Below are positions 1 through 64,000 of a stretch of DNA of 64,000 nt, piece by piece (the stretch's first letter is position 1; every line of letters begins with the position of its first letter). The translations under genes and the position numbers were made by a program. Under the pieces are notes generated by a model. It saw only the letters and a list, made by a program, of their open reading frames with translations, had not been told where the DNA came from and did not search any database. Source of the DNA: Spizellomyces punctatus DAOM BR117 (lineage: Eukaryota); assembly GCA_000182565.2 (NCBI GenBank), contig KQ257451.1. One strand, written 5' to 3'.

Positions 1-51
1 AGAGCCCATTGGATTTCAAGTCCAACGCCTTAACCACTCGGCCACACCGAC
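1..51 (-). tRNA. tRNA-Ser(UGA), 5' part; 3' end runs off the window
   Basis: Reverse complement GTCGGTG-TG-GCCGAGTGGTTAAGGC-G-TTGGA-CTTGAAA-TCCAA-TGGGCTCT gives the acceptor 5' strand, D-arm, anticodon arm with TGA and the start of a long variable arm. Confidence 0.93.
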
Positions 52-133
52 CGGACCATCATCATCGTCCTGTGAAACTCATATTCTATTAATAGGACCT
101 AATTTAGTTTCGATAGGACCTCGCCGTATCGTA

Positions 134-825
134 GTGTATTGGCAATAACAAATGTCACTACACAATACACCAGGGAATAAACCAGCGACAACTGGTTCGG
201 AAAAGCTAACTAAGCTACTACTAGGCAATTATACACGCAATTCGTAACGGTTGGTTCTAACCGGATAACTGCCCACCACCACACACGGTCCCTACTAGGC
301 CTTGATCCAGAACTCTTTGATGGCATTGAAGCCAGAGTCTTGCATCCAGGAGCGAATTGACTGGGCAGCGTCGCAAGCTGGGGGATTTTCAGTGACAAGG
401 CTTGGAGACCAAAAAAAACTGCATGTCAGAAGATGACCCGATGACAAGAAATAAAATGATGCAATCAGTACATACCAACCAAGCTCAACTAATGTGGCAG
501 CATAATAGCAGCTTTGCTGAATCCGAGGCTGTGGCTGGTTCTGATTGCTGTTGCTGTCGGGCAGTCGAGGTCCTCAACACCACCACATCTGCATGCTCAT
601 GATTGACCAAGTCGCAATGAGGTTGCAATGTGGGTCGCGATGAGCGTTGGGCAGATGCTTGCGAGTCGAGGGATAAAGAAACAAGAGGGAAGAGGGAGCA
701 GGTCCCCTTTTATAGACCTTCGGCATGCACCTCACCGCAGTTTAAAAAAAAAACATTTAGCATGCCACACCAATCTGAGTGATAGATGGGGGTTCTGATT
801 ATGTGATATGATTAACCGGATTAAT
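134..825 (-). repeat. Dispersed ~690-bp repeat, copy A (non-autonomous mobile-element-like)
   Basis: Reverse complement is colinear and highly similar to 27732-28429. Flanked by direct repeat CCGTATCGTA at 124-133 and 826-835. Confidence 0.85.
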
Positions 826-1258
826 CCGTATCGTATCGTATCGTAACGTATGAATTGCAGCTGGTAGTGACGGTTCTGCCCGCGCCAAGCAGTAAACGAA
901 GGAGAAAACACCCCGGCCAAAGTATCTTTACAGTAAAGGCTATAGACATGGAACCAAAAGCAAGAAAGCAACAACCACTACTATCCCACAAAACCGAACA
1001 AGGCCACAAGGGCTTAAACGAATTTATCGCCCAGAAAGCAATACAATGCCCTCGGTGTACCCCCAAATAAAGATTACAATCTCTTTTTGAACCTCCAAGT
1101 TACCATCCAATCCAGCACAAAAAAAACAACTTTACATTCCACCCCTGATTGTCCATTCATTACACTAAGATGCATTACATTTGGTTCACATGACCTGTGA
1201 ATTGTGAATAAAATAACCGCGAGGAGGCCCGAAACCTATTCGCAAGAAGATGTTTTGG

Positions 1259-4200
1259 TCATCCTTTTGCCCGTTTATGTCCAACGTCCTCAGGGGACGG
1301 CAATTGTGAGTCCGATGTTCCCATCACCACATCCAGCCACGCACTTGTTCGTTTGGTCGGTATCCGGTTCGACGGCGAAATTGATGGTACGGTGGGTGCA
1401 GGTGACTGCGCTTCCATCCGAGGCGGTGGTGACGTGGAGGGTACGGGATGCTGATGTGGTTGTTGCGGTGATGGATTGGGGTGAGGATACGCAGGAGGCG
1501 GCGGGCCTATTCGCGCTGAACGTGATGTACCGCTGCTGTTGGTCCCGCTAGCCGCACTCGATGATCGGCGGCCGGGGTGGTCGTAGTGAGATGATCGTCT
1601 CTCGCGTGCACTTTGATCCTTCTCATGAATATATCTAGAGAGGACTTCTTTGTGATCGGCCCCCGTGTGCTGTTGGGCTCGCTGGTGATGTGAGTGTTGC
1701 TGGTGATGGTGCTGCTGGTGTTGCTGTAGCTGTTGCTGCTGAGCAGTATGTGACGAAGGAAGAACGTGCTGCTGGACTACCCGCATCGGCTGTCCCCCTG
1801 GTGCTGATGATGATGGCTGAGACGCAGGGTGTGGGGGAGGAGGGTATGCAACGAATTGCGGTTGTCCTGCGCCTTCCGGCGATTGAGTTGCTGAGTAGAA
1901 GGTAACCGGTCCAGGTGGCTGCGGGTGACGAGGAGCAAGCATCGGATAAAACATCACAGGTCCGCCAGCTGCCACTGGTAGCTGAATCACAGTACCCGGT
2001 GGATATCCAGGTGCGCTTGTTGGAGCCATGACCATTGACGGGTACGGCGCAGCTTGTATTAGAGGCTGTGATACAGATGAACGACGCCGATATGGTGATG
2101 CAGCAGACATCGCATTATGATCAATCGACAGTCGGTGTCCACCTTGCATGGATACCGGTTGCATTCGTGGGTCCCCGTACATGATCGGCTGCATCATCGG
2201 CGCGTGGGAGGGTTGCTGATGAATTTGGATATGTGGTTGACTTGCGACTCGATGTTGCATCTCATACACGTTGCTCGATGATAGCGATCGCGTGTGAGGG
2301 GGCGCCGGAGGCCGTTCTGACGAAAACACGTGCGGTAACGGTGCTCCATTGGGTCCAAGAGGATACCCTCCAGTAGCAGATCCAGGGGATGGGTGGGAAG
2401 GCACTGATTGCCCCATCGACGGAATGTGGAGAGTAGCTGCATCCGAAGGAGACCCGCGTTGCTTGCCGATATCCATTGAAGTATTGGAATTTGTACGCAT
2501 GGACTCCCCAGCGTGCGACAGCAATTTCATGGGTGTGGAAGAAGATCTTCGATGAGAGGCGGATGATGAGGGTCGTGATTGCTTACGGCGTGGTGGAGTT
2601 TGGATAACCTCATCTGTCTTCCCAGCTGCAATTTCGGGTATCGTGTTTATGACAGGGACTTGCGGAGACGCTGCTGGTGACTCTTGTTCATCGTATACAT
2701 CGTCATCATCCACTCTCTTTTTCTGACCTTGCATAAGTACAGGGGGAGGCTGAGGCAACACCACCGTCACCACATCCGAAGTAGTTGACCCTGGCGGACG
2801 GGCTGGTAATGACCCAGCGGGGGCGGTTGTGTACGCTGGAACGGCAAGCAGCGATGCCTCGTAAGGTTTCATACTAGATCTTCTCCTCGCTTCAGACATC
2901 TTGCGCGGCTTTTCGCTCGCCTTCTTCCCACGAAGTGGCGATGGCTTAGTCGCAATATCCGTCACGTCAACAGTTGCTGTCGACAACATTGGACTGCTCG
3001 CCTTCCCTTTTCGACCCTTCTGAGAGGCTACTTTGCCATTTGATGTTCTTCTCCCACTAGCGGAGGTGTTTTCGGGTGGTTCGGGTGCTTGCCCGTGCCC
3101 CTTGTCGACGATACCAATAAGATTAGCCACTTGCATTGGAGCAGGGCTTTGCAGGGCTTGGGGCTCTTTGAATATCAAAGGGTGGACAGAATGAACCGCG
3201 GCTTCCTGCTTAAAGTTAACAGGGAGCGCCTGTTTCTCTGTTTCCATAGGATCTAGGGCGTCGACCTTTCGAGATGGCGCAGCGGACTCATCAAGCTCCA
3301 TCGGCGACGCAGCACTTGATGAATTGAGTAAATGCAAGTTGCTAGTCTCTGTATCCACGCTGCTCTTCGTTCCAGTTGGAGACTTGACATCTATGTCCAT
3401 CGCATGCTGATCTTCTTCCGATTTGCATGTCTTGGGTAATGGGTCAGCTGCATCTCCTACACTTGGGGCCGTCGGTATTATCCCTGCTAGCTTATTCGAC
3501 GGTGTGTCCGTATCCATGAGGTCATGCAGGCTTTTGGTTACATTCATTTCGGGCGATGGAGTCCCCATTACGGGAGCGCCATTGGGCGTTGGTGGTTCCT
3601 TTAGCTTTTCTTGCTTTACCTCTTGACAAACGCGCGTCGTCTCTGCATTATCCTCCACTTGCAAAGTCTCTGGTGGTATCAACTTCTGTGGATTCATATC
3701 ACGTAGTGTAGATGAGGCATCCACCTCTGCCTCTGTGTGGGATTCTGATGCTTCGGGGACCTTTTTGAGCACTGATGGGCTTTTGATATCCGACTCTTCC
3801 GGGGGCGATGTGTCTGTCACTGAGCCATCTTCCCCAAGGGTGGACGCTGATTCTGCATTACTCTCAGTACTTCTCGCGTGAACAATTTTCTTAAGACGTA
3901 TTCCCTTCGGCATCTGTGCAACCCATTCGCTAATTGACCGTTTTCGTGGCGGAAGTGTTTCCGCTTCGGCCTCACCGGTCTCCCCACTTACATCCCGCCC
4001 CTCCCGCTCCGATTTAAACCCTGCTTGCGGCTTCGTCAAGAGATCGCAAGGCTTTCCCGTGTCAACAGTAGGTGATGTTATGAATACCTCAGACGAGCGG
4101 CGGTACTCGCTCCCACCAGATGATGCTGAAGAGCGCCTTATCGCATCTGAATCGGCAGACTCTCTTCGGTCGATCATAAAAGGTGATGTGTCCCCAGATT

Positions 4201-6557
4201 TTTGTTTCAGTGGAGATTCGACGGACAGTCGTCTATCAAAATCTGTCGACACGCGTCGAACAGGGAGCTCCACATCGGATGTAGTACTCCCACTCGAAAG
4301 GCGGCGTTTAACATGATCACTAATTCCCATCACTCCATCTCTCCAAGGATCCTCGAGTGATGGAGCATTTTCCAGGGCTGGTGTTGGGGGTACTGGTCCA
4401 GTTGAAAACTTGCGCTCCGGTGGTGGTCGTGGTGGCAGCGACACCCCTTGTTCTCTAGCCTTCCAATGCGCACGTATTGTTTCGATTCTGCCAAGAAGCT
4501 ACTTACCAGGTAAGAAAGAGCGTAGTCACAGGGAATATTCGGAAGGCCGCCGTAATACATACCATTTCTTTCGTTACCCCATTTTGAATCAGCTTCATCG
4601 TCTTTTCCAAGATAGCCAGATCATTTGCGGTGTCCTTATCATCTCTGACAATGGGTGCAGTATAAGCAAAACAGAACACTCTGATACAGATAGACAGTAC
4701 AAACATACCGAAATCGGACAAATCGCCATCCTCCTTCCCGCTTGCTCGAAACATATCCATCTTCCCATAGATGTGTCATCCAAGTCTTATCCCAACGGAA
4801 TTCTGCAATTCGTCCATCAGGAGGGGAGACTCGCCATCTGAAGCGTGCATTAGTGAGGAAGTCCTGGCCATTGTCATCATATTTTCATTATCGTAATACC
4901 AACTTTTCTTGCAGCTCTGGTTCCAGCGTTAGCTGGTCGTGAAACTTGTGAGCCCCAAACTCGGCAATCAGGATTGCATAGTGTGGTTTGCGGTCCTTGT
5001 CCAAATCCATTTTGATCTTGAAGTCAATTGTATTTTGCTCGGGTGGCTTCCACTTCAGTCTACGTGTATATGAGCACAGCTCCATCAGTCTTACGAACCT
5101 AGTATATGAACCTTTTTTTACGTACAGTTTGTGGCATGTTCCCGGTGTGTATGGCAGATTCACGGGCGTAAATATCAACCCATCATTACCATGCTTCTGT
5201 CGAGCGATCTCATCGAAAACCACATGCATGCCATACGAACGTTGCTGCGTTTTTATTCGGATGCTACATAAGCGTTCAAATGAGAGGGTATTCAACCTCA
5301 AAAAAAGGTCTTATGTAGCACCAAGCTTACCGGAATGGCTGCACATTACGTGCTTCAGGATGGTATTTGAGGTAGTGCTCATACGGTGCAAGCACATCTC
5401 GTTGGAAGAACTGCATAAAGAGGTATCTTGTATCACGTGTCACCCGCGAATAAAACTAATGAGCAATCCACTTACACCCAAGCGACGGTTATAGGTTTCG
5501 TGTAGGTGTCGTTCACCGTGGGAAGTCAAGAGATCAAAAACAAGGTAAGTTAATGTCCTCTGGAAAAGCAATCATTGTCAATCAGAAAGAAAGGAAAGGC
5601 TTAAATTGGTTCATTTAGCCTACATGTGAACCTTCTACATCCACTACAAGTTCCCCGTCCAGCAGGGTCTCATTATGATACTTCGTTACTTCGCCTACTT
5701 GTTTCGGTAGCGGAAACTTCATATCGACGTAATGGAACTCGTTTTTGCGGTCAATCTGTCAGCATGATCAAATCGGATGAGAGATGTTATCTCAGCACAC
5801 ATGTTCCCGACCATACCATAAACGTCGCCGGCCCTTTCTGTGTCACCATCAATAACATAAGATATCGTACGCCATCGCTCTTTTCGCAAACAAAGTAATC
5901 CTCTCGTTCGAGGGCCTGCAGGTTATTGTGTTGCAGGGCGACGGGTTGAGAGCCTGGGAACCTGTATAGATAAACTAAAATGTTTAGCAGCTGTAAGGTT
6001 TACATTTCGGATCCCGACATACTGGCCATCGTATGATTGACCAAATTGGCCTTGATGGGCCAACACCTTCCGACCCCAGCTTGGGTCGACCGGGGGCTGC
6101 TCACCAAGGTGTAATAAGTCCTAGCCAACATAATAGAGCAATTTCTCTGCATATGATGAGAACCCTCCACCATTGTTGTACGTGGACCGACTAGGAGGTT
6201 CCCAGAATATTCCCAAACGGCGAACTCAAAACTCAGGAACCATGGCCTACCCATCCCCACTTATTGACCGTCTACCATAAAGCCATCTCTAAATTCACAC
6301 GCGCAAGTGCGAAACCTACCCGTCATGTTTCCAATTCAGTAAGTCCTTTATTCGATTTCGCAATTCGGCAGAGTAAGAAGGATCAACTCCGATCCCAATC
6401 TTTCCGGGTAACACATCTCCCTCCTTTGGTCGCGAATTCGACATATTTATTGAGGCGCGTTAAAATACGAGCGCTGCGTGAGGTATTCTACCCGCGTCGG
6501 TATTGAAAGAGGCAGAGAGAACGACGGTGCGGCTCTGGACACGCGGCATACGGGCAT
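1259..6557 (-). CDS. CEG1: mRNA capping enzyme guanylyltransferase subunit, multi-exon, with a very long low-complexity C-terminal extension; start codon uncertain
   Basis: Spliced motifs FPGSQPV, YFVCEKSDGVRY (motif I KxDG), HGNDGLIFTP, LKWKPPEQNTIDF, WRFVRFRDDKDTAND. Last exon LLGRIETIRAHWKAREQG continues in frame into ORF 1259-4444. Confidence 0.9.
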
Positions 6558-7503
6558 TCGGCGTTCGCCTGATTGTGCAGTATGAAAGTTTGGCGGGGTA
6601 CGCTGTGGTTGCGGTGGTGAACGGAATCCCGCAAAGCGGAGTGAAAGGAGTGGATAGGCGGGCGCGATCGCGAGCAGGTTCAGATTGAAGAAATGCTTGG
6701 GAGGAGACAGGTTGCTGCAGTTTACCATATCCGCAGCCCTCACGAAGGGTGACCATAAGCGGTGGTTTGACGGTAATATCGGTTATAAATGAATCATGCC
6801 GTATCTATGACAACACTATCACGTGTTTTTGTGGAGAGCTTACCCTGACGTTGCATTGCTTCCCCAAGAAAATTGCTGCAAACCAATACATTTCTAAAAA
6901 GATACCCAGGAGGAGTGTGCCGTTGAGGCAATGTCCTGTATCCTTACTGATAGAACAGTTTCCCAGGCATAGAACATCCGGTGCATGAAAAGCAGTTCCC
7001 TACAATAGCTCGTACTATGCTTGCTCCCTTGGAAATAGTCGATGTCAAGACACTTGTTCCTAGCCCTCTCGAAAGCCTTGGGAGGTTGCCCCCATCGATG
7101 TCGTCCACCGCTATCTCGAGTAGCTCTTCAACCCGGGGGACGCAGAATGTCCGTCGTTGCAGACTGTCCACCAAAGTCGTCATATCGCCCAAGCAATCCG
7201 CTTTGCAATGGTACAGAAGACTGCACTACGCGGAATTTGCGTATGGGCGAATATTTATCACGAAAGGGATTGCGGAGGGTGCGGGACCGCCGCACAGAGC
7301 GCGTTTTGAATCCTGACCGCCATCCAACGTATGGCCAAACTAACCGACGTACGCAAGGGTAGGTAGATGCCTTTGATATACGTTTTTCAGAGATTCTTAC
7401 GCCTGCATCTTCCCGACAAAGCTACCACTCTGCTACATTCCCATTAATTTCGGAGGAGAGCGCTCATGATGCTGCAACAGTTCATCTGAGTAAACCACCA
7501 AGC

Positions 7504-10119
7504 ATGAGTGCTGAGGTCACAGCTGAAGCGGTCACTCAAGCCTGGCAACGTTTTAGAGCGTTGTTAATTGAAAGGGGTGGGGAAGGCGATAATATACCGG
7601 TGGAGTTGCTACGCGACATCTTCCACACATTGGCAAAGGGAATGATGCGGAAACGCCGATCGGCAGAATATTTGAGGACAGTGGCAGGATATATGCGTCA
7701 AAAGGGAGTTATGTTCTTTTCTGAAGAACTGGAATATCTAGTCGCGGCGCAGCGCATCTTGCGAAACTGGGGGGAGGCGTTAGAGGTCTTGGATTCATTG
7801 GAGAAGATGAGAAGACCGGATGATCCTCCATGGCGATTGGGAACATATGAAGCTGGAATGCGAGCACATATCAAACAGGGCAATATGGGGTTGGCCATGG
7901 GGCTCCTAGATCGTATGGAAAAGGATCGTATCCGGCCCACTGCCAGAATATTTGCCACACTAATTGACGGAGCAATAACTGGAGATGACGTTTCGCTAGC
8001 GCTTAACCTCTTCCAGCGAATGTCGGATAAGGGCGTTAGTCCGGATGCACGATCATTGGCTCTTCTTTTAACTGCATTTCGAAATGACGAAGAGAAGTTG
8101 AAGAGATTATACCAGATGGCAAGCGAATCGAGTCTTATAGATCTTCCCACCAATCCGGTTTTCCAACAGTCGCTGATATCAGTCAGCAGTCGACTAGGAG
8201 ATTTGGAGCTGGCATTCAAGCACCTGATGTTTATGAAAGACAGCTGTGCCGATCCATCCTACCAAGTGGCGGGATATACGATGCTAATTGATGGGTTTCT
8301 GAAGCGGGATCAAATTCCAAAGCGGGGGATGAAAATGGCCGAGGACTTGTTCGAGGAGATGAAGCGGAGCGGACTGAGGCCAAATCTGAAGACTTACACC
8401 GTGCTCATGCATGGTTATTTGAAATTCAAAGGATTGCATCGGGTTGTTCAATGTTTCGAAGAGTTGGTGGCGGAAGGCTTGCAACCTGATCAGACGATAT
8501 ACAATATCGTACTTCGAGCATGCGTCTTGCACGGCGATATTCGGAAGATGGAGGATGTGTTTCAGAATTTGCTGGATTCCGGCTTACAGCCCAATCTGCA
8601 CATTCTATCGTCGCTGATGGCGGGGTATGTTGTATACCACCAATTGAATCGAGCGATGGAAGTTTTCGAGTCAATGGGAAGCTATGGCCTTAAACCTGAT
8701 GTTGTTGCGTTTAACATTATCATCAACGGACACGGGTTGCAGCAGGACCTGCCCGGTGTGATGCGATGTTGGCAACAAATGCTGGACCACGGAATGCAGC
8801 CGAACCATATTACCTACACCAGTCTCCTCCAAGCGTTGTCAACGATGTTGGATCCGGACGTTCCTAAAATGCATCAAAGAATTTTCGCGACTGAGGTCAA
8901 GCCCGATGTATACGCTTACACTCTACTGATTGACGACCGACTACGCCGTGGCCAGCTACTTGGTGCACAGCAGCTATTTGACGATTTTCTTGCTACGGGT
9001 ACAAAGCTTAATTCCGTCGCATTCACAACATTGATGAATGCCTACATTGGGGAACGAAATCATGGGCCAGTGGCAGAGCTGTTTCAACGATTGACGGAGC
9101 AAGGAGGATTAATCGATGGCCCGGTGTATCATGTTTTGATGCGAATGTTGGTCAACGCGAATCGTCCACAGGAGGTGGAAAGAATTTGGGCCATGATGAA
9201 GGGAGAACGTATTGATCCGGACAAGGGGAATTATGCCATTGCCATGCAATCGTATCTCCAACTGTGGGATGTTGCTAAAGTGTGGGAACTTTTAGACGAG
9301 ATGAAATCGAAGCATATCTATCCAGATGAGCACGTCTATCATCTCGTGATTAAGGGGTTTGTAGGGCGTTGGACAACTCCAGGGGCGCGTGCTGCTGTAC
9401 AAGCGTACAAGATGATGCTAGCGGAGGGGGTCATTCCTGCTCAAGTCACATTCCGGATACTGATAGTCATGGCGTGCCGGAGACGAGATCAGGAGGCCCT
9501 TTTACGTTTTGTTCGAGACGCGATGGCCATGGGGCGGATGAGAGCGTTGGATGGGCAGCTGCGGCGAACAGTGTGGAATTTCCTCGTGGATACTCGCGAA
9601 TTGGCGGGCGTGATGGAGATGGCGGACGTATGCATTAAGATGGCCGTGTTGGATGATGTTTTGGTTGTTATTAACCGACTGGCGGCAACGCGAGATGTGG
9701 AAGGTATTATTGAATGTTGGGATAAGTTCGCGAGCAGCAGTTCGGGACGAATTCATGATGAAATCGTGAGCGAGGTTTTGGAAATCGTTGCGATTCGATG
9801 CAATGCGCCAACAGAGGCAAAGCAGCTGTGGAATAATCTCGTGAGCGGAAAGTACTCTGCTGTTTCTCGGACGATGGCGGTGGGGACGGTAGTGATGTAT
9901 TTACGAGCCCTGGCGTATTGGGACGAGACTGAGGCATTGATTAAGATGTGTACGTGTGGTTTGGTTGAGCTTGGTTTGAAAACCTCAGCTGTGGAGAAAG
10001 TATTAGAGGAATGCTTCAAATTCATGAGGTGGAAGCTGGGCAACAACCTGGAGCAAGTGACTGAGTTTTGGAAGGCACGGGACGAGGTCGATATTAACAA
10101 GATTGCTGCGGTTCCATGA
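7504..10119 (+). CDS. Pentatricopeptide-repeat (PPR) protein, probably mitochondrial; may extend upstream to ~7042
   Basis: Tandem ~35-aa PPR motifs, e.g. TYTVLMHGYLKFKGLHRVVQCFEELVAEGLQPD and AFNIIINGHGLQQDLPGVMRCWQQMLDHGMQPN. Confidence 0.9.
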   Translation: MSAEVTAEAVTQAWQRFRALLIERGGEGDNIPVELLRDIFHTLAKGMMRKRRSAEYLRTVAGYMRQKGVMFFSEELEYLVAAQRILRNWGEALEVLDSLEKMRRPDDPPWRLGTYEAGMRAHIKQGNMGLAMGLLDRMEKDRIRPTARIFATLIDGAITGDDVSLALNLFQRMSDKGVSPDARSLALLLTAFRNDEEKLKRLYQMASESSLIDLPTNPVFQQSLISVSSRLGDLELAFKHLMFMKDSCADPSYQVAGYTMLIDGFLKRDQIPKRGMKMAEDLFEEMKRSGLRPNLKTYTVLMHGYLKFKGLHRVVQCFEELVAEGLQPDQTIYNIVLRACVLHGDIRKMEDVFQNLLDSGLQPNLHILSSLMAGYVVYHQLNRAMEVFESMGSYGLKPDVVAFNIIINGHGLQQDLPGVMRCWQQMLDHGMQPNHITYTSLLQALSTMLDPDVPKMHQRIFATEVKPDVYAYTLLIDDRLRRGQLLGAQQLFDDFLATGTKLNSVAFTTLMNAYIGERNHGPVAELFQRLTEQGGLIDGPVYHVLMRMLVNANRPQEVERIWAMMKGERIDPDKGNYAIAMQSYLQLWDVAKVWELLDEMKSKHIYPDEHVYHLVIKGFVGRWTTPGARAAVQAYKMMLAEGVIPAQVTFRILIVMACRRRDQEALLRFVRDAMAMGRMRALDGQLRRTVWNFLVDTRELAGVMEMADVCIKMAVLDDVLVVINRLAATRDVEGIIECWDKFASSSSGRIHDEIVSEVLEIVAIRCNAPTEAKQLWNNLVSGKYSAVSRTMAVGTVVMYLRALAYWDETEALIKMCTCGLVELGLKTSAVEKVLEECFKFMRWKLGNNLEQVTEFWKARDEVDINKIAAVP

Positions 10120-10633
10120 GCCATCTTGGTCCATGTAATTATATTTAAGGCGTGCACGCGGATTAGTGAAGAATACCTAGTGCCATCCATATATGTGCCT
10201 TTATTCGTATTAGCCAAACTGCTGGTGATTGAGATCAATCTCGTTGCTCATGTAACAATTGTTCTGGGAATAAACCACGTGACCTCTCTGCTGACTAAGA
10301 ATCAAAGATTTGCCATGGCAACAATAGAGTGAACAGAGTTTTGCCACTGGCAGATTTTTTGTTCCTTTGAGCGGATTTTGATTGCTTCTTTTTCACGAGT
10401 TGATGGGATTTCCTTTTTTCCTCGCGTGAGGTTTTTTATTTTTTTTTATTTTCCTGATTTGGGTCCAACGACGAGGAACGACGACGACGACGACGACTTT
10501 TGCACGTCGATGGTACATTGCTGATTTATTTATTTTTATTACTGTGCAGTGGACATTTCTCATTCATTGGCCTCCTTCCGACAGTCGTGGATGCCGACTT
10601 CATCCGTGTCGTATTGCCACATCAAAAATAGTT

Positions 10634-12442
10634 ATGAGCGTACAATGTACTTGGCTATGGGCGGTTCTGCTGGTGTATCTTGCGGGGGCGGTTGAAGCGT
10701 CCTCGTCTTCGGCCACAATCGATTATGGTCGCATTGGTCACGATCGTACAGCGTCAGGGCAGTTAATGGTGCTGCCAGATGTTGAATTTCGGAATGCGAG
10801 TTCTTGGATCATAGGTGTCGCATTAGTGGCCGTCGTCGGTATTGGATTGGGGTTGGTGTTGGGTCATATCGGCAAGGTGAGATGAAGTGCGTTCTCTGGT
10901 TGATCACCATTACCATGAGACTAATTGGTCCTGTGGCAGATGCGAATGCACCGTTCTTGGATATCGAGTCCTTCACCAAGTCTCTTGGATGTAGCATGGA
11001 ATGGGCGTTGCCTGCCGCCCATACCATCCGCGCAGACTCCCTCATATGATACAACTTTTACCCAAGGGCTCGACAAGGAGGAGCAACAGGAAAGCGCCAG
11101 AACAAGATCCTTGAATCATCCTGTAGACATAGCATCCTCAGAGGATGACCCGCCTGGTCCTGGGTCTTCGCCACATCCCTGCGACCAACACGATGCTTTT
11201 ACACCTCATCATCTGCCTTTGAACCTTGTATCATCCTCGACCCGTCCGGAGTCTCCCAGCTTGGAATGCATTCAAGATCAATCATCACACACAACTGCCG
11301 CTGCTGCTGAACCTGCTGGCCTACAACAACCAGCACCTTCCTTGTCTACACCGGCATCGGCTATACTGGATTCACCCGCTGCAAGCACGAAATCGAATTC
11401 TCGGAAGAAAAACAGACACTCTCGGAACAACTCGTTTGCAACTTCCCTCGATGGCTCAACAACAACTTCTACCGCTGCAAGCGCGACGAAACCAAAGCCA
11501 AACCCATCACCACGTTCATCTTCGACTGGAATTCCACGGTCTGGCGGCGGCAACGATAAACGCCGTGCTGCGAAAGCAGGTCAAAACACGCACGATTATT
11601 CGGCAAACCAGCCTCCTACAGCGATCAACAATAAAAATCGTCACGGCCGAGACTTGCACAAATCTGCGTCGACTACGCAATTACAGCTACCATCATCCCG
11701 AAACGAGAAAAGACCGGTGAACGAGTACAGAGAGTTGAAACAAGTGACAAGGGCCAAAGCGTCTCATGCTAGGTCCTTCTCTGGCTCACATTTGGAATCC
11801 ACCGCCGCTACCGCACGTAAGCATTATGATCAACAACCAGAGACTTCCCAGCAACATACCTTTGCTGCATCGCCCATCCGGGGAGCGGCCTGGTCGTCTT
11901 CGTTTTCTACCGCTACAAGTCCTTCCAACCGTTTGCATACTGCCTCGATTAAGGCTGTATCACCTCCTCCGGGTTTGTCTGAACCAGACGTCTCGGCTGC
12001 TCGATATCATCATGGATGGACACGTTCGGCTCCGTCACCCCCACCTTCCTATGAAGCTGTCATGGAGGAAGCCCGTCGAGAAACCTCTGTCAAGCGGACC
12101 GGTTTCGGCCAACAGCAATGGTACTCGCCTTTTGTCTCTGGATTGAGTCTTGATCTGGATTTGAACAATCGTGCCCGCGGACATGGGCACGAGTCGAGAG
12201 TTATCAAACCGGATGCGCATTCGTCGGAGGAGCAAGTGACTGTTCCTTCTTCGACACCAGTCGGATATGCTCCACCTCTACATGCACCAGGTTTTCATAC
12301 AGGGTCAAAGGGAGGTCAAGACAAGGGCGTGGTTTCCAGGCTTAGACGACAACAAACCCGACAGGACGGGGCACAGCAAGGACAACAGTTTAGTTTATTC
12401 GACAGACGTCTCTCTTTTACGGTTGGTCGTAGTGACAGTTAA
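10634..12442 (+). CDS. Hypothetical single-pass membrane protein with long S/P-rich tail (2 exons, intron ~10877-10939)
   Basis: Signal-like N-terminus, hydrophobic WIIGVALVAVVGIGLGLVL, GTGAGA..CAG intron joining in frame to ORF 10925-12442, PPPSY motif. Confidence 0.6.
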
Positions 12443-13043
12443 TGATATCTACTTAAAAGCATTTTATAGCTGGATGGAGGCTTGCGCATGGTGGGCCTGT
12501 AGACCAGGGTAGACGTGATAGTATTTTGTATAGGCGGTTTCTTTTTCTTCCAAAGTATTCCAAGGTGTTTCCTTGTGAGTGCTTTTGTTGTGTATAGTAG
12601 ACATACCCGGTTCATTTAAAAGATATTATTCTCGCAACTGTACCTACTTGTGGCTGTTGTTCTTGTCACTTGTTTTGGTGGTCCTCGTCGTTGTAACAAC
12701 GATCATGAAGATAAACAAATCCCATAACGGGGGATCCACGTTTCACACGTGACTTCTGTCACCAGGTAACAGTGACCCTGAATGAGGTCAACCGCTCATG
12801 TTTCCGCCTGTGTTCGCAAAGGCGAACGAAAGATCGTGGGGGGAGACATCTTTTTTCTTCGCTTCTAGACTTGGGATAAGGAAGGCGTAGAGTAGTCCAC
12901 GCGGATTCCTAGTTTATTTTCTATTTCAGCCAATTGGCATTGCCTTTCCCCTCGCCGTTCGTCTTCCCAAGACCTTGTCAACCACGACTGGGCTTCAACC
13001 GCTACACCGCTAACCACCAGCAGAATCCCGCCCATCTCCCAAT

Positions 13044-15759
13044 ATGTCGTATATCGGGTCACCACCCCGCTCCTCCTTTGGCCAGCGGAAGCCGTCAATT
13101 GTTGAACGCGCGTCCAATGCCATTGAACAGAAATTGGGCGGAACGGCTCTACGACGGGTGGCGACGACGCCGGCTAGCTACGGGTCGGGGGGACTGAAGG
13201 ATGTCCAAAGTGCTAGTGTGGGTAGTTTAGTGGAGGAGAATTATTCAATGTGCGTTGATGATTATGAAGTTGGAGAACCGATAGGTACTAGAGCTTGTGG
13301 GACCGATGCACTCCGCCTATGAGGTCACTAAGTGTCCTATTTTATTAATGCAGGATATGGATCTTCGGCTGTGGTTTATATTGCCCGGTATAAGCCAACG
13401 AACAAGGCGGTAGGAATTAAGATGATTGATTTGGATATGTTTGAGCGAAATCAGATTGATGAGTTACGGGTAGGGTTTGCGTCTTCCTTTTGTGGTTTCA
13501 TCCGTGTATTATTGACTTGTTTACATTCTTATCAATGGACAGAGAGAAATTCAGATAATGAGCTTGTCAAAGCATCCCAATCTCCTCCCTGTATTTGGCT
13601 CGTTCGTGCACGGTTCCAAACTTTACATTGTCACGCCTTTCCTCTCTGCCGGATCATGTCTAGATATTATGAAAACCGCCTTTCAAGATGGCATGGACGA
13701 AGTCTCTATCGCAACCATTCTCAAGCAGGCCCTTGAGGGACTCGTTTACCTCCACAAAAACGGTCTAATCCACCGTGATGTGAAAGCCGGAAACCTCCTC
13801 ATTCACGAAGATGGTTTAGTCCAATTGGCAGATTTTGGTGTCAGTTCCTCGTTGATGGATACCGGGGAGCGTAAGGGTCTAAGAAAGACTTTTGTGGGCA
13901 CACCATGTTGGATGGCTCCGGAGGTTATGGAGCAGAGCGGCTATGATTATAAAGCAGACATATGGAGTTTTGGGATTACGGCTTTGGAATTGGCTACAGG
14001 ACACGCACCGTTTGCAAAGTTTCCTCCCATCAAGGTTTGTTCCTGTATCTTCTGTAGTGTACTGATCGTATGAGCATGTGGGCCAATGAATTCTAATGTT
14101 TGGTACAGGTGCTGATGCTGACACTCCAAAATGATCCGCCAACATTGGACCGCGATTCCACAAAGCACAGATATTCTAAAACATTCAAAGAAATGATCGA
14201 TCTGTGCTTGGTGAAAGATCCAGCTAAACGGTGAACATGCGGTCTTTTTGGTAGATTATTGGATACAGTCACTGAATTCTCATTTTTGCCATTATAGACC
14301 TACAGCCGAAAAACTGTTGTCGCATCCCTTCTTTAAACAGGCGGCTAAGAAACGCCAATACCTTGTCGTGTCACTGTTGCAGAACTTGCCGCCAATAACA
14401 CAGCGTCAACACAATAGAAGTATGTTTGGTTGCTGTTCAGATAAGGGCCCTTTTGATTTCCGCTGACTCGCTGGAATATTAGGAGGATCACACCCTCAGA
14501 AGGACGGATCATATTCCAAAGGTGTTTCGTGGGACTTTAGTACTGCAGCCGAAGAGCTCGGAATGCAACCCGGCAAGGAGGGAAGCAAGGACGCGATGAT
14601 TCGCACATTCTTGTCGGAGAGCTCTGTGGATTCAACCACAAGCTCAGACTCTCTGAATATCGAAGAGGGCACAAGTAATGGTAGTGGTAGAGAACGAGGT
14701 GTGAGTTTCGCTCCTAGTGTTGCTGTTGTAGGCGGCGGTGCCGAGCCATTAGCTGCTCCCGCGGTAAAAAAGAGCCGATTTATTGTGGATAGCCCCAGCG
14801 GTGCTTCATATCCAACATTGGCTGTCGATGTCACAAGCGCACCGGGAACTCCTACCGGTGCTCAGACGCCGGTGGAGAATGCGGTGGTAGACTCTTCATC
14901 AACGCCAAGTTCGCAAACGCCGCCGTCATCCAATGTGTCCCCTGTTGCTGGGGAAGTAAGAAAGGGACGGTTTAGTGTCAATCAATCGGCACCAAGTGGC
15001 ATAAATCCGTCAGCTCCATCAGTGCTACCCGACACGTCGCGACAGGTGGGGTCTCCGGCAGATGCCGTGGCACCAAAGTTGAGCGACGATGGATCTACAG
15101 GTAGGCTCTTTTTTGCAACCGGGTGTAAGCATGTACCAATATTTATAGTCCTTGCGGTTTCCAGTGGAACGAAAGCCAAGCCGTTTTGCAGTCCAAACTC
15201 TCTCCACTACGTCATCCAGCCCCGCCACCCCCTCAGCTGGTTCACAAGACTCCATCACAACCCGAACCCTGGACCGAAGAGGCCGATTCGAAGTAACAAC
15301 GGGGGACAACTCCCCGATTCCGCAGGCAATAACCCTGGACCAGCTCATACGCCAGAATGAATTGCAGCGAAATCTCCTCAATGATATGATTGCGGCACTT
15401 GGACGGAATGGATTGACACTTGAAGCCTTGGGAGTGTCGGTCCCCGCTGGTGTCTTTGAGGTGAATACACCTGGAGAGAAACCCAGTCCGTCGCTGGGTC
15501 CTACGAGGAGTTTAAGTGGAGCAAGTATGGACGGGTTTGGGGTAAGACAGCGCAAATAGGTTAAATATGTACAGGTATTCGGATTTTTTTAACCTCCACT
15601 TTATTTTAGTTGGATAAAGCTCAACCCAGCGCCGACTCGCTGAAGCGCGAAAATGACCAGCTGCGACAAGAAGTGGCTCAGTTGAGACGTGAAGTGGAAC
15701 TTTTTAGGAAGGGGGACGCACACGTGAAGGGCGTGAGTAGCGGGGTGGACGGTATTTGA
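13044..15759 (+). CDS. STE20-family Ser/Thr kinase, SPAK/OSR1/Fray-like (GCK-VI), multi-exon
   Basis: [50 protein letters not shown] motif and C-terminal coiled coil [17 protein letters not shown]. Confidence 0.92.
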
Positions 15760-16770
15760 GAACTTGTAAACATTAATTTGTGCATCGCGTCCTTTCTGTA
15801 TTTTTTGTTTGGCGTCATGGTTGTGGGTTGGGACGCGAGTTGGATGAAAGGAGTATTGTATCGTGGCTGGGGGGTGCGGTGGGACGTATATAAGTCTGTT
15901 ATTTGTATAGTGCCATCGGAGAGCATGCTTGAAAAGCACAGATAATGCAATTAGAACCATTATGAGCCACTGTATGTCATGGCGGCATTCATAGCGCTTA
16001 TGTATGTGCCTTGGGTTGGAAGGTGTGCAACAATGTCTTCTTCTAGCGAGGCTCTTCAAATTCCGTATCTTTCACGCATATTGGCTTCCAAGCTGGCTTC
16101 CACGGTGGATCTTATCCCCTTGTTTCCATTGCAAAAGCCGTACGTCCATTTTCTGCATTCGCAGCACGTCGGATGTATTCAAGGAGTAAATCACCGTCCT
16201 TTCATTGAATCGATTCGCTCAACATCCTGGTATGGTGCTGGATGTGTTAAGATATGGTTTTGATCCAGATGTGAAGACTCAAAAGAGTTAATGAAGGAAT
16301 TGTACAAGTTTCTAAATTTCTTTCACATTATTTTATCATATTTCGTGTTTGCTTGGAAAATGTGAGAAGGATAAGTGTCATGATACACACACATCTTCCT
16401 GAAAGCACTAATATCTACACTTGATGTGTATCAGAATGTGAACACGGAAGACTGTTCACGAGCCATTGAAGCCCTTTTTGATAACGCATACCGAGGTTAT
16501 ATTCCGCATACAAATAGAGAAGACTCTACTGCAAACTCCTTCCCCCAGATTGCAACAGTGTTAGTTGAGGCAACGCTTGACAACAACCGTTGCTTCCTTT
16601 GCTGCATATCTGTCGCCCGAAGGCAGCAAGCATCTTGAACCCAGCCGACCGCGCTACTAAGCCATAGTCACGTGCCCCTTCTCCAATTCAACCTCGGCCA
16701 CCGCAGCAACGATAGCTTTCCTCCCTTTTCGGACGTTGATCATCCATCCATCCATCTTTGACTTTACGCC

Positions 16771-17454
16771 ATGGTGAGTTGCTGTTGATGGGGGCAGGTG
16801 ACGGAGGTGAAGGCGTTCTGTGCTGTGTCCTGGGAGATCTCGATGAAACGGATGGATGGAAGGACGTTGGACGAGGCATGGAACATGTGCGAGCATGAAA
16901 TTGCAAAAGGGGAATTTGACGATATTTAGTTGGACTGCAGGAACGAGAAGATATTTTGAGGACTAGGTGGACTCTCTGGAGAAATGCAGGCGACCTGAGC
17001 TCGTTAGGGTGAATGCAAAACCAGAATGGGGGCAGAAGCGGGAAGATAGTGACAGATCACCCCCCATTATCTCAACAACTCCCACGCAATACCTTCAACC
17101 GATCTTAACCACATCACCTCTTACAGGACACAAAAAGCGCAGTCCCCAAGCTTGCCCGCGTTGTCAAGGTTTTGGGTCGTACCGGCTCCCGGTAAGGCGA
17201 GGTGGCTACATGTTGACAATATCCGCCTGTATTGACTTGACTGTCCGGGTATCCTTAGCGGAGGAGTGACCCAAGTCCGTGTCGAATTCATGGACGACAC
17301 CAACCGATCCATTATTCGGAACGTGAAGGGTCCCGTGCGTGAAAACGGTATGTTCCTAGGTTGCAGCCTTATATAGAGGGCTCTTTTTCACATCTGGTCA
17401 TTAGACATTCTCACCCTCCTCGAATCTGAGCGTGAAGCCCGTCGTCTCCGTTAA
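16771..17454 (+). CDS. RPS28: 40S ribosomal protein S28 (eS28), 4 exons, first coding exon is ATG only
   Basis: Spliced product [68 protein letters not shown]. Confidence 0.96.
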
Positions 17455-17907
17455 GAAGATGGATGCGATTGTGAGGGTCTTCTTGTCTTTCTCTGGCTGG
17501 GCTGTCCACCTGTAATTGTTGCTTCCTACGTCTGATATGAAAGGCTGAGAGGAAGGGGATGCCTAGACGTGGAAAGATCGGATGGTGTATTTTCTGCATT
17601 GTCAATAAATTTGTTACTGGACGCCACCATTTCCCGTTTTCTACCAGCTTCTGCTGAAAGTGTACCTGGTTGACTCGGAAACTGCACTCTGACTCCTGAT
17701 CAGGTCCATATTTGGCTATGACGCATAGATGTAGAAGCCCGTGAGACAGGCGCGCACCAAAGCCAGTACAACGGAAAATGCGAAAAACGTGCGTGAGAGT
17801 GGATTCTAAGTCCTCTATAAATACTTGGGTCCCACTATTGACCCGTGAAATTGAGGCAATACCCCACAAGTGCTCCAAAAGCCCCCCAATGATCTACCTA
17901 ATCTATG

Positions 17908-19665
17908 CTAATCCTTTTTGATATGTCTGTCTCCGATATGACGTTCATACATTCTACCTAAGAAGCGCTCGATGCCGTATGCCATGTAGTGGGCACGTGG
18001 GGCAGAAAGAATATCGTACATGTGATTTGCATTCTGGTTGGGACATAAGTGTCTGTCAGATTTAAGACGGAGATAAAACGTAAAGAAGTACTACGTACAG
18101 GGAATTCCACATAGCAAATTGGCTCTTTGGAGATCTTCTTGTAACTTTGGACGAAATCGCGAACGGAACGGAATGGGACGAGAATGTCGGCGCGGCCGCT
18201 GTAAACAAAGGTATGAAGTGAGGACCACGTAAAAGACATATTCTCCCGAGGTGCGAAACACTTACTGGAACAGTAAAAAGGGAGGCAACTGTTCTGTCCC
18301 ATTGACAGCTTTAGGCATTTTGGATCCTTCCTCTTTTGTATCCGCGGCCGTCACCTTTTCTCCCAAACTGGCGGCGTTACTCCTTCTCCGCTCCGCCTCC
18401 ATCTGCTTCAATAGGATGACTGGACTCGAGAGTTTGAGGAATTCTTCATTGGGGGTGAAGCCTTCTTCCTTGCCCAAAATCTGTTTCGCAAACCAGTCCT
18501 GGAATTTATGTCTCCAGTAGCGTTTGTGGTTTGTCAAATCAAGAACGGCATTGATGCCAACACATGCTTGAACAGATGTATCGACAGATTCAAAGCCGGG
18601 TTGGTAGAACGGGTCGTTTTGTGTCATGGCTGCCATGGCTGCCAAATGTCCACCGGCAGAGTTACCGGCCAACGCAACAAAATTTGGGTCACCTCCGTAT
18701 CGCCCAATATTCTGTCTAACCCACCTAATGGCCCGTTTGACATCAATGAGGTGATCGGGGTATTTGGCGTGCGGCGAAAGCCGGTAATTTACGGAGACGA
18801 CGACCCAGCGCTTAAGGGCGAGGTAAGAGATGAATGGTGGGGAAATCGTTTTATCGCCCATCGACCAGGAGCCACCGTGTATGAATATGAGGACTGGGCG
18901 GTGCCGGGGATAGCTTGGGTGGATGTGGACGTCCAAGGACATGTAGGGTTCCGCGGCTGGACCGGCTTGTTTCAACTCTTCCTCAGAGGCGTAAACAACT
19001 GGAATAGTGGCTGGTTAGCGCTTACGCTGCACCTCGCTCCGTGTAGGAAATCATCAACTTACTGTCGGGATGGACCATGACATTTCTGGCCGACCAAAAG
19101 GGATTTAACAAGCGAAACCAATAGCCGAGGCTGCCCATCCACAACAAAGCTATTAATCCCTATCCTCTGCGAGATCTCCTTCAATGCAATTGAAACCTAC
19201 TGAAAGAATCCCGGAGGATCATGCGAATCCGCAGCCCGAAAAACTTTGGTCTGTTCCTCCACGACATAACGGGCGAAATAGCATTGAAGAAATAATCCCC
19301 AGATGGTCAGAAAGACGACGATATCAAGGCGATACAGCCAGTTCGAGTATGCAAGTTCGAATACTCCGACTTTGGTTGCAAAGTAGAGGATGAGGAATTT
19401 AAAAAAGAGAAACACTTGCGGAAATTCGGTTCTTTAAAAAGAACACAAGGTTGTGAGTGGGGGAGTTGGAACACTTTTCGGCCAAAGGTTTCGTTGGCTC
19501 ATATCTCAAGTTCTAAGAGACTTACATCAAAGTTGATAGAATCAGGACATTGAAACGATATTTCCTTGAACTGTTTGCAGGAGAAGGAAGTTGGGACAAG
19601 ACGCACAGGAGCCCTGTTAACCCCACAGAGAGGGCATACAGGGTCGCGTAGACCGCTGTGAGCAT
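17908..19665 (-). CDS. Alpha/beta-hydrolase, HSL-like lipase/esterase with N-terminal membrane segments, multi-exon
   Basis: HGGSW oxyanion motif, VNYRLSP, GNSAGG nucleophile, GRADILVP (Asp), ANHMYD (His). Hydrophobic N-terminal exons from MLTAVYATLYALSVG. Confidence 0.85.
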
Positions 19666-20560
19666 TGGAGATTGGAGGGTTTTTGGTTGGGAAGTGAGTA
19701 ACGATGAGGTTTACAGATGGGAGACAAGAGAAACCTCCTGGTGTTATTTAAACAAGAAGAATCGGGTAAAAAAGTCGACAAAGGCCAAGAATGCTCAGAA
19801 AGCTTCGCTCTGACCGCAACTTTCCTAAAGTTGCTTATTGATTGAAATTTCAAAATGGGATATTTGGCTGAGAATTTGTGTCGCGTTTTCTTTCTTGTTT
19901 GTTTTCCTTCAAGATGGAGGGGAGGAGAGGAAGAGAGATGGAAGAGCAAAAGGTGAATTGCCAAAGGATGGACTCAAGAAAGGATTCAATGGGAAGTAGG
20001 AAGCGAACATGGATCATGACCCTCTTTAGAGAATGATCCACCACATTATAATTGAAACATTGGAATAAAAGTTGCTTGGAGAGATTCATCCATGTTCAGC
20101 ACCATTGGGTACCCTTTAGCACCTTGCAGGACGTTGCATCTTGGGCTATATCACCTTGTTGAGGTTTGATTACATGGGAATACACTGAGAAGCCTATGAT
20201 ACGAGGTGTTCTAATTGACGGACAGGTTTTACACGTTCTGCATACTGGCTCTAGGCTTCAAAAGAGACAGCAGATCTTGACTCTCCTTGCCATGCACAAG
20301 AACCGTATTAAAAGACCTTTGCATGATATCCATCTCCTCTCAAGCCAACGTACTTCTTGGACTATTCGCACCAGAACACCTTTTGAACGTTTGAGCGGTG
20401 GTGGCACAATCACATTGATATTGCAAATCATTGCCACCGACACGTGACACAAGCCGAACGCCAAAACATTTGCAGAATTCCAACTGTCGGATTTCCTTCC
20501 TCTCGCAACGACCGTTGGAAAGTCATCCCTCACATCTTTCCGTCGAATCCATCGTACGCC

Positions 20561-21608
20561 ATGGTGAGTAACAGTCCAGATATCATTGATGGAGAGAGAA
20601 CGCTGCAAGTGGAATGAGTGAATGGATGGATGGATGGATGGATAGAAGGATGGATGCGATCGACACTCAGGAATAGTACCGGAAATAATTCAAATGAAAT
20701 CCGCTCATGGAGAAATATAAGCTGGCTCAACGGGGAGGAGAAAGGCACGGGGGAGACTAACGGGTAGACGATAGGAACATCGGCGGAAATGAATGGGACA
20801 TGCGATAATGCAACCCCTATTTGGCCGAATGAGATGCTGATTGCTCTTTCCTCGTCTTCTGTCACCAGCCACCAAAAGCTCCCAAGCCGGCTGAAGAGAA
20901 CATCAAGCTCGGACCTCAGGTCCGTGAGGGTGAAAACGTCTTTGGCGTCGCCCACATCTTCGCCAGCTTCAACGACACTTTTGTCCACGTTACCGATATG
21001 ACTGGCCGTGAAACGATCTCCCGTGTCACTGGTAGGTTCAATCTTCTTTCTTAGTTTCATTACCCGCCGGGTTCGACGTGGTGCCTTGTTTGCATCCTTC
21101 CTACGTTACCCCGGTTTGGTACCAGAACAGGAACCTTTCCGGGGAAAGTGGCGTACGGGACATGTCGAATCGGACTAGTGGTGAAACACGTAATCCGTGA
21201 AAGAGCAGTTGAATGACCGATGCCCTCGCCACTTTTCCCCCTTGTTGCGCGATAGGTGGTATGAAGGTGAAGGCCGACCGTGACGAGTCCTCTCCCTACG
21301 CGGCCATGTTGGCGGCTCAGGACGTTGCCCTGAAGTGCAAGGAGGTCGGCATCACCGCCGTTCACATCAAGCTCCGTGCTACCGGTGGTAACGGTACCAA
21401 GACTCCCGGTCCTGGTGCGCAGAGTGCTCTCCGTGCTCTTGCCCGTAGCGGCTTGAGGATCGGCCGTATTGGTATGTGATCCTCTGTGCCAGTTATGTGA
21501 TTGCGTGGCTACAAGTACTAATTCGATCTTCTTTGTACAGAGGATGTGACTCCCATCCCCACTGACAGCACCCGCAGAAAGGGTGGTCGTCGTGGTCGTC
21601 GTTTGTAA
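20561..21608 (+). CDS. RPS14: 40S ribosomal protein S14 (uS11), 4 exons, first coding exon is ATG only
   Basis: [44 protein letters not shown]...[25 protein letters not shown]...[23 protein letters not shown]. Confidence 0.97.
21055..21240 (+). promoter_or_regulatory. Structured RNA element in RPS14 intron 2
   Basis: Nested complementary segments forming a ~130-nt hairpin, plus an alternative pairing with the 3' splice-site pyrimidine tract. Confidence 0.5.
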
Positions 21609-21785
21609 GCTATCCGCGATCATATGTCGGTCTTCAGATTTGCTTTGTTCGCACTGTGCGGCAGGCATGCTACAGTTTCTGGGGGGAATCTGGAATGGCT
21701 CACTGTACACATCTATAATAAACGAGTCTGAGAACTAATTGGATTTCTGTTTGGACACTGTACATTTGGCTGCATATAACCTGGT

Positions 21786-22474
21786 CTAAATCACCCTCTC
21801 AATCTTCTTGATTACCACCCCCAAAGCTAATTGTGCTGACTCTTCTGGCTTTACATCCATCTTCAAATCCTTAATTTTACCACCTGGCTCTACCACGACA
21901 TGGGATCTCTTGATCCCAATTTTGTTGCCCTTCTCGTCGGTTGTAGCCAGACCCAATGCTCCTGCGAATCGAAAGCCTGCATCCGTAAGCAGGTTGAATA
22001 TGAATCCTTGTTGGTGTTTCCACCTGGAGTGAACGGTGGGAGTATCTCCACTATTTCACGCATTCGCATCAATAGCCTCATCAACAGTGTTGCAGGGGTC
22101 CGTCTTGGCTTACCTTACGCCAAACACTTGATAATCCGCCGAGTTGAAAGTTTTCCACGTCTCTTGAAATACAGTTGCTTGCTTCAGGCACCCGGGTGTG
22201 TCTGCCTACAAAACGCCAGTATCCAACCATGAGCGCTTAATGCAATGCGCTTACCACAGGACCCAAAACAAAATTGGGAAGAACCTACTTTTGAGAAAAA
22301 GAAAAACACCGCCCCACGCTTTTCTACAACCTGTCTCAATGCAACATTCTCGTCCCGTTCATCCTTCAATACCAAATCGGGTATCGTACCACCTTCATAG
22401 AGGGACTGGGATGTCGATTGTTGAGATGTCGTCTCGGTGCGTGTTGCAGCAGCTGGCTGGATAGGAGCCGGCAT
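21786..22474 (-). CDS. DOT5: Peroxiredoxin Q/BCP (DOT5-like), 3 exons, single Cys
   Basis: Spliced: IPDLVLKDERDENVAL...VFFFFSKADTPGCLKQA...YQVFGVSGDTP...FNLLTD...IKRSHVVVEPGGKI. Confidence 0.85.
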
Positions 22475-23371
22475 GATACTCGTTTGATAAGAGCTAAACT
22501 GTTGGTAAACGGTAATGAAAGTTGATGAAATTGGGACCAGGTAAAGACTGGGCAGTGGGAGCAAAAAAGTGAAGGAATAGCCTCAAAATGTTGGTGTGCA
22601 GGGTCGGGTGGCTTTGCAGCCCGATGACGTGAGCGCGTCACTTGGTTTTGACCTGTCAGTGATCGGGCGGATTATGTAAAATGCAAACCACACATGAAGG
22701 ATGGTCTGTGCACTATCCGCTGGGGACGGAAAGACTTGCACGTACAGTCTACCCTCTAAATTGTCTGAATGGAACCTAGAGTCATTGGTATATTTCCGCC
22801 AACATCATCATTCGATCGATATAAAAGACGGTGAATATACGATTCTCAAAAGTCCGCTGGCGCTTTTACAATCAAACGCGGACATTCTTCGAACTTGGCT
22901 AAGAGCTGCGGTTGATACTCTGGAGTCAACTTGTAGTCCGGACCTTGAGGCTCTAATGGTGACAAAATATGTTTCTCATCTCACTGGACTTTCCATCAAA
23001 ACAGGATTCGTCGGATGACGTTGAAAGATTTGGACAGCGCGGAAGCCGTGTATGTCCTTAACGCACGCACTGCGGCAATACGTATTTGGAAGCTTCTGGT
23101 CAGATTTCGCATCTGTCTACACGTGCTTTTGAAGGAGAACTTGCAACTTCCATTGTCCGCAAGGCGGGCTGTGAAGTCAATCGGTTTCTGGTCGGTACAA
23201 TTAGTTTCAATTGAGAGAAGATGCGGTGATAGCAAATTTTTTGCCCAGTAAGACGAGCGACAAACAAATCTGATGAAAAACTCTAAATACATTGATCTTA
23301 CGCAAACAATAAACTGTACACAACTTCTATCTCCAAAGAGGGAATCCCTACTCCCTTGTCCACAAATGCAA

Positions 23372-24532
23372 TCAGCGATCATCCTCTACTTTTACACTGT
23401 TCTCGTCACCAATCTTTAACCCAAGCAACGGCGAACAGGTCAGCCATCTTAAATCTGGATGATCTGTGCACTCCTGATACTAGTTTCACCACATTTTAAC
23501 TTGAGGCTAGTTTTGAGCGTACGGTATGATCACGACCCCTTACCTGAGTAAGAACAGGAACACCCATTATATCTGCTACGGCAGCGACGTATTGGATCAT
23601 CATTTCGTCGAATTCGGCGGATGGGTGTCCTTGAAGCTTCTATACACTCATCGCTTTTGAGTCTGAGTCTTGAACAAGGCTAGAATCCAAGGGCTGTACC
23701 TCTTTCCAGGCCTTCTCCTTCATGCGTGTGTAGCGTTGGTAAGACTTCTCCTTTATCCCCTTGGCAAGCACGGGATCATCTAATACATCATGCTGGCATA
23801 GAGATTTGCAACAGTCTTCTGGAGATTTGCCTCCATATAGATAATCTTCCACCCCCGCCTGGCAGAATGGATTAGTACACCATGCGTTAACGAGTCAAAG
23901 AAGAGGTAACATACCTGTATTTGGAGCTCAAGGAAGAGGTCATACCATGGATCGAGGATCTTATATGGCTCTGCATCGTCGGTAGCATCTGCAGCTGCGG
24001 TTTCTTGAAGTACCCAACCGCCAACGGAGAGGAAAGTGGGAATAATAGAAGTCAGGCTTTCGGACCCGGCTTTGCGACGTGGTCTAGAGAATTGTAGATG
24101 GAGCAATGATCAGACTGTAACCCAGATTGCTTAAAGCCACTTACGCAAGTACCTATTTAAAACGACGCTGGCTAATCGATACAGTTGTATTCGGCATTTG
24201 AGGGGGGTGGTATCCAGATCCGTTAAAGTATTCAAGATATCTATGCGATGCTATGTTTGGAATTCCTTTTTTAAGCCTCCAAATTGCAGAAAGCTCGACA
24301 CAAACCATCTGATATAGCACTGAAATCCTCCGCAACACGCGCGCATCCTAGTTTGTCTTTGACATCTTGTGCCGCCCGGAGGTAGTATGTTGTTGCCACG
24401 TACAGAGACTTTGCAAAAGTGTAAGAATATGATGTGCGCAACCAAGCAAGAGCAAAATAAGCGTACCCAGTCGAGGATCAGCAGCTGGATATCTGCTTCA
24501 GTGGGCGAGAGACTCTTTGTGGTTGCTAACAT
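23372..24532 (-). CDS. Fungal hypothetical protein, multi-exon, possibly frameshifted or pseudogenised
   Basis: Coding-like exons DIQLLILDW, SLTSIIPTFLSVGG, WYDLFLELQIQ, MEDYLYGG and MMIQYVAAVADIMGVPVLTQ with GT-AG junctions. One junction near 23640 does not join in frame. Confidence 0.4.
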
Positions 24533-24745
24533 GGCAAGTGTTGAGGATCATGAAATGGTGTTTTCTCGTCCAGCTGTCGTATACTGCTTGGAAGCGACGT
24601 TTTAGAGGGCAGCCAGAACGCTTGGAAGTCGGCAACCACTGATGAACATGAGTTTGGAGATGAACAGATGTTTGAATGGGAAGACAGCGAGGATCTGCGG
24701 ACCACGTGACTAAATCCTGCTCGCGCTTGGTAAGCGAGAGTTTTA

Positions 24746-25155
24746 TATTGGCAATAACATTGCACTCCTTTGGTCTAGCAAGAGAACCAGCCCAGATAAG
24801 TTTAACTACTATTTTGCCTAATTACACATGCAGTTAATCACCTGGGTAACTAACGCCCACCACCACAAGAGATATCTTATAACGTCTTGTTTTGACGAAC
24901 GGATTGACGTAGGAGGTCAGCGACCAGTGAACCAGAATTAGCCTCGGTAAGCATGGGATCCAATCTACAAACATACTTGCAATTGCATCAGTATAGTAGT
25001 ATTAGCGTTGCAAGATAATTCTTGCTCTTTGTTGGTATATTTTGGAGGATGAGGTCCTCACCACCCGATCAGCATTCTTCTTATAATTACATATTGAGAG
25101 TCAAGGTCAAAGAACAAGCGGCAGGAGAGAGAAGAGGCTGGGGGTATTATAGAAA
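24746..25155 (-). repeat. Diverged, shorter copy C of the dispersed repeat family
   Basis: Colinear blocks shared with copy A: TATTGGCAATAACA, GCCCACCACCACA, ACATAC, GAGGTCCTCA, GAGTC.AGG..AAAGAA, TTATAGA. Confidence 0.55.
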
Positions 25156-25476
25156 GATACGTGCTACTGGGAGACTATTCCGGTCATCAGATGGCCGCAA
25201 GGGCAATGATTGCAATCATGACTGCATGTGGACCCATCTTTCTTGTTTATCTTCATAATCATGTTATATCAAATGCGTTTATTTCAATTTGGCTGCAATA
25301 GCTATGTATTTTCCCACCGCTATATAGTGATAATTTCTAAGCTGCCCACCTGTCAGGCTTTTAATGACCTCCTTCATATGAGTCCGCGTAACCAGATTTC
25401 TCTGTTGCGCCTGTAATACTGATGCTCACAAACAAGTTCCACATTTCCTTACAATCTAAAGTCCAAATTTTTATCA

Positions 25477-27132
25477 TCAATGCTCACAAAGTGAAAACTG
25501 CCTCTCAAACATCTCGTCGTTATTTTTGCCGACAAAATACTTTCGCTCCTTCATCAGCTCCTCCCGAAATACCTTGGCCTCCTTCAATGTCATGCGCCCC
25601 GGGACGTTCTCCACAATAGTTTCCGTCACGAAATCGGGCAGATTCCTGAAAGGTGCGCCAACAGTATCGGCCACCTCATGACGGAACCATTCATCCTGTT
25701 GCGGTGGAACGCGCTTCGTGGAGACGATTCGCTTGGACGGATCGACGAGGAAGAACACGAGGATTTTACGATGACCTGGCTTTGTTGGGTCGATAAGAGA
25801 AAAGGAGTCGAGTTTATGCTGGTAAATGTTTGGAAAGGCGATGCAACGGGACTGAGGCGTTTCAATGCTGCCGAGGTCTTGGTTGAGAGCCTCTTCGTCA
25901 GCCAACCCGTATATCATTTCAACACCTCGGTTGTCATTCTGCTCATAGTCGGGTTCGCAGACTGCCACTCGGAAGCCGAGTGATGATAGTGTCGTATTTT
26001 CAACAGAGTAATAGTATATACCCGATGCAATGATTTTCTCATTCATCATACCTTCCACGTGCCACACCCCACCGGGATACGTAGGATTTTCGGGAGTGAG
26101 ATATATAGAAGCAAGCTTGACTATAACTTGAAGGCGGCGGTTGTTGAGTGTGACAACGCGCTCGGCAGGCGAAGGAGGCTGATAGGTCGGAACAGTGGGA
26201 CTTATTGGTGTTCGAGTCATCCACCATTCTTCGTGGGCTTCGTCGTACGCTTCATCGTCTAATTCGTCAGGATCGGGTTCACCAGTGTACCAATTAAATG
26301 GGTCTACTTTGATGACATTGTCGCGGGGATTGCGAAGGTCCGTCAAGACGTTGTTGAAAAGGGGCACAAACCGTGAAAAAATCTCCGCTATAGTCTGATA
26401 CAACGGTTTGTGCAGTCGGGGATGAAGGTTGTTGATGTAGGAAGTAATACCAGTTGTACCATCGTCCCGGACAACAAACTCGCTAGGAAGCCATTGAAAC
26501 TTTTCAGAATACCAGTACTTTTCTCCATAGCTATCCTTTTGCAGTGGTTGAATCGCGACTGCTTCTGTTGTCCCCCCACCCATAAACTGCTGCCATGTCA
26601 GTTTCCCCGCTTCCTCTTCGGTGTATCCTCGAGTGACGTCGCTAACTAGAGGGAACAAAGAGGGATGGACAAGATCCAGCACCTGATTGTTTGATCCTGG
26701 ATGCCAATCTTTTCGATGCTCAGGCACATTCTCCAGAGCTTTGACCTGCTCTACCAACTTGGCCTCAAGCTCTGGGGAGATGAGTTTATCGGCAAGATGG
26801 ATACCATAAACTCCAAACCGCGTGGGTGCGTGAACAGCGTCATGCTTCAACTCTTCGAGCACATACTCAAAAGCGCCCTCTGCGATACCCCCTTGCGCAT
26901 CCAATTCTTTCCGCCATTTTGACACAATTTCCTCGTTGTGAATTTTGGAGGTCCAGTTGGGCTTATTCCGAAGCGCGTTGGACAGTGATATGAGTGACAG
27001 CTCGAGAAGGGTCTTGGGCGGATCCCCTGAACCGTAGTCGTCAAAGTACTGCTTTTCCTGACCATCTGTGGTATAGAACGGACTTGGGATCCCCGATAGA
27101 TCGGAGTTGTCGGCAGGGATATTGGCTGCCAT
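25477..27132 (-). CDS. DUF4246-family protein, intronless
   Basis: Family-like motifs DWHPGSNNQVLDLVHPSLFP, FQWLPSEF, SYINNLHP, LQVIVKLASIYLTPE, GGVWHVEGMMNE, FPNIYQHK, GHRKILVFFLVDP and C-terminal FSLCEH. Confidence 0.88.
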   Translation of the reverse strand: MAANIPADNSDLSGIPSPFYTTDGQEKQYFDDYGSGDPPKTLLELSLISLSNALRNKPNWTSKIHNEEIVSKWRKELDAQGGIAEGAFEYVLEELKHDAVHAPTRFGVYGIHLADKLISPELEAKLVEQVKALENVPEHRKDWHPGSNNQVLDLVHPSLFPLVSDVTRGYTEEEAGKLTWQQFMGGGTTEAVAIQPLQKDSYGEKYWYSEKFQWLPSEFVVRDDGTTGITSYINNLHPRLHKPLYQTIAEIFSRFVPLFNNVLTDLRNPRDNVIKVDPFNWYTGEPDPDELDDEAYDEAHEEWWMTRTPISPTVPTYQPPSPAERVVTLNNRRLQVIVKLASIYLTPENPTYPGGVWHVEGMMNEKIIASGIYYYSVENTTLSSLGFRVAVCEPDYEQNDNRGVEMIYGLADEEALNQDLGSIETPQSRCIAFPNIYQHKLDSFSLIDPTKPGHRKILVFFLVDPSKRIVSTKRVPPQQDEWFRHEVADTVGAPFRNLPDFVTETIVENVPGRMTLKEAKVFREELMKERKYFVGKNNDEMFERQFSLCEH

Positions 27133-27731
27133 TTTAGAGATCGTCCTGATGGACAGGTAAACCAAGGCGAAGCACGATGAACCGCTTCCACGTGTCGCTG
27201 CTTATGTCACCGTGCAACTTTAATTCCGTGTTTGTTTCCATCAAAGCTTACTTTTAGAGTATGCAATACACGTATGATGAGCGATCACAGAGATAGCCTA
27301 CGTATCAAGTAGAACTACAGTCCGAACTGATGCTTTTCACGGAGTAGCGATGGCAACTTTATACTTTTATGCTGCTTGGGATCATTGAAAGTGCAATTAA
27401 ACATTTGATGTCAGCTTGTCAACTTGCTACTCTATGTACATGCCACCTGTTGAAAGAAGTTGACCGTTTCATGCTTGGCTAGCTTAACTTTCTTACGGTT
27501 ACTTTGAGGTAACTTGATATGAGGATTTTTGTGCTTGGCCAATTCTTCTGCTGTACAGTACTGTACAGTAAGTGCATAAAATGACCGCGCACCACGTGAC
27601 CGCACATGACAGTTCCCTGGGTGAGTGGAGCTGTCACGTGTAGTCACATGGGGGTCCCAGTATACCTGCAAATGCTGTACATAGTGTAGAGGTGATTGAA
27701 AATGGCACTAGGACCCATTATTATCCGGCTC

Positions 27732-28429
27732 AATCCGGTTAATCATATCGCATAATCAGAACCCCCATCCATCGCTCAGATTGGTGTGGCATGCTAATGT
27801 TTTTTTTTTAAACTGCGGTGAGGCGCATGCCAAAGGTCTACAAAAGGGGAGTCTTCTGTCTCTTCCCTCTTTCCTCTTCCTCTTTACCCATCCTCGACTC
27901 TCAAAGCATCTGCACAACTCTCATTGCGACCCACATTGCAACCTCATCGCGACTCGGTCAACCATGAGAACGCCGATGTGGTGGTGTCGAGGACCTCGAC
28001 CGCCCGACAGCAACCGTGACCAGAACCAGTGGCAACCAATCGGATCTGATAACAAAACCTACTATTATGCTGCCACATTAGTTGAGCTTGGTTGGTATGT
28101 ATTGATGGCATTTCTTGCATTTCTTGTCATCGGGTCATCTTCTGACATGCAGTTTTTTTCTCTAGTCTCCAAGCCTTGTCACTGAACATCCTCCAGCTTG
28201 CGAGTCTCCCCAATGTTGCGAAGACTCTGGCTTCAATGCCATCAAGAGTTCTGGATCAAGGCCTAGTAGGGACCGTGTGTGGTGGTGGGCAATTATCCGG
28301 TTAGAACCAACCGTTACGAATTGCGTGTATAATTGCCTAGTAGTACTTAGTTAGCTTTTCCGAACCGGTTGTCGCCGGTTTATTCCCTGGTGTAGTAGCT
28401 AGTGCCAGTTTCTGTCACCTAATACACTA
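27732..28429 (+). repeat. Dispersed ~700-bp repeat, copy B (inverted relative to copy A)
   Basis: Reverse complement of ~132-822 with scattered substitutions and small indels. Confidence 0.85.
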
Positions 28430-29051
28430 ACTTTTTGAGTGAGATTTGTTGACTATTGCCAGTGACGAGTTAGCTAAAAACAAGACTTGAAAGCCAAGAT
28501 GGTAGTAACTTGGCAAGCATCAAGGCTTCCATGTCTTTTAAGAAGTAGTTGGAAATAATTGCGTTTTCTTGGCTTGTTTGGATTCACCGGACCCAAATAC
28601 TACTTCTGTATTCGGAGCGACCGGACGTTCAACAAAATCGACCCTTCCGAAAATATCGCGACCCTGAAGACCAAGGTATGCTTATTTGTGATTATAAATA
28701 AAGCATAGAGTTTTGTTTATTTAGACTCTTTAAGTTTAGCCAAAAACAGTGACAGACATTGCTACCTTGGCATCTCCGAAAAAAGCTGGATGGTGCCGAT
28801 TTTTGAAATTCCAACTGACAAAATAAAGACATGGTTTTTGTGAAATATACCTGTGTTACTGTTATTCGGAGGATGGCTCCAGAGCGGTGTTCGTCTGTTC
28901 GGGTGGTTAACAGCTAAATTGCTGCTCGGCTGAGGCTTTGTTGTTTTGATGTCGTCCATGCCCGACGAGGAAGGGCGCTTATGGGTGAGGAAATTGGCGC
29001 CAAGAGGAATGGAGAACTTGAAGATGATCATCGTCCTTGATGGTCTCTGTC

Positions 29052-29058
29052 TATAAAA
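29052..29058 (+). promoter_or_regulatory. TATA box of the adhesin-like gene
   Basis: TATAAAA followed by a pyrimidine-rich leader with no ATG until 29485. Confidence 0.5.
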
Positions 29059-29484
29059 GCACTACCCAATCTCTGTCCCATTCTATCATTCGCAACTTTT
29101 ACTCGCTCTTGCAACTTTCTCTTTAACTTTCCTTTTCGGATCATACCCCATCTGAATCCTGCTTTCTGCTCGTCAAATACCAGCTTTTGTTCTGTTTCAA
29201 GCTTGTTATACCTTGTCAACTACTCGTTATCTGGACCTATCAATACCATTTCATACCCACTTTCGTATTCTTGTTCAGCATAACCTGAACGAATCCCGTA
29301 CATCTTGGATATCTGCTTTACGATCCGAACTCTACATCACCGCTACCTTGTGGTGACATCCAGTGCACTATATTCCTGCCTAAAACTTTTGAGATACCTT
29401 TCGGATTTACTTATACCAGAACGTAAAAGTTCACTTACATCGCGAAGAAAACCGTAACAAAAGCTTTTAAAAAACATCAAGAAA

Positions 29485-32400
29485 ATGGCCAACGTTGCTC
29501 CTACCCTCGCTAGTGCTGATGCCTCTGTGATGTAAGTTTTGCAATTGTAGACCTTACCTTGCATGGGCATTTATTAATCTTTTCTTTCCTAGTATGCCTC
29601 TGGCAACCGCCACTGGCTTCACAGCCAGTTTGACCGTTACTGACCCCGACAGTAACATCCAGGAAGCTACCGTTTCCGTCAGCGGAGGTTACACGGCCGG
29701 TGATCAGCTCTTCTTCACCGGTACTCTTCCTGTGGGAATGACCGCCGGCAACTCCAACGGATTGGCAGCGGATTCTACCAACGCAGATGGAGTGTTGAAA
29801 TTCGCTGGCTCTTTAACTCCAGCGGATTATCAGACTATTTTGCAGACGATTACTCTCAAATCGTCCAGCAAAGACTGTGCTCCGAGAACTGTCACAATTA
29901 CGGCCACAGATGTCCCTGGCGCGGTTTCTGCTGCGACCACCACAACATTCGACATCAGCGGTGCTCCTTCTATTTGCTATGTTGCTGGAAATACACTGTG
30001 AGTGATTAGGACATCCTTTGATTATACATAGGGAAATGCTGTGAAATAACATCCTTTTACTTTCAACAGTATTGGAGATAACAATGCTGCGGGCGTCACT
30101 CCAATTTCTGGCGCTACTCTCTACGATGACACTGCCTTGAAGTCAGTCAGCATCGCCATCACCGAAGTCGACGCTGGCGACTTACTCTCAGTCGACCTTA
30201 CAGGCATTGCGGACCTCACTGTTGGCACCGGCTATGACAGTACGACAAGAACTTTGACGATCACACCTGTCGCACCGGCCACTACGGTTGCATATTCGAC
30301 TTTCCAATCGGCACTGCGCGGATTGAAATTCAGCAGCACGGGTGCCCTCGGTACTAGGACCTTGACTGTGACTGCCACCGATGCCAACGATTTGGTGCAG
30401 ACGTCGTCGACTTTCACAGTTCAAAAGGTTGCTGCGCCTGTGATCGCTGCACAGGATACTAGCGCTATGTAAGTTCCGCAATGACACCGTATACAGGAAA
30501 TATGAGTATATTCTTATCATCTGCCACAGAGCAAACGCAGACGCCGCGCCCGTCTCATTTGCCTCTCAAGTTGCGATCTCAGATGCTGATTCCACCCAGC
30601 TAAGCAGCCTTACAATCCGTGTAAGCAATAACGCTTCAGCTCAGGACACCCTTGATGTTGACCTTGGGTCTGCTGTTCCTATGCTTACAAAAACCTGGAA
30701 TTCCGTGGAGCGCAAGCTTACGGTGTCGGGACCGGGGACCATGGCCGACTACCAGACAGTCCTTCGTACATTGACATTCTCGACTACCAACTTAGGCCCC
30801 GGCCAGAGGACAATTGAGATTCAAGCCTTTGATTCAGACCTAATTGGCTCTACTCCAGTGTCCAGTTATATCACTCTGAACGTGCCCCCGACCATTGCCC
30901 CGTTGACCGCTCAGTCCATCCGTGCCCACTTTGGCTCAGAGCCAATTCTCCCCAACATTACTCTAGGGGACAGCGATGGCACACAGCTCAAAACTGCCGT
31001 GGTCAGTATTGATGCAGGATACTTTGCCGGTGATGCCGTTATCGCCGCCGATTCCCTGTCTATAACGGGCAGTCCTAACATTACGGCCTCTGCGTTCAAC
31101 TCGTCCACTCTGTCGATGACACTCAGCGGTTCCGCGAACATTTCTGACTACCAAAATGTTCTCCAGACCTTGCAGCTGTCATCGTCCAAATCTGGTGCCA
31201 GGACGATTGGAATCAAAGTCATAGACATGGATGGAGGTGTTTCCGACGTTGCGCAATATACTGCAAATGTTTACGAGATTCCCCGTATCTCGATGGATTC
31301 TCGCCTTCTGTAAGTGCCAATCGTCATGGAAGGCGCAAAACTTTGGCTTATGATGCGCTTCTTTACTTTCCGTAGAATTAACGAAGGCACAACGGATGCC
31401 AAGCTCGCTCAGTACTTGTCATTGGCCGACCCCGACAGTGGTCAACTAAAATCAGTTACCGCCGAGTTGACAGGCTACATCCCCGATGTCATCAATGGTA
31501 CGATCGCAGAGGGAAGCGCTATAACTAGCGTCATCGAGGGGTCGAAAGTGACCTTTAGCGGTCTTGCCCCGTTGAGCGAATACCAATCTCTTCTGCGTAC
31601 CCTTGTTCTGGGCTCAGCGCAAAGAGGCTCTGGGTCCCGAATTCTCTCTATCAAAGCAAAGGATGATACCGATATGGAGTCTCTGATGGCGACAACCAAC
31701 ATAAAGATCAACAGCGCTCCAACCATTGCTTTGCCCAATTCATACCTTGCTTACGAGCATGGTCAATCCTTCATTCCACTTCTCTCTGGTGTGCAGTTGG
31801 CTGATGTGGACAACACCGTCATCTCCGAGGCCGTTATCCGCATTTCACCTCTTCGTCACAACGCTACCACCGACAGTCTCTCGTACGCGGGTGGTTGTGC
31901 ATCAGGACTTAGCGGTTGGTTCGACAAGGCAGCTGGTACCCTTACATTCCAATCGGTTGGGCCGGTAGACAATTACGCCAATGTTGGCGCATCCCTCTCC
32001 GGATTGCAAGACTGTTTACGCACGGTTAACTTTGCTACAACGAGCCTGAGCGAGTACACACATGAACTAGAGCTCAGTGTCTCGGATGGGGCTGCCACGT
32101 CACAGATAACGACAGTGAAAGTTGTCCCATTCTCCAAGTCCGTCACCAGTGTGCCCGATGCTGGGACGAATAGCACTCAAGTCCCAACGAGCATCGTCAT
32201 TCCTGTCACGCAATCCAGTACCCAGCACCGGATTGCGCCCCAAGTCTCAATCCCTCCCAGCATGACTAGCATGCAGATGGCCAAAGCATACATAACGGAA
32301 GGGTATATCCGAGGTGAAGATACTCTTGTGCTTAACAATACTGCTCCAGCAATCAATCAGACGGCTACCCTCCGCAAACGTGCCGTCGAGGACATCACCG

Positions 32401-33059
32401 CAGCCTTTGATCCCGTCGAGGGTTCGTTGACCTTGACCGGCAGCGCCGCTCCGGCCGATTTCCAGTCAGCGCTGCGCAATGTACACTACGCAAGCCTTGT
32501 GGAGACTCCCTCTACGACAAACAAGGTATTTGGGTTTGTGGTTTCCGATGGAGCGAATCTTGTGGCGTTGCCTGTCACCAAGTTGAAGATCAACAGAGCG
32601 CCAACGGTTGTTCATACGTAAGTCACTGGCATGCTCGTGCGTTCTGAAAAACTTTTAGTTTTAACCGAATTCAACAGTCCACAGGATTACAGCTACTACC
32701 CCAATACTCCCTTCACATTCCAAGTCGACAGCAACCGCACATTTGCTGACCTTGACGGCGACGCTCTGACCATATCCGCCAGCTCCCTCCCAACATGGGT
32801 AACCTTTGACGCAACCACAAACATGTTTGCAGGCGTCACCCCCGCCACGATCGGCAACACCGATATTGCCGTGGAAGCCTCAGATGGATTCGCCTCAGTC
32901 GGAACGTCATTCAAACTCCAGGTGGAGCCTGCTCCCGCCTCGTCAAACAAGAGCGGAAAGATTGCTGGAGGTGTGATCGGGTCGGTTGCTGGATTGGCGG
33001 TTGTAGGGTTGGGTATGTGGATGTACCGAAAGAAGAGGTCGCATTTGTCCGCAGTTTAG
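29485..33059 (+). CDS. Large adhesin-like membrane protein (~1084 aa): 7 Ig/cadherin-like repeats, one He_PIG/CADG-like domain, C-terminal TM helix
   Basis: Exons 29485-29531, 29593-29997, 30070-30468, 30530-31309, 31376-32617 and 32678-33059 splice in frame (3255 nt). Repeat consensus N.AP...l.lsD.DS..L..atv.i..gy...D.L....g.LTlsG..s.adYQ.vLrtl. TM GVIGSVAGLAVVGLGMWMY followed by RKKR. Confidence 0.88.
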
Positions 33060-34333
33060 AACCTTGAACGCTTGCAAAAACCGGAAAAAACCAGAAAAAA
33101 GAAAACGAAACTAACAAAAACGACTACCTTAAAACTTAGAACCAGAAAAAAAAAGGCAAAAAAAAGAATCTAGCACGTAGAGTACAAAGTTGTTTGTGGC
33201 GGATATAACTTTAAACAAAAATAAAAAAATATGACTTTTACTATATCTCTTCTGCCATTGCCCATCAGTAAATAAAGGATACACTCCTAGGTTACCTTCA
33301 CTTGATACCTAGGTATCAGGAATAGATTGACCATTCCCATTCATCAGATCAGCTTCATACGAATCAATGTGCTGAAAACAGTCAAGGGTGTGGGAAGCAC
33401 TTGTCACTCCTCGACTGACCACACGGCTGTAAGCATCTTCTTCTTTGGCTATCGCCCTGTCTTCATTCTGCGAATCAGCGTCAAGTTTATCTTGTCCGTT
33501 ATGGGCTCGTTAACATTATTCATATTTTTATAAGAATAAGTTGATTCCGCAAAGAAGATGGGCATATACAAAGGATATTCATCATGCGATAGGAAGGAGG
33601 ATGTTGACAAATTTGGAACCTTAAAGTCTTTTCTCCGCAATAAATCGTTCTCAGAATCCTCTGCTTCATCCTGTTCGTAATGATATTTGAAGCCTTATAT
33701 GAGCGGTGACACTTGCACATCCTTTCCGTACAAGGAAATAGGCTTCTCAAATTGTCGGCCTGTGATACTCCCGATATGTTCTGGTACTGTGCTCGAGTGC
33801 TTTCTAAATAATCTCTCGAGCGAGTTACAGAACAAGCGCATACAGGTTCTCCTGAGCGGGATAATAGTCAAACTTTATGAGCGCATCTTGGTCAAAATCA
33901 TGTTCATAACTGCTTTTCGACAATTTCAAAATATTCAATGATGTGGTCAGGCGTAAGAGCCGCGCACGAAGACGTGGGCATATGAAAGTTGGTAAGGAAT
34001 TCGTAGCCAAGTCTAGGTGGCTTACAACGAGTAATGAGACTAATCTTCATATACAGTGAAGTGGGCATCACTGTAAACGACATGATTTCGGATTGGACCA
34101 CTTGACGAGTTGAATTCTGGATGAAGATTTACACCATATAACGCCTTCCTCACCTGCGAACCGTTGAATATGCCAGGTTTGTGTACTCGGCACAGAAAGT
34201 ATGTAAACCAAGGGTGGCAGGAAGTCATAGGGAAAGTCATGGGCATGGAAACGCTCAACATGCAGGAAAGGTGAGGTGACCGAGCTTGTCCAAAAACATC
34301 CTCCTTTTCTTTGTACATGTATGCCATAACCTA

Positions 34334-37300
34334 TCACACATTGACCAGTGACGACAGAGACCTACTGCTTTTACTTCCAGCCCTTCTCGAATAAACTCCA
34401 TCCTCCTCAACCGCGTGTCCCAGCAACGTACTACCCTCATCCCCCTTTCTTCTCCTCTCCTTTCGTCTCACAAGAGTCTCATCATGCACAGCACCAATAA
34501 TAGATCCCTGCGAGATACCAATATCCGTCGTGTCATTCAAGGGGCGTTCAGAAGAGTCGGAAGGGGATGTTGATGGTGCGGGGGAAGGATTTGAAGGTGG
34601 GACGAGGTCGTGGAGGGATTGTCGGACGAGGGAGATGAGAGCTGATACTTGTTTTTTACGGGATGCGAGTTTTTCGTCCAGAGGTGTTTGGGTGGGGTGT
34701 TTTGGTGGGCGGGTTGTGACGGGTTTGACGATAGGATGAGAGAGGGGGTCCTATGTTTTGCGTAGATCAGTATACATTCGGTTTGGCAGAGAAAGCACGG
34801 TTGAAAAAAAACATGCTGAGAGAACGAACCTGATCTTCCCCTTCAACCCACTTCCACACTCCAACCGGTGTCCGTTCTCCAAAACTCACAAAGCACACCA
34901 TGTGCTCCCATGGATGAAATCCGACATCCACTACAGTGGTACCCACCTCGTATACTTTTACTGTTTTTCCTGTATCCGTTTCCCAGACCATAACCCGGGA
35001 ATCTTCCGTCCCACTCAGGACATAGGAGCCGCAGGGTGTATAGGTTGGTCTGATAAAGGTTGTATGCGTGGTTGTTGTTGGTGCGCCGGTGTAGGTTGTT
35101 AGGATGCGGTAGACTCTGGTGTCGAGGGTGTGCAGGGTGTGTGTGGAGAGGTGTACGAGGATCCTTCGATTGTGTGGATGGAGTTTGAGAGTTGTGATGG
35201 GTGTGCCCTAGTTACATACATACATTGTCAACCCTGTTTGATGGAGCGCACCCATGATAAACCAAAAATACTAAAAAAAACATACCTGAAATCCTCCATA
35301 TTTTTTCACACAAACAAACCCGCCCTCTCCAGTCTCCTCACTCCAAACCCGAATCATACCTTCCCCATCCGCACTAAACAACCGGCCGGAAGCATCAAAG
35401 ACAACGCTGTTTACGTTCTTCTCGTGTCCACGGAGGATTTGTGTGGGGAGGGGATCGAGGTGCGATTTACGGGTGTGGTGCAGAGAGTAGATGCGAATGA
35501 GGGTGTCGTAGCATCCTGTTGCTATTCGATTTGTGTGCGAATTGGGTGATGTAGCGGTGGGATGAGATGGGCTGTGGAATGCGTGTTGGTGGGCATATGT
35601 TGGATGAAAGGTTGCTGTGTAAACGTAGGACGGATGATGAAGAATCAAGGAGGGAGCACTGGGGGGAAAAGACCACACGCGGACCGACCCGTCCGATGAT
35701 GCAGAGACAAGCTCACTAAACCACAAAAGTCAACAATCTCTACTTTAGGGCGCAAAAACTTTATTAATAGATACCTATCATCTCGGGCCCAATTCACCTC
35801 ATAAACCAAATCAGCATGCCCAGTGAGGACCGCCACGCGTTCCGCGGTCAAGACACGGTAAACCTTGATCGGGTATCCACTCTCATCCATGCAGGCTATA
35901 GCAAGGTACTGCCCACTATGCGAGAACGAGCAGGTAAAGGCTCCTCTATGGCCATGTTTGTTAATATTTAGTCTAATTAAACAGTACAACGGGGGACATA
36001 CTTTGTTCCTGAGTCAATACGGTAGAGAATGGTATTAGGGAGTTTGCACCGTTGTCCTTGTCGCCGACGCCATTGTGGGTGCTTTTGCTGTATAAAATAT
36101 CAGATATGAAGGCCGTTAGGCAACGTGGCGGGATGAATGTTCGTACCTGGGTAGGTGTCGAAACAAGAGGACTAGTAACCGATTCCCCAATCTGTCTTTT
36201 GGCATGGTACATATGCAGTAACTAGAACCAAACCCGTCAATTTCCCCCATTTTACGACAAAGGATACCCCCCAAAAAGCATGAATGCACGCACCTGTTCC
36301 AAGCTCTCCTTTCCAACCTCCACATCCGTTGGCAGAATAGCACGTCCAGTGACGTGTCGAGGTGGGAGGGGATGTCGACCGGATACAGTGACATACAATG
36401 TCGACTCAAATTTCTTTCGTTTCTTTGCTTGAAAGCAGCGGTAGACGAGAGGAATCGGGTCGGAAGGAGAGGATGGATGTGGGAAGAGTGGGTACTGGTA
36501 AAGCTGTAATCGCGCCTGTAAAGAATCAGACAGGATTGTGAGGTCCTATTTGGCTGCATGGTGTGGTCAAATACAAATAGTTTGTGTGAGGCGCACTTAC
36601 TTTTTGTTCTGTATTTGCCTTTTTTCCTGCGCTCACTAACTTGAGAAACCCCCACGCAATGCGACGGTACCCATCTGACTGTCCCCTAGTACCCACAAAA
36701 AAAAGGATTAATTTTACATATGTTTATTCATAAAATATCAGCCATAACGTACCTAATCACTGCTTTTCCGGTGACAAGTTCCAGTACCTCAAACATCACC
36801 ATGACGTTCTCAACGGAAAGAAGGTGGAGATAGCCTTCGTTGAACACGAGATCTTCTTCCCAAGCGGGTACGGTGGTTTGATGGTGCGGGAAGCTGAATG
36901 GCTTGGAGGGGAAATATTTGTTTTGGGTAAGACTGCAAGATAACCGAAAAAGAACATTTCAAAAAGTTATATACCTTTGTCATGGCGGGGAGGATATACG
37001 AAACATGATCGGGTTCATGCCGAGTCGTGACAGGTCGGTTTGGATCGGATTTGGGAATGTATTTACCTGTTTGTGCGTCTAGAAATAGTTTTTATAATTG
37101 AGCGTTTACTCAACTGTATGCACAAACAGCAACCAAAATGAACGTACCGAGAATGTGAACTCTTACCAAGGGTGCAGCAACCCGTGCATCTAGTTTGAAC
37201 CGATCAGCACCATGGATGCGTATATTGACAATAGAGTGTTCAAAATCCGATAACGGACGACTGAGATGCGAAAAAAGCGTATCAGGCTCAGATTGCGCAG

Positions 37301-38714
37301 CGGATTTTTTCGATTTCCGCTTTTTTGGGGGTGTATCCTGTTTCGGTTGTGGAAGAGGCGGTGGTTGAGTTTGCTCAATGAGATTCTCTGTCGAACCGGT
37401 TTTTTCTAATCGCCACATGGACGCAACTGATCTCCAGCTGAATAAGGAACGTTGGGGTTTTGTTTGTGCGGGTTGTGAAATGTTTTCGCGGGAGGTTGCG
37501 GGTGAGCCTTTCAGGGGGACGTAGGTGGGTTCGATGGCGTCGAGGGAGTGCCATGAGTGGGTCGCGAGGGATTTGCGACTGGGTGGCCGGCGTGATGGGG
37601 GGGATGGGGGTGGATGGGAAGGTATGAGTGTCGGTGATGGGCTGGGTTGGCTTGACGTTGGGTTAGTGGCGGGTTGTTTTGAATCCATTCCTGTCGTGCT
37701 CCCTGATATTGATCGTGTCTTGCTCTTTTTCTTTTTGTGCTTTTTTTGAATGTTGGGTCGTGCATCAACGCTCGATTTGGACCCCCTCCTCTTCACCCCT
37801 GCCTCATCACCATCAGAATCCTTTCTCACTCGCGCACGCACGTCACGCGAGACAGACCGTTCAGATCCTCTCTGTCTCTCGACACTCTTGCCGGATTCAG
37901 ACCGCCTCCGCTTAACCTCTTTGATTCCTTCTCCATCATTTTCAGAACCCTTCACTCTCCCACCTTCACGCGAAACGGACCGAAGAGATCCGCGTCTCTG
38001 TTTTTCGGCACTCTTACCGGATTCAGACCGCCTTCTCTTGACCTCTTTGATTCCTTCTCCATCATTTTCAGAACCCTTCACTCTCCCACCTTCACGCGAA
38101 ACGGACCGAAGAGATCCGCGTCTCTGTTTTTCGGCACTCTTACCGGATTCAGACCGCCTTCTCTTGACCTCTTTGATTCCTTCCCCGTCATTGTCAGAAC
38201 CTTTCCCCCTCCCACCTTCACGCGAAACGGACCGAAGAGATCCCCGTCTCTGTCTTTCGGGCTTGTCCGATTTAGATCTACGTGTCTTATCGGGTTCATC
38301 AATGGGTTCAGTTCGTAATGAGTGCGGTTCAGACAACTTCGTAGCTGATAAAGCTTTGAGCCGTTTATCGTGTTTTGATCGAGTTTTGCGTCCATCTTTG
38401 TCAACGTTGTTTTTAATGTCTTGTATGGAAGGTGGGTTTCGAGATGTTGATCGAGTACGATGTTTCTCGTCATCACCCTTGTTGTTTCTTTGGTCAGATT
38501 TCGATTCAGGATGTTTAGATACTGATTGAGACCTTATTTGATCGGTTTGGATAGTGTCTGTACCGGACTCGTGGGGTTTGCTAGATCCCGACATGGAGTG
38601 ATCACCTTCCTTTAAGGGTTGCATAGATTCAAGACGAGATCGGGACCGGCGTCGTGGGGAAATGGGTGCATTGGGATCTATGGGAGTAGGCTCGGGTATC
38701 GGACGTTGCATCAA
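34334..38714 (-). CDS. AHI1: Jouberin/AHI1-like ciliary transition-zone protein (charged N-terminus, C2-like domain, WD40), multi-exon; start uncertain
   Basis: IRIHGADRFKLD..APLVRVHILD, PAWEEDLVFNEGY, FSHSGQYLAIAC..YPIKVY, GHADLVYEVNW, LVSASSDGSVRVW, HPSYVYTATFHP, ATGCYD, VDVGFHPWEHMVCFVSFG. Confidence 0.8.
37855..38256 (-). repeat. Coding tandem repeat, 126-bp (42-aa) unit, ~3 copies, inside AHI1
   Basis: CGAAGAGATCC recurs at 37981, 38107 and 38233. Confidence 0.92.
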
Positions 38715-38876
38715 AGATTGTATTCGTGCAATAACAAAAAACCTGTATAGCTATCCAAATGAAGCACACCTCTACAAAGGATGGTATTTCAAGCTGATTA
38801 CATAACGCGTTCTGGGTCCAGTGGCTGTGAAATTCATACGGTTTTCTTTGTTGGGCTACAAACCATTGGGGGCAAG

Positions 38877-40370
38877 ATGCGGATTGATAAATGTCTCCAG
38901 AGATGGAATTCCGTGCGTGGGTATGCGGCGCCAAGAAAGAAAAAGGTGGAGGGGTTAGGAAGGGCTGGGACGAATTTGAAAATGGTAAAGAAATGAAACG
39001 TGATGCATGTCTTTTTGTGTGTGATGTTGTAGTAAAGGCTTTTTTGGAGTAGGGAATTGTGGGTATGCCCAACGTGGGGAAATCCTCATTCTTTAATGCG
39101 TTAACAAATAGTTCTGTTGCTGCCGAGGTAAACATGGTGGATTGCATTCTTTTTCTTTCGCATGTAGTCATGAACATAACATCTCTCAATTCGCAGAATT
39201 ATCCATTTTGCACCATTGACCCAACAACAGCTCGCACAGCTCTACCAGACCCACGATACGACCACCTCCTCCATCTCCACAACCCAAAAACAAGTGTACC
39301 ATCCTACCTCACGACAACAGATATAGCCGGCCTCGTACGAGGTGCACACCAAGGACACGGACTCGGAAACAATTTTCTAGCACACATTCAAGCTGTGGAT
39401 GGATTGTTTCATTTGGTGAGGGGGTTTGGAGGGGATGTACTTCATGTTGAGGGGAATGTGGATCCTGTGAGGGATGTTGGGATTATTAGGGAAGAGTTGT
39501 TGAAGCGGGATATAGGAGTTTTGGAAAGGGAGAGTGCGAGGAAACGGGGGGATATAGGGGTTTTGGGTCGGGTTTTGGAGTGGGTGAAAGGGGGCCAAGA
39601 GGTTCGGACGGGGAATTGGGATGAGGAGGAAGTGGAGGTGATTAACACGTTGGGACTTTTGACGGCTAAACCCGTTGTCTACTTGGTATGTTAAAGTTTG
39701 TTTGACTTTTAAAACTGACTACGAACCAATATTTCAATACCTTCAAGTGCAACACCAGTCCCGAATCCTACATTCGCAAACAAAACCCATACCTCCCCCA
39801 CCTAAAAGCCACGCTCCCAAACGACACACTCATTCCCTACTCTGGAACACTCGAAACGACACTCGCGAGTCTCCAGCCGGTAGAACGCGCCGCGTATTTG
39901 CACGATATGGCAATCAAGTACGATGCACCTGGTCCAGTCGTCTCGGCGTTACCGGGAATAATATGGGCAGGGTATAAAGCTCTTGGACTCATCAACTGTA
40001 CGTATAAATATATTGATGTTGGTTTAGATGATGGGGTGCTGAATTTTGTGTACCAGTTTTTACAGCATCGGAAAAGGAAGTTCGATCCTGGACAATTCGA
40101 CAGGGAACAAAAGCTCCACAAGCCGCTGCAGTCATTCACACCGATTTTGAAAAATCCTTTGCGGGTGTGGATGTTACGTCTTTTGACCGGGTTTTGCAAG
40201 AAGGTGTCACGGCCAAGGCAGTTCAAAGAGGAAGGGACTATGAGGTTGAGGATGGAGATGTTGTTTGTGAGTTTTCTTTTTTTGTTTGTTGGTGTTGATT
40301 TTAAGAGTTTATGTGGATTTGTTTTCTGACTTTTGATCCAGACTTTAGAATTGCGGCAAGGAAAAAGTAG
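38877..40370 (+). CDS. OLA1: Obg-like ATPase OLA1/YchF, divergent, multi-exon
   Basis: [92 protein letters not shown]. Confidence 0.88.
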
Positions 40371-40664
40371 ATTGTGAACTGAGTATAGGACGAAATACAA
40401 ACATTTAAACAAGATTATTTTTTGTTGAGAATAAACCGGGCACGGCAAGCAACATTGCGCATTACAGATCACACTATACCATCCTCTTGTTTCATTTCAC
40501 GCTTTGCAATATGTTTATCACTTGTTTGGGTCTTTTGTAAAGTAGATGGGATAAGCTGCCACGATCGCGCGTAGTGGCTTGTCAACCAAAGATCCTGTAC
40601 ACGCGTACAAAAAGGGAACGTGTCCGAACTCGCAACTTTGTTGCAATCATCATACGAAAGCGAA

Positions 40665-42364
40665 ATGCCTCTAGGTAAGAAACCCAAATACCAATATGAG
40701 ATAAAACATACTCACAATATACATAGACTACAGCAAATGGGATAAACTCGAATTAAGCGATGACGAAGATTTCGAATGCCAGTACGTAAAAAACCCTCAA
40801 CCCAAAGAAAACTCTACGAGTTCTTATCCCAAAAAAACCATATAAACATTTACACATTTTTCTTTTACGCACTAGTCCAAATGTCGACAAAGCCTCCATG
40901 GTTCGCTGGCGCCAATCCGAAATCCACCGACAACGACACGCCCGAAAAGTAAAACTTGAATGCCTATCGCATGAAACCCAAATCAACACCCAAGCCCAAT
41001 CCGCACTGCAAACCCTCTTAGATTCGCAAGACGCTTTATCAAAATGTCGACATCTCGTGGGTGTGGCAAAAACATGGGACAAGGAATTAACTGAAGCGTA
41101 CTATAAGCGATTGGAAATGGATTGGGATGCACGGTGGGGGCCTGTTCAACCGGATGTATTTGTCGAAGGGCGGGTTGAGTTTTCGGAGCTTTTTGGTGGT
41201 GTTTTGGAAAAGTTGGAGGGTGGGGATGTTCAGAGTGTTGTTGAGGGTGCTGTTGCGAGGATTAGGGAACGACAAAAGCTTGTGGATGATGTTGTGAGGA
41301 GGGAGGAGGAGGAGGCTAAGAAGAAGGTTACGGTGGATGATTTGAAGGAGGGGTTTAATAAGACGGTATGGGATTTTGTAGCGTGCTTTCTTGGGAATGT
41401 GCGTTTTGCTCATGTTTTTCTTGTTTTTTTTGGGAGTAGGTCATGTCTAAAAAAACCGTCAAGCCAAACGAGAAGCAGACGGTTATTGAAACGATTCATA
41501 CACCCGGCAATGGAGCTGGGGCTAGCCATGTTGTATGTTTTCTTGTTTTTGTTTTGGTTCGCTCTATTGGGTGCTCATCATTCCATACGGCTGGTTCACA
41601 TTAGCAGTCAAACCCTCCCCCACCACCACCGTCGGAAGAAGACGACGAGGAGGCCGACCGTATCACATACCCCCCCGCCGAGGCCTTTTCAAAAATTTCT
41701 ACAATGGAACAGAGTTTTGCGTTTCTTCTCCAAAACCCTACATTGGTCTCACAACGCTATTCAGACATGATTCTCGCTGAAGCTTTTCGGAAGCAAATGG
41801 ACGGACAGGATAAAGAAGCGAGACAGTGTGTCCAGCAAGCGTTGTTGTTGCAGTATTGTGCATTGTTGGGTGGAGATGGCGTACGACTGTTTTTTACCCG
41901 GTATGTCCTAAGCCTACTCATATTGAATAACGGAAAAGCAATGATCAAACTTGTAAATTAGTCTCTCATCACCCAACCATACGGCCTCAACCATGTTCCA
42001 CAAGGACGTATTAGAAACCTACACCCGAATCCAAACCCGCGTACAAACCCTCCTCGCCGAACAATCCGCAACCCAAGCCGCCGAACGCGCCGCCCTCGAA
42101 CAACGCCTCGCATCCTGTACTCGACCCGACGGAACATACTTTTTACCGATTTCAGAGGATGCGTCCGAGGAGGAACGTGAGCGATCTCGAGTGTTTGGTG
42201 AACTTGCACCGGAATTCCAGAAAGCACTGTTGTTGCAGGATGTGGATTTGATTAATGGGTTTTTGTCGAGTGTTGGGCGGGAGGAGGGGGAGAGGGTTGT
42301 GAGGTTATGTTCTGGGGTGGGGTTATTGGATCTAGAAGAAGAAGAAGAAGAGGGGGACTCGTAA
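40665..42364 (+). CDS. CDC37: Hsp90 co-chaperone Cdc37, multi-exon
   Basis: Spliced N-terminus [62 protein letters not shown]; acidic C-terminus. Confidence 0.93.
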
Positions 42365-42413
42365 AGGAGTTACAATCAATGTATACATTTTATTTGGAGA
42401 CGCAATGGGAAAA

Positions 42414-43091
42414 CTATGTATGTTTTTCATATTCCAACACAAGTTTCTTGTCAGTCGTAACGACCCTCCACCCAACCCTCTCCAAAACCTTGTCCAAACC
42501 CCTCGCAAAACCCCCTAACGCATAAACCACCCAAAAATACATGAAAAACTGAATCCAAACCGTAACCCAATACCCCACTTTAGAAAACGGTTGCGGAATG
42601 ACGGCACCGACGATATCCGCTGTAGGATAATAATCTTCTTGACGTGATATATAGTATTTTGTTTTCCCGTCTTCTTTTTGGATGGGTTTGAGGTGGATGA
42701 TGGATATCACTCGGGCTGTTTGGGGTTTTGGTGAGGGGTAGATGATGGGACTGAATTCGTAGGATATGTCTGATACGAGTTTTGTTTTATGCGTGTTTAA
42801 ATCTAAAAGTGTGTGTGTATTGTTTAAAAGTTCTGAAAAAACAAACGAAAAAAAGAAAATGTGGGGTATCTTACATAAATCATGAAAAACAAGTGTGGGA
42901 AACCGTTTATTCATCCTCCCCCACTCTAAATACACCTTTCCAAACCCATTTTGACCGGAAGCAATGAAGAATGGGTGTATGAATTCTGCGTTTGGTGTTG
43001 TGTATTTTTCAAGAGTTTTTTGGATGCTTTCGGGGTTTGTTGAGAGGAGGGTGGATACGATTTGGGGGAATTCTTTGATGGGGTTTTCCAT
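42414..43091 (-). CDS. Fungal NTF2-like (SigF-like) domain protein with hydrophobic C-terminus, probably one in-frame intron
   Basis: MENPIKEFPQIVSTLL...KYTTPNAEFIHPF...KYYISRQEDYY pattern. Confidence 0.7.
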   Translation of the reverse strand: MENPIKEFPQIVSTLLSTNPESIQKTLEKYTTPNAEFIHPFFIASGQNGFGKVYLEWGRMNKRFPTLVFHDLCKIPHIFFFSFVFSELLNNTHTLLDLNTHKTKLVSDISYEFSPIIYPSPKPQTARVISIIHLKPIQKEDGKTKYYISRQEDYYPTADIVGAVIPQPFSKVGYWVTVWIQFFMYFWVVYALGGFARGLDKVLERVGWRVVTTDKKLVLEYEKHT

Positions 43092-43573
43092 TCTTTTGTG
43101 TTGAGTTGGGAGGGTTGAAGGAGGGGAGGGTTGGCAAGAATGGATTGGGATTTAAAGAAGAGTGTTTTGATGATTGCTTGGTGTGATTTCTGTAGATGCT
43201 GCGCATGTATTTAACAAAAGTGTTCCAATAGGGGTGTGAAATGATGTCATTTGTGGGATTTTCTTTTTTTGGGCACACTCGACCATGCATGGTTTTTCGA
43301 CCTGTCCAACGTATTTCGTATTCCGGCAGATGACGATGTTGGCAGTTATAGTGCGGAATGCATAACACCATGCAAAAGTATCTGTAGCATCTGTAGCTAT
43401 TCCCAAACTGGTTAAGGTTTTCTGGATGGACTGTTGATTTTGGTCATTTCTGCGTGATTGGAAGGACCACTTTTTTGCCATCTCCTCTTCCTCTCTGCCC
43501 ATGGCTGTGTACTTTTTGGACAGAGTTCTTGTCGGCAGCAACCGAATGGGAATTCAACAAAGTTGACCTCGTC

Positions 43574-43674
43574 GTTAAGTTGCACATTAATGAAGAACAC
43601 CACGTGATGTTCTCTCTCATCGTCGTCAGGTTCACGGGTAATCACGTGATGTTCTTCACTAATGTGCAACTAAC
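43574..43674. mobile_element. MITE-like ~100-bp element with ~34-bp imperfect terminal inverted repeats
   Basis: GTTAAGTTGCACATTAATGAAGAACACCACGTGAT ... ATCACGTGATGTTCTTCACTAATGTGCAACTAAC; related copy at 45489-45578. Confidence 0.6.
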
Positions 43675-43789
43675 TTGTGAGGAAGTGGGATGAATAGTTT
43701 TCAACCAGGAAATGGCTTGGTATTTTCGCGGATTGAGGATTTGTTGTATTGTCGATTCGGCCATATGGTTTTGGGTGATTGGAGCTTAT

Positions 43790-44305
43790 GCTCTCGGCTA
43801 GATGTGCCTTGTAGGCAGTTACCGAACGGGAGTCAAACGGGACGCGAGAGCCCATTTTTTCTATTCTGCCCATTAAAGACCTACTTGTCACTCCTACAGC
43901 CGTTATTCATCACCACTTTGTTGATGCGCCTTGGGTGATAAGAAGAACTTTATGCCATCTCTTCTCGGCATGTGTGCCTTGTAAACCGGGGCCATCTGTT
44001 CTGCCCATTGAAGCCCTACTTGTCACTCCTACAAACCGTTATTCATCACCACTTTGTTGATCCGCCTTGGGTGATAAGAAGAACTCTAGAGCCTTGTGAA
44101 CGGGGGCCAAACGGGCGCGAGAGCCCATTTATCTATTCTGCCCATTAAAGCCCTACTTTCACTCCTACAACCGTTATTCATCACCACATTGTCGAGGTGA
44201 TAAGGAGAACTTTATGCCATCTCTTCTCGGGTTGGGTTCCTTGTGGAGAGCCAAACGGTGGAGAGTGGCTATATTTCTATTCTGCAACATTAAAGCCCTA
44301 CTTTA
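43790..44305. repeat. Degenerate tandem array, ~135-145-bp unit, ~3.5 copies
   Basis: Recurring TTCTGCCCATT.AAG.CCTACTT..CACTCCTACA..CCGTTATTCATCACCAC...GGTGATAAG..GAAC. Confidence 0.85.
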
Positions 44306-45119
44306 TGCGGGGGTATAACTTTAAACCATTTAAGAAAAAAAACTGTATTTCCCGATATTGTTTGGGCCACAGAACCGAAAAATCCAAAAGAAATGCCAGA
44401 GTGAAGGTCCAAAAATGCCAATCTGCGCCCCCATGTTTGTTTACAAACTAAAACCACAAAAATGTTATTTTCCGATATTCGTTTGGGCCACAGAAACAGA
44501 AAACCCCCAAAAGAAATAATGATGACCCCTCTAGGAAGATGACCCTGTGCAGAAAAACGCTTTCAAATGCACTCTCAAATGGCAAGCCGACAACCAAAAA
44601 GTTTTTGAAAAATGTCGTCTGCGCCCAATTGTCGGAGTTTACCCAACTCCTTCACTCCGCACCGCCGCCCACATGAGAGCAGCATGCACAAGCAATAACA
44701 CCATTTCCAACAACTTTTTTTGGAAAGGAGCGGCATAATGGCCATCCCGTTCACCTGTACTTCAAAAAAAAAGACTGCAAGCAAAAAAAAAACAAAACAA
44801 AGGACACGCTTGCAATGACACTTCTCAGACATGCCACAGAGGGGAATGTGGGCCATGCCATGTGCTTTTGCCTTTTGGGATCTATATTCTGGTTGGTTTT
44901 GGACCATTGCTCGTTGTGGTTAAAGACCAAAAAAAAATGAGAAGACTGGCGGCGGCGGGAGGGGGAGTTGAGATGGCCCGACTCAATTCGTTGCAAAAAA
45001 AAAAAAGAACGGTTTGCAAAACGAGTTGAGGATCTCCAATATAAATATCTAGGTTTCCAGATGCCTTCTTCACTCTATTCAAGTTCCTCACCTCTTCACT
45101 TGTCTTTGTGTTTCTGACC

Positions 45120-46028
45120 ATGTTGTCCTTCCTGTTTGTTCCTCTCATCCTCGGATCTCTGGCTCAAGCCGCGAGCGTTCCCGCGTGGCAAGCCCCGACA
45201 GCAGGAGATGTGCGCTCTCCCTGCCCCATTCTCAACGCGCTTGCCAACCACGGGCTCATTAACCGGAACGGTAAAGACATTACACCTGCGCAATACACGG
45301 CTGGATTGAAGACGATTGGATGCGATCCTGTCTTGTGTGGAGCGCTGGCTCAAGCTGCTCTTAACGTTATTCCGAACCGCAAGAATGAAAAGGGTGAATC
45401 TGTGTTTGGATTGGATGATTTGAGAACGCATTTGGGGATTGAGCACGATGCCAGTTTGACCAGGTAAATCAAAAACAAAAAACTTTATAAACTATCGGCA
45501 CTTCAGTCAAGAACATCCCGTGATAACACGTGGACTTGAGAGAGAATATCACGTGATGCTCTTGCGAATGTGCAGTTACTGTTATATCCACCTTTATATC
45601 GTAACTCACAGTTTTTTATCGTTAGAAACGACTATGACCTGGACCCCAACCATGACAACTACTCTCTCAACCGCACTCTCTATGACCAACTTGTTTCATT
45701 GAGGGACCCGCAAACCCAACGCCTTGACGCAACCTCGATTGCACGGGCCCGCAAGATCCGCCAAAAGGATTCCAAGGACCGGAACCCCAAGGCAACGCTC
45801 GACAGGAAGCAGCTCGCACTTGCGCACGGCGAAGGAGCGGCGTTCCTGATGATCATGGGACACCAGTACGGATACTCTGTTCCTGTACCCTATGCGAAAG
45901 GGTTCTTTGTGGACGAGAGGTTGCCGTTTGAAGAGGGATGGGAGCCTAGTGCCAAACCGTTGAGCTTTATGGAGTTGGGATTGAATGTGGGTGCCGTTAT
46001 TGAAAAGGAGCTTACCCTCAAGAATTAG
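45120..46028 (+). CDS. Secreted heme-thiolate peroxidase (chloroperoxidase/short UPO family), 2 exons
   Basis: Signal peptide, RSPCPILNALANHG (proximal Cys), IEHDASLTR-ND, FFVDERLP; intron ~45464-45625. Confidence 0.92.
45489..45578. mobile_element. Diverged MITE-like copy inside the peroxidase intron
   Basis: GCAC..AGT.AAGAACATC.CGTGAT..AC.CGTG.AC.TGAGAGAGAA.ATCACGTGATG.TCTT...AATGTGCA aligns with the reverse complement of 43574-43674. Confidence 0.55.
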
Positions 46029-46184
46029 AGCGTCATAGCAACCATGAGAAGAATATAGATAATGAGAATATAGAAAAAAGAAAAGAAATAGATGGGTAGA
46101 AATCAGTAAGATAGCGATATAAAAAGTGTCTATGAGTCTGTAAAACACACAAGATCCCATATCACGTGATAAAATAAGCGATCG

Positions 46185-46635
46185 TGGAGAGAGAGAGTAA
46201 GAGAGAAACGCTTGACTTCAAGAGAGAGTAAGAGAAAGAGAGAAGAAGAAGAAGAGAGTAAATGAATCATAATATATAATAATAATCAATTCAACTGACT
46301 TTAACTCGCATGATTTCATTCTCACATTCACATTCACATTCACACACACACACTCTCTCTCCCAATTGTATGTAATCTCTCTCTCTCTCTCTGTGTGTGT
46401 GTGAGTGTATGAATGAGATTGTTCACGTTGTTTCTCTCTCTCTCTCTTTCTCTTTTTTTTTTCTTTCCTTCTCGTTCACACACACACACTCTCTCTCTCT
46501 CTCTTACTCTTACTCTCTCTCTCTCTTTTTTTTTCTTTCTTTCCTTCTCGTTCACACACACACACACTCTCTCTCTCTCTTACTCTTACTCTCTCTCTCT
46601 CTATTACAACAACAACAACAAACAAACAACACACG
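46185..46635. repeat. Compound microsatellites (AG/CT, CA, CAA) with an internal ~80-bp duplication
   Basis: CTTTCCTTCTCGTT(CA)n(CT)nTACTCTTAC occurs twice in 46460-46600. Confidence 0.85.
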
Positions 46636-46667
46636 CTTGATCATGTGACAATTCTCTCTCTTCTATT

Positions 46668-46938
46668 CGGAATTCATCGGATACATTACTCACGTATTCA
46701 CCCGATAGTATTCGGATAGTATCGGATTATTGTCGTTTTATTTTCATTATACACGTCATTCATGTCACATGCGCGCGCCTCACTTGTTCCCGATTCTTTC
46801 CAGGGCATAGGAACTAGGTGCACAGGGCGCTTGTTTACGATCGGGTGTTTACGGTCTCTTACTGGCATTTCCCGCATTGCCCGTTTCTTTCCTATTATTT
46901 TTTATTTTTTATTATTTCACACTTGCTTCTTATAAAAG
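46668..46938 (+). promoter_or_regulatory. PCK1 promoter: three CGG-N7-CGG sites and a TATA box
   Basis: CGG-N7-CGG at 46668-46680, 46713-46725 and 46842-46854; TATAAAAG at 46931. Confidence 0.6.
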
Positions 46939-47171
46939 GTGACTTGCTTCTCTTCCCCCCTTCTCATTGACTCGACCTTCCTTTCCCCCCCATCCAACAC
47001 ACACTTTTACACACACACACGTTTTCTGTAAGTTGCCTGCTGGGGTTGCAGGTCACCTGCGCCATTTTTTTGTTTGTTTGTTCATATACTCACTCATCCT
47101 CTCTCTCTCTTTTCTGTTGCTAGTCACCTCGTTGTTACAACACTCGCTTACACACACACACACATACAATC

Positions 47172-48865
47172 ATGATTGCCAACGGCCGCACAACCGGTGA
47201 CGAAATTCACGACGAAATTCACGAGGCCCTTCACACGGTCGCCCGTGTCGACTATGACAAGCCCATTATCAGGAACGCTTCCGTTCCCGTCTTGTACGAA
47301 GAGGCCCTTGAACACGAGGTTGGAACAGGTCTGACTGCCGCAGGTGCCCTCGTCACAGACTCTGGTGCCAAAAAGGGTCGCTCACCCAAGGACAAGCGTA
47401 TCGTTGAGGAAGAGTCGTCAAAGGACAATGTCTGGTGGGGCCCCGTCAATGTCAAAATGTCGGAAAATGCCTTTATGGTCAACCGCGAACGCGCCATTGA
47501 CTATTTAAACACGCGCTCCCGTCTCTACGTGTTTGATGGTTTTGCCGGCTGGGATCCAAAATACCGCATCAAGGTCCGCATTGTATGCGCCCGTGCCTAC
47601 CACGCCCTCTTTATGAGAAACATGTTGATTCGTCCCACTGACGAGGAGCTGGCCAACTTTGGTGAACCCGACTTTACCATTTTCAACGCTGGTGAATTCC
47701 CTGCCAACCGATACACGACCGGCATGACCTCCACCACCAGTATCTGCTTGAACTTTAAGCGCGCTGAAATGGTGATTCTGGGCACACAGTATGCCGGCGA
47801 GATGAAAAAGGGGTGAGCACCCGCGTGTAGTTTGCAAATCATTTCATGTCTTTTACTAAACTTTTTTAAAGTATCTTTACAGTGATGCACTATTACATGC
47901 CAAAGGCCGGCGTCTTGTCGCTCCACTCGTCGGCCAACGAGGGCCCCGACGGCGACGTGTCGCTCTTTTTCGGTCTCTCGGGTACCGGCAAGACCACCCT
48001 CTCGGCCGACCCCCACCGCTTCCTCATTGGTGATGATGAGCACTGCTGGTCAGACGATGGCATTTTCAACATTGAGGGAGGATGCTACGCAAAGTGCATT
48101 GACTTGAGCGCCGAAAAGGAACCCGAAATTTTCAATGCCATTCGCTTTGGCTCCGTCTTGGAAAATGTCGTTTACGACCCCGTGTCGCGCATTGTCGACT
48201 ATTCCGACTCGTCAAAGACGGAAAACACGCGTTGCGCTTACCCCATCGAGTACATTCCCAACGCAAAGATTCCCTGCGTCGGCGGCCACCCCAAAAACAT
48301 TATCCTCCTCACCTGCGACGCCTTTGGTGTCTTGCCCCCCGTGTCCAAGCTCACCCCCGAGCAGGCCATGTACCACTTTATCTCTGGCTACACGGCAAAG
48401 ATTGCCGGCACGGAAGAAGGTGTCACGGAACCCCAAGCCACCTTTTCCACCTGCTTTGGCGCACCGTTCCTGGTGTGGCACCCCGTAAAGTACGCGACCA
48501 TGTTGGCCGAAAAGATGCAACAGCACAAGGCGGACGCATGGCTCATCAACACGGGATGGAACGGCGGTCCCTACGGCGTCGGCAAGCGTGTTGCCCTAAA
48601 GTACTCTCGTGCCATTATCGACGCGATCCACAATGGCGAATTGGCCAAGGCTGAATACGAAAACTATGCCACCTTTAACCTCCCCATCCCCAAGGCCGTC
48701 ACGGGTGTCCCCTCTGAGATTCTCAACCCCGCAAAGACGTGGAGCGGCACCCAAGAGTCGTATGCAACGACGCTCAACAAGCTGGCCAACTTGTTTAACG
48801 CGAATTTCAAGACGTATGCCGACAAGGCGGCTCCCGAAGTGATTGCTGCCGGTCCCCAGATATAA
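47172..48865 (+). CDS. PCK1: Phosphoenolpyruvate carboxykinase (ATP), 2 coding exons
   Basis: [36 protein letters not shown] (P-loop), [23 protein letters not shown]. Confidence 0.98.
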
Positions 48866-49050
48866 GCCCGTTTTTGTGTGTGTGTGTGATGCAAGACTTT
48901 TATATAATAATATAATATCCATATGATTTTGAAAAATATGAATTTTGTTATACACATGTTTGACGGTGAATTGTCCACGTGATACAACCGATGACGTTCG
49001 CGTTTCTTGCTGTGTAGAGGTTTTCGGGGCTCACTCACAAGCAAAAGACA

Positions 49051-50139
49051 ATGACGGACGTTGTGGTGCGGGTCGAGCCCTTTTGCAGCATCCCACCCCA
49101 CGTCTACGATCTCTTGCGCAGCCCTCCATCCACTCGCCCGTCTGGCTCCTCGGATTCTGATTCCGGCTGGGATGTCGATTGGGGGGACACGGACGAGACG
49201 TCGCCGCCGTGTCTCTCGACTGTTTCTTTTGACGGCCACACACTCGTCCTCTCGTCTCCCACCACTCTATTATTTTGTCATGCATCCAACGGCACCTACA
49301 CACCAACTGCAACCCTCCCCCTCACAGAACCCATAACAAGTCTCCTCCTCTTACCAATCTACATGCCAACATTCAACAAGACCACCGAAACCATTTCCAG
49401 CGTCCTCGTCACAGGCTCCCAGTCAGGGGTTCTCGGCTTCTATTCCAACGAGGGCACACTTTTATTTACATTTACCCTCCCGCACCCCATCACATGCCTA
49501 AAATTCCACACCACCCTCCAAATCATTTCCCCTACTCGACACACAACACTCGATGCCCCATCCCTATGGATCTCCCTCCGGATCGCATTAGAACACTCTA
49601 AAACCTCAATGGCCATGGACCCAACACTCTTGTCCACCACACACTCTTTACCACCCTATTCAGACGCATATGCATTGGGAAATGGACCATGGGATCTCAT
49701 TCCAACGACATTTTACCCACTCTCTGCAACATTTTCGATCAACATTGTATCAAATCGGATGATTACTGTTGGAAAAGAACTAACGTTTTATGCGACGGTG
49801 GAATCCAAGTCTTTGTTATTTAAAAAAGAGTCTGTGTCGCCAGTGTTGGTTTGGAAGGACCCTCCTAGAAGGTTTTTATCGATTACGCCGGCCAAGAACA
49901 ATATGTACGCTTTATTAACGGATACATTGGGCAGAGTTTTGTTATTGGATACGCGGTATGGGATTATGAAACGAATGTGGAAAGGCATGCGGAATGCTCA
50001 GTGTGCGTTTTTGGAGGGGGATTGGATTGTCACGAGTGCTAGAGGTGTTGTTGAGGTTTGGGAGGTTTTTGGAAAAAGGGTTTGGTATGGTGCGTTAAAA
50101 GGAGTTGTTGTTGGGTGTGGGGGTGTATTGGGGGGGTGA
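49051..50139 (+). CDS. RAB3GAP2: RAB3GAP non-catalytic subunit N-terminal-domain protein, intronless and divergent
   Basis: DPPRRFLSIT..YALLTDTLGRVLLLDTRYGIMKRMWKGMRNAQCAF..RGVVEVW matches the RAB3GAP2_N pattern. Confidence 0.75.
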   Translation: MTDVVVRVEPFCSIPPHVYDLLRSPPSTRPSGSSDSDSGWDVDWGDTDETSPPCLSTVSFDGHTLVLSSPTTLLFCHASNGTYTPTATLPLTEPITSLLLLPIYMPTFNKTTETISSVLVTGSQSGVLGFYSNEGTLLFTFTLPHPITCLKFHTTLQIISPTRHTTLDAPSLWISLRIALEHSKTSMAMDPTLLSTTHSLPPYSDAYALGNGPWDLIPTTFYPLSATFSINIVSNRMITVGKELTFYATVESKSLLFKKESVSPVLVWKDPPRRFLSITPAKNNMYALLTDTLGRVLLLDTRYGIMKRMWKGMRNAQCAFLEGDWIVTSARGVVEVWEVFGKRVWYGALKGVVVGCGGVLGG

Positions 50140-50326
50140 ATTTTGTGGTGCTCGGGATGGGAAAAGTAAAGGGATGATGATGGAGGATGCGGTTCATGTG
50201 ATTGGGATGCAGCATGTATATAAAATCTCTAGTACCAAAGATTTGAAATTGCAAAAAAAAGAAAAAACATTATTTTATACATATATTTCATACAAATGCA
50301 CATACAAAAAAATACGCAAACATTCA

Positions 50327-53300
50327 TCAAAAACTATCTCGACTCTTTTTACCCAAAAACCCACCAAAAACCTTTCGTACACTCCCAGGACTTTCACCTC
50401 CGCCAACAGAAACAACACTATTCCTCCCACTCCCAACACTCCCATTCGTCCCATTCAAATCCCGATGATACTCTGCCAAAAGCCTAACCTCCCCCGTCCC
50501 ACCCAACGACAACGGAACCCATTTCTCAACTCTCATCATATCCTCTTCTTGTTCCCCTTGATTCGAAAACCACTCTTCAAAATCCACATCCACTTCCCCC
50601 AACTCGACATTCCTCGCAACAGTATTATGATCCCTCACTAGCACTCGTACACGCCAAGGCGGACCCACCACCACACATTTCTCATTCCACACTGGGTTCA
50701 AACTCTTTTTAATCACATGCGTCTTGTAGAGGGTTTTTAATCTTCCATGATGGGTTTGAACTACCTTGATGAATGGGTCCGATGTGCCGTTCGTATCGAC
50801 TGGTTTCAGGTTACGGGCTTCAAGAATATGGAGGGTGGTTGTCCCCTTTGGAAGCGTCACTGGCGATGAAGGCGGTACGGCGACATTCGCTGCATCATCA
50901 TCAACAGTAAGTATACCCCGCTCAGAAGCAATAGCTTCAACCCCCTTTCCTCTGGTCTTTTTCTTATCACTACCAGAATCGATCATGGATTTACCCAATC
51001 CAACAGTCGTACCCGCCAATCGGGATATGACTGCTTTCCCCATTTTCGTCATCCCACTCTCTTCACCCTCCAATCGCGCACTCGCATCATGTACATCCGA
51101 TTTCGAAGAAACGTTCACAGTACTATTCCGACGAGACTCGATCGCTTGGGGATCGAAAAACATGCGGAGTTTGATGGTTCCACCTGCGGCGCCTTCGAGG
51201 GGGTACTCATGCGTTACGACGGTATTAGGGACAAGACGACCTAGTTGGACACGGACCGTGCCCAGTGTCACGTCTTTGGCGAAATTATTCCAGTCTTTGA
51301 CGCGGAATTCAAGAGTGGAGCGGAGACGGGATGTAACGGGACAGGAAAAGGTTTCGTTCCATACTGGGTCCAGGGTTTTTTTGATGACGCGGGTTTTGTG
51401 GATTTTGGAGCCGTTGAGGTAGATTTGGACGTAAGGGTCACTAGCTCCTACCAAAAACAAAAGTAAACAAAACAAATGCAAAATACCCACCAACAAAAAA
51501 AAAAAAAAAACTTACCCCCACTATCAACAGCCTCCAACCCTCTAGCTTCCAACACATCACAATGCACCATCCCCATCCCACCCCCCGTCTCACTCGAATC
51601 CCCTTCAACAGCAACAGGCGCAAACCCAACACTAACTCGCACTTTACCAACAACACCCACAACAACTCCATCTTGGTCTGCCTCACCATCCAATAACGGG
51701 ACCCAATAATTGGACCGACCCATCAGGGTCGTGATATCTCCCCGCCAGTGCCCGATAATGGGATCGGAAATGGAGCGGTCCTTTTCGGGTTGATGTCGGA
51801 TTTGAATTGTGTAGGTATGGGTACTGACGTGAGATATATACTTGTCCAATGCTACGTAAAACCGATGAATGTGGGATACCTTTCGTAAAAAACAATACAA
51901 AAAAAAAAAAACATACATTCATCCCATTTAGCAGATCCAGTCTGCTTTTTGGTCCGCGTACTCCAAATAGGTCCATCATCATCCATCACAATCTCTGCAT
52001 AAATGTTTCCAGTCCGACATAATTCCTGGACTTCATGAACGCGTATCATGACAATTCCCGAATCTATCAAAAAACGAAAAAAATACATGAAAAACCAACT
52101 CTTGAATACCAAAATTTCATAATATCACGTACGGAAATCACGTAAAATGCCTTCAATCCTCTCCCTCTTGCTCTTCATCACCCGTTCCTGTTCCTCTTGA
52201 GCCTCTTCTACTGCCTGTCGCTTTTCAATTTGCAACGCCTCCTTTTGGCGTTTAATTTCCTCATCATCTTCTTCTTCTTCCTCAGCCACAGACGGTAACG
52301 ATCCATACTGTGTCCCGATACTCTCCCTAGACCGTTTATGATCCACAATGCGTTCCGGATGAATAATCTTGTCACATACAACAGGGAAATAATCAAGGAC
52401 GAAATGGATAAAGCCTTTTTGTCGGGGTTCTTTTGTACCGGTGATAACGGATGGGCGAGCACTGGAGGCTGCTGAGGTGGCTAGACTGGCGATTCCGTCC
52501 AGTGAGAGAACGTTAGGGATGCCATTGACGCTTGAACGGTGGTGGTCCAGCTGCTCGTTAGAACCGAGAGGCGTTGCTTCGGCTGTTTCGGCAAAGAGGT
52601 CTTCAGCCTTGTTTTTGTAAATATAAACGGGTGCCCACCTTTAAAAAAAAATTATTAAACAAAGGCCCCACACATCAAAAAAGAAGGTATCATCGGATCA
52701 AAGTGACTTACACATCAGCCGTCAACCCCGTTCGCACAATCTTTAATCCATCCCTCTCCAACCTCGCCAAAACCTCTGGCCTCATTCCAACCGCTTCATC
52801 CACCATGGACTCTTCCCCACTCCCCACATCCTCATCATCCTCCTTGACAAGATCCCCAACCAAAAACTCGACCCTCCCCAACGTTCGATCCTTTTTGAAA
52901 TCATTCCAATCCCATAATGAAAGCGCCAATTGCTCTTTTTTGCTGTAACACACTGCGTAAAAGATTTCGTCCCATTTTGGATCCAGGGTGTTGTTTTTGA
53001 CGTGTGTTGCGCCAAAGGCTCGGCCAGCTAAATTGAGTTTGGTATACGGGTCGGATTTACCTTTTTTGTGTAGCGGACATGCATTAGATCAAGCCCCAAT
53101 ACATGCCAAGGCATGCACAATCAAAAGAAAAAGAAGACATTACCCATCATCTCAACATTCATCAACCCCTTGGCCTCAACAACATGCAATCGAAGCAATC
53201 CAGCCGGATTTCGCCGCTTAATCTTGCTTCGGTCCAGATTTCCACCTTCCAAATCGACGGGTGTGAATTTAAACGTGACACGTAATCGGCCAGAAGCCTC

Positions 53301-56238
53301 CTTTCCGCCATAAAGCTTGAACCAATCGTCCGTTGACTCCTACATATCAAAAAAAAAAAGAGGGACAACAGTCATCATTTGCATCACCGATCGACACAGA
53401 ACGATTATCCCCTACCTTTCCAATAAACTCTCTCGGCAAAATATCACACCCGCCCAACGCCTGTCCCCCCTGCCACACCCTAAACTTAAACTTTGCCATA
53501 TCCAACTCATTCACAAACACCGTAAACGGCGCATCCCACACTGGATTATTACTCTTCTTCTTGACAGGCGTCCGGAACAACTCCATCCCATCTTGCTCAA
53601 TAGAACAATCCGTATTCGCATTCTTGGAACATGGTAATTCTTTTGCTTGATGAACAGTGATTTGAAGAATTCCTGAATAGATGTCAGGTGCTGGTGTACC
53701 AGCCAGAGGTTCTTGAACCGGGAAATACGCCATATTGAATCGTACATCCCCTTTTTGTGAGTCGCCAATCGAAAGTTTTTTCCAAATGTCCCCGACAGTA
53801 TCATCACCAAACGGGGATCCCCATTCATGTAAAAGCCGGTCGCGCTCCTCTCGGGATAACCCATCCGCTTCCTGTCCTCTATCGTCTTCAAGGAGTTTGA
53901 CCCATCGTGCTAAACGTAACGAGGCCGTGACACCCATGGACTTGTCCTTTTGAAGGTTGTTCCAGTCCATCACTTCGATTTTGAGTTCATCAGAGTTACT
54001 GCTCGTTTGCGTTAAATCCGATTTCGTAATGACGATATGAAATGTTTCGTCCCAAACTGGATCAAGCCTATGTAACAAATATCAAGACTCTAAAACAAGC
54101 ACCAATCCAACAACGCTTCGCAACGTACGTATTATCAATGGTTTTGGTCCGCGCAACTTGCTTGCCACCCACAAACAAGAGTGCATATGGATCACTCTTT
54201 CCGGCAAGTTCCATATTCTTCAACCCCTTTGCCTCATACAATGAGACGCGGAGCACTCCAACAGGTTTATCTGTCATTGACAACATGTGAGCGCACATCA
54301 CGTCATGATCTACCTATTCACACGCACCAGCTTCCGAAGTCCCTCCCAATAGTTGCTCCAGATCAATCGTAATCTTGTTCGGATCAACCACAAACATTTT
54401 CGTGTAATAATTAATGGTATCAGTCAGGAACGAGCTCAATCCAGGGGTCTGTAACAGTCACACGTCAAGAGCCGTCACAACATGAATAAAACGATTATAA
54501 TCATGTCTCTTACATCCATCAAATCCATTCCTTTCAATGGCCGAACAATAAAATCAATATGAGGCATCTCCAAGAACCCAAAATCGACGGTCTTGATATG
54601 CGGATAGGAAGTCATAAACTTTAACTGGATCCGAGCCTTTGAAAAAAAAAAAAGCGGTTCAACAAAAATCTTGTGCAAGGCATCTCACACAAGTATACTA
54701 AACCGAGAGGCGTACCTTGCCCTTAAACTCCATCTCTGTCACCAACACAGGTAGGGGAATGGAAGCAACGCCCTTCCCAACACGAGCTGTCAACTCAATC
54801 TTTGAATTCCGAACGTCCCGATGCTCCCTCTGCTTTTTGGATATTTCGTCATCATCAATCGGGCTAAAACTAAGATCCCAATCCATCATCTGCAAAACGC
54901 AATTCGGTGGGTTACAATTGGGGGTTTGGATACGATGATAACGATACATACGAGAATATCATCGCTGGTACTTGGGTAACATCGGATACCCTCCACACGA
55001 GGTGCTTCTGATCCCAACGTAAATGTCGTCAATCGCAGATCGTCCTATAGAGTATGTTCATGTAGCACATCAAAACACGGTTACATGTCGTTGAACCCAA
55101 TCTTTCAAGAACAGCGTGATGTACGCACCAGGAAACCGGGCTTGTTGGCTTCGAGGACGGCATCAACGGCATCCTTGATACCAGCAGAGAGACTCGGTTC
55201 AAAAATCAACCAAAACCGCGTCAGAAATAGGTTCATCCAGTTGACTGTTTCGGTATCCGTCTCCAACTGCCCATATCGTACATTGGAATTAGCATAACGC
55301 GGGAGACCCCATTCATTTTCTGGAGACGGTTCGAATCTTACCCTCTTCATGGACATTTGCTTATTCAAATCATTCCGTAGCTTTCGGCGGAGCCGCTGCT
55401 GGTTTCGTCGAAACGCCCCTCCCACCATGATAAGAATGACAATAACCCACCCAAACCCCATCCCAATACGCGTGAAAAGCCACGTCAAAATAATCCCAGT
55501 CGTAAAATAAAAAGCAACCTTCATATTCTCCCAATATACAATCTGCTCCACTAGTGGTTTATACGCATCTAGCTGTGCCTTCATATTATCCATCGTCGTG
55601 ATACCCGTTACAGCCAAACTTCGGAGAGGCGCCGGTATTTCTCCGTCATTGTCGAAAATCACGCCGGTCAATCGGGTCATGGCCTGAGCAGCCGTGATGG
55701 TGTGTTTCTGCGGTGGTCCTTGTCCAATGGGTCGTGAAATGACGTTGGCGGCGATAACAGTTTTTCCTGCAGCGCGGAAATTGTCGCTGTTGAGTCGTTT
55801 TGGTTGGGTTGGAAGGGGAACTACAAGAGTAAAAAACAATATATGGCATGAGTTAAAGATCGCGAATGCAAATGAGACAAACCCGAATAGGTACAATGCC
55901 CACATCCCCTACGCTAATAAAACCCTACCCGCTCCCTCCAAGCGCATCCCAGTATTCTATTCACCTTGTGGAATGGATGCAGACGTTGCCTTTGAGACAA
56001 CCGACGACGGTCTCCCCTTCATAACGACCTCAGTCAACTCATCCAACGTCGTATGAGGAACCTTGTCTGCCGGAACCACATTTTCCGTTGGAGGAGATGC
56101 CGCGGCCATGGATGCTTGTTCTTCTTTGGAAGGGTCGACTTTCTGCAGATGCTGGTCATCGGGAGATGACTCTGAAAGGTCGCGTTTCATTGCGGATTGG
56201 CTTGCCAAATGGGCAGCCATAACCGACGAATTGTCCAT
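50327..56238 (-). CDS. Tricalbin / extended-synaptotagmin (TM hairpin, SMP domain, multiple C2 domains), many exons
   Basis: ETVNWMNLFLTRFWLIFEPSLS, FTLGSEAPRVEGIR, MDWDLSFSP, YPHIKTVDFGFLEMP; C2 motifs GKSDPY, TLDPVWNETF, DTNGTSDPF. Confidence 0.93.
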
Positions 56239-58809
56239 GCTTGGGTATTGTTGAAAATGAATGCAAAATGCGAGCTCCAGATGCCTGCTAACTAGCCCTG
56301 GGTATACATATAAAAAAAGAAAAAGGCCTTATCTCTCAAGTACCTTTGACAAGATGCTGCTACACCACATACCTCTGCAAAAATCGAGTCAAGCGTCATC
56401 ATTTGACACAGCCAAAAATCTTTTCGTTTGTTTGTTGAGCTCCGCAGATCGACTTGCGCTGCCGACGCTTTAAAAAAAGTTTATTGAAATTTAGACTTTT
56501 TTTGTTTATTTTGCACGAGGGCTTTTAGTGTTCGAAAGCAGTGACGAAGAAATGCTATGGTTTCTTCTTGTCAGAGCGAGCTAGGGTATTGTTGCCATCC
56601 TGCACATGAACAGACGACAAGCCGATTTGATGTTTTTCAATTGCGAGCAGGTGAATTGAAAAAAACCAAAAAGACAAAAAGGTTATTGTTAAAAATGGGC
56701 CAGGATATCGGCTCTTGAGACTTGCAATCATGTAATTGGGTAGGGAGAAACCGTTGCGCGTCTGCACACATGAAAGGTTTCGGGGACACTTAGGATTGAC
56801 ACCGGCCTGACGGCACCCTCCAACCACACAGACCCAGAGACTATAGATTGGAGCATTCTATATGGCAGATGCAATAAACTGGTGGCAGAGAGTACGAGCA
56901 GATGCAGTTATACACCTCAACGTTAACCGCCGCAATGGTACGGAACACAGAATGCCCAACGACGGAATACAGTAACAATTATAAAGACAGCGACTTCCTG
57001 CACAGAGTGAGAACAGATGCCGGACTCCTCTGCAAGTAATAATGCTGATGCAATATGGAGATACCATCATCAGGCTTACTCCACAAGACCATTGTGTGCA
57101 TGCTTATCATAACAGCACGAGGGATGACTCGGGTGCATTATTTCCAACTCGTTGGACAGTCCTTTTCCAGAGACTCGCCCTCAAATGTGCTCAACGGGGG
57201 TCTTATCTCAGGCTAGCATAGGCGCTCCAATATACCGCTCAAAGTGCCCTGAAACCAGTCCCAAAAAAAAATGCCAAGACGCTTGGACATGCAATGACCC
57301 AAGTGACAGTCTTCAGTGACGTTTTGACAACAGAGCTCCCAGTCATTATTTTGAAGCCATTGACCAGTATTATGCAACAAAATGCACACAAGTCTGTTGC
57401 AAGCCGTCAAAGGCCAAACCCCGGCGCGTCGCTCAACGCGTCACGTAATCTCGATCAAAAATCCTGCCCCGTTCGTCAACTTGACAGTCCAAGTTTCGTT
57501 GTTTTTGAAAGCAACAAGGTTCCGCTTTCAAATCAACATTTTCCTCCAGCTCATCACAGAGAAGGAGGTTCCGCGGATCTATGTAAACTGGGAGACTGAT
57601 AGTGCAACCCAGGCAGCATGCCGAGTGTGAAACCCTACCCATCCCTGCAGGACATGCCGCAATGTGCAAGTCCTGGCCCAATGACTTGCGGGGCGGGCAT
57701 GAGCCTAAATTAAAAAAGTAGATTCCTTTTGACAATTATTCAGGACAGTGTTGCCAACCCTTAGACATGCTGTAGGTCCTTTAATATTAAGGTGAAAGGG
57801 ACAGCGCATCGTAACCGATCTGCCCGCATGCACCCCAAGCACTTTATGGAGGTATCTGATGCCCTGATGCAATGGGCTTGGTCGGGTAACCACATGTGAC
57901 AAGTTCGTCGTGGAGAGTAATGCTTCAGGTGGGGGAGTAATTCCCGACCGTCACTCAGTTTGCACTATCAGGCGCGGGTATTCAAAGTCCGCCTCACCTG
58001 AACAAAAAAAAAGACGGCATGGAAAGCCCCTCACTTTGACAAAAAGACCTCAAATGTAGCGAGACTGACGTGTTGGTTTGAAAAAGGTGAGTTGCCTGAA
58101 TGCCAATCTCCATCATGGAGTAGGGTGTGATCTAATCCAGCGCCCGGGAAATGTGCTTGGAGAGGGTGCGGAGAACATATAGGTCAGAAGACGCTTGCTC
58201 CTGCTATCCCTTGTCCCGTCTTTATCTTGGTCTTCCTCTCCGACTCTCTCCGAAACCTTCAATTTAAAGCAGAGCAGCTGTTGCTTTCGCCCTCCATCGT
58301 CGAACATTCCTCTTTGAAAAAACGACAAGGAATAACTGCTTTGTTTTTTCTTCTCAACTTCTTTTAACCTCTAGCCATTCTCCAATTCCTACGCTCGCTT
58401 CATTCTAAAAGTAAGTTGATCATTTACGGGGGTCCAACCCAAACGCGTGTCTTTTTCTTTGTGTGTCGGGGAGTCCGGACCCCTTGGGTTTGCCGTGACG
58501 GGGGGCGAGTTGCAAACAACAACCACAGGTTGGGCTCTTGCAAAAACACACAAGTTCAAGGGAAGCTCATGCAAAAAGAAACGGAACATCCAGCTTGAAC
58601 AGTTGGCAAGTGGATGTTCAAGAAGAAGAAGAAGAAAATAAAACACGCAGCTAGATAAACTGACGCAATTACCTTTGTCTTCCCGCCACCCACCTCTCAA
58701 GGTCCTTTTTTTTCCTGGGTTTTCTTTCAACTTTCTCTGCTGGACTCCGCGATCATTTCGTGCATTTCGACAGACCATCTCTCCCGACATTTGTTTTTTC
58801 CCTCCAAGC

Positions 58810-61800
58810 ATGAGCATCCCGCTCATATCTGCCGCAGTGGAAAGACGTCAAGAGGAGGTACCTGCATGGACCTCGGAAACCGATCGCGACGTCGAACAGC
58901 AGATCTCAATGTTTTCGTCCTCAGAGTCCCAAACTTCCGTTCCTGTGGTCGCTGGCTCTCAAGGATTCTCTCCATCCACTCCAATCAAGCAAGAACAGAG
59001 TTCCGACGATCAGTTGCAGTTTGTTGAAAGCCTACCTTCCAGCTACAATCCGTTTGACTTTACTCGTGCAACGGCAGCATCCAGCCAAAGTACCTCTTCA
59101 GCAACGGGCTCCTTCGCATCGACATCCGTACAGCAAATGGCAGTGTCTTCTTCGACGGATGCCTTGGAAGAAAGTCTTTTCGGAGCAACAGCAGCAGCCG
59201 CCGCCGCGCGTCGACGAAGGTCATCCATCAAGCTTCTGCCTTTTGATCACTCGCAAGGATTCAGCTCGCTTCGGCTAACCCCCGGACTTCCACACATGTG
59301 GCCAGCATCAGATCCGCCTAGTCCTGAAGACTCCCACATTCACAGCATTGCCAACAGCTCATCAACGCCAACGGCAATTCTCTCTTCGCCAAGCGCCCCG
59401 GCAAGACGAGAGCATCTCATCCAATCGCCGCCGTTTCCCCACGGGCATACTGGAAAACTACCTCATGGCGTAATCAGGAGACACACGGAGCCATTGCGCA
59501 TTGTAACGCCGCCTACCCACACAGGCCCTGGTAGTGTTGATCCTATGCTAATCAATCAACCACGATCGGCCCCAATCGGTAATCTGCCCATCGTCCGGAA
59601 GCGCACCCGAGGACAATCGTTTGATATCCCTTACGAATGGAATCCGCGACGTCGACGCTCCGTTGATGCCTTTTTGGACGGGTATTCGTTGTACTCGGCC
59701 ATGTCCCCGTCGGATCCTCTTCAGTCTCTTCACATGCACACACCTGCGTCCATGAACGTGACGAATGTTGTGGATGTTACTCCCGAAGATTTCGACCATG
59801 ACTTTGTTGTACCCTCAGATGCAGCAAATATGAAATTTCAAGAAGCCGTCTCCATCAAGGGTGAGGAACATCTTGTGCCTGATTACAATGGCAGACTAAC
59901 AATGGGCCGACTGTGGTGCGTGGCTTTTTGTTGATTATTTAATCCCTGAAACGCGTTGATCGGTTAACTTTATTATAATCACAGCCAACTAGTTGGCGAA
60001 TATCTACAGGATCCATCCCATGAATGCACGATCATTGTTACGCAATCAACAGCAGCACAAAAATCCTATGGTGAGGAAAAGAGGTAACTATCACTTGATA
60101 TGTCAAGATTTGCCTAAATTTATGTTTTACATGGGTAATAACTGATGATATGGTGTCGTTTCTGCAATTAAAGGTTCTTTACGTCTCCAATATGCCGATT
60201 GTTAGGAGGCGGTTGGGATTTACCAAAACTCCAAGAGGCATACGCAAATTCACCTGATGCTTTAGCGGACTCTAAAGTTGGCGGAAAGAATCTACAGATT
60301 CGCATTTCGACAATGCCAAATTTCCATACAGAACAGCAGCCCTCACGAGTTCCAAGCAAAACGGAAAATTCATGTACCACGAGGGCTACACCCTCCGACT
60401 CTGAATACGAGGACGATGAAGTCCATCTTCCGGGTGCACTGGACAAAGCTCAAGGAATTTTGGGAAATGTAAAGTACATGCAGGAGCGTATCGATCTTTT
60501 GAGCCGCACCAGTTCGCTACGGGATAGACCGGATGCTCGATCGCACAAGACAGTTGCTGCGGCAGTTTTCCAGAAACTGCATGTAGGTGTTAACGAATCT
60601 AGGAAGCGAGTTCCTCTCTTTTTCCAGGCATGTGTTACAGCAATGTGAGATTTGATTTGGAGAATTGCAGGCTTATCGACGGTACAATTTTAGATTCAAT
60701 GTCCTGCAGGTCCTCTACTGTACGAATCAAAACCATTTACAAAAATATCAAAACCTTCAAAGAAGAGACAAACTTCTAAAGCTCAGTGTAAGCATCAGAC
60801 ATCGTCTCTCGTTCTGATTGCTTGTCACTCAAACCACCTTTATGGACAGTACTCATCATGTCGGGATCGACCATCGCCATATTCAATCGCACGAAATCCC
60901 AAACGGGCAACACACGCTTCTTGGGCGTGGACGCTGACAATATGACTCTGGTACCATGCAGCGGCATGTGGGATAATTGGGTTATCTTTGCTGTTGACGA
61001 TCCGCGCTTTGATCCATATGTTGCACCAGGCTTGTCACCGATGCTCTCAGCTCCTAATCGAGGTACTTATCTTGACATTGTCGCTATTGGGGAACCGCAA
61101 GAAGATCTGGTGTGGACTCGCCCCAAATTTCGAAGTGGCGGCGACTTGAATGACGGATCGGTGGATATGGATGCCTACGATGATGGTCTTGGGTTCGGGT
61201 CGCAAGTATTCATGACGCCTCCAACGACTCCGTTAAATGTCAAGCGTAAACTAGCACGGAATGCGCCCGTGGCATCGGGACAGGATGAAAAGCCACCCTG
61301 TGCCCGCCCTATTCATTATGGCGATACGGTTGTCTTGCAGAATTGTTCGACGGGACTGGTTACTCGACCGTTGATTGTCCGAAAGATTGAGAACAGGACA
61401 AATGCTGTTATTGATGCCAAAGTGGATGCAGTGGAGAAGCAAGGTATACATCCCTCCAAATTGCTCTTGTTTGAATCTTCTCTCAACATTCTCCAACTTA
61501 ACACTGCAGGAACCGCGCCTCAGGAACCATCTCGACGGGGCGACCCCATCTCCCCACTTCACAAAGTTGCCTTTCAACTTGCAGGACACGCGGGCCAATT
61601 CCTCTCTCTCTCCTCTCGATACGGTCACATTGTAGTAGACCTTCATCACACGAAACTCAGTTCAGGGAGCTCTGCTAGGAGGAACCGTGGACGCCGTCAC
61701 GGAAACGATAATGAAAGTGATCCTGATCGGGAGCATGTGCAAAATGCCGCCGCACTAAGGAGGAGAAAGGGAAAGGGAAAGGGGCAGTCTCCGGTGCCTT

Positions 61801-62448
61801 CGAACGATGTCGGCGAGACCTGCATTTGGACTGTTGTGGGAACGGGTGGGTAAACACATATCCTGACACAAAACTATCCACCCGAGTCTTAATGGAATGT
61901 AAATCTGTATAGATCAAATCGAATGCACATTCCACATCCCAACACTAACACCCAGCGAAATCGACACACTCGATCCTGCATCGCTTCCCTGCTCCGACTG
62001 TGACAGCGATATCTTTAGCTCCTCTGACGATGAGGACCCCCATGGATCACCGACACCCCGGGAACCCCTTCGGACTCGCTTCCCTCTCATGCGAGTCCAC
62101 CCCATACCAACCACAAAGTTCATCACGAGGTTCAACCCCGGTGTCATCGCCTTGACTGGCACAAACTTTCAACCAAACCTATGGGTCTTTTTCGGTACCC
62201 ATCCGTCAACCAAAACTCAGGTTGAAACCAGTGAACTGCTACTCGCTAGTCTTCCCGGGCATAACGCAGACGTGGATGTTTCGCTTGACGGTTGCGTTAA
62301 GCAAGAGCAAAAGAGTATCTACTTTTCGTCAACGACAGAAACATCTTACCCCACCTCCCCTGTCTCCACGCCCCAAATTGTCCCCATTTTACTCGTCCGA
62401 GATGATGGGGTCATCTATCGAACAGGTCATTATTATCGGCTGGAATGA
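58810..62448 (+). CDS. CSL (LAG1/RBPJ/Su(H)) family transcription factor, fungal type with long N-terminal low-complexity region, multi-exon
   Basis: AAQKSYGEEKRFF, IAIFNRTKSQTGNTRFL, IHYGDTVVLQ..TGLVTRPLIVRKIE, GDPISPLHKVAFQL, WTVVGT, LTGTNFQPNLWVFFG, PILLVRDDGVIY. Confidence 0.9.
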
Positions 62449-62915
62449 CGGTTACTAACGCAAGAATCATCAAAAGTCAGTTTGCTATCTACAAGTCGTC
62501 ATAGTGGGTTCGACAGTAGTAGTTTGGTTTTTTTGTTTTTGTAGAGGTGTAAGTCTTTCAAGTTTGTATTGATTTAGCGTGTACGTACAATGTATCCTGT
62601 ATCATGATGTGGTGATTTGCCGTGCCATGTCAATGTGATCTGGCATGTTAGAGGGCATGTACGAGAGGGATGGGTTGAGGCTTCTTGTATAAAATTACGT
62701 GGTTTGCATTCCAAGATGCAATGTTAGTGGGTCGGTTTTGACGCAGCATTCTCAATACGGCTCGACATCTTCCAATTCAACAGTTATAAGGTTATATACA
62801 AAGGCAATCTGTTCCCAGCGAGTGTCTATGTATTTACATCCCACTAAATGTCTACTGCTTTCAAGAAAGCCCTGTCTCACTCCCCTTCTTCAACTTGCTA
62901 TAAATGACCACAAGG

Positions 62916-64000
62916 TTATGGTCGCACCCCGAATCGATGCGGCACTTTACTCTCGTTTATAAATATTCTCCCTTCATCTGATCTAGCATTTAAATGGAGG
63001 GCTGCATTGAGTGAATTCTTGGGTGTTTTCCGACGCCTTCGACAGCAGCAAAACAGGTTAGCCGCCACGTCTGATCAAACATAATGTCTGAATCCACCTA
63101 CCCCATTGGATATAATCCTCTCCTTTCAATCTCGTGAAATATCTCATCACAGGTTCGTAAACCCCCCAAATGCTTCAACGCAATCAGTGCGGCATCTGCC
63201 CAACTTTGATTTGTCGCGGATCGAGAGTCCCGTTCAGCAATTCCTGGTCTAAAATCCCATACTTTTACCAAGCCGTCGTCTGAACCGCTGACGATCATTT
63301 CCGCCGTGCAGTCTACGGCATTGACGTCGCCGACGTGTGATTTGAGCGTATGTAAGAGTTTCAAGGTTGTGAGGGACCAGATACGGACGGTCTATGAACG
63401 CAATGTTATATGGCTTGGGTTGTCCAGTGAAAAATATGCGCTGACACTCACGTTATCGTATGCACCCGTAATGAGCCTTCCGCAACTGGTTTGCAGGCAT
63501 CTAACACCATCTGTGTGTCCTTTGAGTTCGACGATACTGCAATCTTTCCTTTTAATGGCACCATGACTCCGCTTGGCTACAGCTGAAATCTCCTCGTTGG
63601 GTTTCCAGACTAATATAATTCCTTTCTCGTCCCCGGTTACAATCCGTCCATTGTCCAGCATCCTAAGGCTAGTGATCGTACTCTTGTGTAGCTCAAGCCG
63701 AGCGACCAGTGAGTAGCTATTTCTGGACCACACGTATATGTCATCTTCCACTGCCGCATAGATGTAGGAAGAGTTAAAGTCCACACTATGGACACTGTTT
63801 CGTGTCGAGTCTGGGATTGAGAGGTTGCGAACAGGCTGCAATGTTTGTCGATTCCATAGTTGGATACCGCTGGTCATGGTACCCACGGCAAGAAGCGATG
63901 CAGATGTCCGGATGCAGATGACGGATGACGGGTGCCGAAGTATCATGTTCGGCCGGGTAGTCATATGGAGTCCTCCGAGATGGTATTCCCATATTTTGAC
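62916..64000 (-). CDS. WD40-repeat protein with C-terminal HARE-HTH-like domain; 5' part outside the window
   Basis: WD repeats (LKGHTDGVRCL..LITGAYD, SHVGDVNAVD..IVSGSDDGLVKVWD), then SWADAALIALKHLGGLRTCDEIFHEIERRGLYPMG-RRKTPKNSLNAAL. Confidence 0.8.

What the first reader, a model, noticed from the sequence alone, without database searches (positions are those of the whole stretch)
29485..33059. Bacterial-adhesin-like cadherin/Ig repeat membrane protein in a chytrid-like fungus
Seen: seven ~130-aa beta-rich repeats, most with DxD-type motifs (TDPDS, SDADS, GDSDG, ADPDS, ADVDN) and LTlsG..adYQ.vLr.l cores, then a CADG/He_PIG-like domain (NRAP..TFADLDGDALT..LPTWVTFDATT..ASDG) and a TM anchor. 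From recall, this repeat style is typical of giant Ca2+-binding bacterial adhesins; the characterised fungal CADG protein I know (Axl2) lacks it. Inference: a horizontally acquired, intronised and membrane-anchored adhesin, a candidate for zoospore or rhizoid attachment. Best candidate for an undescribed system in this window.
Basis: partly seen in the sequence, partly recalled or inferred. Interest (0 to 1): 0.8.

Follow-up and report, generated by a model that had tools for sequence, protein, structure and literature searches.

The report
Bacterial-type cadherin-like repeat protein in chytrid
A soil chytrid fungus carries an intact, intron-containing gene for a membrane-anchored protein built from seven copies of a beta-sandwich repeat otherwise seen here only in giant bacterial surface proteins, which makes it a probable but unproven gene transfer of modest interest.

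Summary
Window 29485-33059 (+) is a six-exon gene (five 60-72 nt phase-2 introns). Its 1084-aa product is letter for letter the database protein SPPG_01400 of Spizellomyces punctatus DAOM BR117, and a 92%-identical ortholog exists in Spizellomyces sp. 'palustris'.

The protein has seven ~125-aa repeats, one He_PIG/CADG domain (Pfam E 1.7e-11), a TM helix and a 10-aa basic tail. The repeats reach no Pfam or NCBIfam cut-off. They do match a very large family of tandem repeats in giant bacterial surface proteins (RTX, T9SS and DUF4347 types). Every hit that names an organism, apart from Spizellomyces, is bacterial.

An AlphaFold2 model (pLDDT 92.7) gives Ig/cadherin-like beta-sandwiches, each with one helix. 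Weak profile matches to protocadherins line up the cadherin linker and DxD calcium motifs.

Four introns sit at the same repeat position and phase, which suggests exon duplication after intron gain.

Horizontal acquisition from bacteria is the best reading, about 0.65 on its own, but it is not proven:
- most hits carry no taxon label;
- the repeat tree is unresolved;
- no donor is identified.

An adhesin role is inference only. No signal peptide was found, and the one RNA run laid shows almost no reads. This is a new member of a known kind, of moderate interest.

The parts
29485..29531 (+). Exon 1: start codon plus 15 codons. It reads like an inter-repeat linker (N-V-A-P-T...) and has no signal peptide.
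   Evidence: scans for an upstream signal-peptide exon were negative
29600..29980 (+). Repeat 1 (residues 19-145), within exon 2 (29593-29997)
   Evidence: repeat HMM E 6.8e-26; DPD motif
30074..30451 (+). Repeat 2 (residues 153-278), within exon 3 (30070-30468)
   Evidence: repeat HMM E 8.5e-16
30531..30902 (+). Repeat 3 (residues 285-408), first half of exon 4 (30530-31309)
   Evidence: repeat HMM E 8.4e-30; AlphaFold2 model pLDDT 92.7
30921..31295 (+). Repeat 4 (residues 415-539), second half of exon 4
   Evidence: repeat HMM E 1e-26; AlphaFold2 model
31377..31733 (+). Repeat 5 (residues 545-663), start of exon 5 (31376-32617)
   Evidence: repeat HMM E 1.9e-18
31752..32159 (+). Repeat 6 (residues 670-805)
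   Evidence: repeat HMM E 1.4e-16
32160..32204 (+). Linker rich in Ser, Thr and Pro between repeats 6 and 7 (residues 806-820)
   Evidence: read from the translation; not covered by the repeat HMM
32205..32615 (+). Repeat 7 (residues 821-957). Its DxD motif is lost.
   Evidence: repeat HMM E 2.8e-22; match-state alignment
32682..32924 (+). He_PIG / dystroglycan-type cadherin-like domain (residues 960-1040), in exon 6 (32678-33059)
   Evidence: Pfam PF05345 E 1.7e-11, 44.8 bits against a cut-off of 24
32961..33026 (+). Predicted transmembrane helix (residues 1053-1074)
   Evidence: hydropathy scan; weak, below-cut-off resemblance to TM and anchor models
33027..33059 (+). 10-residue basic C-terminal tail and the stop codon
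29532..29592 (+). Intron 1 (61 nt, phase 2)
29998..30069 (+). Intron 2 (72 nt, phase 2)
30469..30529 (+). Intron 3 (61 nt, phase 2)
31310..31375 (+). Intron 4 (66 nt, phase 2)
32618..32677 (+). Intron 5 (60 nt, phase 2), between repeat 7 and He_PIG

Best explanation
This is the intact nuclear gene SPPG_01400 of the chytrid Spizellomyces punctatus.

Shown: it encodes a 1084-aa protein with a single C-terminal membrane anchor. The bulk of the protein is a chain of eight beta-sandwich domains: seven copies of a ~125-aa repeat of the cadherin/Ig-like fold, then one He_PIG (dystroglycan-type cadherin-like) domain. After these come a TM helix and a 10-residue basic tail. The repeat belongs to a very large family, without a Pfam model, of tandem repeats in giant bacterial surface or secreted proteins.

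Inferred, with my probability for each step taken alone:
- The repeat module, possibly together with He_PIG and the TM helix, entered the Spizellomyces lineage from a bacterium before the two sequenced species split (about 0.65).
- It then gained spliceosomal introns and was multiplied by duplication of an exon flanked by phase-2 introns, with later loss of some introns (about 0.5).
- If the protein reaches the surface, the domains form a rod of roughly 30 nm, stiffened by Ca2+ at cadherin-like linker sites (DxD, xDx, N-x-A-P). It would then act in adhesion or matrix and cell-wall binding (about 0.35).
For: Gene and product:
- Canonical introns and an open 3255-nt CDS.
- Identical to database protein P0001 = SPPG_01400.
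- The ortholog P0002 shares 998 of 1084 residues and differs by only two single-codon gaps, with no frame break.
- Contigs of three low-coverage runs of unrecorded type run through the introns without gaps, so they read as genomic DNA. They match the window over 28693-30413, 30330-31079 and 31284-33050 with 0 other letters.
- The upstream neighbour is a DUF4246 gene.
- CDS GC3 is 0.554 against 0.539 in that neighbour.

Bacterial kinship of the repeats:
- phmmer of the whole protein against 1.84 billion representatives gave 2889 hits at E<=1e-3. Only P0002 is collinear over the full length. The rest of the 150 listed are multi-repeat proteins of 675-7105 aa.
- Of 30 clusters looked up, 10 name an organism and all 10 are bacteria; 20 name none.
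- Rows that name an organism are bacterial apart from Spizellomyces.
- Each fungal repeat matches the mostly bacterial HMM at 52-97 bits.
- The best BLAST partners of each fungal repeat are bacterial-type copies, 30-42% identical over 99-128 residues among the top-scoring rows, rather than sister repeats.
- In the language-model feature search with residues 285-543, 28 of the 30 best clusters carry no Pfam family. The top three score 0.96 and are 100% Bacteria.
- P0141 has the same C-terminal layout (five repeats, He_PIG, TM, short tail), and its repeats are up to 55% identical to Nostoc proteins.

Fold and motifs:
- The AlphaFold2 model of exon 4 has pLDDT 92.7 and shows two beta-sandwiches, each with one helix on the A-x-Y-Q-x-x-L motif.
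- Foldseek returns tandem Ig-like adhesin domains and cadherins.
- The profile against PDB sequences finds protocadherins at E 0.003-0.07, aligned across xDxG ... VN.AP ... E ... DxD.

Exon duplication:
- Exon borders coincide with repeat borders.
- Introns in codons 16, 151, 284 and 544 lie 17-18 residues before the DxD motif, and all are in phase 2.
- A tree holding the seven fungal repeats as one clade is not rejected (p-AU 0.938).
Against: - No signal peptide is present at the annotated start, and no credible upstream exon encodes one. Surface exposure of the repeats is therefore not established.
- The one RNA run laid (X7, about 6 in 100 of the run read) gives depth 0-0.42 over the coding bins. 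Depth is 1.2-1.7 only over 32809-33300, and the strand of origin there is unknown.
- The repeat tree is unresolved: 5 starred branches of 111. No donor clade is identified.
- The seven fungal repeats are only 24% identical to each other on average, against 44-72% within seven bacterial proteins. That points to old duplications, which fits poorly with a gene so far seen in one genus only.
- The only Pfam model that touches the repeat is the metazoan calsyntenin C-terminal model, so distant eukaryotic relatives of the repeat exist.
- The gene is not among the four S. punctatus xenologs of a published survey.
- Structure searches give only generic Ig-like matches. The best Z is 9.9, where 7-8 is background.
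- Calcium binding is by analogy only. The DxD motif is kept in 6 of 7 repeats, and the N-x-[AP]-P linker in 4 of 8 junctions (read).
Confidence: 0.5

Rival explanations
1. The gene is vertically inherited. It would be a remnant of an old eukaryotic (opisthokont) cadherin-superfamily repeat, lost in most fungi. On this reading its likeness to bacterial proteins reflects the great abundance and slow change of the bacterial copies, not a transfer.
For: - The metazoan calsyntenin C-terminal model (PF19699) is the only Pfam family that touches the repeat. It scores E 0.0025 on exon 4 and down to 1.9e-39 summed over a bacterial protein.
- The fungal repeats are deeply diverged from one another, 24% mean identity.
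- Four introns share position and phase, as expected of an old eukaryotic gene.
- Composition is like that of the neighbouring gene.
Against: - The fungal repeats score 52-97 bits each against the mostly bacterial HMM, but only 17.2 bits against the calsyntenin model, whose cut-off is 27.
- No eukaryote other than Spizellomyces is named in any hit list.
- The best feature-search clusters are 100% Bacteria.
- No other full-length collinear relative appears among 1.84 billion representatives.
Confidence: 0.12
2. The gene is a silent or decaying relic. It would be a 5'-truncated copy that has lost its signal-peptide exon, is barely transcribed, and keeps an open frame only because the two species are close.
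For: - No signal peptide, and an N-terminus that reads like an inter-repeat linker.
- Near-zero RNA depth over the coding region in the one run laid.
- Repeat 7 has lost DxD, and several linkers have lost the N-x-A-P motif.
- No paper in the searched library mentions the locus tag.
Against: - Both species keep all 1084 or 1082 codons open, with 84 replacements and two in-frame single-codon gaps. My rough estimate, which is inference, is that about four stop codons would be expected if those changes were neutral.
- All five introns keep canonical splice sites.
- One RNA run of unknown condition, about 6% read, cannot show silence.
Confidence: 0.18
3. The protein is tail-anchored. With no signal peptide and a TM helix ending 10 residues from the C-terminus, it would be inserted after translation with the repeats in the cytosol. 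It would then serve an intracellular role such as an organelle tether.
For: No signal peptide. The TM helix spans residues 1053-1074 of 1084. The bacterial-type twin P0141 also lacks an N-terminal signal.
Against: - The basic residues lie after the TM helix (R-K-K-R), as in type I proteins.
- The four cysteines fall in two same-repeat pairs, 111/144 and 718/757.
- The domain types (cadherin-like, He_PIG) are extracellular wherever they are characterised (established knowledge).
- The sequon count is uninformative: 12 against 10 expected.
Confidence: 0.07
4. Bacterial contamination or an assembly chimera.
For: Outside the genus, the closest named relatives are all bacterial.
Against: - Five spliceosomal introns interrupt the frame.
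- The gene lies on a 2,165,103-base contig, next to a DUF4246 gene.
- An ortholog exists in a second species.
- Contigs from three other runs span the intergenic and exon junctions without a difference.
Confidence: 0.01

Closest known systems
Tandem ~125-131-aa repeats of giant bacterial surface or secreted proteins. Sources name these proteins 'beta strand repeat-containing', 'tandem-95 repeat', 'DUF4347 domain-containing', 'calcium-binding' or 'large repetitive protein'. Examples here are the Oculatella sp. LEGE 06141 protein P0030 (L001) and Mycolicibacterium chubuense Mycch_4428.
   Same: - Same repeat by sequence: 52-97 bits per fungal copy against the HMM.
- Same length and the same conserved positions: DxD, L-T-L-T-G, A-x-Y-Q-x-A-L-R, x-D-G and N-x-A-P.
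- It also occurs next to He_PIG and, in P0141, next to a C-terminal TM helix.
   Different: - The bacterial proteins listed are 675-7105 aa. The copy counts I made run from 5 to 44, and copies within one protein are 44-72% identical on average.
- Those I scanned carry bacterial export or anchoring parts: RTX, CHU_C or Por_Secre_tail, DUF4347.
- The fungal protein has 7 copies that are 24% identical on average, has introns, and carries none of those parts.
- No member has a tested function that I could find. The name 'cell surface protein required for swimming motility' on P0040 is a source's label.
Classical cadherin and protocadherin EC repeats (Pfam PF00028)
   Same: - Beta-sandwich repeats in tandem.
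- A profile alignment to protocadherins beta-6, beta-8, gamma-B3 and others lines up xDxG, the (D)xN(D)xAP linker, a strand-A Glu and the DxD motif.
- Cadherins are among the Foldseek matches.
   Different: - No Pfam cadherin hit on the fungal protein.
- The repeat is some 20 residues longer than the 93-position Pfam cadherin model and has an alpha-helix after the L-T-L-T-G strand.
- No LDRE-type motif was seen.
- No catenin-binding tail; the tail is 10 residues long.
Dystroglycan-type cadherin-like (CADG / He_PIG, PF05345) membrane proteins such as dystroglycan and yeast Axl2 (recalled; not fetched here)
   Same: One He_PIG domain next to the membrane, followed by a single TM helix.
   Different: - The seven N-terminal repeats are of another family.
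- The He_PIG domain's best-scoring partners are multi-He_PIG giant proteins, 36-43% identical. The two of these that name an organism are bacterial: Stenoxybacter and Tepidisphaeraceae.
- I did not compare it with Axl2 or dystroglycan.
Calsyntenin C-terminal region (Pfam PF19699, Metazoa)
   Same: It is the only Pfam model that picks up the repeat core (L-T-L-T-G ... Y-Q ... L-R). The matches fall in two parts of the profile, about 9-61 and 158-252.
   Different: The fungal protein is below the cut-off, 17.2 against 27 bits. The matches are local, about 35-60 residues. Calsyntenin itself was not examined here.
CSPG repeats of NG2/CSPG4 and FRAS1-type proteins (Pfam Cadherin_3, PF16184)
   Same: Cadherin-like repeats shared by bacteria and animals. 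They occur in the same bacterial proteins as the repeat studied here (P0141). There is a weak profile match to CSPG4 at E 0.43, and feature-search leads score below 0.9.
   Different: A separate family: the fungal protein has no Cadherin_3 hit.

Membership tests
He_PIG / CADG (PF05345) | Match to the Pfam model above its gathering score | tested here: met
   Exon 6: E 1.7e-11, 44.8 bits against 24, profile positions 9-95 of 96
Bacterial ~125-aa tandem repeat (no Pfam model; HMM built here) | Significant match of each copy to a profile built from the family | tested here: met
   Seven copies at E 8.4e-30 to 8.5e-16, covering HMM positions 2-9 to 118-124 of 125. The HMM was seeded from the fungal copies and then rebuilt from all hits, which are mostly bacterial.
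Bacterial ~125-aa tandem repeat | Conserved DxD, x-D-(G) and N-x-A-P positions | tested here: inconclusive
   DxD is kept in 6 of 7 repeats, the x-D position in 7 of 7, and N-x-[AP]-P in 4 of 8 junctions (read)
Cadherin (PF00028) | Match to the Pfam cadherin model | tested here: not met
   No PF00028 hit at E<=1 on any exon. There is only a weak profile match to protocadherin chains, E 0.003-0.1.
Cadherin (PF00028) | Ca2+ bound at the inter-domain linkers | not testable with these tools
tandem-95 repeat (NCBIfam NF012211) | Match above the model's cut-off | tested here: not met
   No hit on P0001 at E<=1. The three bacterial relatives scanned match at 36-70 bits, below the cut-off of 90; the best stretches in P0030 and P0141 cover only about the last 32 model positions.
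Calsyntenin C-terminal (PF19699) | Match above the gathering score | tested here: not met
   17.2 bits against 27
Type I membrane protein | Single TM helix near the C-terminus with basic residues on its cytosolic side | tested here: met
   Residues 1053-1074, then R-K-K-R-S-H...
Type I membrane protein | Cleavable N-terminal signal peptide | tested here: not met
   The N-terminus has no hydrophobic core of signal-peptide type. No upstream ATG exon combines a hydrophobic core with a GT[AG]AG donor in a compatible phase. No dedicated signal-peptide predictor was available.
Bacterium-to-eukaryote gene transfer | Closest relatives outside the recipient clade are bacterial | tested here: met
   10 of 10 clusters that name an organism, out of 30 asked. 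All organism-naming rows are bacterial. The top feature-search clusters are 100% Bacteria.
Bacterium-to-eukaryote gene transfer | Absent from other fungi and other eukaryotes | tested here: inconclusive
   No other eukaryote is named in any list. Most hits are unlabelled, and no labelled eukaryotic proteome set could be searched.
Bacterium-to-eukaryote gene transfer | Nested inside a bacterial clade in a supported tree | tested here: inconclusive
   Repeat tree of 114 rows and 126 columns: 5 of 111 branches are starred. Monophyly of the fungal copies is not rejected.
Bacterium-to-eukaryote gene transfer | Truly integrated in the eukaryotic genome | tested here: met
   Five introns; a 2.17-Mb contig; a eukaryote-type neighbour gene; an ortholog in a second species; matching contigs from other runs that span the introns

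The most novel reading that the evidence does not exclude
A repeat of the cadherin superfamily that has no family model, and is otherwise found in thousands of giant bacterial surface proteins, was captured by a zoosporic fungus. It then gained introns and was multiplied by exon duplication into a eukaryote-style single-pass surface receptor. That would be an independent, bacterium-derived route to cadherin-like, calcium-dependent adhesion in a lineage where adhesion molecules are almost undescribed.
Probability: 0.25. Interest if true: 0.65.

Novelty: new member of a known kind. Interest (0 to 1): 0.45.

Why it matters
- Adhesion molecules of chytrids are almost undescribed. A 2018 review states that adhesin descriptions are rare outside Ascomycota (PMC6023273, passages seen). 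S. punctatus is genetically tractable (PMC7213984, title and abstract seen), so the gene could be tested directly.
- The case would add a surface-protein example to bacterium-to-chytrid transfers followed by intron gain. That process is described for other genes in PMC11291939 (passages seen).
- Four introns at one repeat position give an unusually clear view of exon duplication after transfer.
- Separately, the repeat itself looks like a large bacterial domain family that no current Pfam model covers. Only a metazoan calsyntenin model touches it, which is worth a curator's look.

Tried and rejected
- Whole-genome search: no genome is held for this window, so paralogs could not be counted. The window has no second copy, and no second S. 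punctatus protein appeared.
- Earlier notes of this scan: none found. One search failed on a word format.
- RNA holders: no RNA holder listed.
- Rfam and tRNA scans of 27000-29500 found nothing at gathering level. Only chance-level miRNA rows appeared at E 0.4-0.6.
- Locus scans:
  - The seven-repeat alignment had no stretch conserved enough to search with.
  - P0141 found nothing in the prokaryote genome collection.
  - P0027 was too long.
  - P0030 gave its own locus, L001, which I used as a source of referenced repeats.
  - P0141 in metagenome contigs gave only L003, a contig with T9SS sorting domains. It is related to the N-terminal part of P0141 and says nothing about the organism that carries P0141.
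- Donor search: BLAST of each fungal repeat against 1739 repeat copies picks different proteins for each repeat, and the tree is unresolved. No donor can be named.
- Fold searches:
  - Foldseek gives many tandem Ig-like adhesins at TM 0.2-0.36.
  - VIA-align against 48,161 chains gives a best Z of 9.9 with generic Ig-like, PKD, cohesin and cadherin rows.
  - No specific solved relative emerged. This does not show a new fold.
- Whole-protein feature search: all scores were at or below 0.82, so they are leads only. A Chlorophyta cluster ranked first.
- Literature:
  - 0 papers hold the locus tag in the searched library.
  - The tag, He_PIG, PF05345 and 'Dystroglycan' do not occur in the 4 held supplementary files of PMC5364385.
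  - The tag does not occur in the held supplement of PMC11291939.
  - Five papers mention DUF4347, none about this repeat. I saw titles and abstract starts and one table row.
  - bioRxiv supplements are closed, so expression tables there may exist unseen.
- Considered and dropped:
  - LPXTG or NPXTG sortase anchor: below cut-off, and it reflects only the TM helix plus basic tail.
  - A signal peptide at 28105: the donors are poor and the intron would be 1.3 kb, against 60-72 nt elsewhere in the gene.


Full report
What is there. The + strand between 29485 and 33059 carries a series of open frames. They join through five short introns into one 3255-nt coding sequence. The exons are 29485-29531, 29593-29997, 30070-30468, 30530-31309, 31376-32617 and 32678-33059. 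The introns are 61, 72, 61, 66 and 60 nt, with GTAAGT or GTGAGT donors and YAG acceptors, and all are in phase 2. The 1084-aa product is identical to a database protein that NCBI names 'uncharacterized protein SPPG_01400 [Spizellomyces punctatus DAOM BR117]', seen on a 2,165,103-base contig. Spizellomyces sp. 'palustris' has a 1082-aa ortholog with 998 of 1084 aligned positions identical. The two differ by only two single-codon gaps.

Is it real DNA of this organism? Contigs from three other low-coverage runs, whose type is not on record, match the window without a single difference over 28693-30413, 30330-31079 and 31284-33050. They run through the introns, so they are genomic. The upstream neighbour on the minus strand (25477-27201) is a DUF4246 protein at E 7.7e-125. 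The CDS has GC3 0.554 against 0.539 in that neighbour, and the introns have GC 0.388. Contamination or a chimera can be set aside.

Anatomy of the protein. Seven repeats align with each other at 19-29% identity to the first. The conserved core is L-T-x-x-G, then (A/S)-D-Y-Q-x-x-L-R, then an invariant Asp. A repeat HMM, seeded with these seven and rebuilt from all hits among the stored homologs, places them at residues 19-145, 153-278, 285-408, 415-539, 545-663, 670-805 and 821-957. E-values run from 8.4e-30 to 8.5e-16. A linker rich in Ser, Thr and Pro separates repeats 6 and 7. Exon 6 holds a He_PIG domain (PF05345, E 1.7e-11, 44.8 bits against a cut-off of 24). After it come a 22-residue hydrophobic helix (1053-1074) and a 10-residue basic tail. 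The repeats reach no Pfam or NCBIfam cut-off. The best row is the metazoan calsyntenin C-terminal model at 17.2 bits against 27.

What the repeat is. An exhaustive phmmer search of the whole protein against 1.84 billion representative proteins gave 2889 hits at E<=1e-3 and 257 at E<=1e-30. Only the congeneric ortholog is collinear over the full length. The other 149 listed proteins are 675-7105 aa long and match in many stretches at 27-43% identity. I asked for the source names of 30 of them. Ten clusters name an organism, and all ten are bacteria:
- Mycolicibacterium chubuense;
- Mycobacterium spp., three clusters;
- Oculatella sp.;
- a Tepidisphaeraceae MAG;
- Stenoxybacter acetivorans;
- an Actinomycetota MAG;
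- Ramlibacter tataouinensis;
- a Pseudomonadota MAG.

The other twenty name no organism.

The word-indexed searches agree. Apart from the two Spizellomyces proteins, every row that names an organism is bacterial.

In these proteins the repeat runs in strict tandem. The Oculatella protein has 26 copies at a period of about 131 residues (locus L001). I counted 1739 copies in 149 of the stored proteins. The partner domains I saw in the proteins scanned or listed are RTX nonapeptides, classical cadherin, Cadherin_3/4/5, Big_9, DUF4347, FG-GAP and type IX sorting domains. The repeat region itself is hit only by the calsyntenin model, summed E as low as 1.9e-39 in P0030. It is also touched, below cut-off, by NCBIfam's 'tandem-95' model, mostly its last ~32 positions.

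An independent language-model feature search with residues 285-543 agrees. Of the 30 best clusters, 28 carry no Pfam family. The top three score 0.96 and are 100% Bacteria. The repeat appears to be a large bacterial family without a model of its own.

Fold and likely mechanism. I aligned exon 4 (repeats 3 and 4) with two other two-repeat stretches of the window and with 24 two-repeat stretches of the Oculatella locus. AlphaFold2 gave a confident model: mean pLDDT 92.7 and pTM 0.79. It shows two beta-sandwiches of seven to eight strands. In each, the A-x-Y-Q-x-x-L motif forms a short helix after the L-T-L-T-G strand.

Foldseek against the PDB returns tandem Ig-like domains of bacterial adhesins (PrgB, antigen I/II C-domains, SraP) and cadherins. 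TM-scores are low at 0.2-0.36, as expected for two domains with free orientation. A Foldseek-independent search of 48,161 chains gives a best Z of 9.9 and a list of generic Ig-like, PKD, cohesin and cadherin domains. That is close to what the tool itself calls background. The fold class is therefore clear, but no specific solved relative emerged.

The profile against PDB sequences finds protocadherins weakly (E 0.003-0.07). The alignment spans a domain junction. The repeat's x-D-G and V-N-x-A-P line up with the cadherin A-x-D-x-G and D-x-N-D-N-A-P. A Glu follows in the first strand, and then D-P-D-S lines up with the cadherin D-x-D. From established knowledge of classical cadherins, these positions bind the Ca2+ ions that stiffen the linker.

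In the fungal protein the DxD motif is kept in 6 of 7 repeats, the x-D position in 7 of 7, and N-x-[AP]-P in 4 of 8 junctions. The mechanism I think most likely is therefore a rod of eight beta-sandwiches, roughly 30 nm long taking about 4 nm per domain (recalled size of such domains). It would be partly stiffened by calcium, held in the membrane by its C-terminal helix, and would bind a surface or matrix ligand. Only the domain composition and the fold are shown. Calcium binding, topology and adhesion are inferred.

Origin. Five observations favour capture from bacteria:
- the labelled relatives are all bacterial;
- the family is huge and spread over many bacterial phyla. A search with the C-terminal 821 residues of P0141 alone gave 3479 proteins at E<=1e-3, and every row that names an organism names a bacterium;
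- each fungal repeat is closer to bacterial-type copies, 30-42% identical over 99-128 residues among the top-scoring BLAST rows, than to its own sisters;
- no other eukaryote is named anywhere;
- P0141, a 1970-aa protein of unnamed source, has the same C-terminal layout: five repeats, He_PIG, a TM helix and a short tail, with no N-terminal signal. Its repeats are up to 55% identical to Nostoc proteins. The whole module could therefore have moved as one piece.

After the capture the gene became eukaryotic in form. Exon borders coincide with repeat borders. The introns in codons 16, 151, 284 and 544 lie 17-18 residues before the first Asp of DxD, and all are in phase 2. The simplest reading is that one exon flanked by phase-2 introns was duplicated. 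Introns were later lost inside exon 4 (two repeats) and exon 5 (three repeats). Consistent with this, a tree that holds the seven fungal repeats together is not rejected. In the quick search it was even better than the free tree (lnL +89.6, p-AU 0.938). Long-branch attraction could contribute to that result.

What speaks against a simple story:
- Most hits have no taxon label.
- The single-repeat tree is unresolved, with 5 of 111 branches supported.
- Each fungal repeat picks a different best partner, so no donor can be named.
- The fungal repeats are only 24% identical to one another on average, against 44-72% within seven bacterial proteins. That means old duplications or fast change, and an old gene should be visible in more than one genus.
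- The calsyntenin model's partial matches show that animals hold distant relatives of the repeat core.
- A survey of 44 early-diverging fungi lists four S. punctatus xenologs (207, 484, 153 and 391 aa), not this one (supplementary table of PMC11291939). That pipeline was conservative, so this is weak evidence.
- The annotated N-terminus has no signal peptide and reads like an inter-repeat linker. I found no upstream ATG exon that combines a hydrophobic core with a good donor in a compatible phase.
- In the one RNA run laid (about 6 in 100 of the run read), the coding bins have depth 0-0.42. Depth is 1.2-1.7 only over 32809-33300, and the strand of origin there is unknown.

The gene may thus be stage-specific, nearly silent, or a relic. 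The open frame kept in both species through 84 replacements and two in-frame gaps argues, roughly, for constraint.

Comparison with the known. The protein works like a cadherin-type or bacterial Ig-like 'extender' rod, but it is not a member of Pfam Cadherin. It is a member of He_PIG through its last domain, and of the unnamed bacterial repeat family through the other seven. I found no paper that mentions the locus. A review notes how little is known of adhesins outside Ascomycota (PMC6023273, passages). Intron gain after bacterium-to-chytrid transfer is described for other genes (PMC11291939, passages).

Verdict. This is a new member of a known kind: a cadherin-like repeat surface protein of bacterial type, in a fungus. 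Its function and origin remain to be proven. Interest is moderate. The intron pattern and the repeat family without a model are its most attractive features.

Noticed in passing
window 28300-28430: A short element about 1.1 kb upstream of the gene has very high depth. In the three low-coverage runs of unrecorded type the summed contig depth is 200-320, against about 3 in the flanks. In the RNA run the depth is about 9170, almost all in one direction. Many variant letters and loose ends are seen. It looks like a dispersed, highly transcribed repeat. There is no tRNA and no Rfam family at gathering level.
   Followed up: partly
Pfam PF19699 (CLSTN_C) against L001:3001-16602 and other bacterial proteins: The metazoan calsyntenin C-terminal model is the only Pfam family that picks up the bacterial repeat core. 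Summed E is 1.9e-39 on P0030, and matches fall at profile positions about 9-61 and 158-252. The calsyntenin juxtamembrane region may hold two degenerate copies of this repeat, or the model may be drawing in bacterial repeats.
   Followed up: no
protein P0141 (1970 aa, unnamed ENA record): A bacterial-type protein with four Cadherin_3 repeats, five of the repeats studied here, He_PIG, a C-terminal TM helix and a 40-residue tail, and no N-terminal signal. This is the same C-terminal layout as the fungal protein. P0091 ends in a similar way. The organism could not be identified.
   Followed up: partly
protein P0023 (1065 aa, JGI contig of 3.3 kb): A protein with FG-GAP and VCBS domains, a weak match to the repeat (E 2.3e-5), a strongly hydrophobic C-terminal TM helix and a 45-residue charged tail. 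This layout looks eukaryote-like (integrin-alpha-like). The source is unknown.
   Followed up: no
window 27202-29484: About 2.3 kb without a convincing open frame lies between the DUF4246 gene and this gene. That is long for this gene-dense window, and it holds the repeat element noted above.
   Followed up: no
L003:7198-10810: A metagenome contig carries two adjacent genes for proteins with type IX sorting tails. They are 39% identical to the N-terminal part of P0141. This was a side path with no bearing on the finding.
   Followed up: yes
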